A stretch of DNA of 64,000 nucleotides from a virus. The translations under genes and the position numbers were made by a program. Under the pieces are notes generated by a model. That model was not told the DNA's origin and searched no databases. It saw nothing but the letters and a program-made list of their open reading frames with translations. How positions within the stretch are numbered: position 1 is the first letter of the stretch; the number at the start of each line of letters is the position of its first letter. The stretch lies in the IMG/VR virus record IMGVR_UViG_3300030002_000007, positions 17,479 to 81,478 of that record; one strand, written 5' to 3'. This document shows positions 1 to 64,000 of the stretch, in pieces.

Positions 1-1
1 C

Positions 2-1267
2 ACGATGCTTTGCCCATGCGGGGTGGAAGCCATTACCCATGTCCATCGTGAAACGATACAGCGCCCGGCACATGTCGGTCAGTCCGGAGGGCGCGGTGAT
101 GTTCAAGAGTTCAGACATCTTGATCTGACCCTTCAGCATCGCCACCGTAGCTTCGTTTACCACAGCATACATCTGGAACATGGTGTGCATACCGTGCAAC
201 GCATTCCCCATCGCCGCCAGCTTGAAGGCTAACGGGTTCCCGGCTACGTAGCAGATCGGGCAATTGCAAGGCAGCGCAAAGCTGAACGTCTGATTCGGAA
301 TTGCAAAGTTCGCGATCTTCGATTCCATCGTGTGCCGGATACCCAAGCTGCTGTGCGAGATCGCAGCCTGTGCATACGTTGACGAATCCGAACTGATGAA
401 TGGCGCCATACCAAGTGCAGTAAGGATGATGTAGATCGAGATCATGAATGGGTTGGTGGTTCCCAAGACGTGATACCTTTCGTACTCACCCTTCGTCAAA
501 TCTAGGACTGCCGACAAATTCACAACTGCCATGAGCTGTGAAGTGAATGCGGTGTCGTAGTTGGCCTGACCGATACCGCCCAACGCTAACCCTACCCCGG
601 CCTTGTGCTTCATGATGTACTCGGTGAACCTCAACCGATTCGCCAACGTGAGGCCGTGACTCACATCATAGATCGCGGCTTCACTGTTCAGGCTCTTCAG
701 ATGACCAGCAATGTACTTGTCGTTCAAAGCTGTCACTCGGGCCATCCTCATAAACCACTCCGTGTCTTGCAAGTGGCGAGAAAGCGGAATGTCCAAGCCG
801 ATGCCGTAGTCAACGTGGCGGTGATAATGATTGACCAGCTTGTCGGGTTCAATGAACGTCTCAACGCCCTTCGACAACTGGAAGCCACCTGAGTCAGAAA
901 AGATCTTCACCAAGCCGTTACGCTTGTGGTACGCATCCGGATGCTCGGGCAGCACCATCATGTGGTTGTATCCGATCGACTTCAGCATCTCCGGGTTACT
1001 TAACGGAGACAAAGGGAAGCACACATCGAACGCTTCGGACGCAATGCCTGCTGACGAAACGGAACCCATGCCGTAATACACAGTGCGATCGGGTAGGTAC
1101 ATCGTATCCAACCCGAGCTTGCGCTCTACGGTGTAGGGAGGCTTTTTTGGCTTACCAAACTTCGCCGCGAAGTAACTGTTCCGCGAGATCGAACAGACTG
1201 AGGCCGGCATGATCTCGACCTTAGCTGTACGACGGATTTCAACCGATGGCTTCTTTTGGGTATTCAT
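2..1267 (-). CDS. TGT-family transglycosylase (DpdA-like guanine/7-deazaguanine exchange enzyme); 3' end runs off the window
   Basis: Not in the ORF track; translated by hand from ATG at 1267 (MNTQKKPSVEIRRTAK...). Motifs IFSDSGGFQ, GLDIP, YDVSHG, LALGG, YHVLG, SSDSS and Zn site CNCPIC...LH. Overlaps the queC stop. Confidence 0.85.
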   Translation of the reverse strand, partial: MNTQKKPSVEIRRTAKVEIMPASVCSISRNSYFAAKFGKPKKPPYTVERKLGLDTMYLPDRTVYYGMGSVSSAGIASEAFDVCFPLSPLSNPEMLKSIGYNHMMVLPEHPDAYHKRNGLVKIFSDSGGFQLSKGVETFIEPDKLVNHYHRHVDYGIGLDIPLSRHLQDTEWFMRMARVTALNDKYIAGHLKSLNSEAAIYDVSHGLTLANRLRFTEYIMKHKAGVGLALGGIGQANYDTAFTSQLMAVVNLSAVLDLTKGEYERYHVLGTTNPFMISIYIILTALGMAPFISSDSSTYAQAAISHSSLGIRHTMESKIANFAIPNQTFSFALPCNCPICYVAGNPLAFKLAAMGNALHGMHTMFQMYAVVNEATVAMLKGQIKMSELLNITAPSGLTDMCRALYRFTMDMGNGFHPAWAKHR

Positions 1268-1994
1268 AATCAATCATCTCGAGGGCCGGAAGGATTTCCT
1301 GTTTTCTGTGATCGTCGTAGTACGTGCCATAGAGCATCTCGTAAATGATGCGCTGGTTCTCTTCGACGTTCAAGGGATAGATGTTGTACTTCTCAGTCAG
1401 TCCCAACTGCGTGAAAATTCCCCAACGCCTGAAACAGACGACACACGCCCCACATTTGCCAGCCTCGCCAGAAAGACACGAAGAGGAATCAATGATCTCC
1501 TGAGCAGGGAGGCCGGCATCCAACGCCCACTTGGTAGCTGTGAACTTGTTGAAGCCCGCATCAGCAAGAGGAAAGCGCACTTGGATCTTCGTCTTGAACG
1601 GAGACAGTACATAATTCAAGGTGCGATTTGCATGCTCGAGGAACTCGTAGTTCTTGTCGGTGCCATGCGCGACTGTCTCACCGAGAAGGGCACCCATCCA
1701 GATTTCGTCAGGCAGGTCAGCGCAAGCAACCAGAGTAGCAAGCACCAAGTTGCGACCGGGGATGTAAATGTTACCCGACGTGCTGCCTTCCTTCGCTGCG
1801 GCAGCCTTGCCACCGAGCCAATCGAGCTTGCGACGAATCACGTAGTCGGGGAGGGCGGCCATTTCCTTCTCAAGGTACTCTTGGCCTATATCGTAGAACA
1901 CGCAAACAACTTCGGCTTCAGGGAAATAGAACTCGGCGTACTTCTTCATAATGAGCGAATCAAGTCCGCCAGAAAACAGGATGACGATTTTCAT
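1239..1994 (-). CDS. queC: 7-cyano-7-deazaguanine synthase (QueC family)
   Basis: PP-loop FSGGLDS, YIPGRNLVL, C-terminal SC...CGACVVCFRR Zn motif. Confidence 0.9.
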   Translation of the reverse strand: MKIVILFSGGLDSLIMKKYAEFYFPEAEVVCVFYDIGQEYLEKEMAALPDYVIRRKLDWLGGKAAAAKEGSTSGNIYIPGRNLVLATLVACADLPDEIWMGALLGETVAHGTDKNYEFLEHANRTLNYVLSPFKTKIQVRFPLADAGFNKFTATKWALDAGLPAQEIIDSSSCLSGEAGKCGACVVCFRRWGIFTQLGLTEKYNIYPLNVEENQRIIYEMLYGTYYDDHRKQEILPALEMIDYEYPKEAIG

Positions 1995-1996
1995 GA

Positions 1997-2236
1997 CTAG
2001 TCCTTCTTCATGAGATCAACGATGGGGAGGTCAACCATAGCACGGACGACTCGGACTTCAGCACCTTCGGACACTTCAACGATCCGGGCAACAACGCCGG
2101 AACGAGTCGTGATAACAGCGCCGTCAGGGCTCGCTACTGCTTCCTGAAACATCGCAGTCAGCCGACTCAGATCCTCTGCCGAGGGGTTCCAGTCAGGCCC
2201 ACCCGCTTCGATATGCAAAATTTGACGTAAGCTCAT
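1997..2236 (-). CDS. small protein resembling an internal segment of jumbo-phage portal proteins
   Basis: RBS GAAGGAG; ILHIEAGGPDWNPSAEDL...F..A...PDGAVITTRSGV; resemblance recalled, not searched. Confidence 0.45.
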   Translation of the reverse strand: MSLRQILHIEAGGPDWNPSAEDLSRLTAMFQEAVASPDGAVITTRSGVVARIVEVSEGAEVRVVRAMVDLPIVDLMKKD

Positions 2237-2240
2237 TGCT

Positions 2241-2747
2241 CTACTCCTTCTGTGAATTGGTTGAAGTACCGTCGCGGAACAATCCGTGGTCACCTTCGAC
2301 CACTCGATCCATTTCTTCGTAAGGGAACACTACCCAGTTGGGAGTGATCAACGCAGTCGACTGTGCAATGTGCGCGAAGTCTCCACCGTCGTACCGAGAG
2401 TCGATCACCGCTGGATAGATTTCGTAATTGAGAGTATCCGGTGCCCACTTCATGTGCGCGTGAATGCACTGAACGGTTCTGCCTGTAGCTATCACGTCTT
2501 CGAGATAGACGTAAGTAGCATCGCGCTCCACAGGCTCCGCGTAGTTCCGCGAGGGATGTAACGACTGACCCGACGCCGGGTAGTAAGTGCCAACAGGCAT
2601 TGCCAACTTGTAGCCAACCAGCTGGGCCAAGGTCATGCCGCCGCGTACCACAGCAAACAAGTAGGGGTTGGTGATCCGCGCCTTGATGTCTTCTGCAATG
2701 GCATAGGCAATCTTCTGCAGCTCAGCATACGTCATCTGGTGTTTCAT
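2241..2747 (-). CDS. type I phosphoribosyltransferase (Gpt/xanthine PRT-like)
   Basis: AVVRGG, PRPP-binding VYLEDVIATGRT, WVVFPYE; RBS AAGGAG. Confidence 0.85.
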   Translation of the reverse strand: MKHQMTYAELQKIAYAIAEDIKARITNPYLFAVVRGGMTLAQLVGYKLAMPVGTYYPASGQSLHPSRNYAEPVERDATYVYLEDVIATGRTVQCIHAHMKWAPDTLNYEIYPAVIDSRYDGGDFAHIAQSTALITPNWVVFPYEEMDRVVEGDHGLFRDGTSTNSQKE

Positions 2748-2749
2748 GT

Positions 2750-3916
2750 TTACTCCTTTACTGGTGAGGGCCAAGGTTTACGATTTCTGAATTTCTGATC
2801 TTCGAGTGCCCAATCGATACCAATGTGATCTTGGGCGAATGGGTGCCACGCTCTCCGACCTGTCCACGAGGTATCTGGATCACTCCAGAACTCATTCAAC
2901 GGACTCAAGCCAAGAGGGAGTAGGAAGAACGCTGTGGCATACAAGCTGCCGGTGCTGATGTAAGAATCTGCGAGGGCTTCATCCACGGACACTAGTCCCG
3001 GTGTCAAGAAGCCTTCTGAGAACATGTGAGGCAGCATCAACTTCAGCGAGGCAGTCAGCGCACATCGAACTGCTGCGGGCCTTATGCCTGTATTTACAAT
3101 GTCACCATGGAGGGCGCCGTAGGCAAGTGCGTAGAAGGCACCGAGCCGATAAACGATTGAACGTCCGATTGCCGGGAAGCTTCCCGTCTCTGAGAACTGG
3201 CGCTCTTGGATTTCGAGGAAGCGCAAATAGCGAGCAACAAACACATCCCCCGTAGCTAAGGCGAAGGCACCCGGTATGGCTTTCATCAAATCTTGGATCG
3301 CCGGATGTACCACGATACTGTTGTAGTAGTTGGAGCTGTACAGTGGGCCATCACCATAGATACCATCTCCAACATAGAAGCCATTGAAGGTGTGGATGGC
3401 TCGACGCACTGCACTCGAATATTGACTGGCGTACGTAATGTCCGTCTCTTGCACGTACAGGAATGCGGTGACCAATGCCTTCTGCAGAATCCAGTTGTTG
3501 TCGTAGACGGGCATCATGTTGACAGACTGCAGCCAATGAACGAACGAGTGCCGTCCGTAAGAGTCCATCGCCTTCCAAAGCTTGGGACTCCGAGTGAACG
3601 CCTGACACAAGTATCCAGCCTCAATCACGCTCTGCTGCTCCAGCGCAGGTCCTCCGCTGTTGAACAGCGCGCGGAGGCATTCAACAGCCGAGTCATAGAG
3701 CTGATGACGCCTACGCAATTCGGTCTCAGTACACACTGGCATCGACAAGTCCGCTTGGAACCAAGGAGCAAGACCGCAGGTGGTTCTCGCAATAGCCTCG
3801 AGCTCAGAGCTTACAGGATTGCCAGTATGCAGCTCCGGCATCTTCGCACCAGAGTAGACTGGGGTTGCCAGCTGGACAGCAAAATTCACCCACAGCTTAC
3901 GTGCTTCATTTCGCAT
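2750..3916 (-). CDS. DUF2264-like protein (putative glycan-acting alpha/alpha barrel)
   Basis: LEAIAR..GLAPW, NNWIL, YVGDGIYGDG, YYNSIVVHP, GRSIVYRLGAF, YISTGSLY; start chosen at MRNEARKLW. Confidence 0.75.
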   Translation of the reverse strand: MRNEARKLWVNFAVQLATPVYSGAKMPELHTGNPVSSELEAIARTTCGLAPWFQADLSMPVCTETELRRRHQLYDSAVECLRALFNSGGPALEQQSVIEAGYLCQAFTRSPKLWKAMDSYGRHSFVHWLQSVNMMPVYDNNWILQKALVTAFLYVQETDITYASQYSSAVRRAIHTFNGFYVGDGIYGDGPLYSSNYYNSIVVHPAIQDLMKAIPGAFALATGDVFVARYLRFLEIQERQFSETGSFPAIGRSIVYRLGAFYALAYGALHGDIVNTGIRPAAVRCALTASLKLMLPHMFSEGFLTPGLVSVDEALADSYISTGSLYATAFFLLPLGLSPLNEFWSDPDTSWTGRRAWHPFAQDHIGIDWALEDQKFRNRKPWPSPVKE

Positions 3917-4697
3917 AGTGATCACCTGTCCATGAACCGCCAATGAACGCATGCTCCATACCCATGTGGATTGCTTCACATCCAGTCACTAGCGTGATCT
4001 CGATCTTGTTCTCGTTGAGCAGCTCTTCAAGGCGAACATCGTAACCGCGAACACCCTTCACTTTGAACTTCTCGAGTATGTCGTCCCATAGCTCTGGAGC
4101 CTTCCACAACGCCTTGGGCAAACAATAGAGCTGTGTGATCGCCGGGTACTTGTGGTGGTAGGCCACTTGCTCGAAGCGATGGTGCTTTGCCTTGTCCATT
4201 TCCATGCCGGGCGTGCGAAGGTATGCGAACATCGAAGGAAAGATCTCGGTCGTGTAGTCAGCGTAACCCCGACTATCGTTTGCATCTACCACGCCCAAAG
4301 TCGCAACGCGATGAGTCTTAGCACGATGGACGCATTGCTTCAGGCGATACCACGCATGTCTAGGAACAAGAAGGTCGTCATCAAGGTTGATGAAGAAGTC
4401 AAACTCAATCAGCGGATCGACGTTGCGCTTAGTGTGGGCAACCGACATATCAGCTGGAACGGCCTTGACGATCAGTGCGTTACCTGTGAACTCAGCGAGC
4501 AGCTTAAGGTACGGGAACGGAGAGCATTCAGGCACTTCCCCGTAATGCTGGATGTTGAAGATAGCACCACTGACTGAAGTCATGACGGCTGCGAGTGTCA
4601 TCGGCAGCAGGTGGTAACGCGACGGGCTTGTTGTTGTGAGGAACAGAAAACCATCTAGTGATGTTTGACTAGAGGTCGTTGCTCTGGGGTGTGACAT
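3906..4697 (-). CDS. GT-A fold glycosyltransferase-like protein
   Basis: N-terminal hydrophobic strand + TTSPSRYHLL, FFINLDDDLLV DxD motif, late GYD and C-terminal H. Confidence 0.6.
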   Translation of the reverse strand: MSHPRATTSSQTSLDGFLFLTTTSPSRYHLLPMTLAAVMTSVSGAIFNIQHYGEVPECSPFPYLKLLAEFTGNALIVKAVPADMSVAHTKRNVDPLIEFDFFINLDDDLLVPRHAWYRLKQCVHRAKTHRVATLGVVDANDSRGYADYTTEIFPSMFAYLRTPGMEMDKAKHHRFEQVAYHHKYPAITQLYCLPKALWKAPELWDDILEKFKVKGVRGYDVRLEELLNENKIEITLVTGCEAIHMGMEHAFIGGSWTGDHYAK

Positions 4698-5152
4698 GAA
4701 TACTCCCTGACAAATGAAAGGACTGACTTGCGTAGTACGATAACAGCACTAGGAATATCCTCTACAGACGAGACCTCTAGGAAGGTCGTTGCTTCGACTG
4801 GAGAGGGAGGAACAAACAAGACTGCAGTGTCAGGATAAGGGCACGGCTGACCGGTGTTCATGTAGACGAGAATGTCCGGCTGCACTATGTGGCGATACTC
4901 GACGCACAGGCAGGCGAAGTCCAAGATGGCCACCGCATTCAGTGAGCCACAGTTGAGCCTCGCCAGTCTTGCCATGCGTACAGCTTGATGCCAACGACCT
5001 GTATCGGAGAAGTCCCAGTCGTCGTACATCGCGTGGATGTCATCTTCATTCAGCCAAGTGGCATTCACGGTGTCGATCAACGCCGCGTGCAGGGCCTTAG
5101 CTAGTAGGGACTTGCCCGAATTAGGCAGTCCCATAACAAGGACCTTAATCAC
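4655..5152 (-). CDS. adenylyl-sulfate kinase (CysC)-like P-loop kinase
   Basis: VLVMGLPNSGKS, WLNED...DDWDFSDTGR.Q..RM, ILDF, YPDT..LF.PP; GTG start 3 nt after queD stop. Confidence 0.75.
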   Translation of the reverse strand: MIKVLVMGLPNSGKSLLAKALHAALIDTVNATWLNEDDIHAMYDDWDFSDTGRWHQAVRMARLARLNCGSLNAVAILDFACLCVEYRHIVQPDILVYMNTGQPCPYPDTAVLFVPPSPVEATTFLEVSSVEDIPSAVIVLRKSVLSFVREYSCHTPEQRPLVKHH

Positions 5153-5154
5153 GA

Positions 5155-5757
5155 CTATTCCTGAACGTAAAGCGAATGGCTCTTCGGAGTCTCCCACCAG
5201 TCTACAGACGCCACGCGACACAGGCGCTGCATCTTCCACGCGACAATATCGAACATCCACTTACTGAGGTTCTCACTCGTCGGCACGAAGTCGACGATGA
5301 AGAAGCTTTCCAGATACTCGCGCATATGGATCGGAAGCTCCGGAGGAAGCATGATGCGACGACCCACGACCATCTGCGAATACATGCCGCCGCTATTCGG
5401 AGAGTTGGCAACGTCCGTGCGTTCGATCTTCCACGGATACAGAATTGCGTCCGGGTGGCCGGGCATATTGAGCAACGACTGCATGAGAGGATCATTAACG
5501 TCGATGATGAAGTGGTGATCGATGATCTGGTTCAGGAACGTCTTGAGCCATTCGAGGTGACGGAAATCCGTGACCATGCCATTGCGGAGTTCGATGCCAC
5601 CGAGCAGCGAAGTGAGCGTAACGTCTACCTTGCCTTCGTGGCCGTGCAGATGTCGGCAAGCACACAGAAGATCGCTGGCGAACTCAGAGTCAAGAGTCTG
5701 ACTCCACACGCGGTGACCATAACAGAATTCGACGGCCTTCGTTATAAAGTGGGGCAT
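5155..5757 (-). CDS. queD: 6-carboxy-5,6,7,8-tetrahydropterin synthase (QueD)
   Basis: FCYGHR, CRHLHGH, MVTDF, DHHF, PTSENLS, WETP. Confidence 0.92.
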   Translation of the reverse strand: MPHFITKAVEFCYGHRVWSQTLDSEFASDLLCACRHLHGHEGKVDVTLTSLLGGIELRNGMVTDFRHLEWLKTFLNQIIDHHFIIDVNDPLMQSLLNMPGHPDAILYPWKIERTDVANSPNSGGMYSQMVVGRRIMLPPELPIHMREYLESFFIVDFVPTSENLSKWMFDIVAWKMQRLCRVASVDWWETPKSHSLYVQE

Positions 5758-5759
5758 TG

Positions 5760-6068
5760 CTATTCCTTTCGGGGTGTGATGATTGAAATATCGACCTTGC
5801 GGGTATCGGATAGCTTGAAGCTCATTACTTTGGCACAAGCTACGTTGGAGATCTCGGTAACATCGCCACCGAGCAGTTTGGGGAGGACGGTGATTATGAG
5901 CTTCATGTGGTTGCTGTCTTCAGTCCTAGGCACAGCAACCAGATCAAGATCGTTGTCGCTATAGCCGTTGTTCAACACCCCACCAGCCAAGGCTAGGTAG
6001 TAGCCTGCCGCCATGACCTCAGGTTGCATAACGCGAATTAACCGAAGGGCTTCATCAGTCGTCCACAT
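5760..6068 (-). CDS. minimal Pol-beta-type nucleotidyltransferase-like protein
   Basis: LAGGVLNNGYSDNDLDLVAV (hG[GS]..DxD) plus downstream KVDI. Confidence 0.55.
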   Translation of the reverse strand: MWTTDEALRLIRVMQPEVMAAGYYLALAGGVLNNGYSDNDLDLVAVPRTEDSNHMKLIITVLPKLLGGDVTEISNVACAKVMSFKLSDTRKVDISIITPRKE

Positions 6069-6274
6069 CACAGACCCATCCATTTTGTTACGGCAGAGAA
6101 TCCCGGAGCCTTTTCCCACAACCAGTGTTCAATAGGAAAGCCCAATGTAGTGCCTATCCAGAACGAGGAGTCCATCAACACTGATTTACAGGAATGGTAA
6201 CAGGAAACCAGAAGCCCAGTGCGGTCATAGTGATAGTGGCGCTTGCCGGCCTCAGTCTTTGGAAACTTTATCAT
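6068..6274 (-). CDS. hypothetical protein
   Basis: Coupled ORF in the operon. Confidence 0.6.
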   Translation of the reverse strand: MIKFPKTEAGKRHYHYDRTGLLVSCYHSCKSVLMDSSFWIGTTLGFPIEHWLWEKAPGFSAVTKWMGL

Positions 6275-7268
6275 GCGTCATCCTCGCGTATGAAAGCGTT
6301 TTGTCGACGAGATCCTGAACGCGCTTCGGGAGCTTCTTGCCCATAAGGAAGAAGGCAACTGACTCGGCGATCAGCTCATACACCGATTTTGTCGCGTATT
6401 CGGAAACGATAGGAGCCAAATCCTTCTTGTGCAAAGTACGGATAGGCCACAGTGCTTTGATCTCGTCAAGGTCGCCAGACTCGAACAGCATGTCGAGCTC
6501 TTTGATCCCTACTGCGTGATCGGCCTTGATAAGGCGAATGATCTGCCGGTAGGCCAACGCATCTTCTTCCTCGAGATCAGACACGAAGCCTGATGGGAAA
6601 GTCTGCCCACCGACCAAGTTGTCGAGAAGCTTCTGGCTCAATGCTTTCGGCACAGTAGCCAGCTTGATGGACGTATTGAACTCGATCACCCACCTGGCCA
6701 TCAGCTTGGGATGGTTGGCATACAGGCGATTGAGTTGGTGCGCCAGCTCGTGATAGATGACGTAGGGGAATTCGGTCGGCACCATCTTCTCAGGGCGAAT
6801 GAGGAAGCGATGCGGGTTCTTTTCTGGCTTGGTGGAATGTTTGTACATCCCTGCATACTTGCCGCCACCCTTGGCACTACGGATTTCCCACACGCCGTCG
6901 CCCATGAGAAAATCAAGGCGATTCTTCTTCAGGGTCTTCGCTGCAATGTTGAAGGCTGACATGACTGAAGTGCCGACGTCCTTCTTGACGCGATACAGGA
7001 ACGAGATCTGACCGAAGTCGTCATGCTGCTTCGTGACTACGTGATAGGTAATGTCCACGCCGTAGATAGAACCATGCCGAGGCTCTTGCCCAAGGTTGAG
7101 CACTATGTCGGCAGGTACAACTTCGATGGGTGTGCGGCGAACCGTAACGTGATAGTCTTTGGCGAGAAACCCGTGAATGGTTCCTTTCGACAAAGACATG
7201 ACCTGCATCAGGAACGTCTGCTTCTGCTGCTCACACAGCAGGTAGTCTTTTACTTGAACTGTACTCAT
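6252..7268 (-). CDS. HExxH zinc metallopeptidase-like protein
   Basis: VIYHELAH and downstream VSEYATKSVYELIAE. Confidence 0.6.
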   Translation of the reverse strand: MSTVQVKDYLLCEQQKQTFLMQVMSLSKGTIHGFLAKDYHVTVRRTPIEVVPADIVLNLGQEPRHGSIYGVDITYHVVTKQHDDFGQISFLYRVKKDVGTSVMSAFNIAAKTLKKNRLDFLMGDGVWEIRSAKGGGKYAGMYKHSTKPEKNPHRFLIRPEKMVPTEFPYVIYHELAHQLNRLYANHPKLMARWVIEFNTSIKLATVPKALSQKLLDNLVGGQTFPSGFVSDLEEEDALAYRQIIRLIKADHAVGIKELDMLFESGDLDEIKALWPIRTLHKKDLAPIVSEYATKSVYELIAESVAFFLMGKKLPKRVQDLVDKTLSYARMTHDKVSKD

Positions 7269-7289
7269 GATTAGTGCCCAAAGTAGAGT

Positions 7290-7320
7290 AGGGGTGCCCT
7301 CTAGTTACAAGAGCACCCCT
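7290..7320. terminator. intergenic hairpin / possible terminator
   Basis: AGGGGTGC...GCACCCCT inverted repeat. Confidence 0.4.
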
Positions 7321-7340
7321 GACTTGTGGAGGAAGCGGAA

Positions 7341-8225
7341 TTACGAAACTGCGACGACGGGGGCTGCGGGCGCCACAGCTGCATCCGGACCTGCGACAAC
7401 TGCAGCGGGGGCGACTGCCGCTTCAACTGCCACCGGGACGGTACCGAGTTCTTGTTGCAGCTTTTGATCGACAGCTTCAGGCGAATCGGAACCCAAGTGC
7501 AGACAGACGACGCTGTGCTTCTTCGACATCTTCGGGAAGACACCGAGATACGTCGACCAGTTCACCGTGAATGAATCTGTGACGACAAATGACGGGATCA
7601 CGCCGGACACGCTGTCTGGATCGAACAGTGACTCGAGGCCTTCGATTGTGACGCCGGCTTGCTCAAGGACTTTGCGGTCGAATTCGATGATGTGGTCGGT
7701 AAGGCCTTCGTTGAGCAACGGGTTCTGTGAATACGCGACGACTGCGGAGTTGAGGGTCAGCGCTGCGAGATGATGAACTGGCAAGGCTTCTTGCGTGAAT
7801 GACACCAAGGAAGGCTCCAGTACTGCTGTCAAGTCAACGCCTTCACGGCCGTCATCGACGACTTCATCATCGGCGTCAGGGGCTTCGTCGGTGATCTCGA
7901 GTTCGAGGCCATCGTCTTCAGGAACTTCTTCTGCATCCGTCTCGCCAGCTTCTTCCATATCGCTGAGATCGCGGTAGGCGAGAAGCTGATCGACCATGCT
8001 TTCGACCTCAGGGGCAACATTGAAGAACGTGCGCTCTTCCATGAACAGATCGAGGGGCTTCGTGAGGACTTGCCCGTCTTCGCTCAGGAACACAGCTTGC
8101 GGAGGGAACCGCTCTTGAACCCGAGGCTTGAGCTCCAAGTTGCTGATGAACAGGAGCGTTGATTTCTTGCCGGCTTCGTTGATCCAGACTGCACCGGGCG
8201 TCATGAACGTAATATCGTTGGACAT
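7341..8225 (-). CDS. acidic hypothetical protein
   Basis: Long ORF with RBS, D/E-rich linker, Ala/Pro/Val tail. Confidence 0.75.
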   Translation of the reverse strand: MSNDITFMTPGAVWINEAGKKSTLLFISNLELKPRVQERFPPQAVFLSEDGQVLTKPLDLFMEERTFFNVAPEVESMVDQLLAYRDLSDMEEAGETDAEEVPEDDGLELEITDEAPDADDEVVDDGREGVDLTAVLEPSLVSFTQEALPVHHLAALTLNSAVVAYSQNPLLNEGLTDHIIEFDRKVLEQAGVTIEGLESLFDPDSVSGVIPSFVVTDSFTVNWSTYLGVFPKMSKKHSVVCLHLGSDSPEAVDQKLQQELGTVPVAVEAAVAPAAVVAGPDAAVAPAAPVVAVS

Positions 8226-8302
8226 CTTTTTTCTTTCCTTTGCTTTGTTGTAGTTGAACATCACCATGGTTTGCTACATCGAGTATTTACAGTATTGAGT
8301 TT

Positions 8303-8608
8303 TCACTTGTCGGCAATCTTCTTTCCGGCGGCGCCCTTGATCGTGTTGATAAGGACCAGCTTGCCGGAAGCACAGGACTCGTGCGACGTGACCCAAGTGT
8401 TAAGGACTTGGATCAACTCGTTCTCAGTGTAGGGTCGAAGCTCGAGCATTGGCAACGGAGCACAGGGGAGCAACTGCTCAGCGGGGATGTGCACGGACTT
8501 CACTGACGCTGCAACGTCCAAGGTGCCGTCATCCTTGGGAGGATTGGGAGCACATGCCGAAAGGAGAAATGCTAGGCTAAGAACGAGGAACAAAGAAATG
8601 CGTTTCAT
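8303..8608 (-). CDS. outer-membrane spanin (Rz1-like lipoprotein)
   Basis: Signal peptide with lipobox LSAC, Pro-rich, further Cys; overlaps the i-spanin 3' end. Confidence 0.7.
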   Translation of the reverse strand: MKRISLFLVLSLAFLLSACAPNPPKDDGTLDVAASVKSVHIPAEQLLPCAPLPMLELRPYTENELIQVLNTWVTSHESCASGKLVLINTIKGAAGKKIADK

Positions 8609-9137
8609 CAGATGCCTCCAGAAGTTGATTGACAATTTGCGCGTTGATAACTGACAGGCCACAAGCAAGCCCAGTACTTGGATCAGGGGACTGCATAGGT
8701 TCTTCACTTGCAGGTGGTGAACTTGTACCTGGAACAGTAGAAGGCTTCACAGGAATCTTGACCGGAGGTTTCGACTTTGGATCGCCACCAACAACTTGAG
8801 GCTGAGGCTTCAATGCTTCATTCAGGATCTTGTCGCGGGCCGTTGCCGATGTGTCGCCCTGTACTTTCGTGTTGGACAGTGTATCAGTCATGGCATCCTG
8901 CCCACCCTTGGCAGAGGTAACATCAGCTACGACCTGAGTGTTGACCTTGAGCTGCAATGCTGTGATCTTTGCATTCAGATCTTTGATCTCTTTCTGATCG
9001 GCTGAGGTCTGAAACACCACGCCGGCTTTGTAGCCACCGGCAGCCCCGATACCCATCAGGACAATGGCGGCTAGAACATAAAACGCGATCTTGACTAACA
9101 GGCTGTTACCACCTGTCCCTACGTCGAGCAGACTCAT
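8577..9137 (-). CDS. inner-membrane spanin (Rz-like)
   Basis: N-terminal TM helix, coiled coil, Pro-rich linker, C-terminal Cys. Confidence 0.65.
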   Translation of the reverse strand: MSLLDVGTGGNSLLVKIAFYVLAAIVLMGIGAAGGYKAGVVFQTSADQKEIKDLNAKITALQLKVNTQVVADVTSAKGGQDAMTDTLSNTKVQGDTSATARDKILNEALKPQPQVVGGDPKSKPPVKIPVKPSTVPGTSSPPASEEPMQSPDPSTGLACGLSVINAQIVNQLLEASDETHFFVPRS

Positions 9138-9733
9138 TTCGTTACCCCTTTGTGAAAGAATGTCCTGAGTATTTCGGCTTCGTACGCGGGACTGCTAGAG
9201 ACTGCCGTGTTTTTGAAATGCGGGAACTTTTTCTTGAAGTCCATGCAATGCAGCTCAGAGATGTGGGCTTTTCCTGCCTTCGCGTTAGCCTGAAGCTGAA
9301 GCTCCGCAGTCAAGCTGTACACGTAATAGAACTCAGCACCAACAGCTTCAAGTGCCTGAACCTCGATAGGAAAACGCATGTCGGTCACGATCTGAATGTC
9401 GATCCGATCCTGTGGCCTTACGGCTGCCGCTGCGAGTATCTCCCGGATAATAGGCTTCACCCAAATGGCGGGATCGAACTCCTTCGGCGTCTCCCCGATG
9501 AACTCCAAGAAATTTCGAGGGGTCTTTCCGTCGGGCAAGCCGGGATGGGGAATGTTCTTTAACTCAGGATCGCTGAAGAACTCGATCGGGATTCCGTAGA
9601 TCAAAGATGCGACCTCACGCATCTTGTCGGCAAAGGCCAACCGCTGAGCGTGATAATGCGTGAGGATGTAATTTGCGACTGTGTCCTTGCCTGAGCCCTT
9701 AGGGCCACAGAGGGCAATGATACGAACGGCCAT
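9134..9733 (-). CDS. deoxynucleoside monophosphate kinase
   Basis: IIALCGPKGSGKDT, AFAD, IVTDMRFPIE. Confidence 0.85.
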   Translation of the reverse strand: MAVRIIALCGPKGSGKDTVANYILTHYHAQRLAFADKMREVASLIYGIPIEFFSDPELKNIPHPGLPDGKTPRNFLEFIGETPKEFDPAIWVKPIIREILAAAAVRPQDRIDIQIVTDMRFPIEVQALEAVGAEFYYVYSLTAELQLQANAKAGKAHISELHCMDFKKKFPHFKNTAVSSSPAYEAEILRTFFHKGVTK

Positions 9734-9745
9734 GATGCCTCCTTC

Positions 9746-10714
9746 TTAACTGATCTTGAGTCGACGTTTCAAATCGTGGATGACTTCCACGGGGCAATTG
9801 CCCGGATCCCAATCCTCCTCCCCTTCCGGCGATTCTGGTATCTTGAATACTTTTGTGTTGAGCATCATGTTGACTGCACCCTTTATCATCTGCGTGGCCT
9901 TCTTGCCAGCCGCGTCTGCGTCAAACACCAGAACTACCGTTTCTACACCTGACAGTTCGAGCATCTTCGTCTTCGTCTCGCTCCACGACTGAGTACCCAA
10001 GATGGCAACGGCAGGGATACCGAACTTCAACAAGCGCAGGGCATCCCGAGGCCCTTCCACTAGCACCATAGTGGTCAAGCCCAACTTCTGCATAAGGGCT
10101 ATCGCGTAGTCCAAGGGGAACAGGCCGTACTTGTGTCCCCACTTGCCAGCAGAGTTCAAATACGAGGGTTTGTCTTTCACCTTCTTCATGCGGGCCCGAA
10201 TGTAACCCCGGAGCCTCTTGCGAACGACGACGGGCAAGTAGATGAAGTGCTCTGTAGTGTAGTCCGACTCGGAGTAATACACGTTGCACATCTTGCCGCC
10301 CAAATCGATAAGCAGACTGGTCGGAATGTTACGCCACACCTTCTTGGGAGGGATGTCTCCGATAATCTGAAGCTCCCCTTTGCCGTCATCCTCTTCACTG
10401 TCCTCGCTCAGGGGTTTGAGGTTTAGGTCACGAGTGTATTCGTCCTGCGGCTTTGGGGCTTTGAACGGCTGCAGGCCAAGGAGGGGAGCGACTTCATCCC
10501 ACTTGGCGTGCTTCCCGCAACCGTAACAACGAAAGTAGCCCGGGGACTTAGATGCGTCGCTGTGCCATATTCGAGCAGAGGGGTCTGTATCAGCGTGATA
10601 GGGACATACAACTAGCACGCTGTCACTGAGCTGCTTCTTTGGACCTGAGTACGCGTTCAACTGACTCCGCACGAACGAGAGTTTAGTCCCGAGCGAAGTA
10701 GCATCTATGGCCAT
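9746..10714 (-). CDS. DNA primase (CHC2 Zn finger + TOPRIM)
   Basis: CPYHADTDPS...FRCYGC; LVEGPRDA; VFDADAAG; DPG. Confidence 0.9.
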   Translation of the reverse strand: MAIDATSLGTKLSFVRSQLNAYSGPKKQLSDSVLVVCPYHADTDPSARIWHSDASKSPGYFRCYGCGKHAKWDEVAPLLGLQPFKAPKPQDEYTRDLNLKPLSEDSEEDDGKGELQIIGDIPPKKVWRNIPTSLLIDLGGKMCNVYYSESDYTTEHFIYLPVVVRKRLRGYIRARMKKVKDKPSYLNSAGKWGHKYGLFPLDYAIALMQKLGLTTMVLVEGPRDALRLLKFGIPAVAILGTQSWSETKTKMLELSGVETVVLVFDADAAGKKATQMIKGAVNMMLNTKVFKIPESPEGEEDWDPGNCPVEVIHDLKRRLKIS

Positions 10715-10716
10715 GG

Positions 10717-11211
10717 CTAGGTACCGGAAACAGACCCTGCTGCTTTGGTGGAGCCGTCAGTAGTAAGAACAAACGTACCGTGATCTTCGGCAGCATCGAC
10801 AGACAGAACGGAGTTAGCAGACAACGCCATCTTTATTGTGGCATCGAAGTCACCAGCGTCATGATCGCCGCAATGACAACCTTCGCAACCCGCGCACCCA
10901 TCAGCTGCTTCGGCTTCACCACACAGATACTGTAGCGCGGCCATAACGCTCTGGATGTCACGACCACGAACCGGCAAGCGAATAGTCTGACCAGCAGCGA
11001 AGTTATCCATGGCCCGACGCTTGCCTTCCTTCTTGTTGTAGCTGTCCCGGATGTTGCACAGGGCCGTCGCCACCAGCACTGTGGAGTCAGGCTTGTTATA
11101 GCGATTGAATTCATACAGGTAGGCGACAGTCAAGCCGCCTTTGGTGTCGACATTGCCGTCTGCCTTGATTCGGCGAATGTGTTGGATACGAATCTTGTTT
11201 TGCGCGCTCAT
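10717..11211 (-). CDS. hypothetical phage protein
   Basis: KGGLTVAY...C..RDSYNKKEG; coupled. Confidence 0.65.
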   Translation of the reverse strand: MSAQNKIRIQHIRRIKADGNVDTKGGLTVAYLYEFNRYNKPDSTVLVATALCNIRDSYNKKEGKRRAMDNFAAGQTIRLPVRGRDIQSVMAALQYLCGEAEAADGCAGCEGCHCGDHDAGDFDATIKMALSANSVLSVDAAEDHGTFVLTTDGSTKAAGSVSGT

Positions 11212-11636
11212 GCGGGTACTCCTTCTTCGATGGTTACTGGGGTTGTATAAACGACTAAATCGGGTTCTGTGCCGTTCTTGAAAAAGCATTTCGCTAGGGC
11301 TGCGTGCTTCGTGTCAAAGTCGTCTGACGAAAGCCTTCCAGCCTGTTGCAGTTTGGTACATGAGTCAAATGCCATCTCGTTGGCCTTAACGAAACCAAGG
11401 TCGACGAAATACCGCTGCCCGTCCTTCATCCGTATGTGCTTGAGTCTTCGATCCTGATGCCAATTAACATGACTCATGACTCCGGTGCATTGGTAGCCAT
11501 TTTTCTTCTTGCAACAAGGAATGCTGAAGGGTGATACACCATCCCTTGAGTTCCACACTACCTCAATCATCTTGCAGGTCTCACACTGATACTGCATCAG
11601 ACAAAACGCTTCTTTGTGCTTATAGGTTACCACCAC
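11208..11636 (-). CDS. hypothetical protein with Cys pairs (possible Zn ribbon)
   Basis: YQCETC...WNSRDGVSPF.IPC. Confidence 0.65.
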   Translation of the reverse strand: MVVTYKHKEAFCLMQYQCETCKMIEVVWNSRDGVSPFSIPCCKKKNGYQCTGVMSHVNWHQDRRLKHIRMKDGQRYFVDLGFVKANEMAFDSCTKLQQAGRLSSDDFDTKHAALAKCFFKNGTEPDLVVYTTPVTIEEGVPA

Positions 11637-12283
11637 GCTGTCACCTCCCTGAAAATTTTCAACTCGAGTGCATTGAATGCAAACAGTGTATTGTTATTTT
11701 TACAGTATTGGTACATGTTCGCACAAGCAATCTGCACGGGGATGAACACCGCACGATCTTGCACCACGGGGAAGCGATAGAAGTACAGCTGCAGAGGGAA
11801 AGCGGCACGCAGCTTGTGGATTAAGTCAGCGTCGGTACTCCACACCAGATGGAGGCTATCCAACTGTGGATCAACTACACCCCACACATAGATGGGATCA
11901 CCGTGAGAGATCAAGGAAAAGCTGCCGTGCTTAGAAGTAGAGGCCACCAGCAGAGCATGGGGTACTCCCTCGCGTCTACGAATACGTTCCAGCTTAGACA
12001 ACCATGACTCGCCCACGTACTCTGAGTCCAACGTGGCCAGCCTGTTAGGGTAGTGAGCTTCAAGAGACTTGATCGAGTCGTCTGCTGAGCTGCTGAGGTA
12101 CAGATCTAGGTGCTTGTCTCTGGAAGGAATCGAGACCTCTTGATGGTTGAGACCTTCCACATCAAGTTCATAGCCGCCGATGTATCGACCGATGTAGTGG
12201 TCACCACGAACAAGGTTAGGACAAACAGGGGCTAACGAAAATGACGGAGCTTGTTGGGCACACAAGACTAATGAGCCATACAT
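11627..12283 (-). CDS. hypothetical protein, possibly degenerate class-II glutamine amidotransferase (Ntn) fold
   Basis: MYGSLV start, LDSE, GDPIY; no N-terminal Cys. Confidence 0.45.
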   Translation of the reverse strand: MYGSLVLCAQQAPSFSLAPVCPNLVRGDHYIGRYIGGYELDVEGLNHQEVSIPSRDKHLDLYLSSSADDSIKSLEAHYPNRLATLDSEYVGESWLSKLERIRRREGVPHALLVASTSKHGSFSLISHGDPIYVWGVVDPQLDSLHLVWSTDADLIHKLRAAFPLQLYFYRFPVVQDRAVFIPVQIACANMYQYCKNNNTLFAFNALELKIFREVTAWW

Positions 12284-12292
12284 GGGATACCC

Positions 12293-12664
12293 TCAATGTA
12301 GGTTTGGTTTTGGAATTGGAGAGAAGGCAGTTGACGAATCAGTAGCAAGCTTGCCACCATAGTGAGAGAGCATGTGACGAGGGTTTGAGATGTCGCCCGC
12401 AGTCAAGTGCTCTAGTAGATCAAGTGCGAACGAGGGAACCTGAGCGTCCGTCAGGTACGCGTCAGTGCTGTACAGCTCAGTGCTAAATACGGGGAAGGGA
12501 AACTCGACGAGCTCTCCATGCACGGCAACGACCAACTTCGCATACGTTATATGGTAGAAGTTTTGGCGCCAGCTGTGCATGAATAGCATATACGAATCGT
12601 CTCGGCCATCGATGATCCATGTCAAGAGCGACACGGCCTCTAGCGAGAAGTAAGGAGGGCTCAC
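12293..12664 (-). CDS. hypothetical protein
   Basis: Coupled to the polymerase stop. Confidence 0.6.
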   Translation of the reverse strand: MSPPYFSLEAVSLLTWIIDGRDDSYMLFMHSWRQNFYHITYAKLVVAVHGELVEFPFPVFSTELYSTDAYLTDAQVPSFALDLLEHLTAGDISNPRHMLSHYGGKLATDSSTAFSPIPKPNLH

Positions 12665-15600
12665 GCCGCCTCCATCTCAGGTTCAGGTTTACGGACATAC
12701 ACCGGTTTCACAGCGGTGAGGATCTGTTCGTCTAGGTCTGTGACATTCAACAACGGGAAATGCTCTTGCAGGTATGCCCGGACTTGCGCGCTACGCCACG
12801 GCTTGAAGATGCGCTTCATCACCTCAGCTTTCGGCATGTCCAGCTTCTTCATGTCTTCCATATCGGTGAGAGCCTTTTCGATATTGACGACTAGGTTGGG
12901 TATGGACCAATCCCACTTGTAGCTCTTGTCATCACGCGAGGACACTTCGATTTCGATTTCAGGTTCGATAGTGAAATGCACACCGAACTCATCTGCGTAG
13001 GCCTTAGTGATTCCATAGGTCGCCTCCCACTGCAAGATATGAATGAACGGGATCACCATCTCGTAAGGCACACAGAAGTACGAAGCGTCATGCACAATAC
13101 GATTGAAGAAGATGCGGAACCTCGACGGCTTCCAGTCATCAAGCTTCATCATCTTTCGGAGAGTGGCACATTGATCGTAGTACGTCTCCATGATCCGACG
13201 AGATGCCTTCGTGCCGATCTCCGACGCGAAGCCTTGGATAGGTGCATTTGCACCACGTCGGGTCTGCTTGGCAGTAATGCCTTGATCGCCCATCAACCCA
13301 GCTAGCATCAAACGCCGACGGCCAATCGGGGAGTAGACATAGAACTCTTCCTCCGCCATCTTCACCATCTTGTCGATCCAAGCCTTGCCCTTACTGAATT
13401 CGGCAAACAGCTTGTCCATGATGTCTTGAGCGTACGGGCTACGATCTTCTTCAAGCAAGGCTAGGAGTTGCTCTTCGACCACATCTATCTCTCCCTGCAC
13501 TTTCCGATCACCATCGCGTAGCCGCTTGTACATCCCATTAAGCTTTGCTCGTAGCTCTTTGATCTCTGCCTCTTTCGTGTCATGCCCCAACGTCCGAGCA
13601 CCCTTCAAGTAGATGACTCCGAAAATAACCTTCTTCACAGCGTCACGCAATGGGCTGCTCTTGTCCACGATCTTGTTGAAGAATCGCTTGACGTTCAGAA
13701 GGTGGAAGTCTCCATCTCGTTTGATCTCTGCTGCCATCTCGGGCGTCGGAGATTTGATCCAACGCTGCCGCAGCTTCTGACCAATCGCAAACACCGCAGC
13801 TAGAAGCTTGTCACCCGACACGATCGACCACACTCGAACTTCGTGGGCTGAATAATCGAACCGAATGAGCAAGTGACCGATAGGTGCTCGGAACATCGCC
13901 TTGATGATCTTCGACAGTTTACCTCGCGCCGGAATGTTTTGCAGGTTCGGATTCTTCGAGGCTAGGCGTCCCGTGTCCACATCGAAGAACGAATAGTCCG
14001 GGCGCAAATACGAATCAAGGGAGGAGTCAAGGTCTGATCTGATTCTTCGATACCAACCCTTGACGTAGGTGCTCAACAGCTTGGCGGCTTCTTGGTAGTC
14101 GCCGAACATTGAAACGATCAGGCTCTTGTCTTTGTAGTATGCGATGTAGTTCTTATCGATTGCATCGGCACCGGCCTTCGTCTTGGAGATTGCTGGCAGA
14201 TTCAATATGTCGAAGAAGAGCTTACGCTTATGCTCCGTCTTGCCGAGGGACAGTATCCAACGTGCTGCCGCACCTGCCTTAGCAAACAAGCCCTTCGACT
14301 TGAAGCCCGATTCTCCGAGCAACTCAGTATTAGCTTTCTGCACGTCAGGATGCAAATACAGCTCGTCGAGCAAGCGCTTGATTTCAATATCTAGCACTGA
14401 CCCTTCAGCCATCAACGACCGGAGGTATGTACGACTCACCAAGGAGCCATCTTGCTTCAAGTGCGAGAGCTGGTGGGCTGTGTCCGACATCTGGTAGCGC
14501 ATGTGGTTGTCGAAGTACGGCAACCAATCTTTGCCAGCGATCTTGATCCTTGACGCCCGCTCCCTCTGCATCTTCCGCATGTGCAATAAGCACACCGCAT
14601 CCATCGATGCATACTCAAGGAAGTCTGGATTGTTCGGCTCGACGTTCCCGCATGTGGCGCGTTCGCCCTTGGAGAACTTGGCTGTGTAGTAGTGATCGTT
14701 GCCGTAGCGACACAGGGCGGCAGCTAGGCCACCTGCTCGGAAGCCATAGGAAGGCAGGCTCGATATGTTCTCATCTAGCAAGTGCTCACCGGCAGTTATC
14801 TCCCACACCGGTGCTTTGATGATAAGCATGTTCAAGCACGTGCGAAGGACTCGCAGGTCGAACATGCCATTGTAGGTGAGGAAGATGTTGGTCTTCAGGC
14901 GTAGACGCGCTCGCAAGGTCGCCTTGATCTCTTTCCGTTCTTCCTGAGTGAATGGAGACTTGGGGTGGTCGACTGGAATGACAAAGCCCAGCTCGGGATT
15001 AGAGTCGAAGCACAGCTGCACGGTGTAGATCTTGTTGTGATAGACCGACAGATTCTTCGTCTCCGTGTCCAAGCCGATGTACTCAGACTTGTCGAACAGC
15101 TTGGTCATCTTCCTGAACAACTCGATCGTACCGACGTACTTGGGCTTGTTGATCAACTCCTTCAAAGAGCAGGGGTCTTTGCCGAGCAGCAAGTGTGAGA
15201 GATCCCGGCAGAAGAAGCCGAGCAGGTTGGCTAGGGCACCATTCTTCTCAGTGAGCCGTGCAAGATCGAGCGTAGAGGTGACCTTGCGCTTGTCGATAGT
15301 ATGAACCCAGCCATTCTTCTCGACGGGGTGGGTAACAGGATAGATCAGGGATAGATTCCCTGAGAACAAAATGTGCGTGGGGTTGAGCTTCTCGATCAGA
15401 TCGAGGGTACGCTCTTTGAAGGAACGCTCAACGTCGAGTCGAGCGGAGTCTCGCATGTGGAAGCTTTTGGCGTCGTTAAAGTTTATAACGGCGTAGGAGA
15501 ACTCAGGGATGTCGCCCCAAGTGCGGGCGAACTTGCGCGCGTACTTGATGCAGTTGGAGAGAGTGGGGGTGCTGGCTAATCTCCCACTCTTCAGATCTGC

Positions 15601-15717
15601 AGTGTCGACGGTCTGCAGGATGACCAGTAAGCGATGCTTGGACTGTTCCCATGACTGGTCACGGCCAAGGGTCAGGTTGTAATCTACGGTGTCAGCTTTG
15701 AATCCACGATCAAACAT
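12661..15717 (-). CDS. family A DNA polymerase with 3'-5' exonuclease and N-terminal UDG-like domain
   Basis: ExoI GLDTET, YNGMFD, YASMDA; TGRLASKNPNLQNIP, motif A DYSAHEVR, motif B RDAVKKVIFGVIY, NAPIQG, motif C VHDA. Confidence 0.95.
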   Translation of the reverse strand: MFDRGFKADTVDYNLTLGRDQSWEQSKHRLLVILQTVDTADLKSGRLASTPTLSNCIKYARKFARTWGDIPEFSYAVINFNDAKSFHMRDSARLDVERSFKERTLDLIEKLNPTHILFSGNLSLIYPVTHPVEKNGWVHTIDKRKVTSTLDLARLTEKNGALANLLGFFCRDLSHLLLGKDPCSLKELINKPKYVGTIELFRKMTKLFDKSEYIGLDTETKNLSVYHNKIYTVQLCFDSNPELGFVIPVDHPKSPFTQEERKEIKATLRARLRLKTNIFLTYNGMFDLRVLRTCLNMLIIKAPVWEITAGEHLLDENISSLPSYGFRAGGLAAALCRYGNDHYYTAKFSKGERATCGNVEPNNPDFLEYASMDAVCLLHMRKMQRERASRIKIAGKDWLPYFDNHMRYQMSDTAHQLSHLKQDGSLVSRTYLRSLMAEGSVLDIEIKRLLDELYLHPDVQKANTELLGESGFKSKGLFAKAGAAARWILSLGKTEHKRKLFFDILNLPAISKTKAGADAIDKNYIAYYKDKSLIVSMFGDYQEAAKLLSTYVKGWYRRIRSDLDSSLDSYLRPDYSFFDVDTGRLASKNPNLQNIPARGKLSKIIKAMFRAPIGHLLIRFDYSAHEVRVWSIVSGDKLLAAVFAIGQKLRQRWIKSPTPEMAAEIKRDGDFHLLNVKRFFNKIVDKSSPLRDAVKKVIFGVIYLKGARTLGHDTKEAEIKELRAKLNGMYKRLRDGDRKVQGEIDVVEEQLLALLEEDRSPYAQDIMDKLFAEFSKGKAWIDKMVKMAEEEFYVYSPIGRRRLMLAGLMGDQGITAKQTRRGANAPIQGFASEIGTKASRRIMETYYDQCATLRKMMKLDDWKPSRFRIFFNRIVHDASYFCVPYEMVIPFIHILQWEATYGITKAYADEFGVHFTIEPEIEIEVSSRDDKSYKWDWSIPNLVVNIEKALTDMEDMKKLDMPKAEVMKRIFKPWRSAQVRAYLQEHFPLLNVTDLDEQILTAVKPVYVRKPEPEMEAA

Positions 15718-15760
15718 TTAGGGAACCTCGATGGGTTGTGTTCCCTAGTATTTACATTTT

Positions 15761-16021
15761 TCAATCCTGCGTCTTCTTCAGAGCATCCAGGATGGTGTTG
15801 CGGATCTCTTGCACCTCCGTACTGTGGGGAGTGTTAAGTCCAACGCGCCTACAGAAGTCGTCGATGTTAAGTTCGTCAGGGGTGTAGACACACACGCCTG
15901 TCGCCCGGTGCTTCCACAAGCACACGCCCCGGCTGAGAGGGCAAGAAGTCACAGCCAATTGTTTGTTGATGATTCCACAGTACGCACCCACTTTGTCACT
16001 CCGTCGTTGTTGATGTTGCAA
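15761..16021 (-). CDS. hypothetical protein
   Basis: Cys-containing ORF in the operon. Confidence 0.55.
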   Translation of the reverse strand: MQHQQRRSDKVGAYCGIINKQLAVTSCPLSRGVCLWKHRATGVCVYTPDELNIDDFCRRVGLNTPHSTEVQEIRNTILDALKKTQD

Positions 16022-16247
16022 CTGATACCGAATCTGTTGGCTCCACAGTTTCTAGAGCCTTCTGTGCCAGCGCCTGATCGGTAAAGTCTTGCAGCTTGGC
16101 GATAACAAACACGCCCAACTGAAAGCCCAACCACAACGTCTCCGTCTTAGTGCTGACGTAACCGTTGGGTCCTCGTGATACACTGTACTTCAAGCCATGT
16201 GCTTGCACTTCAAACAGTCGGCGCAGCTGCGCCTCACTCATAGCCAT
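15996..16247 (-). CDS. hypothetical protein
   Basis: ORF in the operon. Confidence 0.6.
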   Translation of the reverse strand: MAMSEAQLRRLFEVQAHGLKYSVSRGPNGYVSTKTETLWLGFQLGVFVIAKLQDFTDQALAQKALETVEPTDSVSVATSTTTE

Positions 16248-16251
16248 ATTT

Positions 16252-16752
16252 TCAGTTCCTCATTTGATTGTAAGTCACCAGCGCTTTGGTCAGATATTGC
16301 TTGGCCAGAGCGATGTGGTGATCGTTCTGCATGTTCTCCGGACACGCTTCAAGATTGGCGACACCCAACTGCGCGGAGTCTTTCATCACAGTAAGCAGCT
16401 GACTGTTCTTGCTGATCGCTGCTACGATCCCTTCTGTCTGTTGGAGAACTTTGCGTAGGGACGCATCCAGTACCTGAACTTTATTGTCCAGCTTGTGCAA
16501 TGTATCCTTTACAGCAAGTACATCGACGGCAAAATCCTGCATTGTTGAGGAAGGAGCAGTAAGGGTTTCCACTTGTCGCTCGAGCAACGCGATCCGCTCA
16601 ATGGCAGAGAGGCGTCCGCGCTCTTCTGCCTCTGCGAACAGTGCGTTAAAGTCCTCGCCACTCAAGACTACATCTGCCACCGCAGGAGGAGTCTTCGCAG
16701 GTTCTTCACTTGGTATGGATGTATCACCGGTGTTGTCAATGTTAGAGGTCAT
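16252..16752 (-). CDS. coiled-coil hypothetical protein
   Basis: Heptad pattern, RBS. Confidence 0.65.
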   Translation of the reverse strand: MTSNIDNTGDTSIPSEEPAKTPPAVADVVLSGEDFNALFAEAEERGRLSAIERIALLERQVETLTAPSSTMQDFAVDVLAVKDTLHKLDNKVQVLDASLRKVLQQTEGIVAAISKNSQLLTVMKDSAQLGVANLEACPENMQNDHHIALAKQYLTKALVTYNQMRN

Positions 16753-16777
16753 GATGATTCCTTACTTCTTATTGATG

Positions 16778-17794
16778 TTACCTGAGGGAGGATAAAATAC
16801 GCTTACGCGTAGCTTGGACAGAAGCCTTCAACTTGTCGGGGACATCCAAACCAGAGACCCACGAATTGAAAAACTCCTTGGTGGAAATTCTGTGATCGAT
16901 ACCGTCTGATGGTAAGTCCTCAGTAAGGACGGAGGCTAGCTGAGCTTTAGACTGGAAGTTGCGAACGACACAAACATTCAGATGCTTGTAGTCATCTGCA
17001 GTGACCTGTGCCCCGTCTTGCAGAACCAGCTTGACCAGATCGGTGCTCTTCAGATCGTGCGGGATGTCAGAAGCAGTTTGCACCGTGATCGTATGCAGCC
17101 GGTACTTCGGCTTGAACGGAACACTGGTGATCTCGAAATCCTGAGGGCCATTGAATTCGATGGAATGGAAAAACTTCTTGGGCTTCTCACCGAAGCACGT
17201 CTGGTACAGAGTACCTGAGTAGTAAGTGTTCCGTACAACTTGGTTCGTATGGATGTGACCCGCGACGGCAACACAGTCACTCTGGTCTCGCTCTTCATTC
17301 AATATCTGCCGACCGTTGTCTGTAGTGGCACCGTAGACGTCGAGGTGACAGACGTTCAAAGCTTTCGGATGGAACTTGTCCCGAGGGAACGGAAGGAAGC
17401 GCACAAGAGCGCCGTCGATCTTAACGTCAGCTCCAGCGAGGTAGATGTGAATGTTCGATCGCTTGGCAACTTCAAACTCACTCACGACTTCCAGCGAGTG
17501 TCCGACCTCGGGCGTACGCCCGATCGTGTCGTGATTACCGGGGATGATGAAAAATTCAAACTCTTTGTTGCTCAACACCTTTGAAAGCTCGAGCATGCCT
17601 GAGTAAGACATGCGTGGGTTCTCACAGATGTCACCGTAGAAGATAATGTTGCGTACGTTCTGTTGCTCAGCGTATCTGAGAACTCTCTGAACTTCACCAC
17701 ACACCATAGCGTCGTGGTTATCAATGTACTTGGAGAGGCCACCCAATCCTAGGTGGTCGGTCAAATGAAGGTCGCCAATTCCGAGTGCGCGCAT
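16778..17794 (-). CDS. Mre11/SbcD-like metallophosphoesterase nuclease
   Basis: GDLH, GD, PGNHD, AGHIH, YSGTLYQ.FGE. Confidence 0.9.
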   Translation of the reverse strand: MRALGIGDLHLTDHLGLGGLSKYIDNHDAMVCGEVQRVLRYAEQQNVRNIIFYGDICENPRMSYSGMLELSKVLSNKEFEFFIIPGNHDTIGRTPEVGHSLEVVSEFEVAKRSNIHIYLAGADVKIDGALVRFLPFPRDKFHPKALNVCHLDVYGATTDNGRQILNEERDQSDCVAVAGHIHTNQVVRNTYYSGTLYQTCFGEKPKKFFHSIEFNGPQDFEITSVPFKPKYRLHTITVQTASDIPHDLKSTDLVKLVLQDGAQVTADDYKHLNVCVVRNFQSKAQLASVLTEDLPSDGIDHRISTKEFFNSWVSGLDVPDKLKASVQATRKRILSSLR

Positions 17795-18042
17795 ATACTG
17801 AACTCCTAAATCTTTCTTTGTATGAAATTAGAACTGCTCCCTCAGAATTTACAGTATGAAAGGTTGCGAGAATTCAGTGAGTCTCTGTAATGATGAAGTC
17901 CTCTCTTCTATAAAACAAGCCAGACTGAAAGTGGGTCCGCGCTTGTCCTGACTTGCAGTTGATCCATCGTGTCCGTAGGACATGGACGGATCCGTTCCTC
18001 AAACGTAAGGTAGGCTCCATGACTCAACTGTTCTTGAACCTA

Positions 18043-18291
18043 GGAAGGGTTTGAGGCTTTAGCCTTCGCTCACCCACACGCTACCTCGAAGGGCGGAGCC
18101 CGAAGAGGGTGGGGGAATATCCGGTGCATTGCTGACTAGAAGGATCCGAACCTAAGAGAGATCCGATCCCTACCGCATCCTCAACCTTTACTGAGAAGCA
18201 AGAGCGATCCCTTCCTTACTGAACCGACAATTCCCCCCGAGGGCTCCGCCCTCTGTCGGGGTGATCAAAGGCTAAAGCCTCAAACCCTTCC
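18043..18291. repeat. long nested imperfect inverted repeat (candidate origin or structured RNA)
   Basis: 24-bp perfect outer arms GGAAGGGTTTGAGGCTTTAGCCTT; inner paired blocks TCACCC, AGGGCGGAGCCC, GGGGGAAT. Confidence 0.9.
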
Positions 18292-18349
18292 ATTATTCTT
18301 TTGCGATAGCACTGTGAATGTCCTAGGATTCAAATACTGTAAATTAGGG

Positions 18350-18402
18350 GAAATGAATTGTTATCCATCCACGTTCTATAATAAGCAATGACAATTCATT
18401 TC
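18350..18402. promoter_or_regulatory. 12-bp inverted repeat enclosing a TATAAT box
   Basis: GAAATGAATTGT / ACAATTCATTTC with TATAAT at 18377-18382. Confidence 0.55.
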
Positions 18403-18464
18403 ATTCATTGATCTCAGTACGATTTTGGGGCACAGAACAACACATTTCACAGAGGCGAATAAGC

Positions 18465-20555
18465 ATGAAAAGCACGACTCGTAAACCCCTAGAGAGTAAG
18501 GCCAATCCTATCTACTTCGCAGACGTGCTTCCAGGTGCAGGGAAGACTCTCTGGGCTATAGAGAAGATGCGAGACTGCATAGACAAGAAGAAGGGCATCA
18601 TCCTCTACGTGGCACCGACTCATGATCTCTTGGACGAAGTCGAGCGGAAGCTAGTCATCAACACTCGTGCTAGTTGTGTCCACCACATTCGCGCTACCAA
18701 CGATGGCGAGTCAACCTCTGTTGCTCTCCGCCTGAAGATCGACGGTGGTGTCTCGCGCTACGGTGCTACTATAAAGCCGTGCAGTCCCGGCACTGTATTA
18801 CTCTGCACTCACGAGACCTTTCTGTATCTCACCACCGATGTGAACTCTTCCATGTATATCAAACGTAGAGCGGAAGTGAATGTCATCTTCGACGAAGCGC
18901 GCAAGTGCGTGCTGTCCGAAACGAAATTCTCCTTACCGAGAGATGCCACTTCAGCCTTTCTGGAAACGTTCATCCACAGAGAGGACGCACCTGCGGGTCA
19001 TGAGTTTGGTCGCGTCCATCTGAAGAAGGACGTGCTAGACACTGAGGCCTTCGACGCCATCTTCTCTAGGAGCAGCAAGCTCCGGCGTTTCCGTAGTCGC
19101 GTGCTTCAGCAGCTAACTGCAATCCGTGGAGACTCTAACATTGAGATGTACGCTAGCATCAAGCGCATGGAGGACGCAGAGGACACCGAGTTCCTATTCC
19201 AGACTATGCTCGTGCCTCGCCACGCCTTCCATGGTTGGAAGAAGGCTGTCCTGCTTGCTGCCTTCTTCAAGAACTCTCAGATGTACCACCTGCTGGCGCA
19301 GTACGACGTGTCCTCTTTGCTAGGGACGACAGACAAGAGTAGTGCTGCTAAGTACGACCAATTGATCCTGTCTGCTGGTGGTGAAGATAAGCTGTGCAAG
19401 CTGATCGACATATCCACTAAGGTGGTTAGGGCTGCAAGGGTCAACGCCATCCTCAAACGCTATAAAGCACTGACCGTCACTTACATCAGCCCCAACACTT
19501 CGTTCACTATGTTTCATCTGCGGAACAGTGTGTTGGTTGGAAATATTGAGCCAGATACTCTAGCCGAGTTCACCTTGGCATACAGAGCGTGGAGTAGGAA
19601 GAGAGGGCACGCTCACATCCCTCTGGCTGCGTCGCTACCTGAGGTCTTCTCAGCCAGCCCTGATCCTGAACTAGTACGCATGTTCAAGCTGCTCAAGATC
19701 CACACGGAGTACTCTAGGCTGACACCTCTTCGTTACTATGTACGTGCAGCCTTTGGGTTATGTCGACGCTGGTTGTCCCAGCATCGGATGAAAAAAGAAA
19801 CTATCCCTATGCTGGTGAACATCGGCACTACGGAAGGATCTAGCTCCCGCAATCGCCACTGGGTGCAGGACGTGATGAAAGTTGTACCTGATCCTGCAGA
19901 CAATTTGTTGGAGGTGCCGTTTGTCAATCATGGCTTGAATAGGTTCAAAGAGTTGAACACTCTTGCCTTCCTCGCTACCCTGAATCCTACACCGACCACG
20001 GCTCGATTGTTTCGTCAGCTATGCCCGAGTTACAATCCCAAGCTAGACCACACTGTCGATCAGGCGATCCAGACGGCGATGCGCATTTCGATACGCGACA
20101 CATCCTCACGCACCAAGCCCCTAGTAGTGGTAACGGACCGTCCGTTGGCCGAAGCAATCGTCGAGCACCTACAGGGTGTGCCGTCCTTAGTTGAACCGCA
20201 GTCGATTTTTTCTGAGTTCCCAAACTTAGATCCATTTTTCTTACCTAGGGAGACGCACGCAGAGAAGAAAGTGAGACTCAAAGCCAATCCCGAGCTCGCA
20301 ACTAAGATGCGTGCCAAACAAGCCAATGCTATGGCCCGGTCCCGTGAGCGCAACGCAGAGCAGATAAAGTACATAAAAGAAAACAGTAAATATGTTAGTG
20401 CAGTAAACACGTTATCAATAAAGGTGACTCGCCTGAAGAAAGACGGAAAGCCGTTTGAGAAGCAGAAACTGGAGCTAACTGCCTTGCGTGAGAAAGCTAA
20501 AATGGAGAGGAAAGAGTTGATAGCGGAATTCAAGAAGGGACAGAGCAATGGTTGA
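18465..20555 (+). CDS. SF2 helicase-like protein (candidate origin-binding protein)
   Basis: Walker A LPGAGKT, YVAPT, CTHETF, VIFDEA, motif VI-like QTAMRISIR; basic C-terminus. Confidence 0.75.
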   Translation: MKSTTRKPLESKANPIYFADVLPGAGKTLWAIEKMRDCIDKKKGIILYVAPTHDLLDEVERKLVINTRASCVHHIRATNDGESTSVALRLKIDGGVSRYGATIKPCSPGTVLLCTHETFLYLTTDVNSSMYIKRRAEVNVIFDEARKCVLSETKFSLPRDATSAFLETFIHREDAPAGHEFGRVHLKKDVLDTEAFDAIFSRSSKLRRFRSRVLQQLTAIRGDSNIEMYASIKRMEDAEDTEFLFQTMLVPRHAFHGWKKAVLLAAFFKNSQMYHLLAQYDVSSLLGTTDKSSAAKYDQLILSAGGEDKLCKLIDISTKVVRAARVNAILKRYKALTVTYISPNTSFTMFHLRNSVLVGNIEPDTLAEFTLAYRAWSRKRGHAHIPLAASLPEVFSASPDPELVRMFKLLKIHTEYSRLTPLRYYVRAAFGLCRRWLSQHRMKKETIPMLVNIGTTEGSSSRNRHWVQDVMKVVPDPADNLLEVPFVNHGLNRFKELNTLAFLATLNPTPTTARLFRQLCPSYNPKLDHTVDQAIQTAMRISIRDTSSRTKPLVVVTDRPLAEAIVEHLQGVPSLVEPQSIFSEFPNLDPFFLPRETHAEKKVRLKANPELATKMRAKQANAMARSRERNAEQIKYIKENSKYVSAVNTLSIKVTRLKKDGKPFEKQKLELTALREKAKMERKELIAEFKKGQSNG

Positions 20556-22071
20556 GAAAAAGAAGAGACCCAAGGAAGACCTAGACTTCTGGATCGACTA
20601 CGAAGCCGCGGTCTCTGCGCTTAACGAGGCGGGCGTTCCAGACACCGTTGGATTCGTGCGTCTGTCTCTGTGGGACAGGATTGCATACTACGGCGCCTTG
20701 CAAGTGGCCAAAGCTCAAGGGAGGATTCCTTCTCCTCCCTCTCCAATACTCCACGCGAAGCCGATGGATCTTCAAGTCCTTCCCGCCGACGTGCCTGAAG
20801 AGAAGAAAGCATTTGAGCTGACTGACGGGCAAGCCACAGCGTGGAAGAAGCTGAAGCGTTTCGTTGCCTCGAAAGAAGACAAGGATGACTTCTTTGTTCT
20901 CCGTGGGTTCGCTGGTACAGGCAAGACGTTCCTCCTCCAGATGCTGAAGGACCTCAACCTCTACAACATTCTCTACACCGCACCGACGAACAAGGCAGCG
21001 AAGGTGCTGTCGTCTATGCTCGAAGTGCAAGCGAAGACGATCTACTCCGCGTTGGGCATTCGCATGGAGTCTGAGGATGATACGGTCGTCCTGAAGTATC
21101 CTGATCGACTGCCAGCGAATCTTCGCAACTGTGTCTTGGTCATTGACGAAGCCTCGATGGTCGGCCAGCAGCTATTGGACTTCATCAAGCGTGCCCAGTA
21201 CGAACTCAACCTGAAGGTGATCTTCGTCGGTGATCCAGCACAGCTAAGGCCAGTAGGCGAAGATCGTTCATACGCTTGGGCTGTGACGGACAGGAAAGAG
21301 AATCGTGCCTTGCTCACGGAGGTCAAGCGAAACGACGCACAGCTCTTGGTTCTAGCAACCGCTCTGCGTCAGTGCTTGCGTACTCGACAGTACGACTTCG
21401 ACGTTGCCGACTACGTGGATGGCGAGCAGGTGAAGCAAGTGTCACAGAAGGAACTCGAACGGATGATGGACGGTGATCCGGACACTCGAGTCTTGGCATG
21501 GCGCAACAAGACAGTCACTCGGTACAATCGAATCATCCGTAAGCGGTTAGGGTTCACCGAAGAGTTCTGCATCGGCGACCTACTGTTGCTCGCGGGTCCG
21601 ATGAATGAGTACGATGCTCAGGGAGAGCCTGTATTGATTGGCAACACAGACGACGAGCTGACAGTGACGCAAGCCATACTCGACTACGTCACAGTGCAGG
21701 AAGTGCAGATCGAGATATGGAAGCTGACATGCAACCTAGACGGATTGACCAAGACGTTGAGGATTGCAACCGACAAGGGGCACGCAGCTCTAGCACCTCT
21801 GCTCTCTCGCATGGCAGCGAAGGCCCGGAAATTCGACAAGACCAAATCATCTATCGGTCAAGTTACGTGGAAGGACTTCTGGCGAGTGAAGAACACCTTC
21901 CATCGTGTTCGGTATGGCTGGGCATTGACCGCACACCGTGCCCAAGGTTCAACGATGAAGCGCGTGCTAGTTGATCAGGCAGACATCCTCGCTAACAGGG
22001 AGACAGCAGAAGCCTTCCAGTGCCTCTATGTCACCAGTACTCGACCCTCTCACGAAATCGTTTTCAACTAA
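20548..22071 (+). CDS. Dda/RecD-like SF1B DNA helicase
   Basis: GFAGTGKT, APTNKAA, IDEASMV, GDPAQL.PV, ALTAHRAQGST. Confidence 0.92.
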   Translation: MVEKKKRPKEDLDFWIDYEAAVSALNEAGVPDTVGFVRLSLWDRIAYYGALQVAKAQGRIPSPPSPILHAKPMDLQVLPADVPEEKKAFELTDGQATAWKKLKRFVASKEDKDDFFVLRGFAGTGKTFLLQMLKDLNLYNILYTAPTNKAAKVLSSMLEVQAKTIYSALGIRMESEDDTVVLKYPDRLPANLRNCVLVIDEASMVGQQLLDFIKRAQYELNLKVIFVGDPAQLRPVGEDRSYAWAVTDRKENRALLTEVKRNDAQLLVLATALRQCLRTRQYDFDVADYVDGEQVKQVSQKELERMMDGDPDTRVLAWRNKTVTRYNRIIRKRLGFTEEFCIGDLLLLAGPMNEYDAQGEPVLIGNTDDELTVTQAILDYVTVQEVQIEIWKLTCNLDGLTKTLRIATDKGHAALAPLLSRMAAKARKFDKTKSSIGQVTWKDFWRVKNTFHRVRYGWALTAHRAQGSTMKRVLVDQADILANRETAEAFQCLYVTSTRPSHEIVFN

Positions 22072-22084
22072 AGAAGGGATGCAT

Positions 22085-22486
22085 ATGTTTTCAGCAATAT
22101 GGAATGGGATACTCGATCATGTCTATCGTAACAGATTCACAGCTGCAGTGCAGGCAGCAGAGCACGAACTCATGGAGCTTCAGGCTGAACTGAGAGAGGT
22201 CAAGGAAAGACACAAGCTGCTGTCTGCTGCGATCCAAAGTCTAGAGCAGGCTGATGCGAATTTCGCCATTGCCTTCTCTGCGATGAATGCCTTCTCTATT
22301 GAACGCATCCCTCGCTGTACTATAGAGGGGGCGACTGCCGAAAGCTACGGAGTCCCCTGCAAGTCTGTCGTCGGTTATTTCTTCAAAGACGAAGTGCGCG
22401 AGTGGATGTTCACTTGCAGCCTCGCCACCCATCAACGACTCGTTCTCGAATTCAAGGAGTATCAAGCAGCTAAAACCAAGAACTAA
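22085..22486 (+). CDS. hypothetical protein
   Basis: Coiled-coil N-terminus. Confidence 0.6.
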   Translation: MFSAIWNGILDHVYRNRFTAAVQAAEHELMELQAELREVKERHKLLSAAIQSLEQADANFAIAFSAMNAFSIERIPRCTIEGATAESYGVPCKSVVGYFFKDEVREWMFTCSLATHQRLVLEFKEYQAAKTKN

Positions 22487-22560
22487 CCTGTTGTAAATAT
22501 CGCATGGAATGGTTAGCGCGACCATTCATCACTTACAAACCTCATGAGGAGCACAAAAGC

Positions 22561-23244
22561 ATGGCAATAAAATACCTTGGCATTGAAGAGCTAGAAACCG
22601 GAGCGGCCACCGATCCGATTTGGGCAATCAACACAGCCTCCAGTTCGGAGATCGGAGTGTCCGGTGAAGTGCATATCGGCATCCCGAAGATCAACGGCTC
22701 GAAGATCGATCCCCTGCACATTCCGCAAACCTGGTTGGCAATCGAACTGACGCGCACCATTCCGCGTAGCCAACTTCTGCATGCGTCCGAATTCCGGACG
22801 GCCATCGACAACCAGCTCATTCAGTGCGTGAGCGCGAAGAGCGCAGCGTCGATCAATTCGCAAGAAGGTGCAGACGAAGAGCGTAGTCGATTGGCCGAGT
22901 TCCGTCGGCATGTTCGCGCAGCGGGTGCCGCTCGTACGCTGGGCAAAGGCATTGGCGAGATCAAGATGGTGACGGTCGGCAATGGGGCAGATGACGATGC
23001 AGACGGCGAGACGCAAGTCATCGGCGGTGGCGAGGATGACGAAGAGGACAGCCCGAAGAAAGGTTTGACGGCCGGCTTCCTCACGTTCGCGGAACGCCTC
23101 CCGTCCAAGAGCGACATCGTGGTGTTGAACGAGATCAAGAGCCGTCGCACCTTCTCACGTAAGGAGATGGTCTACCTGCAGACGCTTCTGAAGGACAAGC
23201 CGAAAACGCACGCGGCGATCTCGAAGCAGCTCAAGAGCAAGTAA
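22561..23244 (+). CDS. hypothetical protein
   Basis: RBS GAGGAG, strong codon bias, followed by a terminator. Confidence 0.75.
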   Translation: MAIKYLGIEELETGAATDPIWAINTASSSEIGVSGEVHIGIPKINGSKIDPLHIPQTWLAIELTRTIPRSQLLHASEFRTAIDNQLIQCVSAKSAASINSQEGADEERSRLAEFRRHVRAAGAARTLGKGIGEIKMVTVGNGADDDADGETQVIGGGEDDEEDSPKKGLTAGFLTFAERLPSKSDIVVLNEIKSRRTFSRKEMVYLQTLLKDKPKTHAAISKQLKSK

Positions 23245-23265
23245 AGTTTACTGGCACGCGTAGTC

Positions 23266-23305
23266 ATGGGGAGTCTTCCTTTTCATCGGGAGATTCCCCA
23301 TTTTT
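23266..23305 (+). terminator. rho-independent terminator
   Basis: ATGGGGAGTCTTCC / GGGAGATTCCCCAT stem + T run. Confidence 0.75.
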
Positions 23306-23508
23306 CGTTTGTGCTCTCGTTTGTAGCACGGCCCAGTTGCGTATAGTTCAGCACTGCAAAAACGACCCGCAACCCCTGCATTTCCAAGGGTTACGTCACT
23401 TTGCCTGTTAGTCGCCTTTTCCCTCGAAAACAGCCCAAAAAGAGGCGAAAAAGAGCAGTAAACCCCTGTAACTCATTGATTTTGTAGGGAAAAACAGGCT
23501 AAAAACCC

Positions 23509-23562
23509 TTGATTTTGGGGCATTTTTCCTGTAAAATGGAGTTGTAGCAAATCCGTTCATCA
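23509..23562 (+). promoter_or_regulatory. sigma70-type early promoter, repeat copy 1
   Basis: TTGATT-17-TAAAAT within TTTTCCTGTAAAATGRRGTTGTAG; IHF consensus at 23469-23481. Confidence 0.7.
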
Positions 23563-23586
23563 ATCCATAAGGAAGGAAAAATCAAA

Positions 23587-23838
23587 ATGAGTAACTCGAA
23601 AAAGAACAAAGTCACCAAAGGCCAAATGCTTGACCTGTTGGCATTCATAGTTGTTACCAAGCCAACTACGCTCAAGATGGTGCCGAAGTGCATTAGCAAG
23701 CTGGCACTCAAAGACGACTTGATCGTCAAGCACACCGTCGGCAAGCGTAGCTACGCGATCCGTCCAAACGGGCGTCGCCTTCTGACCGAGCAGTTTGCCC
23801 GCTGCACCCAAGTCATGGCATTGCTCGCAAATTGGTAA
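23587..23838 (+). CDS. small basic hypothetical protein
   Basis: RBS, first gene after the promoter. Confidence 0.65.
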   Translation: MSNSKKNKVTKGQMLDLLAFIVVTKPTTLKMVPKCISKLALKDDLIVKHTVGKRSYAIRPNGRRLLTEQFARCTQVMALLANW

Positions 23839-23919
23839 TCGTTTTTTGTCACACCGGGAACTCGGAAGGGTTCCCTCTCCTGTTTTTCCAACCCGTAGTT
23901 CATTTCTGGAGTTTCAACA

Positions 23920-24462
23920 ATGTCTTCTGCAAAATCCACCAAAGCCATCATCCCCTCCGTCAATCGTCATGGTGTTGCGCTGATCGCGTTGCAGCCGGGT
24001 ACGCTTGTCAACGTTCGCAAGGTTGAAGTTTCTGATTGCGTCGAAGGTAATCCCAATGTCGTTCCTGCTCTAATCATGAGCAGCATGATCGGCGTCGGCG
24101 ATGTTCGCGGCACTACGATGACTTCGAGCAAGCAAATGAAAGAGCTGAATCGGCGTCGGCTCGTGGTGATGGTGCGTACTCTGCCCGAGGTGTATGAGCT
24201 GTTCACGGTTAGCGTCAAGCATATCTGCTGGAGCTTCGGTCCGTTGGATTTGGAACAGAGCGCATCACTTACCACGAAGATGACACCTGCAGTCAGTGAC
24301 GCTCCGAAAATTGACACGCCTGCAGTCACAGTGGCGGCAGTTAAGGAAGTCAAGCCTAACACGATCACGCAACCGAAAGTGACAAAGCCGCGCAGTCGTA
24401 GCAAGACAGCAACAGGCGTGGTGCAGACGCCGGGCCTTCGTGACAAGCCCGCATTTGCGTAA
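23920..24462 (+). CDS. hypothetical protein
   Basis: RBS GGAG. Confidence 0.7.
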   Translation: MSSAKSTKAIIPSVNRHGVALIALQPGTLVNVRKVEVSDCVEGNPNVVPALIMSSMIGVGDVRGTTMTSSKQMKELNRRRLVVMVRTLPEVYELFTVSVKHICWSFGPLDLEQSASLTTKMTPAVSDAPKIDTPAVTVAAVKEVKPNTITQPKVTKPRSRSKTATGVVQTPGLRDKPAFA

Positions 24463-24534
24463 TTGATCCACTGAAGCACGGGGTTGGGTGCGTTCTCCCA
24501 ACCCCCATTGAGTTTATGAATGGGAGATTTCATC

Positions 24535-24873
24535 ATGGCATCACGCGACTTGTGGTTCACGGAAAAAGCACCGACGATCAAATGTATTCATTGTGGTCAG
24601 CCGAAGATGAGCCACTTGGCCGTCACGCATCATTGCCCCTTGGGTGCCAAGAATCGCACCCTTGGATATACCCAGTACAGCAACACGAAGCGCTTCGCAC
24701 CCAAGCCCCTGACCTTGCGTAAGGTGTGGCTGGACAATCGTGCAGCCCTTGAAGTGTATTTGCAGTCGCACGGTTTCGTTGGCGTGTATCCAAAGAGCCT
24801 GCGCCTCCTTCAAGCCTTGGTGCAGGATACCAACGACACCTACCTGTCTCGCCCGAAGTCCTGCAAGCCCTGA
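24535..24873 (+). CDS. hypothetical protein (CxxC..H)
   Basis: RBS GGGAG. Confidence 0.6.
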   Translation: MASRDLWFTEKAPTIKCIHCGQPKMSHLAVTHHCPLGAKNRTLGYTQYSNTKRFAPKPLTLRKVWLDNRAALEVYLQSHGFVGVYPKSLRLLQALVQDTNDTYLSRPKSCKP

Positions 24874-24949
24874 TTTTTCAAGTCGCTGTAAATACACAGT
24901 GACGGTATTTCGTTTTAATCATCCGCCGTTTCATCATTAGGAGATTCCA

Positions 24950-25372
24950 GTGAAAGCAGTTATCTATCAGTTGTTCGCTACCTCAGACATGTTCAGTATC
25001 CCCGAAGCTGAAGCCTACCACGCATTGCAGCACGGGCACTATGTCGTCAAGGCGTTGTACGACGACGAAGCACGCCAAGGCGCCGCCGTGCAGGTGTTCA
25101 ATCGGAAATTCCCGAACCTGCATTACAACGCTGTGGCCTCCATGCAGTTCGATCCGGAGAACAAGATGACGTTTCTCCAAGCCCTCAATCTGGTCTTCGA
25201 CAAGACGAACAACATCGACGAGCCGTGGACGGGTAATGCGGAGATTACTCACAAGCTGAGTTCATCATTGCCGTCTCTGCGCGTCGGTGATCTGATCAAG
25301 TTCAACAAACAGGGCTACTTCTTGGTCGACCCCGTCGGCTTTTCCAAACTCAAAATCGAAAGCGCAAAATGA
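24950..25372 (+). CDS. YodL-like hypothetical protein
   Basis: C-terminal SLRVGDLI...YFLVDPVGF. Confidence 0.55.
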   Translation: MKAVIYQLFATSDMFSIPEAEAYHALQHGHYVVKALYDDEARQGAAVQVFNRKFPNLHYNAVASMQFDPENKMTFLQALNLVFDKTNNIDEPWTGNAEITHKLSSSLPSLRVGDLIKFNKQGYFLVDPVGFSKLKIESAK

Positions 25373-27246
25373 AAACGGCTATGACACTCAAAGAAATGCA
25401 AGCCCAGTACCTTGCGGCCAAAGAGGCTTACTACAACGAAGAACCGATCATGACCGACAAGGCTTTCGACAAGTTGGAAAACGACATTCGTGCCTTAGCT
25501 CCCAAGTGGAAAGAGCTGGCGAAGACGGGCGTTGAAGCCGACAAGAAGATGAAGGCTGAGCTGCCGAATTACATGCCGTCGTTGAACAAGTGCTACCCTG
25601 AGCAGTTCCCAAAATGGCTCACCAAGCGGAACGCTGATTCCCACCTGCTCATGGACAAGCTGGACGGGTCGGCGTTGCATGTGTCGTACTTGAACGGCAA
25701 GCCCTTCACTGTCATGACTCGCGGCGACGGCACCATCGGCGGTGACATTAGCTTCATGGCGAAGAAGCTCAACCTTCCGACGATTAAGGACAAGGCCCCA
25801 CGTAGCATGCGTTGCGAAGCGGTCATCTCGAAGAAGAACTTCAAGAAGTGGGCGAAGGATTTTGACAATCCCCGCAACATGGTCAATGGGCTGCTGAATA
25901 GAAAGGCCACCGAGCGGGCCCACCCTGCATTGAAGGATGTGGACATAGTGGTGTTGGGTGTGTATGGTTCGATCATGACTTCGTCACCAGCAGACGACGT
26001 ACCGCGAGGTCTTGAGTGGGCCAAAGCCCAGGGCTTCAAGACTGTGGCTCACATCATCACAGACAACGTGCTCGATAACGTCAGCGTCGCTCTAGCCCAT
26101 CGCAAAGAGAAATCGCCCTACGAGATTGACGGCTTGGTCGTCACATCACCGGGTACTCTGTTCCAGTACTCGAATGCCGAGAAGCCCGGTTGGGTCACAG
26201 CGTACAAAGAGAATCTTGATTCGACAGCGGCAGAGGCCGTAGTCGAGCAGATCATCTATCAGGTATCGAATCGTCGTCGGATCATTCCGAAGATCCAAAT
26301 CGAGCCGGTGAAGCTTGACGGAGCGATGGTGCGTTTTGCCACTTGCCATAACGCGAAGTGGATGCGTGATCGTAAGATCGGACCGGGAGCTGTCATTCGT
26401 ATTCTGCGGTCGGGTGGTGTGATCCCGAAGATCATTGCGGTCACGAAGCCGGGTGTGTTTCAAGAGCCTGATATTAAGTACCGTTTGCTTGGAGTGCATT
26501 TCGTTGTCGATGGTAACGATGATGAAAAAGCAAATCGCACTATCGGCATTCAGTCGGCCAACAAGTTCTTGGGTACGTTGGGTGTCGAGTTCATTGCCGT
26601 CAAGACGATCGAAACTCTGTACGATGCAGGCTGCACAACGCCTTTCCATTACATGAGCTTGGCAAGCAAGGGCAACGTTGCTCCTATGCTCAAGGCCGGC
26701 ATCGGTGATGCTAATGCCAAGAAGATCATGGGCGAATTGAAGCGTGCGTTCTCCCCGTGCAGTCTGTTGAAGTTGATGGTTGCCTCAAACCTGTTTGGCG
26801 TTGGCGTTGGTGAACGGCGTTTGACGGCAATCCAAGCAGCGGGAATATCAATGACGAAATTGATGGCCATGGATGAAGACACCGCCCTCAACGCAATCGT
26901 CAAGATCCCCGGCTTCCAAAGCACTACGGCAGGGTTGGTCGTTGCAGGGTTGCCACGGTTCAAGAAGTTCTTGGCGACGGCTAAGAAGTACATCACGGTG
27001 AAAGACCTGAAGCCTGTAGCGAAGAAAGTGGTGCAGGGTAAGCTGACAGGTCAGAAGGTGTCGTGGACGGGCTATCGTGACAGCACCGAAGAAGCGGCAG
27101 TTGAAGCGGCAGGTGGCGAGGTCGTGAGTTTCGGATCGAAGACGACGGTGCTTCTGTATAAGCCCACAGGTAAGCCGTCGGCAAAAGTTGCGAAGGCAAA
27201 AGCCTCAGGCATCAAGGTTGTTCAATTCAAGGACCTCAAGGTCTAA
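25369..27246 (+). CDS. NAD-dependent DNA ligase
   Basis: YY...PIMTD.AFD, KLDG, TRGDG, NPRN, YEIDG, ATCHN, RSGGVIP, C-terminal BRCT-like domain. Confidence 0.95.
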   Translation: MKTAMTLKEMQAQYLAAKEAYYNEEPIMTDKAFDKLENDIRALAPKWKELAKTGVEADKKMKAELPNYMPSLNKCYPEQFPKWLTKRNADSHLLMDKLDGSALHVSYLNGKPFTVMTRGDGTIGGDISFMAKKLNLPTIKDKAPRSMRCEAVISKKNFKKWAKDFDNPRNMVNGLLNRKATERAHPALKDVDIVVLGVYGSIMTSSPADDVPRGLEWAKAQGFKTVAHIITDNVLDNVSVALAHRKEKSPYEIDGLVVTSPGTLFQYSNAEKPGWVTAYKENLDSTAAEAVVEQIIYQVSNRRRIIPKIQIEPVKLDGAMVRFATCHNAKWMRDRKIGPGAVIRILRSGGVIPKIIAVTKPGVFQEPDIKYRLLGVHFVVDGNDDEKANRTIGIQSANKFLGTLGVEFIAVKTIETLYDAGCTTPFHYMSLASKGNVAPMLKAGIGDANAKKIMGELKRAFSPCSLLKLMVASNLFGVGVGERRLTAIQAAGISMTKLMAMDEDTALNAIVKIPGFQSTTAGLVVAGLPRFKKFLATAKKYITVKDLKPVAKKVVQGKLTGQKVSWTGYRDSTEEAAVEAAGGEVVSFGSKTTVLLYKPTGKPSAKVAKAKASGIKVVQFKDLKV

Positions 27247-27259
27247 GGAAGGAATCGTC

Positions 27260-27475
27260 ATGGGAATTTTCGGTACTATACTTAAAGTTGGGGTAAACAT
27301 CGCAGTCGGTTTTGCGGATAGCGCCTTGCTCGGAGCTGCGGCTAATCGGTTGCCTAAGTCAGGGCGTCAAGGACTTATTGGCTACGGCCTGCAGAAGAAA
27401 GACGGCAGTCACGATCACCGCTACAACAAGGGATCGGATCGCACCCCCGCGCAGCAAGCTGGCGACAAGAAGTAA
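27260..27475 (+). CDS. small hypothetical protein
   Basis: RBS; GSHDHRYNKGSDRTPAQ. Confidence 0.6.
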   Translation: MGIFGTILKVGVNIAVGFADSALLGAAANRLPKSGRQGLIGYGLQKKDGSHDHRYNKGSDRTPAQQAGDKK

Positions 27476-27492
27476 TCAACTAGAGGGAGATT

Positions 27493-28050
27493 GTGATGTG
27501 TTCTATTCTTGAACGAGTAAGTGTCATGTCTGCACCTGACGAGACTCCTAGGCACTCGCCGTATGGTTACGTGATCCAGCCAGACGGCACGGCGTACGCA
27601 CTTTTGCAAGAGTTCTGTCATGGCTTCGTGTTGGCCTGTTTGTACCCTGAAGCCTTGGCAGAGTACAGAGAGGAAGATCCGCGGTACGAGACAGTCGGCG
27701 ATGAATCGGTCGAGGTTTACACTTTGTCGATTCCCGAGAGCGTCGATGACATAAACGTGTTTGCTTTCCAGCGCTTTGAGGGTGCCCAAGAAGGAAAGCT
27801 TCCGGCAATTCGTATCTGCACATCTCGCATGTTCGGAGATACCACCGTGGATCTTCCGAAGGAGCCCTGCCCTGATAGGCAAATCCTGACGCTTGAGCGC
27901 ACCCTCTACAAGAGCCTTGAGCATTCTCCTGAGGACGATGTGCAGATGGACTTCGCACAGACCACGATGAAAAAGTGCTTGATGCTCGCCGTCAAGGATA
28001 GCGATGAGCGCTTCAAGCTGATCTACGACAAGCGAGGCCAAGAATGGTAA
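27493..28050 (+). CDS. hypothetical protein
   Basis: ORF with RBS; start uncertain. Confidence 0.65.
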   Translation: MMCSILERVSVMSAPDETPRHSPYGYVIQPDGTAYALLQEFCHGFVLACLYPEALAEYREEDPRYETVGDESVEVYTLSIPESVDDINVFAFQRFEGAQEGKLPAIRICTSRMFGDTTVDLPKEPCPDRQILTLERTLYKSLEHSPEDDVQMDFAQTTMKKCLMLAVKDSDERFKLIYDKRGQEW

Positions 28051-28541
28051 CGCTTCCCTCGCACGTGTTCTTCACACCCAAGCGTTATTTTTGGGCATTG
28101 ATGCAAGAGCTATACAGCTGTGCAGTGACAGTTACTGATTGCGGCTGCGGCATGGGGATTCTTTTGGGCATGGCTGATTACTTCAAGCTCCCAATGCGCG
28201 GGGTCGACATTTGCCATCGCGAGGCTTTATCGAACAAGATCGAGTTCATTGATGCTACTACACTGAGCTGGAGTTCGTCAGAGTGGCCTATGCTGTGTAG
28301 GCCCTCGCATGGTCAGTGGATCGGGACAATGATCGATCGAGTTCGAGCTGACGGGTCGTGCATGATCTACATTGGCTTACCCCGCAACGTGAAGCGTGAT
28401 CTTGCAGGTGCTCGTTTCGTCAAGATCACCACCAAGCCCGTTGGTATTGATGGAGAACATTTCTACGTAGTCCCATCCAACGGATTTCCTTACTGGCCCA
28501 CCATACGCGATGCTTTGAAGCGCGTGCCTTATTTGGAGTAG
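28044..28541 (+). CDS. class I SAM-dependent methyltransferase-like protein
   Basis: Motif I VTDCGCGMG, RGVDI, IDA. Confidence 0.5.
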   Translation: MVTLPSHVFFTPKRYFWALMQELYSCAVTVTDCGCGMGILLGMADYFKLPMRGVDICHREALSNKIEFIDATTLSWSSSEWPMLCRPSHGQWIGTMIDRVRADGSCMIYIGLPRNVKRDLAGARFVKITTKPVGIDGEHFYVVPSNGFPYWPTIRDALKRVPYLE

Positions 28542-28544
28542 CGC

Positions 28545-28736
28545 ATGACTTTGAAAACTCAATTCACTTTGGGTGACGTAACTCCCGACTCTATCGGAGA
28601 GAATCCCCAGTGGCGTTACATCCACATGGTAACCCCTCGACCCAACCGAGATCCTGCACGGCAGACGATCGTGCTTCCTGAGAAGGATGCGTACTTGCTG
28701 TTCGGTGCGGCTGAATTGGTCGATAAAGTCGGTTAA
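28545..28736 (+). CDS. hypothetical protein
   Basis: RBS GGAG. Confidence 0.55.
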   Translation: MTLKTQFTLGDVTPDSIGENPQWRYIHMVTPRPNRDPARQTIVLPEKDAYLLFGAAELVDKVG

Positions 28737-28824
28737 ACCCTTGATTTTGGGCAGTTTCGGCAGTTTTTTCATGCTGATTCTGCCCAAAAGTGCGTCCTAA
28801 CCCCGGTTTTCATGCTGATATTGC

Positions 28825-28878
28825 TTGTTTTAACGTACTTTTTCCTGTAAAATGGGGTTGTAGGCAATCCGTTTATCA
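28825..28878 (+). promoter_or_regulatory. sigma70-type early promoter, repeat copy 2
   Basis: TTGTTT-17-TAAAAT in the same conserved block; IHF consensus at 28734-28746; TTTTCATGCTGAT twice upstream. Confidence 0.7.
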
Positions 28879-28895
28879 CTTATCAGGAGATCACC

Positions 28896-29453
28896 ATGAG
28901 CACATTGAATATCGTCAAACAATTGTTGAAGTCCCGCTCCCCAGTAATGAACAAGCTCGAGTCGTTGGCTGACCGTTGGTCGGAAGAGAAGCAGTACGAA
29001 GACATCAACGAGTACGCAGCTGCGATCAAAGCCGTGTTGCCGAAGAACATTAAGTTCATCAGCATCTCGAGTTCCCCGTTCGGGTTTACGTTTGCCGTCG
29101 AAGGTGACGTGTGGCGCGTGAAGTTCAATGCGTCGTCAGTCAGCGTCAAGTGCCTCAAGCAGGCAACTAGTGCCCAGCGTCGTACATCAGCATCGACCGC
29201 TACCAAGCCGGTGCGCTCGTCGCATAAGCAATTCACGCAGAAACAGTTGCACGAAGCGTTCGAGATGGTTCAGAACAAAAAGAACTGGAAAGGCGTCGTG
29301 CGTTGCACATTGCCAAACCCGGGTGAGTTGAACATTGAATGTGCTCGGCAGGCAATCGTTCACTTCACCGGCTCACTTCCAGAAGTTATCCTGCTCGGTG
29401 GTGACCGAGTTCGTTTTCGCGCAGCAGGCTACTACGCAACAATCGGTAGCTGA
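28896..29453 (+). CDS. hypothetical early protein
   Basis: RBS AGGAG. Confidence 0.7.
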   Translation: MSTLNIVKQLLKSRSPVMNKLESLADRWSEEKQYEDINEYAAAIKAVLPKNIKFISISSSPFGFTFAVEGDVWRVKFNASSVSVKCLKQATSAQRRTSASTATKPVRSSHKQFTQKQLHEAFEMVQNKKNWKGVVRCTLPNPGELNIECARQAIVHFTGSLPEVILLGGDRVRFRAAGYYATIGS

Positions 29454-29521
29454 GTTTTTCTTGTAGTTCATTTTCGTTTCAATCGTTCATTTTCCGTTCA
29501 TCACTTTATCAGGAGTTCCAA

Positions 29522-29815
29522 ATGAAAACCATCTCTATCAAATTCGCTCAAGCCAACCAACTCGTGACTGAGTCCTCCATCCTCAAGGCTTTCCAAGCCC
29601 AGCGTCGTGCCTACATGCAAGCCCTTGGTACGAAAGAGTTGCCGGTTGAAGACAAGCCGCTCACCAAGTACGCCATCCAGTGCTTCAAGGCGTTCAAAGC
29701 GAACCACAAGCTCTGTCAGTCGGCGCACGATCACAAGCGCCTTGCCAAGTTCTTCGCCGTGAAGACTGCCACCAAGGGCATCGAGTTCCTAAAGGCGCGC
29801 AAACTCGCAAAGTAA
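29522..29815 (+). CDS. small basic hypothetical protein
   Basis: RBS AGGAG. Confidence 0.7.
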   Translation: MKTISIKFAQANQLVTESSILKAFQAQRRAYMQALGTKELPVEDKPLTKYAIQCFKAFKANHKLCQSAHDHKRLAKFFAVKTATKGIEFLKARKLAK

Positions 29816-29832
29816 AACTGCCGTAACAAGGA

Positions 29833-29850
29833 AGGGGGCGAAAGCCCCCT
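29833..29850 (+). terminator. GC-rich GAAA-tetraloop hairpin (terminator or stabiliser)
   Basis: AGGGGGC-GAAA-GCCCCCT, no T tail. Confidence 0.4.
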
Positions 29851-29878
29851 GATCCCACGTTCTGAATTGGAGTTCGTC

Positions 29879-30172
29879 ATGTCTGAAAAAGTCGGCAAAG
29901 GTAATCCCGTCTCTATTCCCGTCGGCAGCATAGTTGAGGTTTTGCGCACCCCTCACACTGAGAAGGTCGTACCGAAGAGCATCTTTTCTTCTGTGTATGT
30001 CGTCAAGGCTGAAGCCATCAACAATCTTCACGATCCCGAGCATCACATCGCATACACCATTCACACTGATCTCACCGTGCGGTTGTTCTCCGGCGACCTG
30101 AAAGTGATGGAGCTGTGCACTAGTGCCGACCAGTTGTTGGCAGCCGCTGAAACAGACGGCTTCTCTTTTTAG
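29879..30172 (+). CDS. hypothetical protein
   Basis: RBS GGAG. Confidence 0.6.
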   Translation: MSEKVGKGNPVSIPVGSIVEVLRTPHTEKVVPKSIFSSVYVVKAEAINNLHDPEHHIAYTIHTDLTVRLFSGDLKVMELCTSADQLLAAAETDGFSF

Positions 30173-30185
30173 GGAGTTGTTCATC

Positions 30186-30413
30186 ATGGCACTCACACTC
30201 AAAGCAGTCAACGCAGAGATCACGAAGCGTGGCCTCAACCTTGAACTCTTCAAGGGGCAGGGTTACTTCTACTTCAGTGGCGATGCGTGTAACTTGCGGC
30301 AGAGTACGAGCGTCATGGTCAATAGCCTGAACCAGTTGACGCTTGAGCAGTGGGTTGAAGAAGCCGTCGAGATGGCCAAGCCCTCCAGCAGTTACATCCC
30401 AGTTAATGATTGA
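30186..30413 (+). CDS. hypothetical protein
   Basis: RBS GGGAG. Confidence 0.65.
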   Translation: MALTLKAVNAEITKRGLNLELFKGQGYFYFSGDACNLRQSTSVMVNSLNQLTLEQWVEEAVEMAKPSSSYIPVND

Positions 30414-30423
30414 GGAGTTTCTC

Positions 30424-30657
30424 ATGGAAGATACAACGCAAAGACCGCTTATCACCGCGAGTCAAGTCGAAGAAGTTGAAGCTCACAGGTTCATAGCTGA
30501 TGCGTCAGATCTGCAGTGGCCACCGGGGTACTTCCCCGAAGTATTGGACACCAGCCTCGGAAACAAGCTGCCGTTTTATCGTGTGTCGTTGACTGCGCAG
30601 GCTGCCAAGTACGAGCAGCACTCTGGTTGCATTTCGCTCACTGTATTGAACGACTAG
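30424..30657 (+). CDS. hypothetical protein
   Basis: RBS GAGGAG. Confidence 0.65.
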   Translation: MEDTTQRPLITASQVEEVEAHRFIADASDLQWPPGYFPEVLDTSLGNKLPFYRVSLTAQAAKYEQHSGCISLTVLND

Positions 30658-30666
30658 GAGTCGATC

Positions 30667-30987
30667 ATGTCAAAAACCAAACCCAAGTACTTGCAGGCTC
30701 TTCAAGAGCGGCAGCAAGCGATGATGTTGCACGTAGCCGACATTGTTGATCTGAAAAAGAAGAACCATCCCCAGCTGCGAGACGGTATCAAGAACAAGCC
30801 CGTCGAGTATTGGATGGGGTTGGCTGACGGAGTGAACGCCCTCTTTGAAGATGCTCTGCATAAGGCGAAGTGCTACAAGGGCTTCTCGTATGTCTACTTC
30901 GAGCATGGCGAGATGCATCGCGTGGCCACCGAAGATGTTCAACAGAACAAAGGGCGGTACCAAGAGTGGTGCCGTGAATATCACTGA
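30667..30987 (+). CDS. hypothetical protein
   Basis: RBS AGGAG. Confidence 0.65.
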   Translation: MSKTKPKYLQALQERQQAMMLHVADIVDLKKKNHPQLRDGIKNKPVEYWMGLADGVNALFEDALHKAKCYKGFSYVYFEHGEMHRVATEDVQQNKGRYQEWCREYH

Positions 30988-31001
30988 CAAGGAGTTTGAC
31001 A

Positions 31002-31310
31002 ATGAGCAAAGAATACCTTTTGGCACTGTGGCAGCGTGCTGATCGTTCCACTTGGTGGGCAGTTGCTTGCGGCATCGTGATGTGCTTCTACGGCATCTAC
31101 AACGAAAGCTTGGGTCTCATCTTCGTTCATGCCTTCGGGCTCTTCGGTTGGTTCTGTGTGCTCAACAGGGAAGCCCAAGTGTCCTTTCAGGAAGAGACCA
31201 TTGCTTTCCACCTGAAGTACATAGAGACCATACTCCCGCTGCTTCCGGAGTCAGTCAAAACCCAAACAGAAGAATTCTTCTTCGGAGAAGATCATGACGC
31301 ATCAAACTAA
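31002..31310 (+). CDS. small membrane protein
   Basis: Two hydrophobic segments. Confidence 0.65.
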   Translation: MSKEYLLALWQRADRSTWWAVACGIVMCFYGIYNESLGLIFVHAFGLFGWFCVLNREAQVSFQEETIAFHLKYIETILPLLPESVKTQTEEFFFGEDHDASN

Positions 31311-31773
31311 AGAGGACAGGGTCCGGGCCGTCTGCCTGACGTTCATCAATCGCGTGAAGTTCACGTGGAATGAAGTCGAAGCTGCTGTGCGTGCAGCCCA
31401 TCTAGGTGACGCTGGTGTCGATATTGCTAGCCGGGTCATTTTGTCATTTGCAGACGACCATGTGATCCTGCGTATTGGCGACGTGGTGCCGGGTGCCTAT
31501 GGTCCTCATCCCGCAGCGGTTTCCCCGTTGTTCATTGCATTGTGTTTTCGTCGTCAGCTCAAAGCGTACAACGAGCGCAAGAAGCTGCTCGAGTACATCG
31601 ACATTCCGCAAGCACGACTCGAGCTGTTTGCCCAGCGCAGATACGAGTCGTATCGGGCACACCTTGCTAAATGCACTACGCCCAGAGACGTCCACAAGCT
31701 GGTAGCCGCGCTTGCTGATCGGCTGGACCCGAATGGAGAAGACTTCCTTTCCATTCTCCACGACGCAGTTTAA
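31294..31773 (+). CDS. hypothetical protein
   Basis: Coupled ORF. Confidence 0.65.
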   Translation: MTHQTKEDRVRAVCLTFINRVKFTWNEVEAAVRAAHLGDAGVDIASRVILSFADDHVILRIGDVVPGAYGPHPAAVSPLFIALCFRRQLKAYNERKKLLEYIDIPQARLELFAQRRYESYRAHLAKCTTPRDVHKLVAALADRLDPNGEDFLSILHDAV

Positions 31774-31785
31774 CTGGAGATCATC

Positions 31786-32214
31786 ATGTTACGTACTTTG
31801 TATCAGTTGTACAATCGGCTTCCCTTGATCACTCGGTTCGCCTTGCTCTTCCATGTAGTGCTGCCTATGGTTCTGGTTTGGCGTTACTTAGCGAGTGGCA
31901 GTACCGGTTTCTCATACTTCGACTTCGAGTTCTTTTGGGCAATCAGTTTTACGGGGTGGCTTGCACATGCGCGCAGTTACATCAAGCTGCAAGTTGAGCG
32001 TGCTGGCTTTGACCCACTGGTCAAGTGTATTGAGTCGAGGATCTCTATCAATGGCGAAGCGGCTATCGTCGTGTGCTATGCTGATCCTGAGAACCCGTCA
32101 ATCAAGAACTTGAGGTTTGGATACCTCAACACTATCGACGAGGCCGAGGCGAAGGTAGTGCCAGAGGGCAGTGTCTCGAAAAAAGAGTTCCTGCGTTCTG
32201 TATATACCGACTAA
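31786..32214 (+). CDS. membrane protein
   Basis: Two TM-like segments. Confidence 0.65.
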   Translation: MLRTLYQLYNRLPLITRFALLFHVVLPMVLVWRYLASGSTGFSYFDFEFFWAISFTGWLAHARSYIKLQVERAGFDPLVKCIESRISINGEAAIVVCYADPENPSIKNLRFGYLNTIDEAEAKVVPEGSVSKKEFLRSVYTD

Positions 32215-32232
32215 GAGAAGGAAGAGAACATC

Positions 32233-32661
32233 ATGTCGATCCGACTTTCTGATTTGCGTGCCGTCGCCGATAACAACAACACCAATTGCATGACCTTTAA
32301 TCCTGCGAAGTTTGAAAAGGCATTCCGTCAACCCGATGAAGGCACCAAGGGTTTTGAGCGTCGGGTCGCCACTGAGCTCGAGCCTTACAACCTGTGCGTG
32401 TGTTTCGGCAATAATGCAACCCTCGTCGTTGCCGATTCTGATTTCCACCCCGTGAGCTTGGAACGCAGGCTTGAAGTGCCTTTGGTCTTCGAAGACGAGC
32501 TGATTCGTATCGTGGAACAAGATGGCGTCAGGTTCAAAGAAGACGATGCCGGTTGGTTCTGGTTGTATAAGGGCCGCACCTACAGTAGTGAACCTGCCAA
32601 TACGAAAGCTGCTGCAGCTCGAGCAGCCCACGATTACTTGATCGCTAATCACTACCTATGA
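32233..32661 (+). CDS. hypothetical protein
   Basis: RBS. Confidence 0.65.
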   Translation: MSIRLSDLRAVADNNNTNCMTFNPAKFEKAFRQPDEGTKGFERRVATELEPYNLCVCFGNNATLVVADSDFHPVSLERRLEVPLVFEDELIRIVEQDGVRFKEDDAGWFWLYKGRTYSSEPANTKAAAARAAHDYLIANHYL

Positions 32662-32893
32662 CCTACCATATCGTGCTAGTCGCAATGGCATTGATAGTGC
32701 TGTGGGTCTGAAAATGATCTCGCAATATCTGCCTGAAGACCTGCTCGAGTTGGAGCGTCAGTTCAGCCCTTCGTTTTATCAAGCCGCCCTTGAAGAGCTC
32801 AAGCCGTTTTACGCTCAGCAGGATTGTGAATACGTGGCGTGGATAGATTTCCTCGACGCCTTCCCTATGTACCTGAACCTATAGGAGTGAGTC

Positions 32894-33145
32894 ATGTTAG
32901 ATCAGAAGACGGCACGAACATTCGTGTTTTGGGCAATCGTAATCTTCAGCACGCTCAGTTGGTTGCATTACGTAGCGACGCGCAGGTTCCTTCCTGCCGG
33001 TCATCCATGGAAGGATCGCCGGCGTACTCTGGTGGAATGGGCTACGCATTCAACACCCCTAATGCACCAAATCAATTTGTGTTTCTGGCTATGTACCAGC
33101 ATCGCGGTTGAGTTGATTGTAGTTGTGGTGAGGCACGTACCGTGA
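32894..33145 (+). CDS. small membrane protein
   Basis: Hydrophobic segments, RBS. Confidence 0.55.
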   Translation: MLDQKTARTFVFWAIVIFSTLSWLHYVATRRFLPAGHPWKDRRRTLVEWATHSTPLMHQINLCFWLCTSIAVELIVVVVRHVP

Positions 33146-33480
33146 ACGCCGGCAAGCCAAAGGGCGACGTAAGAGTCACCGGAATTATCGCCACTGGGGA
33201 TCCCAACAAGATCAGTGTGACCGCAACGATAGAGTGTATGGATTCTGAAGGCACGAAGTTCTCTTTCAGCGCGTGTTACTTCGTCAATGAACTCAGTCCG
33301 TACAATCCCAAGCAGGTGATGCCGTTTGGCGATTGGCGGACGGCACGAGAGGAGTTCATCAAAAACCATCCCAAGCGTTGGTACGTAAAGGACGATGCGT
33401 ATAGACGAGAGTTTCTCATTCACGCGTACATGAAGGGCACCCCGTTCGATCAGGTGCCCGGATTGGAGAAAGGAAAATAG
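33142..33480 (+). CDS. hypothetical protein
   Basis: Coupled ORF. Confidence 0.6.
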   Translation: MNAGKPKGDVRVTGIIATGDPNKISVTATIECMDSEGTKFSFSACYFVNELSPYNPKQVMPFGDWRTAREEFIKNHPKRWYVKDDAYRREFLIHAYMKGTPFDQVPGLEKGK

Positions 33481-33481
33481 C

Positions 33482-33742
33482 ATGGCTCGCACTAAGACCA
33501 AAGATCAACTGATCCTAGCCCTGATCCGTAAGCTCAACGCGGACTCAAGGTATGACAAGTACGCAGATGGTAAGCACTGCTATCGAAATCTTACTCGAGC
33601 TTCTGTTCAAAAGGATTTCGGTGTTGACCTTAACGAACTGTGGAAGATGCCTTCTGCTGATCGCGCTTGGATTGACAAGTCTGTATCGTCCTCTCCCGCT
33701 CACTATCAGATCGGCTACCGTTTCGGCCGAGTCATACACTAA
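33482..33742 (+). CDS. hypothetical protein
   Basis: Coupled ORF. Confidence 0.6.
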   Translation: MARTKTKDQLILALIRKLNADSRYDKYADGKHCYRNLTRASVQKDFGVDLNELWKMPSADRAWIDKSVSSSPAHYQIGYRFGRVIH

Positions 33743-33752
33743 GGAGAATAGC

Positions 33753-34004
33753 ATGGCAACAGTAACGTATCACATCAAGACTGTTTATTACGCCCACAAC
33801 AAATCAGTTGTGAAGATTAACCATGCGGGGCATGCAAATAGTGCCGTCCCTCGTTGCGTGTACCACATGCAGTTGAACAGGTATGAGGCAACAGTGGCGG
33901 AAGTGTTTGATGACGCCTCTGGCGTTCTTCATGCGGTCATCACCCGCTCGGTAAACGGTGACATAAAGATCATATTCAAACGTACTGTCGAAGAAGGGAT
34001 GTGA
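33753..34004 (+). CDS. hypothetical protein
   Basis: RBS AAGGAG. Confidence 0.65.
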   Translation: MATVTYHIKTVYYAHNKSVVKINHAGHANSAVPRCVYHMQLNRYEATVAEVFDDASGVLHAVITRSVNGDIKIIFKRTVEEGM

Positions 34005-34005
34005 C

Positions 34006-34452
34006 ATGAGAACCACAGCAAGCAGAGAAGAACAATTAGTTCGTGCGTCTAAGTTGCGCGCGTTGATTATTGGCTACCTCAATACCAATGCACAGACCAT
34101 GGCGGTGACTCGTAGTGACATGGTTGCTGATTTATCAGATCAACTGAAAGAGCTCGGTTACAAAGAGTCGGCCGTAGACAATTTCTTGTACGTCATGTCC
34201 AAGGACCTGCTTATCGGCAAGGCTGCCAAGCAGGGGACTAAGGTTACCTACTGTTCAAAAGACAGTAGCCTAGCCACAAACATCCCATATCGCAAGAAGG
34301 CAAAAGACCGAGACGCCAGCACTGCAGTCGTAGTAACAAAGAAGTCCAAGTCTTCAAGGGTTCCGGAAATCTCTCTTGACTACGTGAAAAGTTCCAATCG
34401 TGTCCGCTTGACGATCAACGGTCTTGTTATCGAGATCGGCGTTGTTGATTAG
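34006..34452 (+). CDS. hypothetical protein (possible wHTH)
   Basis: Basic, helical N-terminus. Confidence 0.6.
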   Translation: MRTTASREEQLVRASKLRALIIGYLNTNAQTMAVTRSDMVADLSDQLKELGYKESAVDNFLYVMSKDLLIGKAAKQGTKVTYCSKDSSLATNIPYRKKAKDRDASTAVVVTKKSKSSRVPEISLDYVKSSNRVRLTINGLVIEIGVVD

Positions 34453-34474
34453 TTGTGACTATAAGGAGATTAGC

Positions 34475-34846
34475 ATGGCCTACGTTACTGGACCGATAAG
34501 CACTTTGCCCGGTCACCACTCGAAGTCCCCAGACGGTGAAGTTTGCGATCACCATCCTGATCGACCTGCCATCCATAGGGTGCAGGGAGAGACCGACTCG
34601 TTCGGCTGCGAGGGTGCTGATTACTGCCAAGAGTGCTACGACAAACAAGAGGCGGAAGTTGCCAAGCACAAAGCTGAGGCTGCCACTGGTATGTGCGAGT
34701 GGTGCAAGAACCACGCGACCGACCTGAAGAAGCACCGGGACTTTGAAGAAGGTGCATCCGGCCGAGTTTACGATGTGTGCTTAGCTTGCCGCAGACGCGA
34801 GTCCGAGGCGCTTGCAGCCGAGCACGACGATAACGATTACTACTGA
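34475..34846 (+). CDS. Cys-rich (Zn-finger) hypothetical protein
   Basis: CDHH, QGETDSFGCE, CQEC, CEWC, CLAC. Confidence 0.7.
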   Translation: MAYVTGPISTLPGHHSKSPDGEVCDHHPDRPAIHRVQGETDSFGCEGADYCQECYDKQEAEVAKHKAEAATGMCEWCKNHATDLKKHRDFEEGASGRVYDVCLACRRRESEALAAEHDDNDYY

Positions 34847-34857
34847 AAGGAAGTGAA

Positions 34858-35307
34858 ATGAGAAAGACGATCATCCTGAATATCAAAAACGACCAAGCCA
34901 TACTCAAGCCTGTGTGCTATGGCTGCGGTTACTTGGTTGCCGGATCAACGGCCTTCTACAAGTGCCATGTCGCAGGTAGCTGTCCTGCAGTTGCTGCACC
35001 CAAAGCCAAAGCACCACTAGGGAAGGTTTCCTTGGTCGACGCCAAAAGCAAAAGCAAACCTGCAATCTCGTACCCGATCGGTGCTGTAGTCATCATCACC
35101 AAGAAGGGTCGGGATGCAAACGACGGGAAGCCTGAAGTGATAACGGGTGTGACGTTCAACACCAACGGAAACTATTTGATGTATTCCGTTGGATGTTGCT
35201 CATGGTTCACCCATAAAGATTTTGAGTACCAATGTGGGCCCACCAAGAAGAGCCTGAAGCGCGTCGCCCAACTCCTGCACGAAGAAGAGGACACTGACGA
35301 AGAATAG
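34858..35307 (+). CDS. hypothetical protein
   Basis: RBS, CxxC. Confidence 0.6.
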   Translation: MRKTIILNIKNDQAILKPVCYGCGYLVAGSTAFYKCHVAGSCPAVAAPKAKAPLGKVSLVDAKSKSKPAISYPIGAVVIITKKGRDANDGKPEVITGVTFNTNGNYLMYSVGCCSWFTHKDFEYQCGPTKKSLKRVAQLLHEEEDTDEE

Positions 35308-35370
35308 TAGCAAGTCGCTAATCAACAAACCCTACCATTCACCATTCACCACTCAAACAAAGGAATAGCC

Positions 35371-35994
35371 ATGAACGCCAAGAAGTTTCGTAAAGCCGTA
35401 CTGAGTATCCTCACCTCCGACTCTGATCGTTGTGCTTTGTTCAACGGGAATGATACCAAGTTCAAAAACACAACGGACAAGCAGATACTCGAGATGATGG
35501 ATAACGGACTATCAACACTGTTCTCTTTCACGCCGGCTCGGTTACCTATCCCGAAGAATGAAGGCTTCCGCACCGGGATGGTTTCTCCCAAAGCAGACAA
35601 AGACCCGGTCATCAACTGCGCCGGCCCTGATCGCACGTTGCTGTTTCAGGCATTACCTAATGCCGTGATCCACCAGCACGCAGACTTCTTCATCCGGTGC
35701 CTTCCTCCTCGCGAACTTAAAGAACTTGAGCTTGAAGGCATCGCGGTCTTCAGCAAGAATAAGCCGGAGCAGCGTGCGAAGATGGTCGGTCGCGTCGTAG
35801 TCATGCCGCTTCAGGTCGGCTATGTGCAACCTCTTCTATCCTCCCTCTCGCCTAAAGGAATCCTGCTCGGCAAGTACCTTGAAGAGTGCTCTCGTAACCG
35901 CCCAGCCTTGCAGGCTATGTGGCAGGCTGCATACACCGAGATCCTCAATGCATACTACGCTAGCCTTAGTGGGCGTCACGATGACGAAGAATGA
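35371..35994 (+). CDS. hypothetical protein
   Basis: RBS AAGGA. Confidence 0.65.
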   Translation: MNAKKFRKAVLSILTSDSDRCALFNGNDTKFKNTTDKQILEMMDNGLSTLFSFTPARLPIPKNEGFRTGMVSPKADKDPVINCAGPDRTLLFQALPNAVIHQHADFFIRCLPPRELKELELEGIAVFSKNKPEQRAKMVGRVVVMPLQVGYVQPLLSSLSPKGILLGKYLEECSRNRPALQAMWQAAYTEILNAYYASLSGRHDDEE

Positions 35995-36436
35995 AGTGTT
36001 CTTCAACTTGGTATCAAACGGGTTGGCGCGTGAGACATTCACATCCATCGATTTTGAATTCGTGATCGACATCTCCTCTATTCGGGAGATCGTGGTTGCC
36101 AATCCTAAGCGCTGGCCCGTAACTCGCGTGCTTCTCAATCCGCAGGTGGTTGACTTCGTCAGCTCGAAGCGCGAGATCGATGCAGACAGGATGAAGACCC
36201 TGACTCGGGCGCAGCTGGAAGACTTTGGATTCGTCGCTACGTTTCCAGACGGCAAGGACGGCGTGTGCCCGATTGATGGTCACCACCGAATGATGCGCAG
36301 GTACGAGATAGGGCTTCCGTTCATGGATGTGTATTTGATTCCGTGGATGGATCTGCCACAAGCCGATCCAAATCGCCCCACTGTCTCATGGGGCAACAAG
36401 CAGGTAAATCGCGAAACTGGTGACTGGGACGACTAG
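35981..36436 (+). CDS. ParB/Srx-like domain protein
   Basis: PIDGHHR motif. Confidence 0.55.
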   Translation: MTKNEVFFNLVSNGLARETFTSIDFEFVIDISSIREIVVANPKRWPVTRVLLNPQVVDFVSSKREIDADRMKTLTRAQLEDFGFVATFPDGKDGVCPIDGHHRMMRRYEIGLPFMDVYLIPWMDLPQADPNRPTVSWGNKQVNRETGDWDD

Positions 36437-36446
36437 AACACGAAAC

Positions 36447-36475
36447 TAGACAGAAACGGCCAGTTGTGATATACT
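36447..36475 (+). promoter_or_regulatory. sigma70 promoter
   Basis: TAGACA-17-TATACT with extended -10 TG. Confidence 0.65.
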
Positions 36476-36506
36476 GTAGTTGTGAAACAATCAAATGGAG
36501 GCAAAA

Positions 36507-36845
36507 ATGAAGCGATTAACCCCCAAAATACAGACATCTACAACTGAGCTGTTTTCGGTTCAGAGAAACCTTGCAAGACTTCGCGCACAGGTTCGAGTAT
36601 TGGAAGGGATTGAAACGGAGTTGGTTGAAAAGCTTACTCCAGTGTATGCCGCCACGAAAGCCCCACAAGGCATGGCTGAGATCGACGTTCTGATTGCCGG
36701 TATGAACTATACTGTAAAATACAGACATGCAGAACGACGAATCGCAGACATGGTTAAAGTCGGTAAAGTGTTCGCATCCCTAGGTAAACGAGTGCCGACG
36801 AAAAACATCAGTATCGACACTCTGAAAGTCGTCAAGAGCGCGTAG
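36507..36845 (+). CDS. hypothetical protein
   Basis: RBS GGAGG. Confidence 0.65.
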   Translation: MKRLTPKIQTSTTELFSVQRNLARLRAQVRVLEGIETELVEKLTPVYAATKAPQGMAEIDVLIAGMNYTVKYRHAERRIADMVKVGKVFASLGKRVPTKNISIDTLKVVKSA

Positions 36846-36919
36846 TCGTACAAATCACAATTTGACCGCAGTTAGGTCGTTCCTGTTTTTAACGTAGTTC
36901 ACTCTCAAGGAGTTTCACC

Positions 36920-37660
36920 ATGGTAGTCAAAAAGCCCCTCGCAAAGAAGCCGCTGATCGATCAGGCCAAGAAGGCCGTCGCGAAGATCGGCACGAAGACA
37001 GCAGCAGCCCCAGTCAAGAAAGGTGCGTTCGGTCGTCCGGTAGTTGCAGGTGCTGCAAAGAAGGCTCCAGTGCGGAAGGCCGCTCCCGCAAAGCGCAAGC
37101 CAGTTCTGTTTGCAGCGCCGGCTGACTTCAAGCCCCACTTCCTGTTGATCGAAGTCCATTCGGAAAAAGACGGACTGATCGGCGGCAACGTTGGTGCCGT
37201 TCGCTACATGGGTCGTTTCGACCCTGCTGCAGACGACAAGAAAAAGTCGAACATGGCCGAATACGACCAAGACACGTTGCGCGGCATTGCAGCACGGCTC
37301 GCAGCTATCACGTTCAAGACCAACGCTGATCGCGTCTTCTCAGCAGATCCGTCCGAACGTGAAGGTGTGCGCGGTGCACATCGCCTTCCGCGTTCGACAG
37401 TGTTTCACGTCCTGGTTCGTGTTGGCAGTCGCAAGGCCGACGGCAGCATCATGTGTCCCGTTCGTGCAATCTATCAACGCGTGCAGAAGAAATCGACCAA
37501 GACCGGCAAGGTCGTCAGCAAGTCCGTGGCTTTGACGAAGACCGATCCAGTTTCACGTATGTTGCGTCGCGTCGGCCGTATTCTTCCGGCGGCGTTCAAG
37601 AATGTCCTCATGCCTCCGAAGAAGACCCGTGGCAGTCGTAAGGAAGAAGCCGAAGAATGA
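36920..37660 (+). CDS. basic protein with Lys/Ala/Pro-rich histone-H1-like N-terminus
   Basis: KKP/AAKK repeats, RBS AAGGAG. Confidence 0.7.
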   Translation: MVVKKPLAKKPLIDQAKKAVAKIGTKTAAAPVKKGAFGRPVVAGAAKKAPVRKAAPAKRKPVLFAAPADFKPHFLLIEVHSEKDGLIGGNVGAVRYMGRFDPAADDKKKSNMAEYDQDTLRGIAARLAAITFKTNADRVFSADPSEREGVRGAHRLPRSTVFHVLVRVGSRKADGSIMCPVRAIYQRVQKKSTKTGKVVSKSVALTKTDPVSRMLRRVGRILPAAFKNVLMPPKKTRGSRKEEAEE

Positions 37661-37780
37661 GTTTTCGGTAGTTCGTAGTACAGCAGCGACCCAACTTGTA
37701 AATAGCCCGTAGTTGTGAGCTATTCTGCTAGACGGGTCGCTTATCTTTTAGTGTCCCAATCACAGAAGATGGAGTAGAAC

Positions 37781-38086
37781 ATGGCCGTGAAGAAAGCAAC
37801 TGTTGTAAATACGAAGCGTAACAACAAGGCAGTAGAAGAGCAGCTGGAGATTCCCTCGGTCGTAGCACGACTCGAAGCCGCTGTTTTGCAGTTGAAGAGA
37901 ACGTTAGCTGAACTGTCTTCTCGCTTGACTCCAGTCACAGCAAGTGATTTCGAGTTCGGAAGTGAGGAAGTCCCTGAGGGGGATAGCTGCGAGACACCAC
38001 TCGGCCAGCAGTTGGAAGATGTTGTTGCAGACATAACCGCACAGGAGGAATTCATCAGGGCGCAGATCGAAGCATTGCGCATCTGA
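37781..38086 (+). CDS. coiled-coil hypothetical protein
   Basis: RBS GGAG. Confidence 0.6.
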   Translation: MAVKKATVVNTKRNNKAVEEQLEIPSVVARLEAAVLQLKRTLAELSSRLTPVTASDFEFGSEEVPEGDSCETPLGQQLEDVVADITAQEEFIRAQIEALRI

Positions 38087-38213
38087 AGAAACAAAACTGT
38101 AAATATTTGTTGTAGCAGCAAAATGTTTCACCACGTAGTACTGCAGTAGTACGAGTTAATGATTGCGCTCGCCATAAAGACAATCTGTTATCTATCACAA
38201 GGAATCAAGCAAA

Positions 38214-38885
38214 ATGATCGCAAAGAAAAAAGCCCCAGCCAACAAGCCCGCCGCCAAGAAGCCTGTTGCTCGCGTTGTTGCCAAAGCGCCGGGCAAGACC
38301 AAGCGTCGCGTGGTTGAAGTTGAAGAGGACGAGGATGAAGTCGAAGCCGAAGAGTCCTCCAGCCAATGCGTCCTTCTGAACTACGTTGCTCAAATCACCG
38401 GCAAGAAGATCATCCCCTCCGACGTCGGCTACACGGTTGACGGCGAACTGATCCTCAAGGCCCAAGTCGTTGCAGTCGTCGGCAAGACGATCTTCTATCG
38501 CACTTCCGTCAACCTTGGCGAGATGGGCGAAGTCCAGTTGATCAAGGGCATGACCTGCATCGATACGGAAGAAGGCAAGCTGGTGGTGTTTGATCCGTCG
38601 GCCATCACGATCGTGACCCTCAATGCCGGCGCCGGTGCCGAAGAAGAAGCCGAGGACGAAGATGAAGTCCCCGACGAGGACGAAGATGAAGATGAAGCTC
38701 CTGCTCCGAAGAAGAAAAAGGGCAAGAAGGTAGTCGAGGAAGAAGATGACGACGAAGTCCCGGAAGATGACGACGAAGTCCCGGATGACGACGAGGACGA
38801 CGAAGTCGAAGTCCCGAAGAAGAAAAAGGGCAAGAAGGTTGTTGAAGAAGATGACGACGAAGGTGACGACGACTTCTCCTTCTGA
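38214..38885 (+). CDS. low-complexity protein with basic N-terminus and repeated acidic/KKKKGKK tail
   Basis: DNA direct repeats encoding PKKKKGKKVVEE twice and DDDEVP. Confidence 0.75.
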   Translation: MIAKKKAPANKPAAKKPVARVVAKAPGKTKRRVVEVEEDEDEVEAEESSSQCVLLNYVAQITGKKIIPSDVGYTVDGELILKAQVVAVVGKTIFYRTSVNLGEMGEVQLIKGMTCIDTEEGKLVVFDPSAITIVTLNAGAGAEEEAEDEDEVPDEDEDEDEAPAPKKKKGKKVVEEEDDDEVPEDDDEVPDDDEDDEVEVPKKKKGKKVVEEDDDEGDDDFSF

Positions 38886-38917
38886 GCGTCAAGGTTGACA
38901 GGTAATTGATACTGAAC

Positions 38918-38944
38918 GGGAGGGGCATTTTGCCCTTCCCATTC
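38918..38944 (+). terminator. probable terminator
   Basis: GGGAGGGGCA-TTT-TGCCCTTCCC hairpin. Confidence 0.5.
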
Positions 38945-38970
38945 TAGCATCAGAAATAGGAGAATGTGTT

Positions 38971-39279
38971 ATGCCGGCGATAGAGTATCTTGCCCTGTAT
39001 TCAACGAACTGCAAGCGTTGCCACTACCTTGATCCACAGGAGCCGAAGAAGTTCACCCGGTGCCATTTCTCCAAAGGCAATACCGACTGCCCCGCAACTG
39101 AAATACGAATCGTGATTGCAGGGAAAGCGACGCGCATGGCTCACAAAGTAGTGGAAGCACGAAAGAACAGAGACAGCGTTGCCGAGGCTGCGATCTTTGC
39201 AGCACTAGTGAGTGAGAGTGCCGCATTTCAATCTCGTTTTTACGACGATCTGGAGAGCATATGCCCCAAAAAGTCATAA
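38971..39279 (+). CDS. hypothetical protein
   Basis: RBS AGGAG, Cys-rich. Confidence 0.6.
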   Translation: MPAIEYLALYSTNCKRCHYLDPQEPKKFTRCHFSKGNTDCPATEIRIVIAGKATRMAHKVVEARKNRDSVAEAAIFAALVSESAAFQSRFYDDLESICPKKS

Positions 39280-39725
39280 CGTTAGTCAAGCTGAAACAGT
39301 GGCTCATCCCCGCTGACATTGATAGTTACCGAATTCTGCACCAACTCAAAGTCCCGAACGTTCGCTTCCATGAAGAGTTCCTTCCGACCTTGATGTTGCT
39401 CCTGAAGAAAAAGAAAGTTGAAGTTCAAGGCCTACCGTTTGCCGACGTCTTGAACGAGTTCATGGATCGCTTCGTTTCGGAATGGGAAAAGAACCCGAAG
39501 CGCACCATCTACATGTCGAAGGGAGTACTCAAGCTCGAATCGAAAGACCTGCGGAATGTGAAGCGTACTTTCCCCGAGGCTGAGACCTGCCTTCGCCGAT
39601 TCTTCCGTCGTTGGGGTTTCGACAACACGGCGACCTTCTCCGAATCACCAACTCGAGCAAAGCTTGTAGTGACGTTCGAGATCTCAAAGACCAAACAACC
39701 GATCATCGAGTTCCTGAAGGACTGA
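39261..39725 (+). CDS. hypothetical protein
   Basis: Coupled ORF. Confidence 0.65.
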   Translation: MPQKVITLVKLKQWLIPADIDSYRILHQLKVPNVRFHEEFLPTLMLLLKKKKVEVQGLPFADVLNEFMDRFVSEWEKNPKRTIYMSKGVLKLESKDLRNVKRTFPEAETCLRRFFRRWGFDNTATFSESPTRAKLVVTFEISKTKQPIIEFLKD

Positions 39726-39727
39726 GC

Positions 39728-40054
39728 ATGGAAGCGCGAAAGCGAAAACCAGCCGAGCCGTACATCTCGCAATTTGAATGCAAGGCGATCGACCTTCTGT
39801 TGAAGTTGGGTCCGTGCATTGGTCGAGTGTTCGCTGTAAAGTATTGGGGTGTAGTCAAGCACAGTAGCAGTAAGTACTCGGACTATGCGCTGAAAGGTGC
39901 TGTAGGTCTGAACCGGATGCGTCGGCATGGCCTAGTATATAGCACTGTTCCGAGCAGCGGGTTTAAGTCCCCAGCGTATCACCTGTGGCACGTAACTGAA
40001 TTGGGTATCCTCTTGCAACACAACTACCTCGCACGATATGGCGAACCAAAATGA
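39728..40054 (+). CDS. hypothetical protein (possible wHTH)
   Basis: LNRMRRHGLV...WHVTELG. Confidence 0.55.
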   Translation: MEARKRKPAEPYISQFECKAIDLLLKLGPCIGRVFAVKYWGVVKHSSSKYSDYALKGAVGLNRMRRHGLVYSTVPSSGFKSPAYHLWHVTELGILLQHNYLARYGEPK

Positions 40055-41970
40055 CGACAACGACAACAAAGAGTGCAGTACCTCGTAAATATGATTCGGA
40101 TAGTATTGAAACACTTCAGTTCCCTCTCAACGTTAGAGCTAATGCGTCGCAGTACATCGGCGGTGTGGACGAGCAAGGTCTGTTCAACGTGTGGCGGGAG
40201 TTGGGAGACAATGCAGTTGATGAAGCATTAGCTGGACGCAACACCGGAGTCCTGTTCTACTTCGACAAGGACGGCAGCTACTGGGTGCAGGATAAGGGTC
40301 ATGGCATCCCGCAAGGCATGAAGACGCAGATCATCAATGTGTCCGGCAAGCCGGTCAAGAGCCAGATGCCAACGATGCAAGCTGTGTTCGGCGCTCTGCA
40401 TACCTCCGGCAAGTATCGCGACGACGCGTACAAAGTGTCGATCGGGTCACACGGCATTGGCGCAAAGGGTACGAATGCGACGGCTGAGTTCTTCGAAGTG
40501 TGGACGAAGTACGAAAATCAGTGGTACAACATCGCATTCAAGAAAGGCCACTTGATCACCGGCGTGCGCAAATGCAACAGACCCAAAGCGCCAGTCGGCA
40601 CGATCACTGAAGGCACGCTGATCCACTACAAGCCGGACAGCACGATCTTCTCAGCCAAGCGCTTCCCAGTATCAATGGCCGTCGAGTGGGCACAGATCAT
40701 GGCCTACATGAACCCCGGCTTCAAGATCATCCTTGCTGCTCATACCGGCAAGACGAAGAGCTTCTACTCCAAGCTGGGTGCAAAGGACTATATCACTGAG
40801 CGTTTGACGGTCATGAAGTGTGATGCAGAGCCCTCCGTGTTCGAGCATCATTCGTCGTTGGCAGACGTCGTAATTGCCTTTTCATCCTACGATGGATCAG
40901 ACCTCCGGGGTTTCACAAACGGCCTCTTCAACATACAGGGCGGGTATCATGTCGACGCTGTGTCGAAAGCCCTGTACCGAGCCATCGAGCCGTACAAGAA
41001 CAAGAAGCACACGTTCACTCGCCGTGAGTTCGATGATGGGCTTCTCGGTATCGTGAATGCGAAGTTGCATAAGGCATCTTTCAGTTCGCAGGACAAGGCA
41101 AAGCTCACGGACACTCGCATGGGTGCCGAGTTCGAGGAAACGTTGTTCGCTGATGCTACTGCGTTCTTCAAGGGCAACAAAGCCTTGGCCCTTCGGCTGT
41201 GCGACAAGGCCAACAAGATCGCTGAATTGCGCACGAAGTTCAAGGCGTCCAAAGCTGTGGTGTCTGCGATCAACGGCATGAGGCGTGGTGGGTTGCCGTC
41301 GAATTACGCACCAGCAGGCCGAGACGTGAAGATCAAGGATCGCGAGTTGTTCATTGTCGAAGGGGAGTCAGCAGCAGGGGGCTTCCGCAAAGTACGCGCA
41401 AGGCACCAAGCATTGCTCCCCATGCGTGGCAAGGTGTTGAACCTCCTGAAGAAGGGGCAGCAAGCCCTAGTGTCAAAGGCGATCATTGCCATCTTGGTGG
41501 CAGTCGGTTATGATGCAAAGGCTGAAGATCCTATCGGCAAGTTCCAGTTCGGACGGATCGTACTCCTTGCAGATGCTGATGCAGACGGCGGTCACATCAA
41601 CAGCCTGTTGCTCACTCTGTTCTACAAGCTGATGCCTGAAGTGTTTGATCGAGGTTTGGTCTATGTGGCAGACATGCCGGAGTTCATGGCTCAGCCGAAG
41701 GGGTTGCTAGTCACAGGCAACTCGAACAGTGAAGTGCAAGCGAAGCTCAAGACGTTGGGATTGAAAGCGCCAGTGAAGCACTTCAAGGGATGGGGTGAAG
41801 TTGATCCACCTGTGCTGAAAATCCTTGCTGTAAATGATTCACGTAAGCTGATCAAGATCCAACCGATCTCCAAAGAGTCGGGGGTTAGGTTTGAGGCCAT
41901 CATGGCGAAGGACGTTGAGGCGAGGCGCGAGGCGCTTGGCATTACCGAGGAAAAGCACCATGCAGAGTAG
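40051..41970 (+). CDS. type IIA topoisomerase ATPase/TOPRIM subunit (GyrB/ParE-like)
   Basis: ELGDNAVDE, D.GHGIP, LHTSGK, GSHGIG, VEGESA, PMRGK, DADADGGHI, FKGWGE. Confidence 0.95.
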   Translation: MTTTTTKSAVPRKYDSDSIETLQFPLNVRANASQYIGGVDEQGLFNVWRELGDNAVDEALAGRNTGVLFYFDKDGSYWVQDKGHGIPQGMKTQIINVSGKPVKSQMPTMQAVFGALHTSGKYRDDAYKVSIGSHGIGAKGTNATAEFFEVWTKYENQWYNIAFKKGHLITGVRKCNRPKAPVGTITEGTLIHYKPDSTIFSAKRFPVSMAVEWAQIMAYMNPGFKIILAAHTGKTKSFYSKLGAKDYITERLTVMKCDAEPSVFEHHSSLADVVIAFSSYDGSDLRGFTNGLFNIQGGYHVDAVSKALYRAIEPYKNKKHTFTRREFDDGLLGIVNAKLHKASFSSQDKAKLTDTRMGAEFEETLFADATAFFKGNKALALRLCDKANKIAELRTKFKASKAVVSAINGMRRGGLPSNYAPAGRDVKIKDRELFIVEGESAAGGFRKVRARHQALLPMRGKVLNLLKKGQQALVSKAIIAILVAVGYDAKAEDPIGKFQFGRIVLLADADADGGHINSLLLTLFYKLMPEVFDRGLVYVADMPEFMAQPKGLLVTGNSNSEVQAKLKTLGLKAPVKHFKGWGEVDPPVLKILAVNDSRKLIKIQPISKESGVRFEAIMAKDVEARREALGITEEKHHAE

Positions 41971-43534
41971 GCCAGCAACACCTACGGTTAAGAAAGCAGT
42001 AACGAAGCGTGCATCACCCAAAGCAAAGGGCTTGGCAACACTGGGTGGTGGCATCGTGCGTGAAGGTTCGATTGACGACTACGCGCAGGAGACAATGAGT
42101 GAGTACGCTGAAGAAGTGAACCTAGCGCGCTCAGTGCCTGATTTGATGGATGGGCTGAAGCCTGTGCAACGACGCATCATGTGGTCAGCGCACAAGATGC
42201 CCGGTTCCGGTTTCCGCAAGACAGCCCGCATAGTTGGTGATTGCATCGGTAAGTATCACCCACACGGTGACGGGTCAGTGGATGGGGCGATCGAGACGTT
42301 GGTGCAGCATCCAACGCCAACGATGCTGGGTAGCGGCAATTGGGGCGGCTTGTTGGATAGCGCGGCAGCAATGCGATACACCAACTGCAAACTGTCCAGT
42401 TACGGCGAGTCCTTCTTCCTTCCTGACTACATCAACAGTTCGGTGACGTCGTTTGTTCCCAACTACGACGGCGAAGACGACGAGCCTGTGAGCTTGCCTT
42501 CAATGCTTCCGAACGTGCTGCTCAATGGTGGTGAAGGTATCGGCGTTGGCGTCACGACGTTGATCCCGACATTCAGCCCCGAGTCGATCATTATCATGCT
42601 GAAGCGCGTGCTTGCTGGCGAGACACTGACTCCAGTCGACTACGCGAAGACCTTGAAGTTCCAGTCGAAGTGGGGTGGGCATGTATTGAACACCAAAGAG
42701 AATAGGGCGGCGTGGTTGCAACTGTTCAAGACCGGATCGGCATCAGTGCAGTTCAAGGCTGCGTTGCACATTGATCGGAACGGCAAGGCGATCGAGATTG
42801 ACGATTGGCCACCCGGCCTCAATCCTGTGGCTTTGGTCGACAAGATCAGACCCAAGGAAATGAAGAACGGCAAGGTACGTGCAGGGCTTGCCGAGGTCGA
42901 TCAGGTGTTCAATCACAACGGGGACACCGGCTTCCGCATCGAAATGAAGAAGGACCGGAACTACACGCAATTCGATGAACTGGTCAAGAAGATCGAACGC
43001 CTGACTACGTCGCGCAAGAGCTTCAAGATCAACGTTACTTATCGGAAAGCGACAGTGGAAGATGGCAAGGTGATCTTCAACACGCGGTTCCTGTCAGTGT
43101 CCATTCCGAAGTTGCTGTCCCTGTGGCTCAAGGAAAGGCTGCAGATCGAAAAGCGCAGTCTCGAGTATCGGCTGAAGAACCAAGCGGCTATGATCGCCTA
43201 CTCGAAGCTCCTGATTTACGCATCGACGAAACTCGAGGTCGTGTTTGCTGCATTGAAGTCTCAGGACTCCAAGGCTTACTTGGTGACGAACCTCAAGCTA
43301 ACACCTGAGCAAGCCGACACGATCCTTGAGTTGCGCGTTCGTCAGTTGTCGAAACTTGACAAGGCTGCAATGGAGTCGAAGCTCAAGGAACAGGTTGCCT
43401 TCGAGGCCCAGCTGCAGAAGTGGTACAAAGCCCCACGGGCCAAGGTGTCTGCTGATATGGACACTTGCCTACTGGCGATCCAGAAGGATCGGACCTATGA
43501 AAACGTGAAGGAAGAAGAGCTCACGATTGCCTAA
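41960..43534 (+). CDS. type IIA topoisomerase breakage-reunion subunit (GyrA/ParC-like, no CTD)
   Basis: DGLKPVQRRI, KYHPHGD, GNWG, AAMRYT, PNYDG, GIGVG. Confidence 0.95.
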   Translation: MQSRPATPTVKKAVTKRASPKAKGLATLGGGIVREGSIDDYAQETMSEYAEEVNLARSVPDLMDGLKPVQRRIMWSAHKMPGSGFRKTARIVGDCIGKYHPHGDGSVDGAIETLVQHPTPTMLGSGNWGGLLDSAAAMRYTNCKLSSYGESFFLPDYINSSVTSFVPNYDGEDDEPVSLPSMLPNVLLNGGEGIGVGVTTLIPTFSPESIIIMLKRVLAGETLTPVDYAKTLKFQSKWGGHVLNTKENRAAWLQLFKTGSASVQFKAALHIDRNGKAIEIDDWPPGLNPVALVDKIRPKEMKNGKVRAGLAEVDQVFNHNGDTGFRIEMKKDRNYTQFDELVKKIERLTTSRKSFKINVTYRKATVEDGKVIFNTRFLSVSIPKLLSLWLKERLQIEKRSLEYRLKNQAAMIAYSKLLIYASTKLEVVFAALKSQDSKAYLVTNLKLTPEQADTILELRVRQLSKLDKAAMESKLKEQVAFEAQLQKWYKAPRAKVSADMDTCLLAIQKDRTYENVKEEELTIA

Positions 43535-43597
43535 TTTTTAAGCACGGATTTGCGAGGAGAACCAGCAGATATCTTGGTTTTCTTTGCGATGTAGTAC

Positions 43598-43636
43598 TTG
43601 TTTTCTCCTGCTTTTTCCTGTAAAATGAGGTTGTAG
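43598..43636 (+). promoter_or_regulatory. sigma70-type promoter, repeat copy 3
   Basis: TTGTTT-17-TAAAAT; TTTTTCCTGTAAAATGAGGTTGTAG. Confidence 0.7.
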
Positions 43637-43712
43637 GGGCAACAAGGATGTTGTAAATCAAATGCAGGGATCCTCCCTGTATCATTTTCTAACTCGATAG
43701 AAGGAAAAAATC

Positions 43713-44036
43713 ATGTTGAAAGAACTCGCTCAAATCACCAAAGGCGTTCGTGTCCTGACCCGTGAAAATGGTTCACTGCAACGCAAGCTGACCGCCGCCG
43801 AAAACAAGATCGCGCGTTTGACGGGCAAAGCCGTTCCGGTCAAGGCCGCGAAAGCCGCCAAAGCGCCGGTCGCCAAAACCGTCAAGGGTAAAGTCGCCAA
43901 GGCAGCGCCGGCGAAGGCAGTCAAGGCAGCGCCGGCAAAAGCCGCCAAGGTCGTCAAGGGTGCCGCCAAGAAGGCAGCTCCGGCGAAAGCAGTCAAGGGC
44001 GGTGGCAAGAAGGCAGCCTCCGAGTTCCTGCTGTAA
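43713..44036 (+). CDS. histone H1-like (AKAAPAK-repeat) DNA-binding protein
   Basis: Coiled coil followed by KAAPAKAVK repeats. Confidence 0.75.
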   Translation: MLKELAQITKGVRVLTRENGSLQRKLTAAENKIARLTGKAVPVKAAKAAKAPVAKTVKGKVAKAAPAKAVKAAPAKAAKVVKGAAKKAAPAKAVKGGGKKAASEFLL

Positions 44037-44069
44037 TCGAAGCTGACGAGCAAGGCTGAAGTTGGAAGG

Positions 44070-44104
44070 AAGGGGAGAAAGCGTAAAGGCTATCTCCCCT
44101 TTCT
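44070..44104 (+). terminator. rho-independent terminator
   Basis: AAGGGGAGA...TCTCCCCTT + T. Confidence 0.65.
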
Positions 44105-44151
44105 CGCATTGTGCATCTGAAGTTCAACATCACTGATCGGGAGTAGCAACC

Positions 44152-44583
44152 ATGAGCAAATCGACGAAATCACCAACCAAGACGAAAAGCACGAAAGCCC
44201 CTGAGGCCAAGCCTGCATCCATCCAAGACAAAGTCAAGGAAGCACGCACTGCAAACCCCTCACTGCATCTTCTATACACTGGCTGGGCAGTCAAGCACAT
44301 CCTGTTACTCAACGACTGCATGGCTAAGCTGGCAGAGACTTCCAATAGCAACCTGCTTGCCGCACAATCTGCACTCGCTAACGCACGCGAGGATCTGATC
44401 CAGACCGATCCTGCATTCTTTGAAGCAGACGCCATCCTCGCTGGCATACAAGAGTATCTGCCGAAGCGATTGCGCTATGATCGTGAGCGGGGCACTGGTC
44501 GCCTAGTCGACACAGAGGGCAGCAAGATCGATCTTGCGACTCTGCAACCCATAGCGAGTAGTGACGCCGGGTTCGACGAGTAA
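44152..44583 (+). CDS. hypothetical protein
   Basis: RBS GGGAG. Confidence 0.65.
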   Translation: MSKSTKSPTKTKSTKAPEAKPASIQDKVKEARTANPSLHLLYTGWAVKHILLLNDCMAKLAETSNSNLLAAQSALANAREDLIQTDPAFFEADAILAGIQEYLPKRLRYDRERGTGRLVDTEGSKIDLATLQPIASSDAGFDE

Positions 44584-44660
44584 CTGATTGCAACACGGCT
44601 GGTCAGTACGCCGGTATCTGACCCACCGAACTTATCCGGCACTATAGGAGTAACAGTATC

Positions 44661-44990
44661 ATGAATGCATCTGATGAAAAATCCGTCGTTGCTTTTTTCC
44701 GCGAACTGCTCGAAGAGGGGCATAGCAATACCCCAGTCGTAGCCTTCGACTCTTCCCACATTACCGGGAAGGTTCGGAACACTCGACGCAATCGCGCGAT
44801 GGAAGACATCAATGACATCTTGTCAGGTTCAGACACTTGCGTCGAGCTAGGCGGCATTTACACCGTCTGCGAATACGAAAGCAACGTCTGGTTCTTGATT
44901 AAGGCGGAGTTGGCCACGTCTGCGACGAGTCTGTTCGATCCCGCGAAAAAGACGATAGCCGCAGCTCTCTGCGAAGAAGACGACGAGTAA
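44661..44990 (+). CDS. hypothetical protein
   Basis: RBS AGGAG. Confidence 0.65.
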   Translation: MNASDEKSVVAFFRELLEEGHSNTPVVAFDSSHITGKVRNTRRNRAMEDINDILSGSDTCVELGGIYTVCEYESNVWFLIKAELATSATSLFDPAKKTIAAALCEEDDE

Positions 44991-45079
44991 CTGATGTAGT
45001 GTAGCAAAGAGAGGGAGCTCCGACAGTGACGTCTCCCTCTCGTCGAATTTCATACATTCACCAACCGAGACGTGTTAGT

Positions 45080-45229
45080 GGAGGTGCAGCCATAGGTGTG
45101 ACCACAACGGAGGCGTAGCCGCGAGTCTACGTAAGGCAGGACGGATTGGGAAAGCAGCGTTCACGTTGCGCACCCCCTAGCGGAGCCGTTGCATCTTGCC
45201 GAGTGCTGGTTCGAATCCAGCCACCTCCA
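45080..45229 (+). ncRNA. 150-nt tRNA-like RNA with expanded D and anticodon regions
   Basis: Acceptor GGAGGTG/CACCTCC-A (pairing extends to 14 bp); canonical T arm GCTGG-TTCGAAT-CCAGC. Confidence 0.75.
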
Positions 45230-45258
45230 CTAACATTTTTCCAGAAGGAGAGCACAGC

Positions 45259-46221
45259 ATGTCTGATACAAAATCTGCAGTCGAACAACGCATTGTCAAA
45301 CTCGATCGACTCGTCGCACGGACCAAGGCGATCGCACTGGGGTTGGCTGATCTGTACGTGTGTAACAAGCCCAACCGTCTCAAATCGCTAACGGCGGCGA
45401 TGAAGACTGTCGACGCCCTGCGTGCTGAAAAGGTAGTCGGGACCCGCCTCGTGATCGATACGTGCATGAATGAGCTGACCAGTTTGCGCGAAGGCATCTT
45501 CACAGGTGCTGCCCTCGACAAATCTGACCTCCAGATTCAAACGTGTGCTGCAGCCGTTGGGAAGTTCCAAGAGCTTATGGCATCTGCCCGTCGCCGGCTG
45601 GACAGCATGAAGCGCGACAATGCCGAAGAGCAAGGCATCGAAGTCGAGGCTGACGTTGATTACTCGGAACTGGCAATCATCAAGAACCTGAAAGAGAAAG
45701 CGAAGCTGCCAGAGATCAAGGGCAAGGCCTTCGTCGTCGGTCGGGCGCCTGTGGTCATCGTCACTACGCCGGGTGGTGGTTCGTCCTCTGGTGTTCCGGG
45801 TGCGAAGAAGGTCACCTTCCAGCAAAAGGACAACCCATCGAACTTCGTCAACCGCACCGTTCTGGAGAAGGGTGGCTTCAGCGTCGACAACATCGACGGC
45901 TATGCGATCATTCACGACCAGTTAGTGATTGGCGTCAACAAGTCGATGATCGAACTCGACAAGCGTGGCCGTCCGGCGGAGACGATTCAGGAAGTGGCGC
46001 AGCGGGTCATGACTTCATTGTCCAAGGCCTCCAAGAAGCAAATGACGCTGGTCACTGACGGCGTGTATGGCTACGGCGGCGGCTCGTGGTTCTGGATCAT
46101 GCCTGAGAAAGAGATGAGCCTCTTCTCAAAAGCGTTCCCCGGTGGTCACCCCAAGTTGAAGGTTTGGGGGTTGGCCTTTGCGAATCACTCACAGACCATG
46201 GTTCGTCGCACCAAGGTCTAA
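45259..46221 (+). CDS. hypothetical protein
   Basis: RBS AAGGAG, strong codon bias. Confidence 0.75.
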   Translation: MSDTKSAVEQRIVKLDRLVARTKAIALGLADLYVCNKPNRLKSLTAAMKTVDALRAEKVVGTRLVIDTCMNELTSLREGIFTGAALDKSDLQIQTCAAAVGKFQELMASARRRLDSMKRDNAEEQGIEVEADVDYSELAIIKNLKEKAKLPEIKGKAFVVGRAPVVIVTTPGGGSSSGVPGAKKVTFQQKDNPSNFVNRTVLEKGGFSVDNIDGYAIIHDQLVIGVNKSMIELDKRGRPAETIQEVAQRVMTSLSKASKKQMTLVTDGVYGYGGGSWFWIMPEKEMSLFSKAFPGGHPKLKVWGLAFANHSQTMVRRTKV

Positions 46222-46231
46222 GGAGACATCT

Positions 46232-46822
46232 ATGAAGCTCAAGGCCGTGGAAAGGTTGACAGCTGTACCTCAGCTAATCTCGTTGAACGACGTCGAGGTC
46301 AAGGACGCCATACTTGACTGCAAGAAGAACTTCGATGCGGCTAAAGATGTAGAATCGATCGGCTCAGGTGCAAAGCTGTTTCAGTTGGACACACCTAGTG
46401 GTGGATACTTCTTCGTTATGGAAACTTCCTCCCGTGAGATTCACTACTTGGTGCGCTACAAGCAAGTGGAGCTTAGTTCCAAGCTTAATCTTCCATCTGG
46501 AAGTTCCGCCTGCCGTCAAGTCTTAGTATGGCGCACTACGAATAGTGGCTACGCGACGGGCGTTGCTGCAAAAGTGTTCTGGAAGTACCTCTTCCACCAA
46601 TATAAGGTTTTGGTGTCGGACTCACAGCAATCAGAAAAGGGTAAAGCCTTTTGGCAGTATCAAGTTCAGAAGGCGTTCGAGACAGAGCATACCGTTCGGC
46701 TGGTAAACACCAACGACTGGAGCTTCATTGAGCTTTCTTCTGAAGCCGAGCTCAATGAGCTTGCGCCCAAAGTGTGGGGTTTGCCCGATTGGTTTCGTCG
46801 CATGGTCATCGTCATCTATTGA
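46232..46822 (+). CDS. GNAT-like fold hypothetical protein
   Basis: GYATGVAAKVFW...LVSDSQQSEKGKAFW. Confidence 0.5.
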   Translation: MKLKAVERLTAVPQLISLNDVEVKDAILDCKKNFDAAKDVESIGSGAKLFQLDTPSGGYFFVMETSSREIHYLVRYKQVELSSKLNLPSGSSACRQVLVWRTTNSGYATGVAAKVFWKYLFHQYKVLVSDSQQSEKGKAFWQYQVQKAFETEHTVRLVNTNDWSFIELSSEAELNELAPKVWGLPDWFRRMVIVIY

Positions 46823-46833
46823 AAGGGATCAAC

Positions 46834-47268
46834 ATGAACAAGTACGTGCTATACGCTTTGCTTGAGCCGGACAGCCTTGCCCATCTCAAGTCTCTGATCC
46901 AGCAATCGCCCATCTCGATGCTGGACATTCCCGCGTTGTACATTGGCTACTCGGTGATGCCACTTAAGGTCGACGAGCACGCGAAGTACTCGGCAATGCC
47001 CACGACGTTCTCGCTGCAAAAGAATCCGGTGACAGGTAACACTTCGCTAGTCCTCGGTTTGACATTGACAGACGACACGCTCGAAGATCGGTTCATGGCG
47101 TTGGATTCTCCTGAGGTCGGAGAGCCCCTCGATCCCTGCATCATTATGAGTGACATGGTGCATGCCATCCCCCGCAACTACCGGGCGTACCTCAACTCGA
47201 TCGAAGAGACGTTTGCGCGTGAGCAGTTCGAGTATGAGTTTCATGCCGAGTTCGTCGTCGAGCAATAG
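46834..47268 (+). CDS. hypothetical protein, possible degenerate 2H-phosphoesterase fold
   Basis: Spacing like 57B/Acb1 proteins but no HxT motifs. Confidence 0.45.
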   Translation: MNKYVLYALLEPDSLAHLKSLIQQSPISMLDIPALYIGYSVMPLKVDEHAKYSAMPTTFSLQKNPVTGNTSLVLGLTLTDDTLEDRFMALDSPEVGEPLDPCIIMSDMVHAIPRNYRAYLNSIEETFAREQFEYEFHAEFVVEQ

Positions 47269-47270
47269 TC

Positions 47271-47696
47271 ATGTGCAGCGAAAAATGTGAGACCTCAACA
47301 GGCAGGACCCCAACTGAAGTCGGCTACTTCGATAACCTTTACCCCCACCAGCGTCGTCTGTTGGAGAGCTTGCAAGATAAGAAGGCAATAGTGTTCCTTT
47401 CACCAAACTGGTCAATGGGTGACTTGACGCAGATAGAAAGTCGTCTTGCCGCCTCCAGAGCACGAGCTCTGCCACCTCCGTGTGTCGACGGCACAGACGT
47501 TCCTGTTTATGACCTCAGCGGCGCCCGAGTTACTACACCATTGCGTGACTTCAGGCCTAATCCTTCAGAGTTCAGCGAGTACATGGCTGAGCCTGATCCT
47601 GAAGAAGAGCATGTTGCCGTTACTGCAGAGGGCAGAAAGGTGCCAAAGCAATACGGCCCTCCGCAGCACACGGGCAAGGGTAAGGCCCGGTGGTGA
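47271..47696 (+). CDS. hypothetical protein
   Basis: Coupled ORF. Confidence 0.55.
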   Translation: MCSEKCETSTGRTPTEVGYFDNLYPHQRRLLESLQDKKAIVFLSPNWSMGDLTQIESRLAASRARALPPPCVDGTDVPVYDLSGARVTTPLRDFRPNPSEFSEYMAEPDPEEEHVAVTAEGRKVPKQYGPPQHTGKGKARW

Positions 47697-48148
47697 TAAA
47701 GAGTCTGATCTTTCCGTTCTGTTGGGTCTGCCAGCGCAGGTTCAACAATCAAGTGCCTCCCGGCCCGGCACTTGAAGAACGGCATCACCTGTTTCCACAA
47801 GCGGCCGGTGGTGTAGACGGCCCGGTGGTTTCTCTGTGTGATTCAGACCACACTCGCGCCCACAAGATTGCCTACGCCATGAAGGGCAACCGATCATTCA
47901 TGCACTTGCTCGCGGGCTGTACGAAAGAGCAAGCACAGAAGCTGGTGTGGATTGCCACGCTGATCGTCAAGGCAGAGGCTTTGGCCGCCAACGATCCGAA
48001 CAAGCCAGTCAAGGTGCGGCTGATACTCAATCGCACCCGTCAGGCTCAAATGCAATGGCTACAGAAGCGCCTGAATGCCAAGTCAATGGCTGCTGTGTAT
48101 GACGCTGCCTTCGATGCCCTGTATTCGTACCATCGACGGCAATCTTGA
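47690..48148 (+). CDS. HNH-nuclease-like protein
   Basis: CWVC...EERHHLFPQAAGG...SLCDSDHTRAH. Confidence 0.65.
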   Translation: MVIKSLIFPFCWVCQRRFNNQVPPGPALEERHHLFPQAAGGVDGPVVSLCDSDHTRAHKIAYAMKGNRSFMHLLAGCTKEQAQKLVWIATLIVKAEALAANDPNKPVKVRLILNRTRQAQMQWLQKRLNAKSMAAVYDAAFDALYSYHRRQS

Positions 48149-48173
48149 CAAATGCTTGACAATGCTGTATCCT
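48145..48173 (+). promoter_or_regulatory. sigma70 promoter
   Basis: TTGACA-17-TATCCT. Confidence 0.55.
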
Positions 48174-48246
48174 GTATGTGAGAGTGCTCCATTACTCTAT
48201 TTTGGGTGGCTTATGTCACCCACACTTCTCTCAAAGGAAAAAGAAA

Positions 48247-49554
48247 ATGACGCCGCTACAAAAGAAGCTACAACAAGTTCGTACAGAACTGAACAGCCTT
48301 GTGCTCGAGCGTGAAGATGAAACGACGGGCATCCTACTCAGCGTGCTATCAGGTGGCAGCGCCCTATTCTTGGGTGACGTTGGTACTGCCAAAACGATGC
48401 ACATTCAACTAGCCTCAACGATGTTGGGCATGACCAACTTCGACATCCTCATGAGCGAGACGGTGAAGCCCGAGCAAATCTTCGGGCCCACCGACATCCC
48501 GGCACTGGCCAGAGGCGTTCAGCAAACCAAGTACGTCGGCTATGCACCTGACGCGGAGATTCTGTTCTTCGACGAAATCTTCAAGGCGAACGCCACAGTG
48601 CTCAATCCCCTGCTGTGGCTGATCAACGAGCACAAGTTTCGCAATGGCGATAAGGGCGTGATGACTTGCCCTGTTCGTGCGACCTTCGCAGCCTCGAACG
48701 AGATCCCCACCGAGCCGATCCTCAAGGCGATTTATGACCGCCTGCTCTTGCGTTACAACGTGTCGTACCTGAAGGACGAGACGAGTACCCGCAAGCTGAT
48801 CGCCTCTGCCTTGTCGCCCAAAGCTAAGACCGTAGCCATCCTCACTTCGGCTGAGGTGGACGCTTTGCGTGCTCAGGTTCGCAAAGTCAAACTGCCTGAT
48901 GACGTTCGTGATGTTGCCATTCGTATTAGGCGGCAAGTTGAGATGAGCTTGCACTACCAGATTTCTGATCGCCGGTTCGTGAATGCGTTCAAGGTCATGC
49001 AAGCCTCAGCCTTGCTGAAGGGCAACGACGCCGTAGAGCTGCAGGACGTCGAAGTGTTGGCGAACATCCTGTGGAACGAGTTGGCTCACATTCCGAAAGT
49101 GCAGGCCATCGTGTATTCAAACACTTCGGGCGATACGTCAGTACTGTCGACGCTGCTCGAAGAAGCTGTGCAGATCCGCGACTCCTTGCATCAAGGCGGC
49201 AACATTCGCGGCAAGCTGCGTCGGATTCAAGCACTGTACGACACGGTCAAGCAGGCCAGCAGCCGCTACGCCAAGCAAGTCACTGTGGAAATTCGTGCCA
49301 TTGGGTTGTTCGGTCTAGGCTTGCTCACCGAGCGGAAGAAGTTCACGCTGCTCGAAGTTACGATTGCCGAGAAGACCATCTTCAAAGTCAATCAGACGAC
49401 CGCGATGGTGTGGTCAACGATGGAGCTCCGCAAGATGGGCTTCCATACCAAACGCAAGGCTAACTACTGGTACTCAGCCGAACCTATCGGCAAAATTAAG
49501 GCACGGCTGAAGAGTGTCGGTATAGAAGAAGTCATCGTCTCCAAGATGCAGTGA
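48247..49554 (+). CDS. MoxR/RavA-family AAA+ ATPase
   Basis: GDVGTAKT, PEQIFGP, FFDEIFKA, LNPLL, AASNE, YDRLLLR, ISDRR. Confidence 0.9.
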   Translation: MTPLQKKLQQVRTELNSLVLEREDETTGILLSVLSGGSALFLGDVGTAKTMHIQLASTMLGMTNFDILMSETVKPEQIFGPTDIPALARGVQQTKYVGYAPDAEILFFDEIFKANATVLNPLLWLINEHKFRNGDKGVMTCPVRATFAASNEIPTEPILKAIYDRLLLRYNVSYLKDETSTRKLIASALSPKAKTVAILTSAEVDALRAQVRKVKLPDDVRDVAIRIRRQVEMSLHYQISDRRFVNAFKVMQASALLKGNDAVELQDVEVLANILWNELAHIPKVQAIVYSNTSGDTSVLSTLLEEAVQIRDSLHQGGNIRGKLRRIQALYDTVKQASSRYAKQVTVEIRAIGLFGLGLLTERKKFTLLEVTIAEKTIFKVNQTTAMVWSTMELRKMGFHTKRKANYWYSAEPIGKIKARLKSVGIEEVIVSKMQ

Positions 49555-49561
49555 GGCTATC

Positions 49562-51946
49562 ATGGAAATGTTCCCCGAACAGGCACGCAGTTGTGTGTAT
49601 CGCCTAGTGAAGCACTTCGGAGCAGGCGTGTTTCAGATCCCGCTCTTTTTCTTTGACGGCAATCCACGACTGGTTGCCTACACTGGCATCAACGGCATTG
49701 GGTTGAATCGCAGCCTTCTCCGCACCGACCCATCAAGGCTCGACAAGTACGTGATGCACGAGATTTTCCATGACGTAGTTAGTGATGTGCATTTGACGCA
49801 CCGCTTCTCCGCTGAAATCATGAACTACGCGGAAGACTACAAAATCAACCAGCTCGGTGACGTGCTGTATGGTCACAACTTTAAGGCAAGGCCGCATCCT
49901 GGTCTGCGTGACAAGCGGTACGACAAGCTGTCATTGAAGGCACTGGCTACGCACCTGACGAAAATTCCGCTGCCGAAGACTATGCTCAAGCTGTCGCAGA
50001 AGCCCGGCGTCAACCACACGCTTCACCCTGCGTTGCAGAACCTCGTAGCTAAGCTGCGCCTCGAACTCAGTCAAACGCCGTTGGGCAAATCCATCGGTAT
50101 CACGCCCTTGCATGAGGTCGTGATTCTGTCCGACGATGAGCAGCAGGTTTATTTCAATGTAATGAGCAGTGCCCACAAGAAGTTTGTGTTTGACCAACTG
50201 CCCAATGTCGAACCGATGCTGTTGGTGCAGGGTCTGTTCGGTCGTTTGCATTCGATGTACCCCGCATACAATCGATCAGTGATTGGAGCCAAGCTCACGC
50301 AGACTCAAGCCCTAGTGCTCGGCCCGTCATTAGCCAAGTACGACTTCGCTATTGGTGATCCGCAGTTCGCCATGAGTACTGCCTTGCGCCTAGTTACGAA
50401 ACTGAACTCGGCGCGTGACGTTATCAAGTCCTTGATCTACCACCAAGGGGACCGCCTCCAGAAGTTGTATGATCGCCAAAGTGATATACGCTACAAACTA
50501 AAGGACCTCAAGGCGTCGAAGAATGTATCACCCGTGCTCAAGTCGGTGCGAACGGATCGATTCCTTCTGCGCTTGGAAGCGTTGAAGGCCTCCATTCAAC
50601 ATGCTCATGAACGTATCACGATGCTGGATGAACTACCTGCGTTCATCGATGTGTTGAAAACGGCACCACTTGTTACCTCGTACTCGACTTCAGGAAGAAC
50701 GCCGTCACTGGCAGTAAAGATTCGATCAGAATTATCGCGGCCGTCGTTCCAGCACACCCACATACTCATTCGCATGTGCAACCTCATAATCAACAATGAG
50801 CTCAAACGCATGGCCGTAGTGAAGGAGCTCACGGACAGCATAGACGATGAATTCCCCGAAATGGGAGAGGAAGATCCTGACGAGCCCGAAGAGGCGTCAC
50901 CTGAAGATGACATTGACGACACCCCTACAAAGAAAGACAAGGAAGCCCCTCAAGCGACAGACGAGGACGAGGGTGATGAAGATGAACCCGAAGACGCCAG
51001 TTCGGGTTCGGGTGGTTCGCCCCAAGACGGAGACGGAGACAATGCAGACCCTGACACTGACGCCACTGGCAGTGGGGGCGAAGCTGACGATGACCAGTCA
51101 GACGAAGAACCTAGTGATCTGAATGTGGACGGAAGTGCGGGTGAGGGCAAAGGGCAAGGTAGTCAGTCGGGCGTGTCACACAAGCTCAAAGTAATTGACG
51201 AGCTCGCAGCCAACCCCTCTCTGTTCCGAGCCATACTTCGAGCAGCACATGACTTCGGAGAGAAGCTCACCTCAGCATCGTCACGAAAGGAGAACCCGAA
51301 CGGGCTTCTTGATCGGAGCTTGACGAATGGCAATGACCTGAGTCGAGTCACTCAGTCCGATTTGGGCAGGCTCGGCAATAAGCTAACCAAGCTGTCGTTT
51401 CTGGCCGACCTCGCTAACGGCAACCTGCTGCAGTACGTTGATATTGACCCTCGCCGTAGTCCTGTGGTGCTGTTGCTCGACGCCTCAGGCTCCATGATGA
51501 GTGACGGTTTCTACGTCATGGCTGTCGGGTTTTGCTTAGCGTTGATTCGCAAGCTGCAAGACGCCAAGCGAGGTGTGGTGCTAATCATGTTCGCCAGTGG
51601 CATCGATCACGTAATGGTTTGGGACAAGATGGAGCAGGTGCCACTTCTGACGTTACTGCGCACGGTTGCCACTCCGTCAAGTGGCGGCACGGTGTTTGAT
51701 ACGGCGTTGCGTGCTGGCTACAAGCAGATCGCTGATCGACATTGGAACCAGGCACAGGTGCTGCTAGTGTCCGACGGAGGCGGGTGCATTAGCCCTGAAG
51801 TGGCGATGGAGAAACCCAAGAATGTCACGCTGACTGCGGTGCTAGTTGATAGGAATGCCCACATTGAAGGGGCCGACATGGAAATACACACCAAGCTGCA
51901 AGGCACCGAGCTGAGCTTGATTTCAGCAGGTCGCGCCGTCCTTTAG
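49562..51946 (+). CDS. vWA-domain protein with N-terminal HExxH metallopeptidase-like domain (ViaA/CoxE-like partner)
   Basis: MHEIFH..H...NYAED..IN; acidic linker; MIDAS DASGSM, SGGT, VSDG. Confidence 0.85.
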   Translation: MEMFPEQARSCVYRLVKHFGAGVFQIPLFFFDGNPRLVAYTGINGIGLNRSLLRTDPSRLDKYVMHEIFHDVVSDVHLTHRFSAEIMNYAEDYKINQLGDVLYGHNFKARPHPGLRDKRYDKLSLKALATHLTKIPLPKTMLKLSQKPGVNHTLHPALQNLVAKLRLELSQTPLGKSIGITPLHEVVILSDDEQQVYFNVMSSAHKKFVFDQLPNVEPMLLVQGLFGRLHSMYPAYNRSVIGAKLTQTQALVLGPSLAKYDFAIGDPQFAMSTALRLVTKLNSARDVIKSLIYHQGDRLQKLYDRQSDIRYKLKDLKASKNVSPVLKSVRTDRFLLRLEALKASIQHAHERITMLDELPAFIDVLKTAPLVTSYSTSGRTPSLAVKIRSELSRPSFQHTHILIRMCNLIINNELKRMAVVKELTDSIDDEFPEMGEEDPDEPEEASPEDDIDDTPTKKDKEAPQATDEDEGDEDEPEDASSGSGGSPQDGDGDNADPDTDATGSGGEADDDQSDEEPSDLNVDGSAGEGKGQGSQSGVSHKLKVIDELAANPSLFRAILRAAHDFGEKLTSASSRKENPNGLLDRSLTNGNDLSRVTQSDLGRLGNKLTKLSFLADLANGNLLQYVDIDPRRSPVVLLLDASGSMMSDGFYVMAVGFCLALIRKLQDAKRGVVLIMFASGIDHVMVWDKMEQVPLLTLLRTVATPSSGGTVFDTALRAGYKQIADRHWNQAQVLLVSDGGGCISPEVAMEKPKNVTLTAVLVDRNAHIEGADMEIHTKLQGTELSLISAGRAVL

Positions 51947-51957
51947 GAGTCAAGTTC

Positions 51958-52248
51958 ATGAATGTAAATAAAGCCGCACAGACGGGGTTGGCCTTTGGCT
52001 GCACCTCTGAGCAAATCATCAACTACTTCCGATACAGTAGCAAGTCGGACATGGCACTCGCGATGTCGATGTATGCGATCCTGCATAAGCCAACTCCGTC
52101 TTGCTGGAGGCCTTACGTCAACACCTCAGCCATATGCGACGCCTACTATAGCCGTACGTTTGGTGAATTCAAGTTTCATGCAATACCCAAACCCGATCGT
52201 CTATACGAGACGGTGATCGCATCGCACCTGCAGCATCTGTTTTCTTAA
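51958..52248 (+). CDS. hypothetical protein
   Basis: RBS AGGAG. Confidence 0.55.
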   Translation: MNVNKAAQTGLAFGCTSEQIINYFRYSSKSDMALAMSMYAILHKPTPSCWRPYVNTSAICDAYYSRTFGEFKFHAIPKPDRLYETVIASHLQHLFS

Positions 52249-52277
52249 CCCGTAATTTCATCCATAGGAGTTTCAAC

Positions 52278-52601
52278 ATGAACGTCGTAGTCCTGTATCT
52301 CATCTCCGGTCAAGTCATCATCGGCAAACTGGAAGGCATGATCCTCAGTGCCCCGTTTGAATTGCTGGCTTCCCCGTCACCACAGGGAGTTCGCGTCTCC
52401 CTTCTCGCATTCGGCTCCCTCTTCGGCGCTCTTGCCCCGATCCCCCAACTCGACCTGAACGAGCTGCCGATCCTTTGCAATCCGGTGGAGGCTCCTGCTC
52501 ACTTGGTTGCTGAATACACGAAGATCACCACCGGCATCATGCTGCCTACTCCGAACGGCAATATGAGCAAGGGAGGCTTGACTCTGGTTCCGGGGGCTTG
52601 A
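52278..52601 (+). CDS. small beta-rich protein, possibly Sm-like
   Basis: LISGQVIIGK...P...YTKITTGIMLP pattern. Confidence 0.5.
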   Translation: MNVVVLYLISGQVIIGKLEGMILSAPFELLASPSPQGVRVSLLAFGSLFGALAPIPQLDLNELPILCNPVEAPAHLVAEYTKITTGIMLPTPNGNMSKGGLTLVPGA

Positions 52602-52602
52602 T

Positions 52603-52830
52603 ATGGTCATGAAGAAAGCTACCGATGTGTGTCCGCATCACAATTCTGTGTTCCGGATGTGCACCAAATGCTTCGCGGAAAAGAACGCAGTCGAAGACGT
52701 ACAGCACATCGAAGACTACATGCCCTTGGTAGCTCAGATGGGTGATGTGCGTCAGTCACTGACTGAAGAAGTACCTCAAGAACTCTTCGAGGCTATGAAG
52801 ACGGAACCGCAAATCAATATTCCGCAGTAA
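52603..52830 (+). CDS. hypothetical protein
   Basis: Coupled ORF. Confidence 0.55.
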   Translation: MVMKKATDVCPHHNSVFRMCTKCFAEKNAVEDVQHIEDYMPLVAQMGDVRQSLTEEVPQELFEAMKTEPQINIPQ

Positions 52831-52972
52831 CCGATTTCTCAACTCAAAGAAAGGAGTACCATAGCGATCCTGCCCTTTCGGGGTGGCAAGCAAAGACTCG
52901 GATGTGCTTCACTGTAGTGCTTTCGTTCAACATCCGAGCCTAAGTCCAACACAACCTAAGAAGGAGTCAACG

Positions 52973-53647
52973 ATGACTACCTACATTCCCTCAATGTCAC
53001 AGTATCATTTCGACGGTCGCGTGTTCCGCAAAAGAAAGTGGTCACCGGCTCCGTATTTACTAACCCTGTTTTTCTTTTGTTGTATGTCGTATTCGTATTC
53101 GGCTACACCTGAACAAATGCCCGAGCAAGAGCGTGTGGCGTTTGTCAGTCCTGCGGACGCAGAACCTCCAGCAGCTCAGGTGTTACCCGAAGCTACCGAG
53201 TACATCCTATCGGTCAATTCTTCTCTCGGCAAAGCTGACGCGTCTGCGTTCGCAAGGCATATCATTGATGCCGCCGAGGTGTTCAAGCTTGACTTGTCTC
53301 TGCTACTGGCAATCATCACGGTTGAGTCTCGATTCAATCCTGATGCAATGTCGAAGGCGGGTGCAGTAGGACTTACTCAGGTCATCCCCAAATGGCATGG
53401 TAGCAAAATCAAAGCAGCACGAGTGGTCACAGATGCGTATAGCTTGTTTGAACCCAAGCTCAACATCTATGTCGGTGCAGGTGCGTTGTCAGAGCTGCTG
53501 GACTCTACAGCCAACAACGTCGCACTGAGCCTGTCGAAATACAACGGCAGTGCAGGTGATGCCAGTAGGGCATACGCTAATCGCGTGATAGCTGAGGCTA
53601 AGAAAGCTCGTGTGTATTTGAATGGTAGCTTGCAGGCCAAACTGTAA
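52973..53647 (+). CDS. SLT-family lytic transglycosylase with N-terminal hydrophobic segment
   Basis: AIITVESRFNPDAMSKAGAVGLTQV, NIYVGA, YNG. Confidence 0.9.
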   Translation: MTTYIPSMSQYHFDGRVFRKRKWSPAPYLLTLFFFCCMSYSYSATPEQMPEQERVAFVSPADAEPPAAQVLPEATEYILSVNSSLGKADASAFARHIIDAAEVFKLDLSLLLAIITVESRFNPDAMSKAGAVGLTQVIPKWHGSKIKAARVVTDAYSLFEPKLNIYVGAGALSELLDSTANNVALSLSKYNGSAGDASRAYANRVIAEAKKARVYLNGSLQAKL

Positions 53648-53843
53648 ATACCATGAAACGAAACGGAGCCTGTCATCTCAAGGCAGGTTCCGTTACAAAT
53701 TTTCGGAGCAGAGAAATGCTGCTCTGTGGTAGGGCCGACGTAGTCTTTCATTCAACCTTTTGTGGAGGTATCTCGTATATGGCGAATCGCGACAAGCCCA
53801 AGAAGGAAGCAAAGAAGCCGAAGAAGGATCCGGTCAAGAAGTA

Positions 53844-54074
53844 ATGGCTAAGCTCTATCGGATTCGGACGTCAGACGGCGTGGTGGGATGTATTGCAGCT
53901 ACAAGCGAAGACGTAGCCAGAGCCTACGCGATTGGTAAATACGATGCAGGTGCCGAAGTGGAGCGTGTGACGGTTAAGGCCGCACTTTCCGTTACCGGTG
54001 TCTGTGTCCTAGTATCCAGTCACGTGGTTGTGCATTCGTCCACTACACCAAAGGCCTTCCGGGTCATAGAATGA
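53844..54074 (+). CDS. hypothetical protein
   Basis: Coupled to a 21-aa Lys-rich ORF. Confidence 0.55.
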   Translation: MAKLYRIRTSDGVVGCIAATSEDVARAYAIGKYDAGAEVERVTVKAALSVTGVCVLVSSHVVVHSSTTPKAFRVIE

Positions 54075-54379
54075 CAAGCACCGCGCCAACGCCTAAGCCG
54101 TACTCGACCGCACAGTTCAAGGCTGTGCTTGGCCGATAACGGCTCGAGGCCTACAACTCATATTGATACCTCTCGCATGAGGGGTATGGGTGTTAAGTAC
54201 TACACGCTACATATTACGTCCTAACTTTCGCGTTGGAGTTTCGGCCGGAACGAAAACCAAAGACCTAGGCTAAATTGCTGTAGCTGCGTACTTTTGAAAC
54301 CCACAACTGCTTTACCCGATCTGTCCGAGCGCACATGTCGCATAAAGGTTGATCGATGTTTTTTTAGTGAGGTGCCGTT

Positions 54380-54850
54380 TTGGATATGACTGTGTATCAC
54401 GGAACAGACCTTATGTTCTCTGAGTTCCGTTTCGACGTAGCAGCTCCACCTAATGGCGCAAGCAATGGTTACTTGGGTGTGTGGTTATCGAAAACCCCAA
54501 GGCTAGCCGAGAGATTCGGTCAGTACTGCCTGACAGTCTCAGCGCATGTTGGTCGCACGTATTCTATGCCCCTTACCGAGCTGGTTCGGTTGCATGATGA
54601 AGTACAAAGTCGTGTGCGCCAGCGCAGTGCTGATGCGGATCTAGCTGTTATCGAGCGGGACTTCTACGCAAGCGTGCACATTAAGCTCCTTGGTGGGGGT
54701 TTCGATTTTATCGACATAGTTGAGGATTCAGGTCGGGTACATATGTGCGTTGGGTTGGTTACTGCGAACCTTACCATCCTCAGTCGCACTTCCGATCACG
54801 TAGCCGACCCGACACGTTCGGTTAGGTCGTTAACAGCATTCAACATTTAA
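54380..54850 (+). CDS. ADP-ribosyltransferase-like (H-Y-E clade / ART-PolyVal-like) protein
   Basis: VYHGT..FSEF...GYLGVWLS...AERF...GFD.I. Confidence 0.55.
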   Translation: MDMTVYHGTDLMFSEFRFDVAAPPNGASNGYLGVWLSKTPRLAERFGQYCLTVSAHVGRTYSMPLTELVRLHDEVQSRVRQRSADADLAVIERDFYASVHIKLLGGGFDFIDIVEDSGRVHMCVGLVTANLTILSRTSDHVADPTRSVRSLTAFNI

Positions 54851-54854
54851 GGGC

Positions 54855-54962
54855 GGGCGCTCAGCGTTAGTTCCGAGCCAAGCTGAAGGCTTCAAACATA
54901 ATCCCACAAGAGCCGGAGTGGGAAGCCGGTTGCGAACCCGGTAGACCTCATTTCGAGCGCCC
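54855..54962 (+). ncRNA. putative structured RNA
   Basis: Closing stem GGGCGCTC/GAGCGCCC; hairpins TCCCAC/GTGGGA and GCCGG-TTGCGAAC-CCGGT. Confidence 0.45.
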
Positions 54963-55000
54963 AAGGCATGGCCTACCAGAGCTACTTGGGTGACTAAGGC

Positions 55001-55077
55001 GGCCCCATAGCTTAGTGGTTAGAGCGGCGAGGTGAAAATAGTACTCGTAGACGGAGGTTCGATTCCTCTTGGGGCCG
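55001..55077 (+). tRNA. tRNA-like gene with a 12-nt anticodon loop (Phe-GAA-like or non-decoding)
   Basis: GGCCCCA/TGGGGCC acceptor; D arm GCTT-AGTGGTTA-GAGC; AC stem GCGAG/CTCGT; T arm GGAGG-TTCGATT-CCTCT; no encoded CCA. Confidence 0.75.
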
Positions 55078-55090
55078 CACGAACATTTTG

Positions 55091-55380
55091 AAGTCTTAGG
55101 TCAGCGCCGGCGTGGATTGGACACGCTAAGCACGATGCAGAAACACGGAATTGTCACCGCATGCAAGCTCTGCAATCAACAGGGATGGATTTCCCCAAGA
55201 TAGTCAACTTGCTAGACGCGGCCCTCGGCATTTTACGAGTGCTTCCGAAGCGGGTATTCGACAACTGCGAAGGTGTGTATAGGAAAATTACATGGGCCCT
55301 GTGGACGCACATCCCTGTGGAGGCCGCTGCCTAGTGTGCGGCTGATCGGGTATCAAGCCCCGAGCGCTGACCTAAGACTT
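55091..55380 (+). ncRNA. 290-nt tRNA-scaffolded ncRNA
   Basis: 17-bp perfect terminal stem, D-like hairpin, T-like arm with 8-nt loop, ~200-nt structured insert. Confidence 0.7.
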
Positions 55381-55392
55381 TTTTTGTGGAGT

Positions 55393-55734
55393 ATGGCAAT
55401 GACAATCGTAACCAAAGCAGCAACACCAGATTACCTTTCTGGTCATGAGCGTATTTGGGGCAGCAAGAAGAACAGCCTGATTGATTTCAAGGTGGTCTGT
55501 GATGCCTCTAATCAAGATCCCCTGGATACGGCACCTCAGCCGGTGCGACTTGGAACCAAGGTCATTATTGATGGCGTGCCTAAGGTGTTTACCGAACAAG
55601 AGTGGGTGCCGAGTAAGAAGGAAGAAGTAACTTCGTTCGGTGGGCCGAGTAAGACAATAACCCTCCGCACCGAAGACATATTGCCTCTTCCCACGAGCGC
55701 GGAAGATGGCGTCACCAAGTCGCTGGATGACTAA
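55393..55734 (+). CDS. hypothetical protein
   Basis: ORF coupled to the next gene. Confidence 0.6.
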   Translation: MAMTIVTKAATPDYLSGHERIWGSKKNSLIDFKVVCDASNQDPLDTAPQPVRLGTKVIIDGVPKVFTEQEWVPSKKEEVTSFGGPSKTITLRTEDILPLPTSAEDGVTKSLDD

Positions 55735-56126
55735 TGCGCCTGTGGATGGTTGATCCTCGGTTCATGTGCAGGAAACACTTGTTGGGTGAGCATGTTGAGT
55801 GTCACATGTTCGTCGGCTCCATACTCAAGGGTACGTCGATGAATGGATACTTGGCTGACGGCTTCTTGGAGATCGAGAGCCTTCGCAGCCGCCACGAAGA
55901 ACTTGCAGCTGAGCTAGTGCGTAGGAATTACAACCACGCATCGCCGCTGCCTGATTTCTCAGTGGAACGATTCTCCGTTCACCAACTCACAATTCGTATT
56001 GACCGCAGTAAATCGCTGGCGCTCCTCCATGATCGGTGTCTAGGGTGTGCCACTAACTATAACGTAGGAGACGTTGATGGAGTTATCGAAAGATCACGAA
56101 GGCGCCATAATAAGGGCCTTGGTTGA
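55734..56126 (+). CDS. pyrimidine-dimer DNA glycosylase / T4 endonuclease V-like
   Basis: MRLWMVDP..MCRKHLLGEH.ECH...RHEEL..EL.RR.YNH. Confidence 0.8.
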   Translation: MRLWMVDPRFMCRKHLLGEHVECHMFVGSILKGTSMNGYLADGFLEIESLRSRHEELAAELVRRNYNHASPLPDFSVERFSVHQLTIRIDRSKSLALLHDRCLGCATNYNVGDVDGVIERSRRRHNKGLG

Positions 56127-57048
56127 CGAAGAAGACGGTCTTGACTTTACCGAGCTGTTTGATTCAGCCAACATCTTTGAAGAGCGCCGTGAGCTGTCGA
56201 TGGCCCTTCATGCCATGATTCAGCAAGGCACCGTGTATAAGAGAGGCGAGCAGTATTTCGCCACTGATCTGAGTGCTACTCCGAAGCCTGCAGTCGCTGC
56301 AGCTCAGGAAGCATCCGACGATGACGATGAAGACACAGAGTCCGACGAGGCTGAAAATATTCCTCCGGTGTCGAAGCGCGTTGAGTCTATCAGGGAGGCA
56401 GCAAATCGCATAGCTGCCGCTTCTACTAAGATGCCTCCCAAGTTTCCTGTCCTGAAGCAAGGCAATCTTCGTCGTACAATCGGTAATCAGATCGCCTTCG
56501 TGCTTTATCGCTACCGCAACGAAGACTACAGCCTGCCGGTCTCTCGCATCAAGGACTCCCTCCGGGATCAGCCCACCGGCCTCTATAAGGCGTTGCTCAA
56601 TCTCACTGAGGCTGGGTACATCAAGCGCTTCGGTACCGGCAGGGCCACTTCCTACAAGTGGTCAGGTGAGTACAAGTATCCGTTCGCAGACGTTCGGGCT
56701 GAAGACGAGACGTATTGCAAAATCCTTCCCAAGAGCGAACGGGGTGCCTCGTCGCTGGCGATCTCCATGACTATACCCGGTAAGGTTGAAGCTCCGGCAG
56801 TTGTAGAGACTGATGAAAAGGAAGAGAAGAAGATTCTGTTCATCATTCCTTCTGACCCGGTGGCTGAGTTTCCTGTCACAGCCTCGCAGTCCCTGCCGAC
56901 TTCGCCAGCCAACACTCCGCATTGCTCTCCGAGCCTTGCGGCTATCGATGCACAGATTCAAAGCTGCAAAGAACATCTTAGCTTCCTGCAAGAGCTTCGA
57001 GCAACCATGCTTCGTGAGTTGTGTGCTCCCTGCAAGAAGTCCGCGTAG
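56077..57048 (+). CDS. hypothetical protein with two probable winged-helix domains
   Basis: LHAMIQQGTVYK and LLNLTEAGYIKR patterns. Confidence 0.65.
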   Translation: MELSKDHEGAIIRALVDEEDGLDFTELFDSANIFEERRELSMALHAMIQQGTVYKRGEQYFATDLSATPKPAVAAAQEASDDDDEDTESDEAENIPPVSKRVESIREAANRIAAASTKMPPKFPVLKQGNLRRTIGNQIAFVLYRYRNEDYSLPVSRIKDSLRDQPTGLYKALLNLTEAGYIKRFGTGRATSYKWSGEYKYPFADVRAEDETYCKILPKSERGASSLAISMTIPGKVEAPAVVETDEKEEKKILFIIPSDPVAEFPVTASQSLPTSPANTPHCSPSLAAIDAQIQSCKEHLSFLQELRATMLRELCAPCKKSA

Positions 57049-57078
57049 CATTTCGGTGGTAGTTTAAGTTAAAACAGC

Positions 57079-57518
57079 GAGTAGGGCCGCGTAGCAACCG
57101 CGGGTCACTGGGCCTAACAGGCCAGGCATCGAAAAGATGCGTGATGCGATTACGTGGTAGGCCGAGGCTATGTCAGTATCGAATCTGGTCCACCGACCCA
57201 TTTTTGTAATCCGGCTCGTTTGTAGTGTGTCGTTCTTTCACAACGCGCATTTACGCGGAGCTTGTAGCCTCCTGTTGGCTGGTATATCTGACAGGGTCTC
57301 GCTACTAGTTCTTCGATTGTTGGCAGGTGCCGGATTGCAAGTCGTATGTTCCCTGCCAGCAACTCCCTTTCAAAGCTAGAACGTCGGAATCGTTTTTCAC
57401 GTACGGTCCGGCAGTAACTCCGCTAGTAATATACCTAACAACTCATCGCCATCTTTGCCTGCCGGTCCACACCGGCGGCCGCGTGCGAAACACGAGCCTC
57501 GGAGTTACAACCCTATTC
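57079..57518 (+). ncRNA. putative large (~440 nt) multi-stem ncRNA
   Basis: Non-coding gap packed with hairpins and long-range complementarities. Confidence 0.6.
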
Positions 57519-57615
57519 TACTCATCCGAGTAACACTGTAAATACTGTAGATAACAATTAGAAAGGAGGAACTCGTAAATGGGTGTCCTCCTTTCTCGCA
57601 TTGTGGTTTCCGAAA

Positions 57616-57786
57616 ATGCAAACGCGCTGTGCCACCTGTAACGTAAAACTGACGAACAAAGAACTCTCGGCAGGTACCATCTTCTGTACGCCCTGTACTC
57701 ATACTTGGTGGGCTACAGCCCACGCCATCTACTACCGCAAACTTCCAAAGGAACTCAAGCATGACCTCGACCCACCTATGGGGTGA
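57616..57786 (+). CDS. small Zn-finger-like protein
   Basis: CATC...CTPC. Confidence 0.5.
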   Translation: MQTRCATCNVKLTNKELSAGTIFCTPCTHTWWATAHAIYYRKLPKELKHDLDPPMG

Positions 57787-58369
57787 ATGTCCCGTCGGCA
57801 CTGCCGATGCAGACGAGACCCAAGCTATCACCTTCGCATTGTTTGACTTCCTAGAGCTCAATAAGGACACACCCGTTGCCCTGATCGACATTGATGGTGT
57901 TGTGCTCAACAACAATCACAGGCTTCACCACATCGTCGAGACAGGTGCAGATGGGAAGCAACGTCCTCGATCTGACCCTGACTGGAAAGCGTTCCACGCA
58001 GCCGCGCATCTCGACACTCCCGGTGTGTTTGCACCGATAGTGAGAGACCTAATTATCGGGCAGTACTATCCGATCTTCCTCACGGCACGCGTTGAGATTT
58101 GGGACACCACGAGATCCAACTTGGTCCAGATGCTCAGTGCTGCTATTCAGTACCCTATCGACCCGCGCTTCATCATTCTCCGTGATCGAGACTCTTCGTG
58201 GCCTGCCGACAAGTTCAAGGCCCACATCGTCAGCCAGATGATTATGCGTGGTATCAAGATCGGAGTAGCACTCGATGACTCTCACGCCAACTGCCAAGCG
58301 TATCGGCTAATGGGCATCCCTGTTCTCCGGGCATACAATCATCTACGCGAAGACGCGTTGGAGTACTGA
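57761..58369 (+). CDS. HAD-family phosphatase (Pnkp phosphatase-like)
   Basis: IDIDGV, FLTAR, FK, LDD. Confidence 0.8.
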   Translation: MTSTHLWGECPVGTADADETQAITFALFDFLELNKDTPVALIDIDGVVLNNNHRLHHIVETGADGKQRPRSDPDWKAFHAAAHLDTPGVFAPIVRDLIIGQYYPIFLTARVEIWDTTRSNLVQMLSAAIQYPIDPRFIILRDRDSSWPADKFKAHIVSQMIMRGIKIGVALDDSHANCQAYRLMGIPVLRAYNHLREDALEY

Positions 58370-58370
58370 C

Positions 58371-58871
58371 ATGACACTTGACGACGTGATCGTAGTCACC
58401 AACAACCTTGACTATGCTTCTGAAAAAGAGCTTGAGGTAGTGTATGTAGTCGGCAAGAACTCCACACCACAAGACATTAAACTCATGCGCTCGGCGATCC
58501 TTGAGTTGTGGAGAATAGCTGAGAGCCTTCCATACTGTACTTGGTACGGGCTCTACGGGTTGCAACGCGGTGTCCTGAACATTGTAGCTGAGAGTCGAGT
58601 TGCGGTATGGACAGAGTACGATATGGACTATGCCATTATGCGAGGCTTGAACCCCGTGCGGTTCTTTACCGGATATGGCCTAGTTCTTTGGAGTGCCGAA
58701 GTCCGAGCCTTCGACAAGCCCTTGATCCAAACTCCAGTGCGCCCTAGCTACACGGGTGACACCTGGCTCACAAACATGGCCTCAGTAGGAACCTTAAAGG
58801 GCCGTGGTGTTATTTTCAACCCTATCAACATCAGAGAGGCCACAAATGAAACTCCTGCGCAACATACCTGA
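58371..58871 (+). CDS. hypothetical protein
   Basis: Coupled ORF. Confidence 0.6.
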   Translation: MTLDDVIVVTNNLDYASEKELEVVYVVGKNSTPQDIKLMRSAILELWRIAESLPYCTWYGLYGLQRGVLNIVAESRVAVWTEYDMDYAIMRGLNPVRFFTGYGLVLWSAEVRAFDKPLIQTPVRPSYTGDTWLTNMASVGTLKGRGVIFNPINIREATNETPAQHT

Positions 58872-59205
58872 ACGCAAAGGCCGTTGTAAGTACGCACTGA
58901 TACGGCTCGACAAACTCGGCCTCTCTGACACACAGATCGGCAACATGACTCTGACTGAATTGCTCTTCTGTCTAAGCTCTACTCCACGGGCAGATGGCAC
59001 CAAGCTCGAAGACCTGATCGAGTTCGGTGAGCCCGGTTCCGAGAACGAATTCTTCACTGTCAAGCTCAAGGATCGCAACAGTCCTGCGGCCTTGGCTGCG
59101 TACAGTGGCCGCATTCACGCGAAAGATCCCGGGATGGCCGATGACGTTTTCCAGCTCATTGAGAGAGCCGGACAGAATCACCTTTCCTGCAAAGACCCGG
59201 ACTAA
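58846..59205 (+). CDS. hypothetical phage protein
   Basis: KYALIR...EFFTVKLKD...AALAAY. Confidence 0.65.
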
Positions 59206-59209
59206 TACG

Positions 59210-59959
59210 ATGACGATCAAATCAGACAAGTGGATCAAGCGCCAGTGCATGGCGCCATCCTTCGTGGTTCAAACCTTGGTGCCCCAAGCACAGCACCCGA
59301 TGGGCGACGTATATATGATCCCCTACGAACAGTGGATCCCCTCTTGGGCTACCGTTGAACAACTCGAAGATCAGATCCGGGAACACAAAGTCCTTGACTG
59401 CCGACCCTTGACGGCAGAAGAAGTGTTGGCCTTCAAGCCCATGATCGAGCCATTCGAGCCCTCACAGGTTCGGCAGCTTGAGGGGAATAAAGTGATCAGC
59501 TATGGACTGTCGAGCTATGGTTACGACATTCGTGCCTCTGACGAGTTCAAGGTCTTCACCAACATCAACTCAACCATTGTCGATCCCAAGAACTTCGATC
59601 CAGGTTGCTTCGTTGATGTCTCGGGCAAGGGCTACTGCATCATCCCTCCGAACAGCTTCGCGTTGGCCCGCACGGTCGAATACTTCCGCATTCCTCGCAA
59701 CGTGCTGACTATCTGCTTGGGCAAGAGCACCTACGCCCGTTGCGGCATCGTGGTCAACGTCACTCCGTTCGAGCCTGAGTGGGAAGGGCATGTCACGCTG
59801 GAGTTCTCCAACACCACGCCATTGCCAGCCAAGATTTACGCCAACGAAGGTGTGGCTCAGGTCATGTTCTTCGAGAGCGATGAAGACTGCGAAGTCTCCT
59901 ACAAAGACCGGCAGGGCAAGTACCAAGGGCAGCAGGGCGTAACAGTGCCGAGAGTCTGA
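59210..59959 (+). CDS. dcd: dCTP deaminase with an N-terminal insertion
   Basis: MTIKSDKWI...[33 protein letters not shown]. Confidence 0.95.
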
Positions 59960-59960
59960 C

Positions 59961-60203
59961 ATGACTACCGGAATTGATGACTACGGTTTGTTGCGTGAGG
60001 GCTGGGCTATTCGTTTAGATAGGGACGATCTCTTATCTAGTAAGAAGCATGTGTTCCCGGAAGCAGAGGCTGAGACTCACACTCCTAAAGACTGTTCGTG
60101 TTGTCCGACGATTGATGAAGCCCGTGGTTTGGTTCTTCATCATGCGTTTTCTGGGAGCCTTCCAACCTTGTCAAGGATTCAAAATGACTGCCAACACGCC
60201 TGA
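59961..60203 (+). CDS. hypothetical protein
   Basis: HVFP...H..DCSCCP...HHA. Confidence 0.55.
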   Translation: MTTGIDDYGLLREGWAIRLDRDDLLSSKKHVFPEAEAETHTPKDCSCCPTIDEARGLVLHHAFSGSLPTLSRIQNDCQHA

Positions 60204-60690
60204 GTACTATCTGTCGTTTGCCCGAACAGTTGCTGCCGCGCTGCCGCCCGCCCCTTCTTTCAACATCCCGCTATCCATAGACCTGATCGCCAACATGCGT
60301 GTCTCGCTGACTCATCGTGGTGTAGTCGCGAACCACGTATTCCTCGGCTCTACGGTATGGAGCCTACTGATGGGTTATCAGGACTTCACAGACATGTTCG
60401 ACCCCGTGACCGAGGCAGAAGTCCTAGCTAGTGGTCATCTAGGCACCTTGTTTGGTTCGTTCGTATTCACCGATTGCTACTTCGAGCTCGACAACCGAGT
60501 GTTCACTAACGACCTGCTTGCCGTCGCCTCTATAGACTTCCCGTCCAAGCGCGACACCGTGGTGGTGCGCGACATAGTCGCCGTGCATTGCGGATCGCTG
60601 CTTCGTCAGAAGCTGGTGGTCGACAATTCTGCGCTTGATTCAGTTAAGTCAGACCTGAGTTCTATCAAGCGCCATCTCGGTCTATTCTAA
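60184..60690 (+). CDS. protein resembling a fragment of a jumbo-phage major capsid protein
   Basis: W.LLMG..DF..MFDPVTEAEVLASGHLGTLFG..VFTD; resemblance recalled, not searched. Confidence 0.5.
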   Translation: MTANTPEYYLSFARTVAAALPPAPSFNIPLSIDLIANMRVSLTHRGVVANHVFLGSTVWSLLMGYQDFTDMFDPVTEAEVLASGHLGTLFGSFVFTDCYFELDNRVFTNDLLAVASIDFPSKRDTVVVRDIVAVHCGSLLRQKLVVDNSALDSVKSDLSSIKRHLGLF

Positions 60691-60700
60691 AGGAGCCACC

Positions 60701-61003
60701 ATGATTTCCAGAATTCACATTCGTCTTACCTTTCCATCTAGGAGATCAGAGACCTACGTAGCTGACGTAGGCGAAAGTCCTCAGGTCTTTACCTTAGTGC
60801 GTCCCACTACACGCAACCCTGACGATAAGCTGTTGGAAGCACACGTTGTGTTTCGCGATGTCGCTTCAGGTGAAGAAGTACCTTGGGGGTTCACTATCAT
60901 GTCCGATCAGGCCATGGATTATTTCCCTCCCAGTTACATTAACGTTCCGTCGAAGCCCTCCATGTTCAGTATGCTCCGGGGCCTCTTCAGGAAGGCATCA
61001 TGA
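60701..61003 (+). CDS. hypothetical protein
   Basis: RBS AAGGAG. Confidence 0.6.
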   Translation: MISRIHIRLTFPSRRSETYVADVGESPQVFTLVRPTTRNPDDKLLEAHVVFRDVASGEEVPWGFTIMSDQAMDYFPPSYINVPSKPSMFSMLRGLFRKAS

Positions 61004-61233
61004 CTGCGGCTCAGTTCTATCCGCATCACGAGTGTGACTTTCCTGACGATGCAAGCTCCACGATCACGTGCAGAAAGTGCGGTAAGCTTTTCCATCTGAG
61101 CGACAAGGACGTGCGGCAAAAGCTCAAGGACGCGGTCTGTCCAGAAAGCCTACTTCATCGTGTCACCCTCGGCGATGTCTCGGAGGTAACAACAATTGCC
61201 GATACGAAGATCCGCTATAAAACGCACCTGTAG
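61000..61233 (+). CDS. hypothetical protein
   Basis: Coupled, CxxC. Confidence 0.55.
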   Translation: MTAAQFYPHHECDFPDDASSTITCRKCGKLFHLSDKDVRQKLKDAVCPESLLHRVTLGDVSEVTTIADTKIRYKTHL

Positions 61234-61251
61234 ACCCCTGATTTTGCCCTA

Positions 61252-61280
61252 TTGACACCCAACACCAGATGTGATATAAT
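61252..61280 (+). promoter_or_regulatory. consensus sigma70 promoter
   Basis: TTGACA-17-TATAAT with extended -10 TG. Confidence 0.85.
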
Positions 61281-61428
61281 CGTTTTGTAGGTTAGTGGAG
61301 AATCAGCAAAACTCCGGTTCATTCAATTATCATTCCGGGAGATCGTTATTGAAGAAAACTCTTTCACATTCAGCGCGCAGTATCAAAAACATCCTTTCAG
61401 TTTCAAAATATAAAGAGGGAGTTTCGCC

Positions 61429-62130
61429 GTGTTAAAGAAAGACGTATTAGGAACAGCATCATCGAAGTCATTGGAAGACGCTTTTAAGTGCGGCGAGTGC
61501 CTGCACTTTACGCAATCGTGTCACCCTCGCCGTGAGGCAGTATGTAAGACCCTAGGCGTGCGAGCCTTCGCATTAGCCCCAGCATGTTTCACCCCTGACG
61601 TTACAAAAATAATCACCAACACAGAACAGTTCGTAGTTCTGGCGTCAATCTTCAATTCCTATACTGCTCAGCAGAAGCGTATCCTCCTTGGTACGCTGCG
61701 TGGCAACAAGACCACCAAAGGAACAAAAAACCTCAAGTTCGGAACTAAGGTCTATCTCAAGACTGGCAAGGACGTACTCAACTCCTACTACTGTGCCTAC
61801 GTTGTCGGCTACACAAGTTGCGGAGAGCTCATCCTGGCCGGCAGCGCAGATCGTCGATCAGCAGGCTCGACATTCTTCGCGTACTTGAAAACTACAGAAG
61901 GCTTGCTCACACCAAAAGAGTGGAAGCTCAAACGAGCAGAGCTTGTGAGCCGAAGCGCATTCGATGACACCACCAACAGAAAGGATAGTGCCCTACACGA
62001 CAAGTACTTGGACTACGAAGTCCCAACCATTGACACCAACCCCGAAATGTTCGAGCGACGCGATGGTGCTAAGCCTGCACGAAGAAAGAGCATGCGTGCT
62101 ACAGAGTTGACAGAATTCATCGTTTCGTAA
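61429..62130 (+). CDS. hypothetical protein with N-terminal Cys cluster
   Basis: CGECLHF...C...C; GTG start with RBS. Confidence 0.7.
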   Translation: MLKKDVLGTASSKSLEDAFKCGECLHFTQSCHPRREAVCKTLGVRAFALAPACFTPDVTKIITNTEQFVVLASIFNSYTAQQKRILLGTLRGNKTTKGTKNLKFGTKVYLKTGKDVLNSYYCAYVVGYTSCGELILAGSADRRSAGSTFFAYLKTTEGLLTPKEWKLKRAELVSRSAFDDTTNRKDSALHDKYLDYEVPTIDTNPEMFERRDGAKPARRKSMRATELTEFIVS

Positions 62131-62148
62131 TTCGGGGGTCACAACACC

Positions 62149-63096
62149 ATGTTAAGTTCCATACTAGAAGTCCCACGGGGAGATTTTGATCGAGTTGCCA
62201 GTGGGCTCTTTGCTTACTTGTTCGGCCTGATAAACAGGCAGCGCTTCTTCGAGTTCGTCGAGGATCGCGCATTAGCCAAGCAGGTGCTGGCTGCATCAAG
62301 AAGTTCGGGTTACGTCCTCAAAGACTGCAAGCTGTTTGCCCATGCACACTACGTCACTCGAAAGGAAGACAAGCACCCGAGCCCGCTAGCCTATAGCGTC
62401 ACGCGCAAGGACGCAAATTTCCTCAAACGTCTCGACCTCAAGACTGACCGCTTCTGCTATTTCACTCCTGAGCAGTTTGATCGGCTGATTGCCAAGTCCC
62501 TACTAACCCCGGACATGCGAGCCCACATCGGCAAGCTAGTTTCCAAGAAGATGACCTTCTTGGTGTCCTCATACGGAGTCACGAAAGACGACCTAGCATC
62601 CACTTTACGCAACGCTGCTTTGCGTGCCTTGTATCAACAGTACCCACGATACGAGTCAGCACTTCATGCGAAGAACATCTGCAAGACGACAATTCATAAC
62701 ACCGCAATGAACCTCATTCAGTATCACACGCGAGGCAAGCGTCAAATGCTCCGCTCTGTGTTGGGTGGGGGTGCCTTCGAGAGCGTCCATGTTCCTATGG
62801 AAGCTGTTTTCGACATGGCTGCACCAAAGCAAGACAGTACATCGATCCTAGTCCTCAAGGATCTAGCAGCAATCGAGGACAAGATCCCGGCAAGGGGGCA
62901 GGAGTTTGTGAAGGCCGCAGTAGGTGCCTATCACGAAGGCTTGTCAGTCTTCATCGGGGAAGACAACAGGGACGCCGTAGAGCGTATGAGTTATGAGCAG
63001 TACCTCAAGACCCTGCGTTCCTACTTCAATATAACCGAACAGCAGAACGACGCACTGTTCAACAGCCTCAAGCCTTATCTCAGGGAGTGTCTGTAA
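62149..63096 (+). CDS. putative phage sigma-factor-like protein
   Basis: Region-2-like KDDLASTLRNAALRAL..YP.Y...IHNTAMNLIQYHTRGKR. Confidence 0.5.
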   Translation: MLSSILEVPRGDFDRVASGLFAYLFGLINRQRFFEFVEDRALAKQVLAASRSSGYVLKDCKLFAHAHYVTRKEDKHPSPLAYSVTRKDANFLKRLDLKTDRFCYFTPEQFDRLIAKSLLTPDMRAHIGKLVSKKMTFLVSSYGVTKDDLASTLRNAALRALYQQYPRYESALHAKNICKTTIHNTAMNLIQYHTRGKRQMLRSVLGGGAFESVHVPMEAVFDMAAPKQDSTSILVLKDLAAIEDKIPARGQEFVKAAVGAYHEGLSVFIGEDNRDAVERMSYEQYLKTLRSYFNITEQQNDALFNSLKPYLRECL

Positions 63097-63303
63097 ATGT
63101 TTACCAGTACGAGGGAATCAGTACCGTTCGCAACGAACCGCGAGTGTACTCAACACAGGGGCATGGTGCCAAGTAGCGACAAGGGGGAGTTTGTAGTTTC
63201 CCCTGACCGGATGCATCGTCGGTATGTTTGTGCTTCTTGTGCTCAACGCAACACTAACAAGCTGGCCGCTCTGTTCGGCGTCGATGAATTGACGGAGGCT
63301 TGA
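63097..63303 (+). CDS. hypothetical protein
   Basis: Coupled, CxxC. Confidence 0.5.
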   Translation: MFTSTRESVPFATNRECTQHRGMVPSSDKGEFVVSPDRMHRRYVCASCAQRNTNKLAALFGVDELTEA

Positions 63304-63582
63304 CATGTCGAGGATACGAACCGTAGTCCAAGTCGTGTCAATCCTTCTTGTGGGTTTCGTGGGAGTAGCTTTGCTGAAAGCTAGCAACGTTGCTCCTTTC
63401 CTCTTTGTCACCTATTGAGATCGCTATGGCAGCTCAGAAGTTTGACCACAACGAAAAATATCTGCAGCCGGGCATGCAACGTTACTATGCCCCGTCGATC
63501 TCGGCGTCGCGGAAGAAAGAGAACGAGGCCCGGCATCGGCTGGAGAACCTCAGAGAAGAACTCGAGCTCAAGAGGGAACAAG

Positions 63583-63828
63583 ATGGCTACGTCTGAAAAC
63601 GTAAAGTCTCCGATCACTGACCGCATCCGCAAGGAAATTGATCTAGAGATAGCAGAGCTCAAGAAGCTCAATCGACAAGCACCCTCGAAGCTGTATCTCG
63701 GCACCGCAAGTTACGCAGCCTTCAAGAAATCACTCGGCATCACCTCGAATCAGCAAATAGGTGCGTACCGAGACTTGAAGGTTAGCGTCATCTCCGACTC
63801 ACCTGCACTTGTCTTCAGGATGTCTTAA
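63583..63828 (+). CDS. hypothetical protein
   Basis: Coupled ORF. Confidence 0.55.
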   Translation: MATSENVKSPITDRIRKEIDLEIAELKKLNRQAPSKLYLGTASYAAFKKSLGITSNQQIGAYRDLKVSVISDSPALVFRMS

Positions 63829-63830
63829 CA

Positions 63831-64000
63831 ATGCGAATCCCAAATAGCCCGTTTCAGTTCTCTCCCAACTTCGACGCCATCCTTAACGTGTGCGATGCGC
63901 GCCAAGCGTGGGAGTGTTTCTTAGCCTTCAACTCCTCCGGCCAACTCCCCTACCACAATTCGACTCACACCCGCTTTGTGGTTGAAGACGCATTCATGCT
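63831..64000 (+). CDS. HD/PDEase-like protein (5' part only)
   Basis: Hand translation ...GQLPYHNSTHT... (PYHNxxH motif); open to the window end. Confidence 0.55.
   Translation, partial: MRIPNSPFQFSPNFDAILNVCDARQAWECFLAFNSSGQLPYHNSTHTRFVVEDAFM

What the first reader, a model, noticed from the sequence alone, without database searches (positions are those of the whole stretch)
45073..45235. 150-nt oversized tRNA mimic
Seen: canonical acceptor stem (extends to 14 perfect bp) and T arm. The D stem (GCC/GGC) encloses ~40 nt with a hairpin. The anticodon stem (GACGG/CCGTT) encloses ~40 nt with hairpin GCAGCG-TTCA-CGTTGC. There is no 7-nt anticodon loop and no encoded CCA, and it is too short for a group I intron. 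Inference: a non-decoding tRNA mimic that RNase P could process, possibly a decoy for tRNA-targeting defences.
Basis: partly seen in the sequence, partly recalled or inferred. Interest (0 to 1): 0.7.

Follow-up and report, generated by a model that had tools for sequence, protein, structure and literature searches.

The report
Oversized tyrosine-tRNA look-alike in phage
A giant phage from peat carries a 150-base RNA gene built on the frame of a bacterial tyrosine tRNA but with no usable anticodon or CCA end, so it most likely imitates that tRNA rather than reading codons.

Summary
At 45073-45235 (+) a 14-bp perfect helix (plus one G-U) closes onto a canonical T arm, in a 268-nt gap between two genes of a peat jumbo phage. 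It is far beyond chance. Standard detectors do not call it a tRNA: ARAGORN finds none and Rfam tRNA scores 25.6 bits against a cut-off of 29.

New here: the frame is that of bacterial class II tRNA-Tyr. Its last 22 bases match only tRNA-Tyr(GTA) genes (3 of 3 exact hits in 185,579 species genomes, two of them Acidobacteriota). The 5' strand with A3, the 3-bp D stem, A26 and a 14-nt variable region also fit. The D loop is 43 nt instead of 11, and the anticodon loop is 41 nt instead of 7. There is no GUA. CCA has become CUA and is paired with the leader.

I found no homologue, no expression data and no splicing solution. Distantly related jumbo phages carry other oversized tRNA-derived genes.

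Best reading: a non-decoding tRNA-Tyr mimic, possibly a decoy for tRNA-Tyr-cleaving defences of the Septu/retron type. That function is inferred only.

This scan has noted similar oversized tRNA-like RNAs on other phage DNA before. The closest known analogue is T4 species 1 RNA, but by architecture only, not by detectable homology.

The parts
45009..45041 (+). Terminator-like hairpin (9-bp stem, 15-nt loop) after the upstream ORF. It corresponds by position, and by the following TCGTCG..TTT tail, to the hairpin that precedes the homologous downstream gene in related phages.
   Evidence: Read. Compared by eye with the upstream regions of 13 related loci printed. Not called by the terminator scan.
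45073..45079 (+). 5' leader strand that pairs with the discriminator and 3' trailer (45229-45235), extending the acceptor helix to 14 Watson-Crick pairs.
45080..45086 (+). Acceptor stem 5' strand (GGAGGUG, with A at position 3), identical to that of the Acidobacteriota tRNA-Tyr genes.
   Evidence: Alignment A4.
45089..45137 (+). D arm in the tRNA-Tyr frame: a 3-bp stem (45089-45091 / 45135-45137) around a 43-nt loop. The loop starts like a tRNA-Tyr D loop, with GG at 45095-45096. It then holds an internal near-copy of the gene's first 12 nt (45109-45120) and a hairpin with a GCGA tetraloop (45113-45132).
   Evidence: The 12-mer repeat has 2 mismatches; 248 of 20000 shuffles do as well. The Rfam tRNA model uses 45109 as its 5' end.
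45140..45190 (+). Anticodon-arm equivalent: a 5-bp stem (45140-45144 / 45186-45190) around 41 nt instead of 7. It contains a 3-bp helix and a 6-bp hairpin with a UUCA loop (45154-45169). There is no GUA triplet. The loop starts A-U-UGG-G-A.
45191..45204 (+). Variable region of 14 nt, within a base of the variable arms of the matching tRNA-Tyr genes (13 to 15 nt). In the MFE fold part of it (45194-45200) pairs with 45135-45141 instead.
45205..45221 (+). Canonical T arm (5-bp stem, loop UUCGAAU).
45222..45235 (+). Acceptor 3' strand (45222-45228), discriminator A45229, CUA in place of CCA (45230-45232), and trailer paired to the leader. A run of five T follows at 45236-45240.
45259..46221 (+). 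Downstream gene (320 aa, no family assignment) with a Shine-Dalgarno sequence at 45246-45250, 24 nt after the element. In related phages its homologues lack the element.
44661..44990 (+). Upstream ORF (109 aa, no family, two homologues at 49-52% identity). Together with ORF 44152-44583 and the RNA it is extra relative to the related phages examined.

Best explanation
The element is a gene for a tRNA-shaped RNA derived from a bacterial class II tRNA-Tyr. It keeps the parts that give that tRNA its outer shape. These are the acceptor stem with A73, the 3-bp D stem with the GG of the D loop, a 5-bp anticodon stem, a 14-nt variable region and a perfect T arm. It has lost everything needed for decoding. 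The anticodon loop is replaced by 41 structured nucleotides, the D loop is swollen to 43 nt, and the CCA end is mutated to CUA and locked into a 14-bp helix with the leader. Shown: the anatomy, the tRNA-Tyr frame, the absence of a restorable anticodon loop, and that the element is an insertion specific to this phage lineage. Inferred: it is transcribed either by read-through or from an unidentified phage promoter. Also inferred is that it acts by mimicry, occupying a protein that recognises tRNA-Tyr by shape. The most likely target is a host defence nuclease that cleaves tRNA-Tyr (Septu or retron-Eco7 PtuAB type), so that the host's real tRNA-Tyr is spared during infection.
For: The 22-nt 3' end has 3 exact matches in one genome each of 185,579 species, and all 3 lie in tRNA-Tyr(GTA) genes. 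The 5' strand with A3, the GCC...GGC-A D stem and the 14-nt variable region match those genes (A4). I examined 33 loci, 30 from 151 sampled Acidobacteriota genomes plus the 3 exact-match loci. The same 3' strand sits in 8 tRNA-Ala (G3, 4-bp D stem), 5 tRNA-Tyr (A3, 3-bp D stem) and 20 places without a tRNA call. Only the Tyr type fits the element. The helices are intact while the loops are expanded by structured inserts. Seven extra leader-trailer pairs exist, which is not the pattern of random decay. Free folding gives z = -2.81. No decoding route was found. Distantly related jumbo phages carry other oversized tRNA-derived genes. Most of these lack CCA, whereas 28 of 29 ordinary tRNAs in these records encode it. 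tRNA-Tyr is a documented target of antiphage nucleases, and phage tRNA-Tyr is a documented counter-measure, discussed as 'a decoy or supplement' (PMC13096335, abstract and passages; PMC11555353, listing only).
Against: There is a single sequence only. No homologue was found in IMG/VR, in the phage records, or in 13 related jumbo-phage records, so there is no covariation and no proof of selection. No evidence of transcription was obtained. The formal models do not recognise it: Rfam tRNA scores 25.6 bits against a cut-off of 29. A model I built from 5 bacterial tRNA-Tyr genes gives only 13.0 bits (E 0.31), in a wrong register and below the 17.5 bits of the unrelated tRNA at 55001. The Tyr assignment therefore rests on the ends and the layout. 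The variable-region sequence differs from that of the bacterial tRNA-Tyr genes and may pair elsewhere. No host, no defence system and no binding partner is known. The contig is only 34% of the estimated genome.
Confidence: 0.4

Rival explanations
1. Cis-acting leader of the downstream gene. The tRNA-shaped fold stays in the mRNA 24 nt before the start codon. There it could serve as a processing site (RNase III on the long helix, RNase P or RNase Z at the tRNA-like end), as a 5' stabiliser, or as an attenuator formed by the helix plus the run of T.
For: The element ends 24 nt before the start codon, with a Shine-Dalgarno sequence in between. The helix is followed by A plus five T. A second internal 5' strand (45109-45115) offers an alternative pairing. 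RNase P is known to cleave non-tRNA substrates, including mRNAs (PMC11143913, passages).
Against: Homologues of the downstream gene lack any such element in 44 related loci and sit directly behind a terminator hairpin (13 loci read). The terminator scan does not call it. The alternative fold is 13.4 kcal/mol less stable (-57.7 against -71.1), which is a poor switch. A leader has no need to copy the tRNA-Tyr frame in such detail.
Confidence: 0.2
2. A decaying relic with no function: a tRNA-Tyr gene, captured from a host or inherited, that was disrupted by a partial duplication and insertions.
For: No homologue was found. It falls below the tRNA model's cut-off. It contains an internal near-copy of the first 12 nt. 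It lies in a lineage-specific insert together with two ORFs of unknown function.
Against: All four helices of the frame are intact and the acceptor and T arms are perfect. The inserts are themselves well-formed hairpins. Seven further leader-trailer pairs have arisen, about 6e-5 by chance for seven set positions (my arithmetic). Free folding gives z = -2.81. Oversized tRNA-derived genes recur in related phages.
Confidence: 0.2
3. An interrupted tRNA gene. The inserts in the D loop and the anticodon loop would be introns, removed to give a working tRNA, as proposed for the 'enigmatic introns' of Lak megaphage tRNAs.
For: Large phages are reported to carry tRNA genes with short unexplained inserts (preprint 10.1101/356790, passages). 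Relatives here have otherwise canonical tRNAs with 41-56 extra nt in the anticodon region. RtcB ligase is present in 5 of 14 records. The 41-nt loop begins with a U33-NNN-purine pattern.
Against: Two separate inserts would have to be removed. No GUA is present. ARAGORN's intron mode gives only a shifted model with a mismatched acceptor. Of 6855 single deletions none gives a unique tRNA. No bulge-helix-bulge can be drawn, as I judged by eye. The splicing endonuclease family is found in 0 of 14 records. No group I intron match appears in Rfam. No RtcB is found in the 81-kb record, which is incomplete. The 3' end is CUA and paired.
Confidence: 0.07
4. A tRNA-like module of another known RNA class: a miniature tmRNA, a Y RNA (YrlA-type partner of Ro) or an HDV-like ribozyme unit.
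For: The 3' strand equals the common tmRNA/tRNA-Ala 3' strand. Weak Rfam matches exist to permuted tmRNA (18.2 bits, cut-off 47) and to the CPEB3 ribozyme (14.8 bits, cut-off 35). A short frame starting with GCA and ending in UAG lies in the 41-nt region (my reading).
Against: Position 3 is A-U, not the G-U needed for alanine charging. ARAGORN's tmRNA mode finds nothing. The element is less than half the size of known tmRNAs (recalled). No Y RNA family matched at E up to 10, and TROVE/Ro is found in 0 of 14 records. The ribozyme match uses the T loop as its catalytic strand and has no P2 partner, as I judged from the alignment.
Confidence: 0.05

Closest known systems
Bacterial class II tRNA-Tyr(GUA), as in Acidobacteriota MAGs (loci L192, L193, L222, L223)
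   Same: The acceptor stem is the same in four of the five matching genes and A73 in all five. The T loop and the 3' T-stem strand are identical in three of them. Also shared are the 3-bp D stem followed by A26, GG early in the D loop, a 5-bp anticodon stem and a variable region within a base of theirs, 14 nt against 13 to 15.
   Different: The D loop is 43 nt against 11, and the anticodon loop 41 nt against 7, without GUA. CCA is replaced by CUA and paired with the leader. The variable-region sequence is unrelated. It scores below the cut-off on the tRNA model and poorly on a tRNA-Tyr model.
Phage T4 species 1 RNA (rnaC, 139 nt; AF158101 70908-71046), a stable RNA of unknown function in the T4 tRNA cluster
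   Same: It is a phage-encoded RNA of about 140-150 nt, with an acceptor-like stem and a canonical T arm framing two large structured arms and no anticodon loop. The structure of the rnaC family is supported by covariation: 19 of 46 pairs in 5 sequences.
   Different: There is no detectable homology. The rnaC covariance model matches only the 17-nt T arm (8.6 bits, E 1.2). rnaC sits inside a tRNA operon, whereas this element stands alone before a protein gene. The rnaC acceptor has two U-U mismatches, while this one is perfect and extended. That rnaC is stable, processed and of unknown function is recalled from the older literature and the GenBank note, not read here.
'Enigmatic' short inserts in tRNA genes of Lak megaphages and other huge phages (preprint 10.1101/356790)
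   Same: These are oversized tRNA genes in very large phage genomes that bacterial tRNA finders miss, with inserts too short for group I introns (passages read).
   Different: The Lak cases are described as otherwise normal tRNAs with an assignable anticodon and a single insert. Here there are two inserts, no anticodon and a blocked 3' end.
Phage-encoded tRNA-Tyr as a counter to Septu and retron-Eco7 (PMC13096335; PMC11555353)
   Same: A phage supplies an RNA with a tRNA-Tyr body. [quoted passage not shown]
   Different: Those are complete, decoding tRNAs, whereas this RNA cannot decode. Neither a defence system nor a host is known for this phage.

Membership tests
tRNA (Rfam RF00005 / ARAGORN) | Score at or above the family's gathering cut-off, or a call by a tRNA finder | tested here: not met
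   25.6 bits against a cut-off of 29, found only in the permissive search. No match at gathering thresholds. ARAGORN default makes no call.
tRNA (Rfam RF00005 / ARAGORN) | 7-bp acceptor stem, and a T arm with a 7-nt T loop of the usual sequence | tested here: met
tRNA (Rfam RF00005 / ARAGORN) | 7-nt anticodon loop with U33 and a purine at 37 | tested here: not met
   41 nt lie between the strands of the anticodon stem. No single deletion restores a unique loop.
Bacterial class II tRNA-Tyr | G1-C72, A73 and an acceptor stem of the Tyr type | tested here: met
   The stem is identical to four tRNA-Tyr genes of Acidobacteriota MAGs.
Bacterial class II tRNA-Tyr | 3-bp D stem and a long variable arm | tested here: inconclusive
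   The stem letters and the 14-nt length fit. However, the MFE fold uses the 3' D strand and part of the variable region for another 7-bp helix.
Bacterial class II tRNA-Tyr | GUA anticodon | tested here: not met
   No GUA in 45145-45185.
Bacterial class II tRNA-Tyr | Match to a covariance model of the family | tested here: not met
   My model R3 (5 genes) gives 13.0 bits, E 0.31, in a wrong register.
Bacterial class II tRNA-Tyr | Charging by TyrRS | not testable with these tools
   Needs an aminoacylation assay.
T4 species 1 RNA (rnaC) family | Match to a covariance model built from rnaC of 5 T4-like phages | tested here: not met
   Only the T arm matches, at 8.6 bits, E 1.2.
tmRNA | G3-U70 pair, tag reading frame, and detection by ARAGORN or Rfam | tested here: not met
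   Position 3 is A3-U70. ARAGORN's tmRNA mode finds none. Permuted tmRNA scores 18.2 bits against a cut-off of 47, over the T arm and 3' strand only.
Y RNA / YrlA with Ro (Rsr) | Rfam match and a TROVE-domain protein in the genome | tested here: not met
   No Y RNA family among the matches at E up to 10. PF05731 is found in 0 of 14 records; the own record is only 34% complete.
Intron-bearing tRNA (archaeal/eukaryal type or group I) | A single insert at 37/38 with a bulge-helix-bulge, or a group I intron fold; a splicing endonuclease is available | tested here: not met
   There are two inserts and no group I match. PF01974 is found in 0 of 14 records. The bulge-helix-bulge was judged by eye only.
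HDV-like (CPEB3/theta-type) ribozyme | Nested double pseudoknot with P1, P2, P3 and a catalytic C | tested here: not met
   14.8 bits against a cut-off of 35. Three of six P1 pairs are missing and no P2 partner exists (alignment).

The most novel reading that the evidence does not exclude
The RNA is a dedicated anti-defence decoy. It is a tRNA-Tyr dummy that cannot enter translation and is made by the phage to soak up or jam a tRNA-Tyr-cleaving immune nuclease of the Septu/retron PtuAB kind in its probably acidobacterial host. It would be one example of a wider habit of jumbo phages, which turn class II tRNA genes (Tyr, Leu, Ser-like) into non-decoding mimics.
Probability: 0.22. Interest if true: 0.8.

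Novelty: new variant of a known kind. Interest (0 to 1): 0.55.

Why it matters
Phage-encoded tRNA-shaped RNAs that cannot decode have been known since T4 species 1 RNA, and no function has been assigned to them. This one can be traced to a specific parent, tRNA-Tyr. That parent is the tRNA that two recently described antiphage systems destroy. The vague 'mimic' idea therefore becomes a direct experiment: does the RNA protect tRNA-Tyr, or the phage, from such nucleases? The finding also shows that genome annotation misses a class of RNA genes in large environmental phages. Neither ARAGORN nor Rfam at its cut-offs reports this element.

Tried and rejected
Homologue searches all failed for the element itself.
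- blastn of 44000-47000 against 50,697 phage records gave no match.
- The exact 22-nt 3' end gave no match in IMG/VR.
- Close relatives were sought through the downstream protein, topoisomerase II and the upstream 109-aa ORF, and none was found.
- The covariance model R2 of the element found nothing in 13 related records except a 20-nt T-arm-like hit at E 0.74.
- Closer relatives do exist as proteins (P0002-P0006 at 39-49% identity; P0025 and P0026 at 49-52%).

Expression: I laid two RNA runs and two DNA runs. The RNA contigs cover 44611-45001 only, which is the upstream ORF. Nothing lay on the element. The runs are contigs from ordinary libraries, so this says nothing about a small structured RNA.

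Splicing: ARAGORN's intron mode gave only a shifted tRNA-Ala model with a mismatched acceptor and a 68-nt 'intron'. The deletion scan gave 329 calls from 6855 variants. Of these, 291 used a wrong 5' end at 45068. The 37 with correct ends carried the anticodons CUA, GCA, GGA or GGC. The CUA solutions raised a suppressor reading. I rejected it because position 33 would be C and because TAG is used as a stop (11 of 54 long ORFs).

Other readings tested and dropped: T4 rnaC homology, tmRNA, Y RNA with Ro, HDV-like ribozyme, and a sigma-70 promoter or simple terminator next to the element (none).

The tRNA-Tyr covariance model did not support the Tyr assignment. I keep that assignment on the evidence of the ends and the layout only.

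The literature search for a phage tRNA-like decoy against anticodon nucleases (29 papers, 15 listed) showed no paper describing a non-decoding tRNA mimic as a decoy. This covers only the held library.

Full report
**Where it lies.** The window is bases 17479-81478 of an 81,478-base IMG/VR virus record that CheckV rates 34% complete. The DNA occurs in many peat metagenome runs. The neighbouring genes are phage genes, for example both subunits of a T4-type topoisomerase II at 40051-43534. The element lies in a 268-nt gap between a 109-aa ORF (44661-44990) and a 320-aa ORF (45259-46221). Neither has a Pfam or PHROG family.

**The observation.**
- a 14-bp perfect helix (45073-45086 with 45222-45235) plus a G-U;
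- a canonical T arm (45205-45221);
- a 3-bp stem enclosing 43 nt;
- a 5-bp stem enclosing 41 nt, with a 6-bp hairpin inside;
- no 7-nt anticodon loop and no CCA.

Free folding recovers the long helix and the T arm, with MFE -67.7 kcal/mol, z = -2.81 and 0 of 200 shuffles as stable.

ARAGORN and Rfam at curated thresholds report nothing here. The permissive Rfam search gives tRNA at 25.6 bits (cut-off 29). That alignment starts at an internal second copy of the 5' strand, at 45109. The first 12 nt of the gene recur there with 2 mismatches, and 248 of 20000 shuffles do as well. In the precursor, pairing by the outer strand is favoured by 13.4 kcal/mol.

**Parentage.** The last 22 nt (T loop to discriminator) have three exact matches in one genome each of 185,579 species. 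All three lie in tRNA-Tyr(GTA) genes: two in Acidobacteriota MAGs and one in a Burkholderiales MAG.

Aligned to these genes, the element shares:
- the 5' acceptor strand with A at position 3;
- the GCC...GGC D stem followed by A;
- GG early in the D loop;
- a 14-nt variable region;
- a 3' tail one substitution away from CCA.

I then sampled 151 Acidobacteriota genomes and examined 33 loci (30 from the sample plus the three above). The same 3' strand occurs in 8 tRNA-Ala, 5 tRNA-Tyr and 20 places without a tRNA call. The tRNA-Ala genes have G3 and a 4-bp D stem. The tRNA-Tyr genes have A3 and a 3-bp D stem, as the element does.

Against this, a covariance model made from the five tRNA-Tyr genes scores the element at only 13.0 bits, in a wrong register. 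The assignment therefore rests on the ends and the layout, not on a model score.

**Not a decoding tRNA.** The 41-nt region has no GUA. ARAGORN with introns gives only a shifted, mismatched model. Of 6855 single deletions, 37 gave a call with correct ends, and those carried four different anticodons. The splicing endonuclease family is absent from 14 records and RtcB is present in 5 of them. All three stop codons are in use. The mutated CCA and the discriminator are paired with the leader.

**Comparison with relatives.** The downstream protein has 22 homologues, and I fetched 13 viral and 31 metagenome loci. None of the 44 holds a T-loop motif. In the 13 viral loci the homologue directly follows a lysine/alanine-rich gene and a terminator hairpin. 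The window has the same gene (43713-44036) and the same kind of hairpin (45009-41). It has two extra ORFs before the hairpin and the RNA after it. The element's own model finds nothing in the 13 related records.

These phages do carry other oversized tRNA-derived genes:
- G013 has a 113-nt tRNA that is canonical apart from about 41 extra nt in the anticodon region.
- G005 has a 125-nt one.
- G010 has a 149-nt gene whose D arm is identical to that of a phage tRNA-Leu, and a 158-nt class II-like gene inside its tRNA cluster.

A scan for a T arm plus a 7-bp acceptor at 95-240 nt gave 14 candidates in 12 records, against 2-6 in shuffles. Ordinary tRNAs in these records encode CCA in 28 of 29 cases. 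The window element, G010-158 and both G013 genes do not.

**Known classes.** T4 species 1 RNA has the same plan, and I confirmed its fold by covariation. Its model matches only the T arm here. The tmRNA, Y RNA/Ro and HDV-like readings each fail a defining feature. Lak megaphages were reported to have tRNAs with 'enigmatic introns' (preprint 10.1101/356790, passages).

[quoted passage not shown] Phages answer with their own tRNA-Tyr, which the authors discuss as 'a decoy or supplement' (PMC13096335, abstract and passages; PMC11555353 and its preprint, listing only). A tRNA-Tyr body that cannot decode fits a pure decoy. That step is inference. The rivals are a cis-acting leader or processing signal, a relic, and an interrupted tRNA.

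**Earlier notes of this scan.** One search lists several oversized tRNA-like RNAs in other phages, including one built on a tRNA-Tyr body. They are leads, not support.

Noticed in passing
window 55001-55077; L062:1274-1351 (- strand; G013:203884-203961); G010:124531-124679: An expanded 12-nt anticodon loop recurs in three phages of this clade. The window tRNA (57.1 bits) has a normal-looking 7-nt start (U33, GAA, A37) plus 5 extra nt. A G013 tRNA has a near-identical loop motif (UGAAA..UAGUA). The Leu-like G010 gene can also be drawn with a 12-nt loop. Conservation across phages that share only about 30% protein identity suggests the extra 5 nt are kept on purpose.
   Followed up: partly
G010:C1:124531-124679 (+) and G010:C1:90940-91097 (-): Two oversized class II-type tRNA-derived genes in a complete 245-kb relative. 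The first is 149 nt, with a D arm identical to a phage tRNA-Leu, an encoded CCA and a roughly 75-nt arm before the T arm. It lies about 4 kb downstream of the homologue of the window's 320-aa gene. The second is 158 nt, lies inside the tRNA cluster, lacks CCA and has a 10-bp closed end helix.
   Followed up: partly
L062:1364-1487 (- strand; about G013:203974-204097) and L073:1495-1619 (- strand; G005:30009-30133): Two further tRNA-shaped genes of about 124-125 nt in tRNA clusters of relatives. The G013 one was seen by eye only (acceptor-like ends plus a GGUUCGAAUCC T arm) and was missed by both the Rfam tRNA model and my model. The G005 one scores 23.1 bits, with 56 nt in the anticodon loop that form an 8-bp hairpin overlapping the anticodon position.
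   Followed up: no
window 44152-44990: Two ORFs (143 and 109 aa) without any family lie between the lysine/alanine-rich gene and its terminator hairpin, where the 13 related viral loci read have nothing. Contigs from two metatranscriptome runs cover the 109-aa ORF (44611-45001).
   Followed up: partly
G010:C1:114281-116761: The topoisomerase II large-subunit match in this relative is split into two tblastn pieces with a gap of about 540 nt (115834-116375). This could be an intron, an intein or a homing-endonuclease insert.
   Followed up: no
L205-L211 and others (Acidobacteriota genomes): The string TTCGACTCCCACCACCTCCA recurs in at least 8 sampled Acidobacteriota genomes without a tRNA call. 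It is probably the 3' end of their tmRNA genes. This shows that tRNA-Ala, tmRNA and tRNA-Tyr share the same 3' acceptor strand in this phylum.
   Followed up: no

Follow-up and report, generated by a model that had tools for sequence, protein, structure and literature searches.

The locus and its gene neighbourhood

The element analyzed here lies in a peat-derived phage record of IMG/VR (81.5 kb), the source of which is an uncultured T4-like jumbo phage; coordinates refer to the window, the 64,000-nt stretch of this record submitted to analysis. A preliminary description of the window had placed at 57079-57518 an ornate non-coding RNA candidate of about 440 nt with a tRNA-like subdomain. This segment falls within a true non-coding, gene-free gap of ~530 nt (57049-57582), which on the plus strand extends from the upstream stop codon to the next promoter-like motif (57049-57536) and ranks among the record's four longest stretches without a gene call. 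The gap has a GC content of 0.539; it is not AT-rich, and its composition is unlike that of a plain promoter spacer.

The gene upstream of the gap (56074-57048, plus strand) encodes a 324-aa ORFan with a codon log-odds of 0.19, typical for the genes of this phage. The protein has no PHROG match and no Pfam match above the cutoff, yields no match by tblastn against 50,697 phage records and, in a set of 5.8 billion proteins, retrieves only itself, on five contigs. Its nearest Atlas clusters are DUF1627/wHTH (0.88-0.89, under the 0.9 line) and, as a lead only, it may be a winged-helix DNA-binding protein. The downstream gene (57761-58369, plus strand) encodes a 202-aa HAD/polynucleotide-kinase-phosphatase (PNK)-like protein (phrog_415, E 1.4e-14; 22.9 bits against PF25109, below the cutoff of 27.6). 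All the genes neighbouring the gap are on the plus strand. The sole tRNA called with default settings (55001-55078) lies 2 kb upstream of the element, and ORFs 55273-55734, 55734-56126 and 56074-57048 stand between it and the gap.

The 3' bound of the element is set by TGTAAATA (57537-57544, plus strand), a T4-late-like promoter motif that recurs in this phage. There are 11 such sites in the window against 0.48 expected, a number reached by none of 100 shuffles; all are co-oriented with genes, and TGTAAATA is the top enriched intergenic 8-mer. K-mer enrichment gave only TGTAAATA and SD-like words, and a dedicated promoter motif at the 5' end of the element was rejected. A scan of 54000-59000 detected no promoter-like site on the plus strand of the gap and no terminator-like site on that strand within 57049-57579, and the ATTTTT at 57200-57205 is preceded by a mere 4-bp GGTC/GACC hairpin, short of an intrinsic terminator.

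Comparison with tRNAs and known RNA families

The proposed tRNA-like subdomain (57102-57200) was not recovered by any of the methods used. Its "T-like arm" (57174-57187) is composed of a 3-bp CAG/CTG stem, or 5 bp if two G·U pairs are counted, and an 8-nt loop, TATCGAAT, as opposed to the 5-bp stem and 7-nt TΨC-type loop of a T arm. The Infernal tRNA model RF00005 returned nothing in 57040-57610 at E<=10, and an Infernal scan of 54500-58000 found nothing tRNA-like in 57049-57579. ARAGORN called no tRNA in the gap by default; with lowered thresholds and introns allowed, it made five calls in the record, none of them in the gap. The likeness that had been drawn to an element at 55.3 kb is likewise not reflected in sequence similarity, which is absent. 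With Infernal and ARAGORN both negative over 57049-57579, a tRNA derivative was rejected, and the gap is best read as neither a gene nor a derivative of a tRNA.

The preliminary description had been unable to assign the element to a family, and the Rfam scan agrees. At the gathering score, Rfam 15 yielded no family except the tRNA at 55001. When the element alone was searched with 4227 Rfam 15 models at E<=10, the sole match was that of an SD string to caiA (E 9.8).

Complementary segments and local folds

Recomputation located all the complementary pairs listed for the element at the positions given, within 1 nt, on the plus strand. The ends of the element pair through GAGTAGGG (57079-57086) and CCCTATTC (57511-57518), with one G·U, and the serial hairpins CCGCG/CGCGG (57087-57091/57099-57103), GGCCT/AGGCC (57111-57115/57119-57123) and GCATC/GATGC (57126-57130/57136-57140) are all found in the sequence as complementary segments, as is the closing pair GGGTC/GACCC (57102-57106/57195-57199), although its reported end at 57200 is off by one. 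The pairs CCGAGGCT/AGCCTCGG (57162-57169/57495-57502) and CCGGCAG/CTGCCGG (57408-57414/57459-57465) and the 9-bp stem C, GTAACTCCG/CGGAGTTAC (57414-57422/57500-57508), are also present. An internal duplication relating the stem-C domain to the domain of stem A (described below) was considered and rejected (global alignment score 7, shuffle mean 7.3).

These helices have to be weighed against the possibility that the gap is an ordinary intergenic spacer, in which the untranslated tail of the upstream unit, possibly including a C-rich stretch for Rho loading, leads into the TGTAAATA promoter and the leader hairpin of the downstream unit, and the helices arise by chance, with no selected fold. 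Several features of the element agree with this possibility. Some of the listed helices are mutually exclusive, because CGCGG and GGGTC overlap at 57102-57103, because 57500-57502 are common to the AGCCTCGG and CGGAGTTAC helices, and because 57414 is common to those of CCGGCAG and GTAACTCCG. The element has 10 stems of at least 8 bp with at most one G·U, whereas 369 windows of 440 nt taken from the genome average 5.5, and 8.1% of them have at least 10. The long-range 7-9-bp pairs thus exist, but they occur at chance frequency in genome windows and do not constitute evidence of structure. Furthermore, the GC skew is -0.14 to -0.33 over 57350-57529, so that RNA from this part of the gap would be C-rich.

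The folding energy of the whole element leads to a similar assessment. Its minimum free energy (MFE) is -155.5 kcal/mol (z -2.75), and 1 of 100 dinucleotide shuffles folds as well. This departure from shuffled controls is, however, equaled or exceeded by 24 of the 369 native windows of the same genome (30 of 369 after GC correction), and the GC-corrected residual (z = -1.33) denotes an ordinary MFE for this genome, again as expected of a spacer. The minus strand folds nearly as well (z -2.09 against shuffles).

Locally, stable folds are present in the element. The predicted fold would consist of three blocks, all on the plus strand: short hairpins on the 5' side, then a central domain with the 12-13-bp stem A at its base, and on the 3' side a domain that the 9-bp stem C closes. 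The 5' block (57053-57199) comprises hairpins at 57087-57103, 57108-57125 and 57126-57140, is followed by ATTTTT, and may be closed by either 57053-57059/57190-57196 or GGGTC/GACCC; the corresponding 150-nt fold (57050-57199) is not significant (z -1.71; 12 of 200 shuffles as good). The fold of 57200-57349, around the stem-A domain, reaches -51.6 kcal/mol (z -2.79), a value matched by 2 of 200 shuffles. The 3' domain (57414-57508), with inner hairpins at 57459-57466/57471-57478 and 57481-57493, falls in a window (57380-57529) with z -2.47 and 4 of 200 shuffles as good, and the intervening fold of 57300-57449 is not significant (z -0.95).

A separate 150-nt scan gave z -3.1, -3.45 and -3.0 for windows starting at 57200, 57450 and 57500, against a background of 117 windows with mean z -0.25, standard deviation 1.22 and a 5th percentile of -2.55. 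The significant 57450-57599 window owes part of its score to the leader hairpin, which is outside the element and is in this respect in line with a spacer. Against a spacer, seven gaps were compared and the mean local z is lowest in this one (-1.46), and some 490 nt devoid of function would be unusual in a genome with a coding density of ~87% (crude call).

Two long crossing stems

The preliminary description had pointed to a 12-bp stem crossed by a second helix. Both are present, the combination is statistically unusual, and it needs the plus strand. Stem A (57204-57215/57329-57340) has 12 bp with one U·G, or 13 bp counting 57203·57341, and a duplex energy of -19.7; it closes a domain (57203-57341) with branched hairpins inside. 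Stem B (57317-57327/57352-57362) has 11 bp, one of them U·G, and forms a hairpin (57317-57362) with a 24-nt loop. Since this loop contains the 3' strand of stem A, the core can be modeled as an H-type pseudoknot or as a two-state switch. In the H-type geometry the two stems would be separated by a 1-nt junction, with a first loop of 101 nt carrying its own hairpins and a third loop of 11 nt. Forced separately on 57198-57366, A and B are near-isoenergetic (-51.9 and -50.4 kcal/mol, from nested folding only).

Of the 369 genome windows, 6 contain two or more stems of at least 11 bp, as do 2 of 300 shuffles, and a crossing pair with a 1-nt junction is unique to A/B across both strands of the 81.5-kb record. 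One such pair occurs in 3 of 100 block-shuffled genomes, a proportion that understates the true chance rate, given that the criterion was fixed post hoc, after the A/B pair was seen, and that long stems are ~1.7 times more frequent in the real genome than in shuffles (61 versus ~36). Stems A and B and the terminal stem each rely on one G·U that is possible only on the plus strand, and the longest stems of the minus strand have 9 bp. This dependence in the long stems fits selection on RNA better than it fits a DNA palindrome. The uniqueness of the crossing pair in the record, its rarity in shuffles and the strand-specificity of the long stems all speak against a spacer. The A/B crossing stems are the one standout feature of the element and are worth testing.

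Presence in an RNA library and search for relatives

The element is present in an RNA library. A 274-nt contig of a peat metatranscriptome (run X23, record 12) covers 57218-57491 with no differences from the phage and a depth of 13.8; it is a single contig from one library, it gives neither the strand nor the boundaries of the transcript, and DNA carry-over could account for it. The contigs of run X23 have depth in 6 of 30 bins, which leaves the tRNA region uncovered, as well as the remainder of the gap, but is not proof of their silence, and contig depths of 13.8, 7.1 and 4.7 provide no basis for an expression ranking. DNA contigs from runs X6, X13 and X16 show no differences inside the element, and record 21 of X6 spans 56879-57922 with none. 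The strains being identical inside the element, strain variation yields no covariation. All 24 runs carry the label peat metagenome; they may belong to one campaign, and the run that holds the phage DNA best may be the sample from which the record came.

Relatives of the element were looked for by sequence and by gene context. Using 11-base words, blastn matched 57049-57579 to none of 50,697 phage records, and no paralog was found within the phage's own genome. Scans of IMG/VR contigs with the PNK-like protein, the 324-aa ORF and the DNA polymerase, each taken singly, revealed no relative. A scan with a dCTP-deaminase-like protein retrieved 22 jumbo-phage loci, which do not share the other genes of the 52.9-63.1 kb neighbourhood except for one weak match in L011; neither nhmmer nor blastn found the element in these loci, and in their whole records the best match (E 0.045 over 29 nt) was noise. 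With the PNK-like protein as anchor, alignment identified 21 loci in metagenomes (the best 43% and 41% identical), one IMG/VR locus (40%) and none in species genomes, and nhmmer and blastn again did not detect the element. In two of these loci (L052 and L025, with PNK-like genes 40-41% identical), ORFs abut the PNK-like gene, leaving no comparable gap, and no tRNAs were found. Closer PNK-like proteins, 44-60% identical (P0002-P0005, from ENA and Logan), are encoded on contigs of up to 17.8 kb.

A single-sequence covariance model of 57198-57366, run without a positive control, produced no match at E<=1 in 23 records. An exact 20-mer of the pseudoknot core had no matches in IMG/VR and one in a 3.06-Mb contig of an Acidobacteriaceae MAG. 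The latter was rejected as a relative or CRISPR spacer: its flanks are unrelated, 451 nt around it hold no repeat array, and about one match is expected by chance in 596 billion bases (an estimate). No homolog having been found in the collections searched, covariation gives no evidence either way.

A lineage-specific structured RNA as the leading interpretation

We consider that the gap is most plausibly a lineage-specific, plus-strand structured RNA segment between the ORFan gene and the T4-late-like TGTAAATA promoter, a reading to which we assign a probability of roughly 40%. An ordinary spacer, also supported by the lack of an Rfam family, of a homolog and of a promoter or terminator of the element's own, is a possible alternative and nearly as likely.

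Because the gap has no plus-strand promoter-like site of its own, a structured RNA would most likely arise when transcription of the upstream ORFan gene reads through its end and gives the transcript a long 3' extension; trimming might then leave a stable RNA of about 300-440 nt. Its core would be a coaxial H-type pseudoknot of ~23 bp or an A/B two-state switch. As a guess, such an RNA might act as a nuclease-resistant 3' end and insulate the upstream unit from the late-type promoter at 57537, and a role in trans is also conceivable. Strand, read-through, processing and function are here what we infer for the element.

A more ambitious version of this reading is doubtful. In it, the element would found a new lineage-restricted class of large phage ncRNA, in which a plus-strand RNA of ~300-440 nt, with a ~23-bp coaxial A/B pseudoknot and two flanking stem-closed domains, accumulates during infection of peat bacteria and acts in trans, for instance decoying a defence protein or a nuclease of the host, instead of serving as a passive 3' tail.

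The case for a structured RNA rests on one genome. If correct, it would add another long structured RNA, from an uncultured T4-like peat jumbo phage, to the known set and would offer a compact pseudoknot core to probe. Relative to the preliminary description, the analysis removes the tRNA-like claim, separates out the features that occur at chance level and isolates the A/B crossing stems.

Coding potential of the gap

The gap could alternatively hold a decayed gene, or at least one unrecognised small gene with foreign codon usage. Its GC resembles that of coding DNA, and ORFs of 69, 68, 64 and 45 aa are present, the last of which (57064-57201, minus strand) has a codon score of 0.064, at the 12th percentile of true gene chunks. 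Nevertheless, every 150-nt frame window in 57075-57525 scores at most 0.05, compared to 0.19-0.32 for the flanking genes, so that no frame carries a codon signal. None of the four ORFs matches a PHROG or Pfam family, the 69-aa ORF is missing, even as itself, from the 5.8-billion protein set (which is based on gene calls), and tblastn found no match in phages for the ORFs of 68 and 64 aa. The 69-aa ORF has a GAGG just 2 nt ahead of its ATG, and the 45-aa ORF runs against its neighbours, all of which are on the plus strand. We thus regard a gene in the gap as unlikely, and concur with the preliminary description that 57079-57518 is non-coding.

DNA-level and antisense alternatives

A DNA-level element, composed of binding sites for the wHTH-like ORFan (operator- or partition-like) or of an inverted-repeat origin or recombination site, appears similarly improbable. 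The resemblance of the upstream ORF to wHTH/DUF1627 clusters, itself only a lead, would suit such an element, as would the recurrence of related words in both orientations: TTGTAATCCGG at 57204, TTGCAATCCGG on the minus strand at 57330-57340 and TTGTAACTCCG on the minus strand at 57500-57510. These words are, however, not enriched in the genome beyond this locus, and a genome-wide operator motif was rejected, TTGYAATCCGG having 29 matches against 26.4 expected. The direct-repeat families consist of 2-3 copies of 9-20 nt with irregular spacing, and GC remains at 0.45-0.65 throughout 57050-57499; with neither an iteron array nor an AT-rich unwinding stretch, an iteron-type replication origin was also rejected. 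Moreover, the long stems need G·U pairs that are broken on the minus strand and that a DNA palindrome would not favour, and the clear nested-palindrome region of the record is located elsewhere, in the 17795-18407 gap.

An antisense RNA, starting near 57508 from a candidate sigma-70-like promoter on the minus strand (TTTACA-16-TAGAAT, 57542 to 57515) and running leftwards through the element, is equally hard to sustain, for even though this promoter matches at 10 of 12 positions, the right end of the RNA-library contig (57491) is close to the predicted start and the minus strand folds below its shuffles, promoter-like matches occur here at chance frequency (3 found, 3.5 expected), the -35 hexamer is the reverse complement of TGTAAATA, the only minus-strand terminator-like site (57090-57074) has a weak stem of five pairs, three of them G-C, the long stems vanish on that strand, and contig ends differ from transcript ends.

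Comparison with known phage RNA structures

To our knowledge, phages seldom encode long structured RNAs of the GOLLD or ROOL kind, whose functions have yet to be worked out. The element shares several traits with ROOL and GOLLD: it is a large non-coding segment of phage DNA, several hundred nucleotides long, its domains are multistem and its pairings of pseudoknot type, and tRNA genes are present in the genome around it. In contrast to them, it matches none of the 4227 models of Rfam 15 as such a family, a set that we take to include the models of both, and, having no homolog family, it has no known conserved architecture. An ornate RNA in their sense calls for an architecture that is conserved and covaries across many genomes. 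GOLLD and ROOL are often near tRNAs and in prophages, according to PMC5737381. The nearest default-called tRNA is 2 kb from the element, with three ORFs between, and its carrier is a peat jumbo phage of the virulent type rather than a prophage.

T4 RNAC and RNAD resemble the element as phage-encoded non-coding RNAs of unknown role from a tRNA neighbourhood of a T4-type genome, but the element is not adjacent to a tRNA, has no tRNA-like fold and is several times longer. H-type pseudoknots occur in phage and viral RNAs, for example in the leader of T4 gene 32 mRNA. The A/B pair shares their order of arms (1-5', 2-5', 1-3', 2-3'), and its 1-nt junction would allow coaxial stacking. It differs from the gene 32-type pseudoknot in that its fold is predicted, its stems are far longer (12 and 11 bp) and its first loop spans 101 nt with hairpins, and the element is not the leader of a known autoregulated gene.

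A counterpart in T4 also exists for the leader hairpin at 57560-57596 (plus strand), which is outside the element and is part of the downstream unit. This hairpin is a perfect 11-bp inverted repeat, forms 15 pairs when 57450-57599 is folded (z -3.21) and sequesters an SD sequence, burying AGGAGG, with the ATG of a 20-codon ORF (57579) in the loop and 3' arm. Hairpins that sequester the SD and AUG are described for the T4 genes e, soc, 49 and I-TevI in PMC3014915. The present arrangement differs in that the promoter motif lies 16 nt upstream of the hairpin, so that a late transcript would probably keep both arms, on the assumption that the start-site spacing at the 57537 promoter follows that of T4. 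The burial of AGGAGG and ATG downstream of a late-type promoter motif likens the 57560-57596 hairpin to these cases, a likeness that concerns the adjacent leader and not the element.

Genomic setting and possible transcription

The source IMG/VR virus record comprises 81,478 bases, with a CheckV completeness of 34%, and all 24 of the 24 public runs holding the locus are labelled peat metagenome. PHROG matches in the window include a DNA polymerase, two topoisomerase II subunits, a Dda-like helicase, an NAD-dependent ligase, an SbcD-like nuclease, an endonuclease V, a dCTP-deaminase-like protein and a polynucleotide-kinase-like (PNK-like) phosphatase, a repertoire resembling those of T4-type and jumbo phages. 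The - strand carries the genes up to about 17.8 kb, the + strand those beyond 18.4 kb. The candidate RNA element (57079-57518) fills the space from the stop codon of a 324-aa ORF (56074-57048, + strand) to the next promoter-like motif (57537-57544); past 57048, credible coding signal resumes only at 57579/57607, ahead of the PNK-like gene (57761-58369, + strand).

Three contigs from an RNA-labelled peat metatranscriptome (56213-56446, 57218-57491 and 58305-58487) matched the 54500-59000 region with 0 differences, placing part of the element in an RNA library together with pieces of the flanking genes. These contigs, which give neither strand, ends nor a reliable level and could reflect DNA carry-over, provide a weak hint of transcription. 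The DNA runs compared presented zero variants inside the element.

Four relatives of the PNK-like protein, 44-60% identical to it, occur in ENA and Logan assemblies. In JGI metagenomes, IMG/VR and species genomes, scans based on an alignment recovered relatives only at 43% identity or less, and these had no gap 5' of the gene and no similarity to the element. Likewise, 22 jumbo-phage records found via the dCTP-deaminase-like gene showed no shared synteny and no match to the element by DNA or covariance model.

Folding of the element compared with chance

The complementarities listed in the preliminary description are all present within 1 nt of their positions, but in three cases two of the helices overlap and hence exclude each other. 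Its proposed comparison with shuffled sequences, run on the whole element, gave z -2.75 for the + strand fold (-155.5 kcal/mol, 1/100 shuffles as good) and z -2.09 for the - strand fold (-153.1 kcal/mol, 3/100). Shuffles are a lenient control, however: when the record itself was cut into 369 windows of 440 nt, 24 of them folded as well or better, or 30 after regression on GC (element residual z -1.33). The element holds 10 stems of at least 8 bp (at most one G·U) versus a window mean of 5.5; since about 8% of windows hold as many, the long-range pairs of 7-9 bp carry no weight as evidence.

Of the local folds, those of 57200-57349 (z -2.79) and 57380-57529 (z -2.47) reached significance, and those of 57050-57199 (z -1.71) and 57300-57449 (z -0.95) did not. 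Over 150-nt windows, the gap around the element (about 57049-57579) has the lowest mean z of seven gaps (-1.46, with 2 of 8 windows below -3; other gaps +0.34 to -1.28), against a background of -0.25 ± 1.22 (117 windows). An exact 10-nt direct repeat, CCGCGTAGCA, occurs at 57041-57050, spanning the upstream gene's stop codon, and at 57087-57096, as the first hairpin arm of the element; about 0.2 such repeats per 700 nt are estimated by chance.

A rare pair of crossing stems

The 12-bp stem A (57204-57215/57329-57340) and the 11-bp stem B (57317-57327/57352-57362), each with one U·G pair, cross in H-type order on the + strand; their junction measures 1 nt and the third loop 11 nt. Two stems of at least 11 bp occurred in 6/369 native windows and 2/300 shuffles. 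A scan of the whole record on both strands, with spans up to 220 nt, yielded 61 stems of at least 11 bp, among which A and B form the only crossing pair of this kind. At least one such pair appeared in 3 of 100 block-shuffled genomes, a figure somewhat below the true chance rate because the criterion was defined after the pair was seen and the real genome holds about 1.7 times as many long stems as the shuffles.

No stem of the - strand is longer than 9 bp, since G·U pairs turn into A·C there, and this loss of the long stems favors a + strand RNA over a DNA palindrome. The preliminary description had left open a pseudoknot or a switch; in nested folding of 57198-57366, A and B are near-isoenergetic alternatives (-51.9 versus -50.4 kcal/mol), and a switch would be as possible as a pseudoknot. 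Bases 57320-57339 have an exact 20-nt match, with unrelated flanks, at 3111-3130 of a 3.06-Mb Acidobacteriaceae MAG contig (L053); with no repeat array in the 451 nt examined, it was judged a chance match rather than a CRISPR spacer or relative.

A putative read-through RNA and its alternatives

This non-coding, locally stable gap, with its rare, + strand-specific crossing stems and its presence in an RNA library, is tentatively read (probability about 0.4) as a structured RNA segment of the + strand, produced when transcription of the upstream gene reads through; we infer its biogenesis and function as follows. No site resembling a promoter or a terminator lies on the + strand of the gap, and the element would be transcribed from upstream. 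Its fold would comprise a cluster of hairpins, a domain closed by stem A and interlocked with hairpin B, and a 3' domain (57414-57508) closed by the 9-bp stem C. It could act as a protective or insulating 3' structure ahead of the probable late-type promoter, and trimming might turn it into a stable RNA.

A somewhat less probable explanation is a plain spacer with chance helices, possibly including a C-rich Rho-loading stretch, consistent with the GC skew of -0.14 to -0.33 over 57350-57529. A bolder reading, and an unlikely one, would place the element in a new class of phage RNAs that act in trans and have a long coaxial pseudoknot at their core.

A DNA-level site for the neighboring 324-aa protein is a minor alternative. 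This protein is an ORFan for which the searches recovered no sequence relative but itself, on 5 contigs; its nearest Atlas clusters are DUF1627/wHTH, at 0.88-0.89, and its winged-helix likeness is a lead only. The gap, however, holds no iterons and no AT-rich stretch. By eye, the ORFan seems to consist of two winged-helix-type segments, an acidic linker and, at its C terminus, a coiled-coil-like tail.

A small decayed or foreign gene is likewise a minor possibility; the gap is taken to be non-coding, as the preliminary description proposed. With a codon log-odds score trained on 66 of the record's long ORFs (in-frame 66-codon chunks, n=269, mean 0.198, 5th percentile 0.02; wrong-frame chunks, n=1345, mean -0.351), zero 150-nt windows in six frames of 57075-57525 exceeded 0.05, and the genes flanking the gap scored 0.19-0.32. 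Gap ORFs of 69, 68 and 64 aa scored -0.154, -0.02 and -0.099, and a 45-aa ORF on the - strand 0.064, the 12th percentile of true chunks; none of the four had a PHROGs match at E<=1 or a meaningful one in Pfam. The 69-aa ORF is missing from a 5.8-billion protein set, its own copy included, which means that it was not called as a gene on any contig, and tblastn of the 68- and 64-aa ORFs against phages returned nothing at E<=1. An antisense RNA from a sigma-70-like site is also minor, that site being at chance level.

Relationship to tRNAs and known phage RNAs

A tRNA-like subdomain (57102-57200) with a T-like arm, proposed previously, was rejected: the Rfam tRNA model matched only the gene at 55001-55077, and a search of the element by itself at E<=10 gave no tRNA match; ARAGORN returned nothing there at default thresholds or at lowered thresholds with introns allowed; and the arm consists of a 3-bp stem and an 8-nt loop. 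The supposed likeness to the 55.3-kb element also failed, local alignment with it and nine other gaps not rising above shuffles.

The only default tRNA call (55001-55078) has an oversized anticodon loop. ARAGORN reads it by default as tRNA-Ile(aat) and, once introns are permitted, as tRNA-Phe(gaa) carrying a 5-nt insert at position 38; in Infernal it reaches 57.1 bits with 8 loop bases unaligned. One DNA run carries C>A at 55075, in its acceptor 3' strand (one contig, depth 4.1). Directly 3' of this tRNA, 55091-55380 has a perfect 17-bp terminal stem (55091-55107/55364-55380) followed by seven T, unremarkable 150-nt folding (z -1.35 to +0.69) and no sequence similarity to the 57-kb element. 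Upstream, a 156-aa ORF (54380-54850) weakly matches the Pfam ADP-ribosyltransferase domain ART-PolyVal (E 8.3e-4; 20.6 bits, below the cutoff of 31.2). At lowered thresholds with introns allowed, ARAGORN also called 45068-45230 as a tRNA-Ala(cgc) carrying a 68-nt insert at position 34, a call made neither by default ARAGORN nor by Rfam at gathering score.

ROOL and GOLLD are described as large, multistem, pseudoknotted, phage-associated RNAs often near tRNAs (PMC5737381). The element recalls both in size and setting, but has no family of its own and, in keeping with the earlier failure to assign one, no Rfam model match. It also recalls RNAs C and D of the T4 tRNA region, whose roles are given as unknown (PMC3014915), but it neither adjoins a tRNA nor is tRNA-like. 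If real, it would be a new single-genome member of a loose kind, the large structured phage RNA of unknown function.

A probable late-type promoter motif and a downstream leader hairpin

The promoter-like 8-mer TGTAAATA (57537-57544, + strand) is the top enriched intergenic 8-mer, with 11 sites in the window (3091, 8284, 15749, 22492, 24887, 37697, 37804, 38098, 51963, 53643 and 57537) versus 0.48 expected, a count reached by 0/100 shuffles, and 4 further sites in the record before the window start. Every site has the orientation of the genes. The motif, which resembles the T4 late promoter TATAAATA and differs from it by one base, is probably the phage's late-type promoter. Downstream, a 15-pair hairpin (57560-57596) buries AGGAGG and the ATG (57579) of a 20-codon ORF, and this arrangement (57560-57641) may control translation of the downstream unit. 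The 20-codon ORF shares sequence with the start region of a Cys-rich ORF of 59-67 aa (57583/57607-57786).
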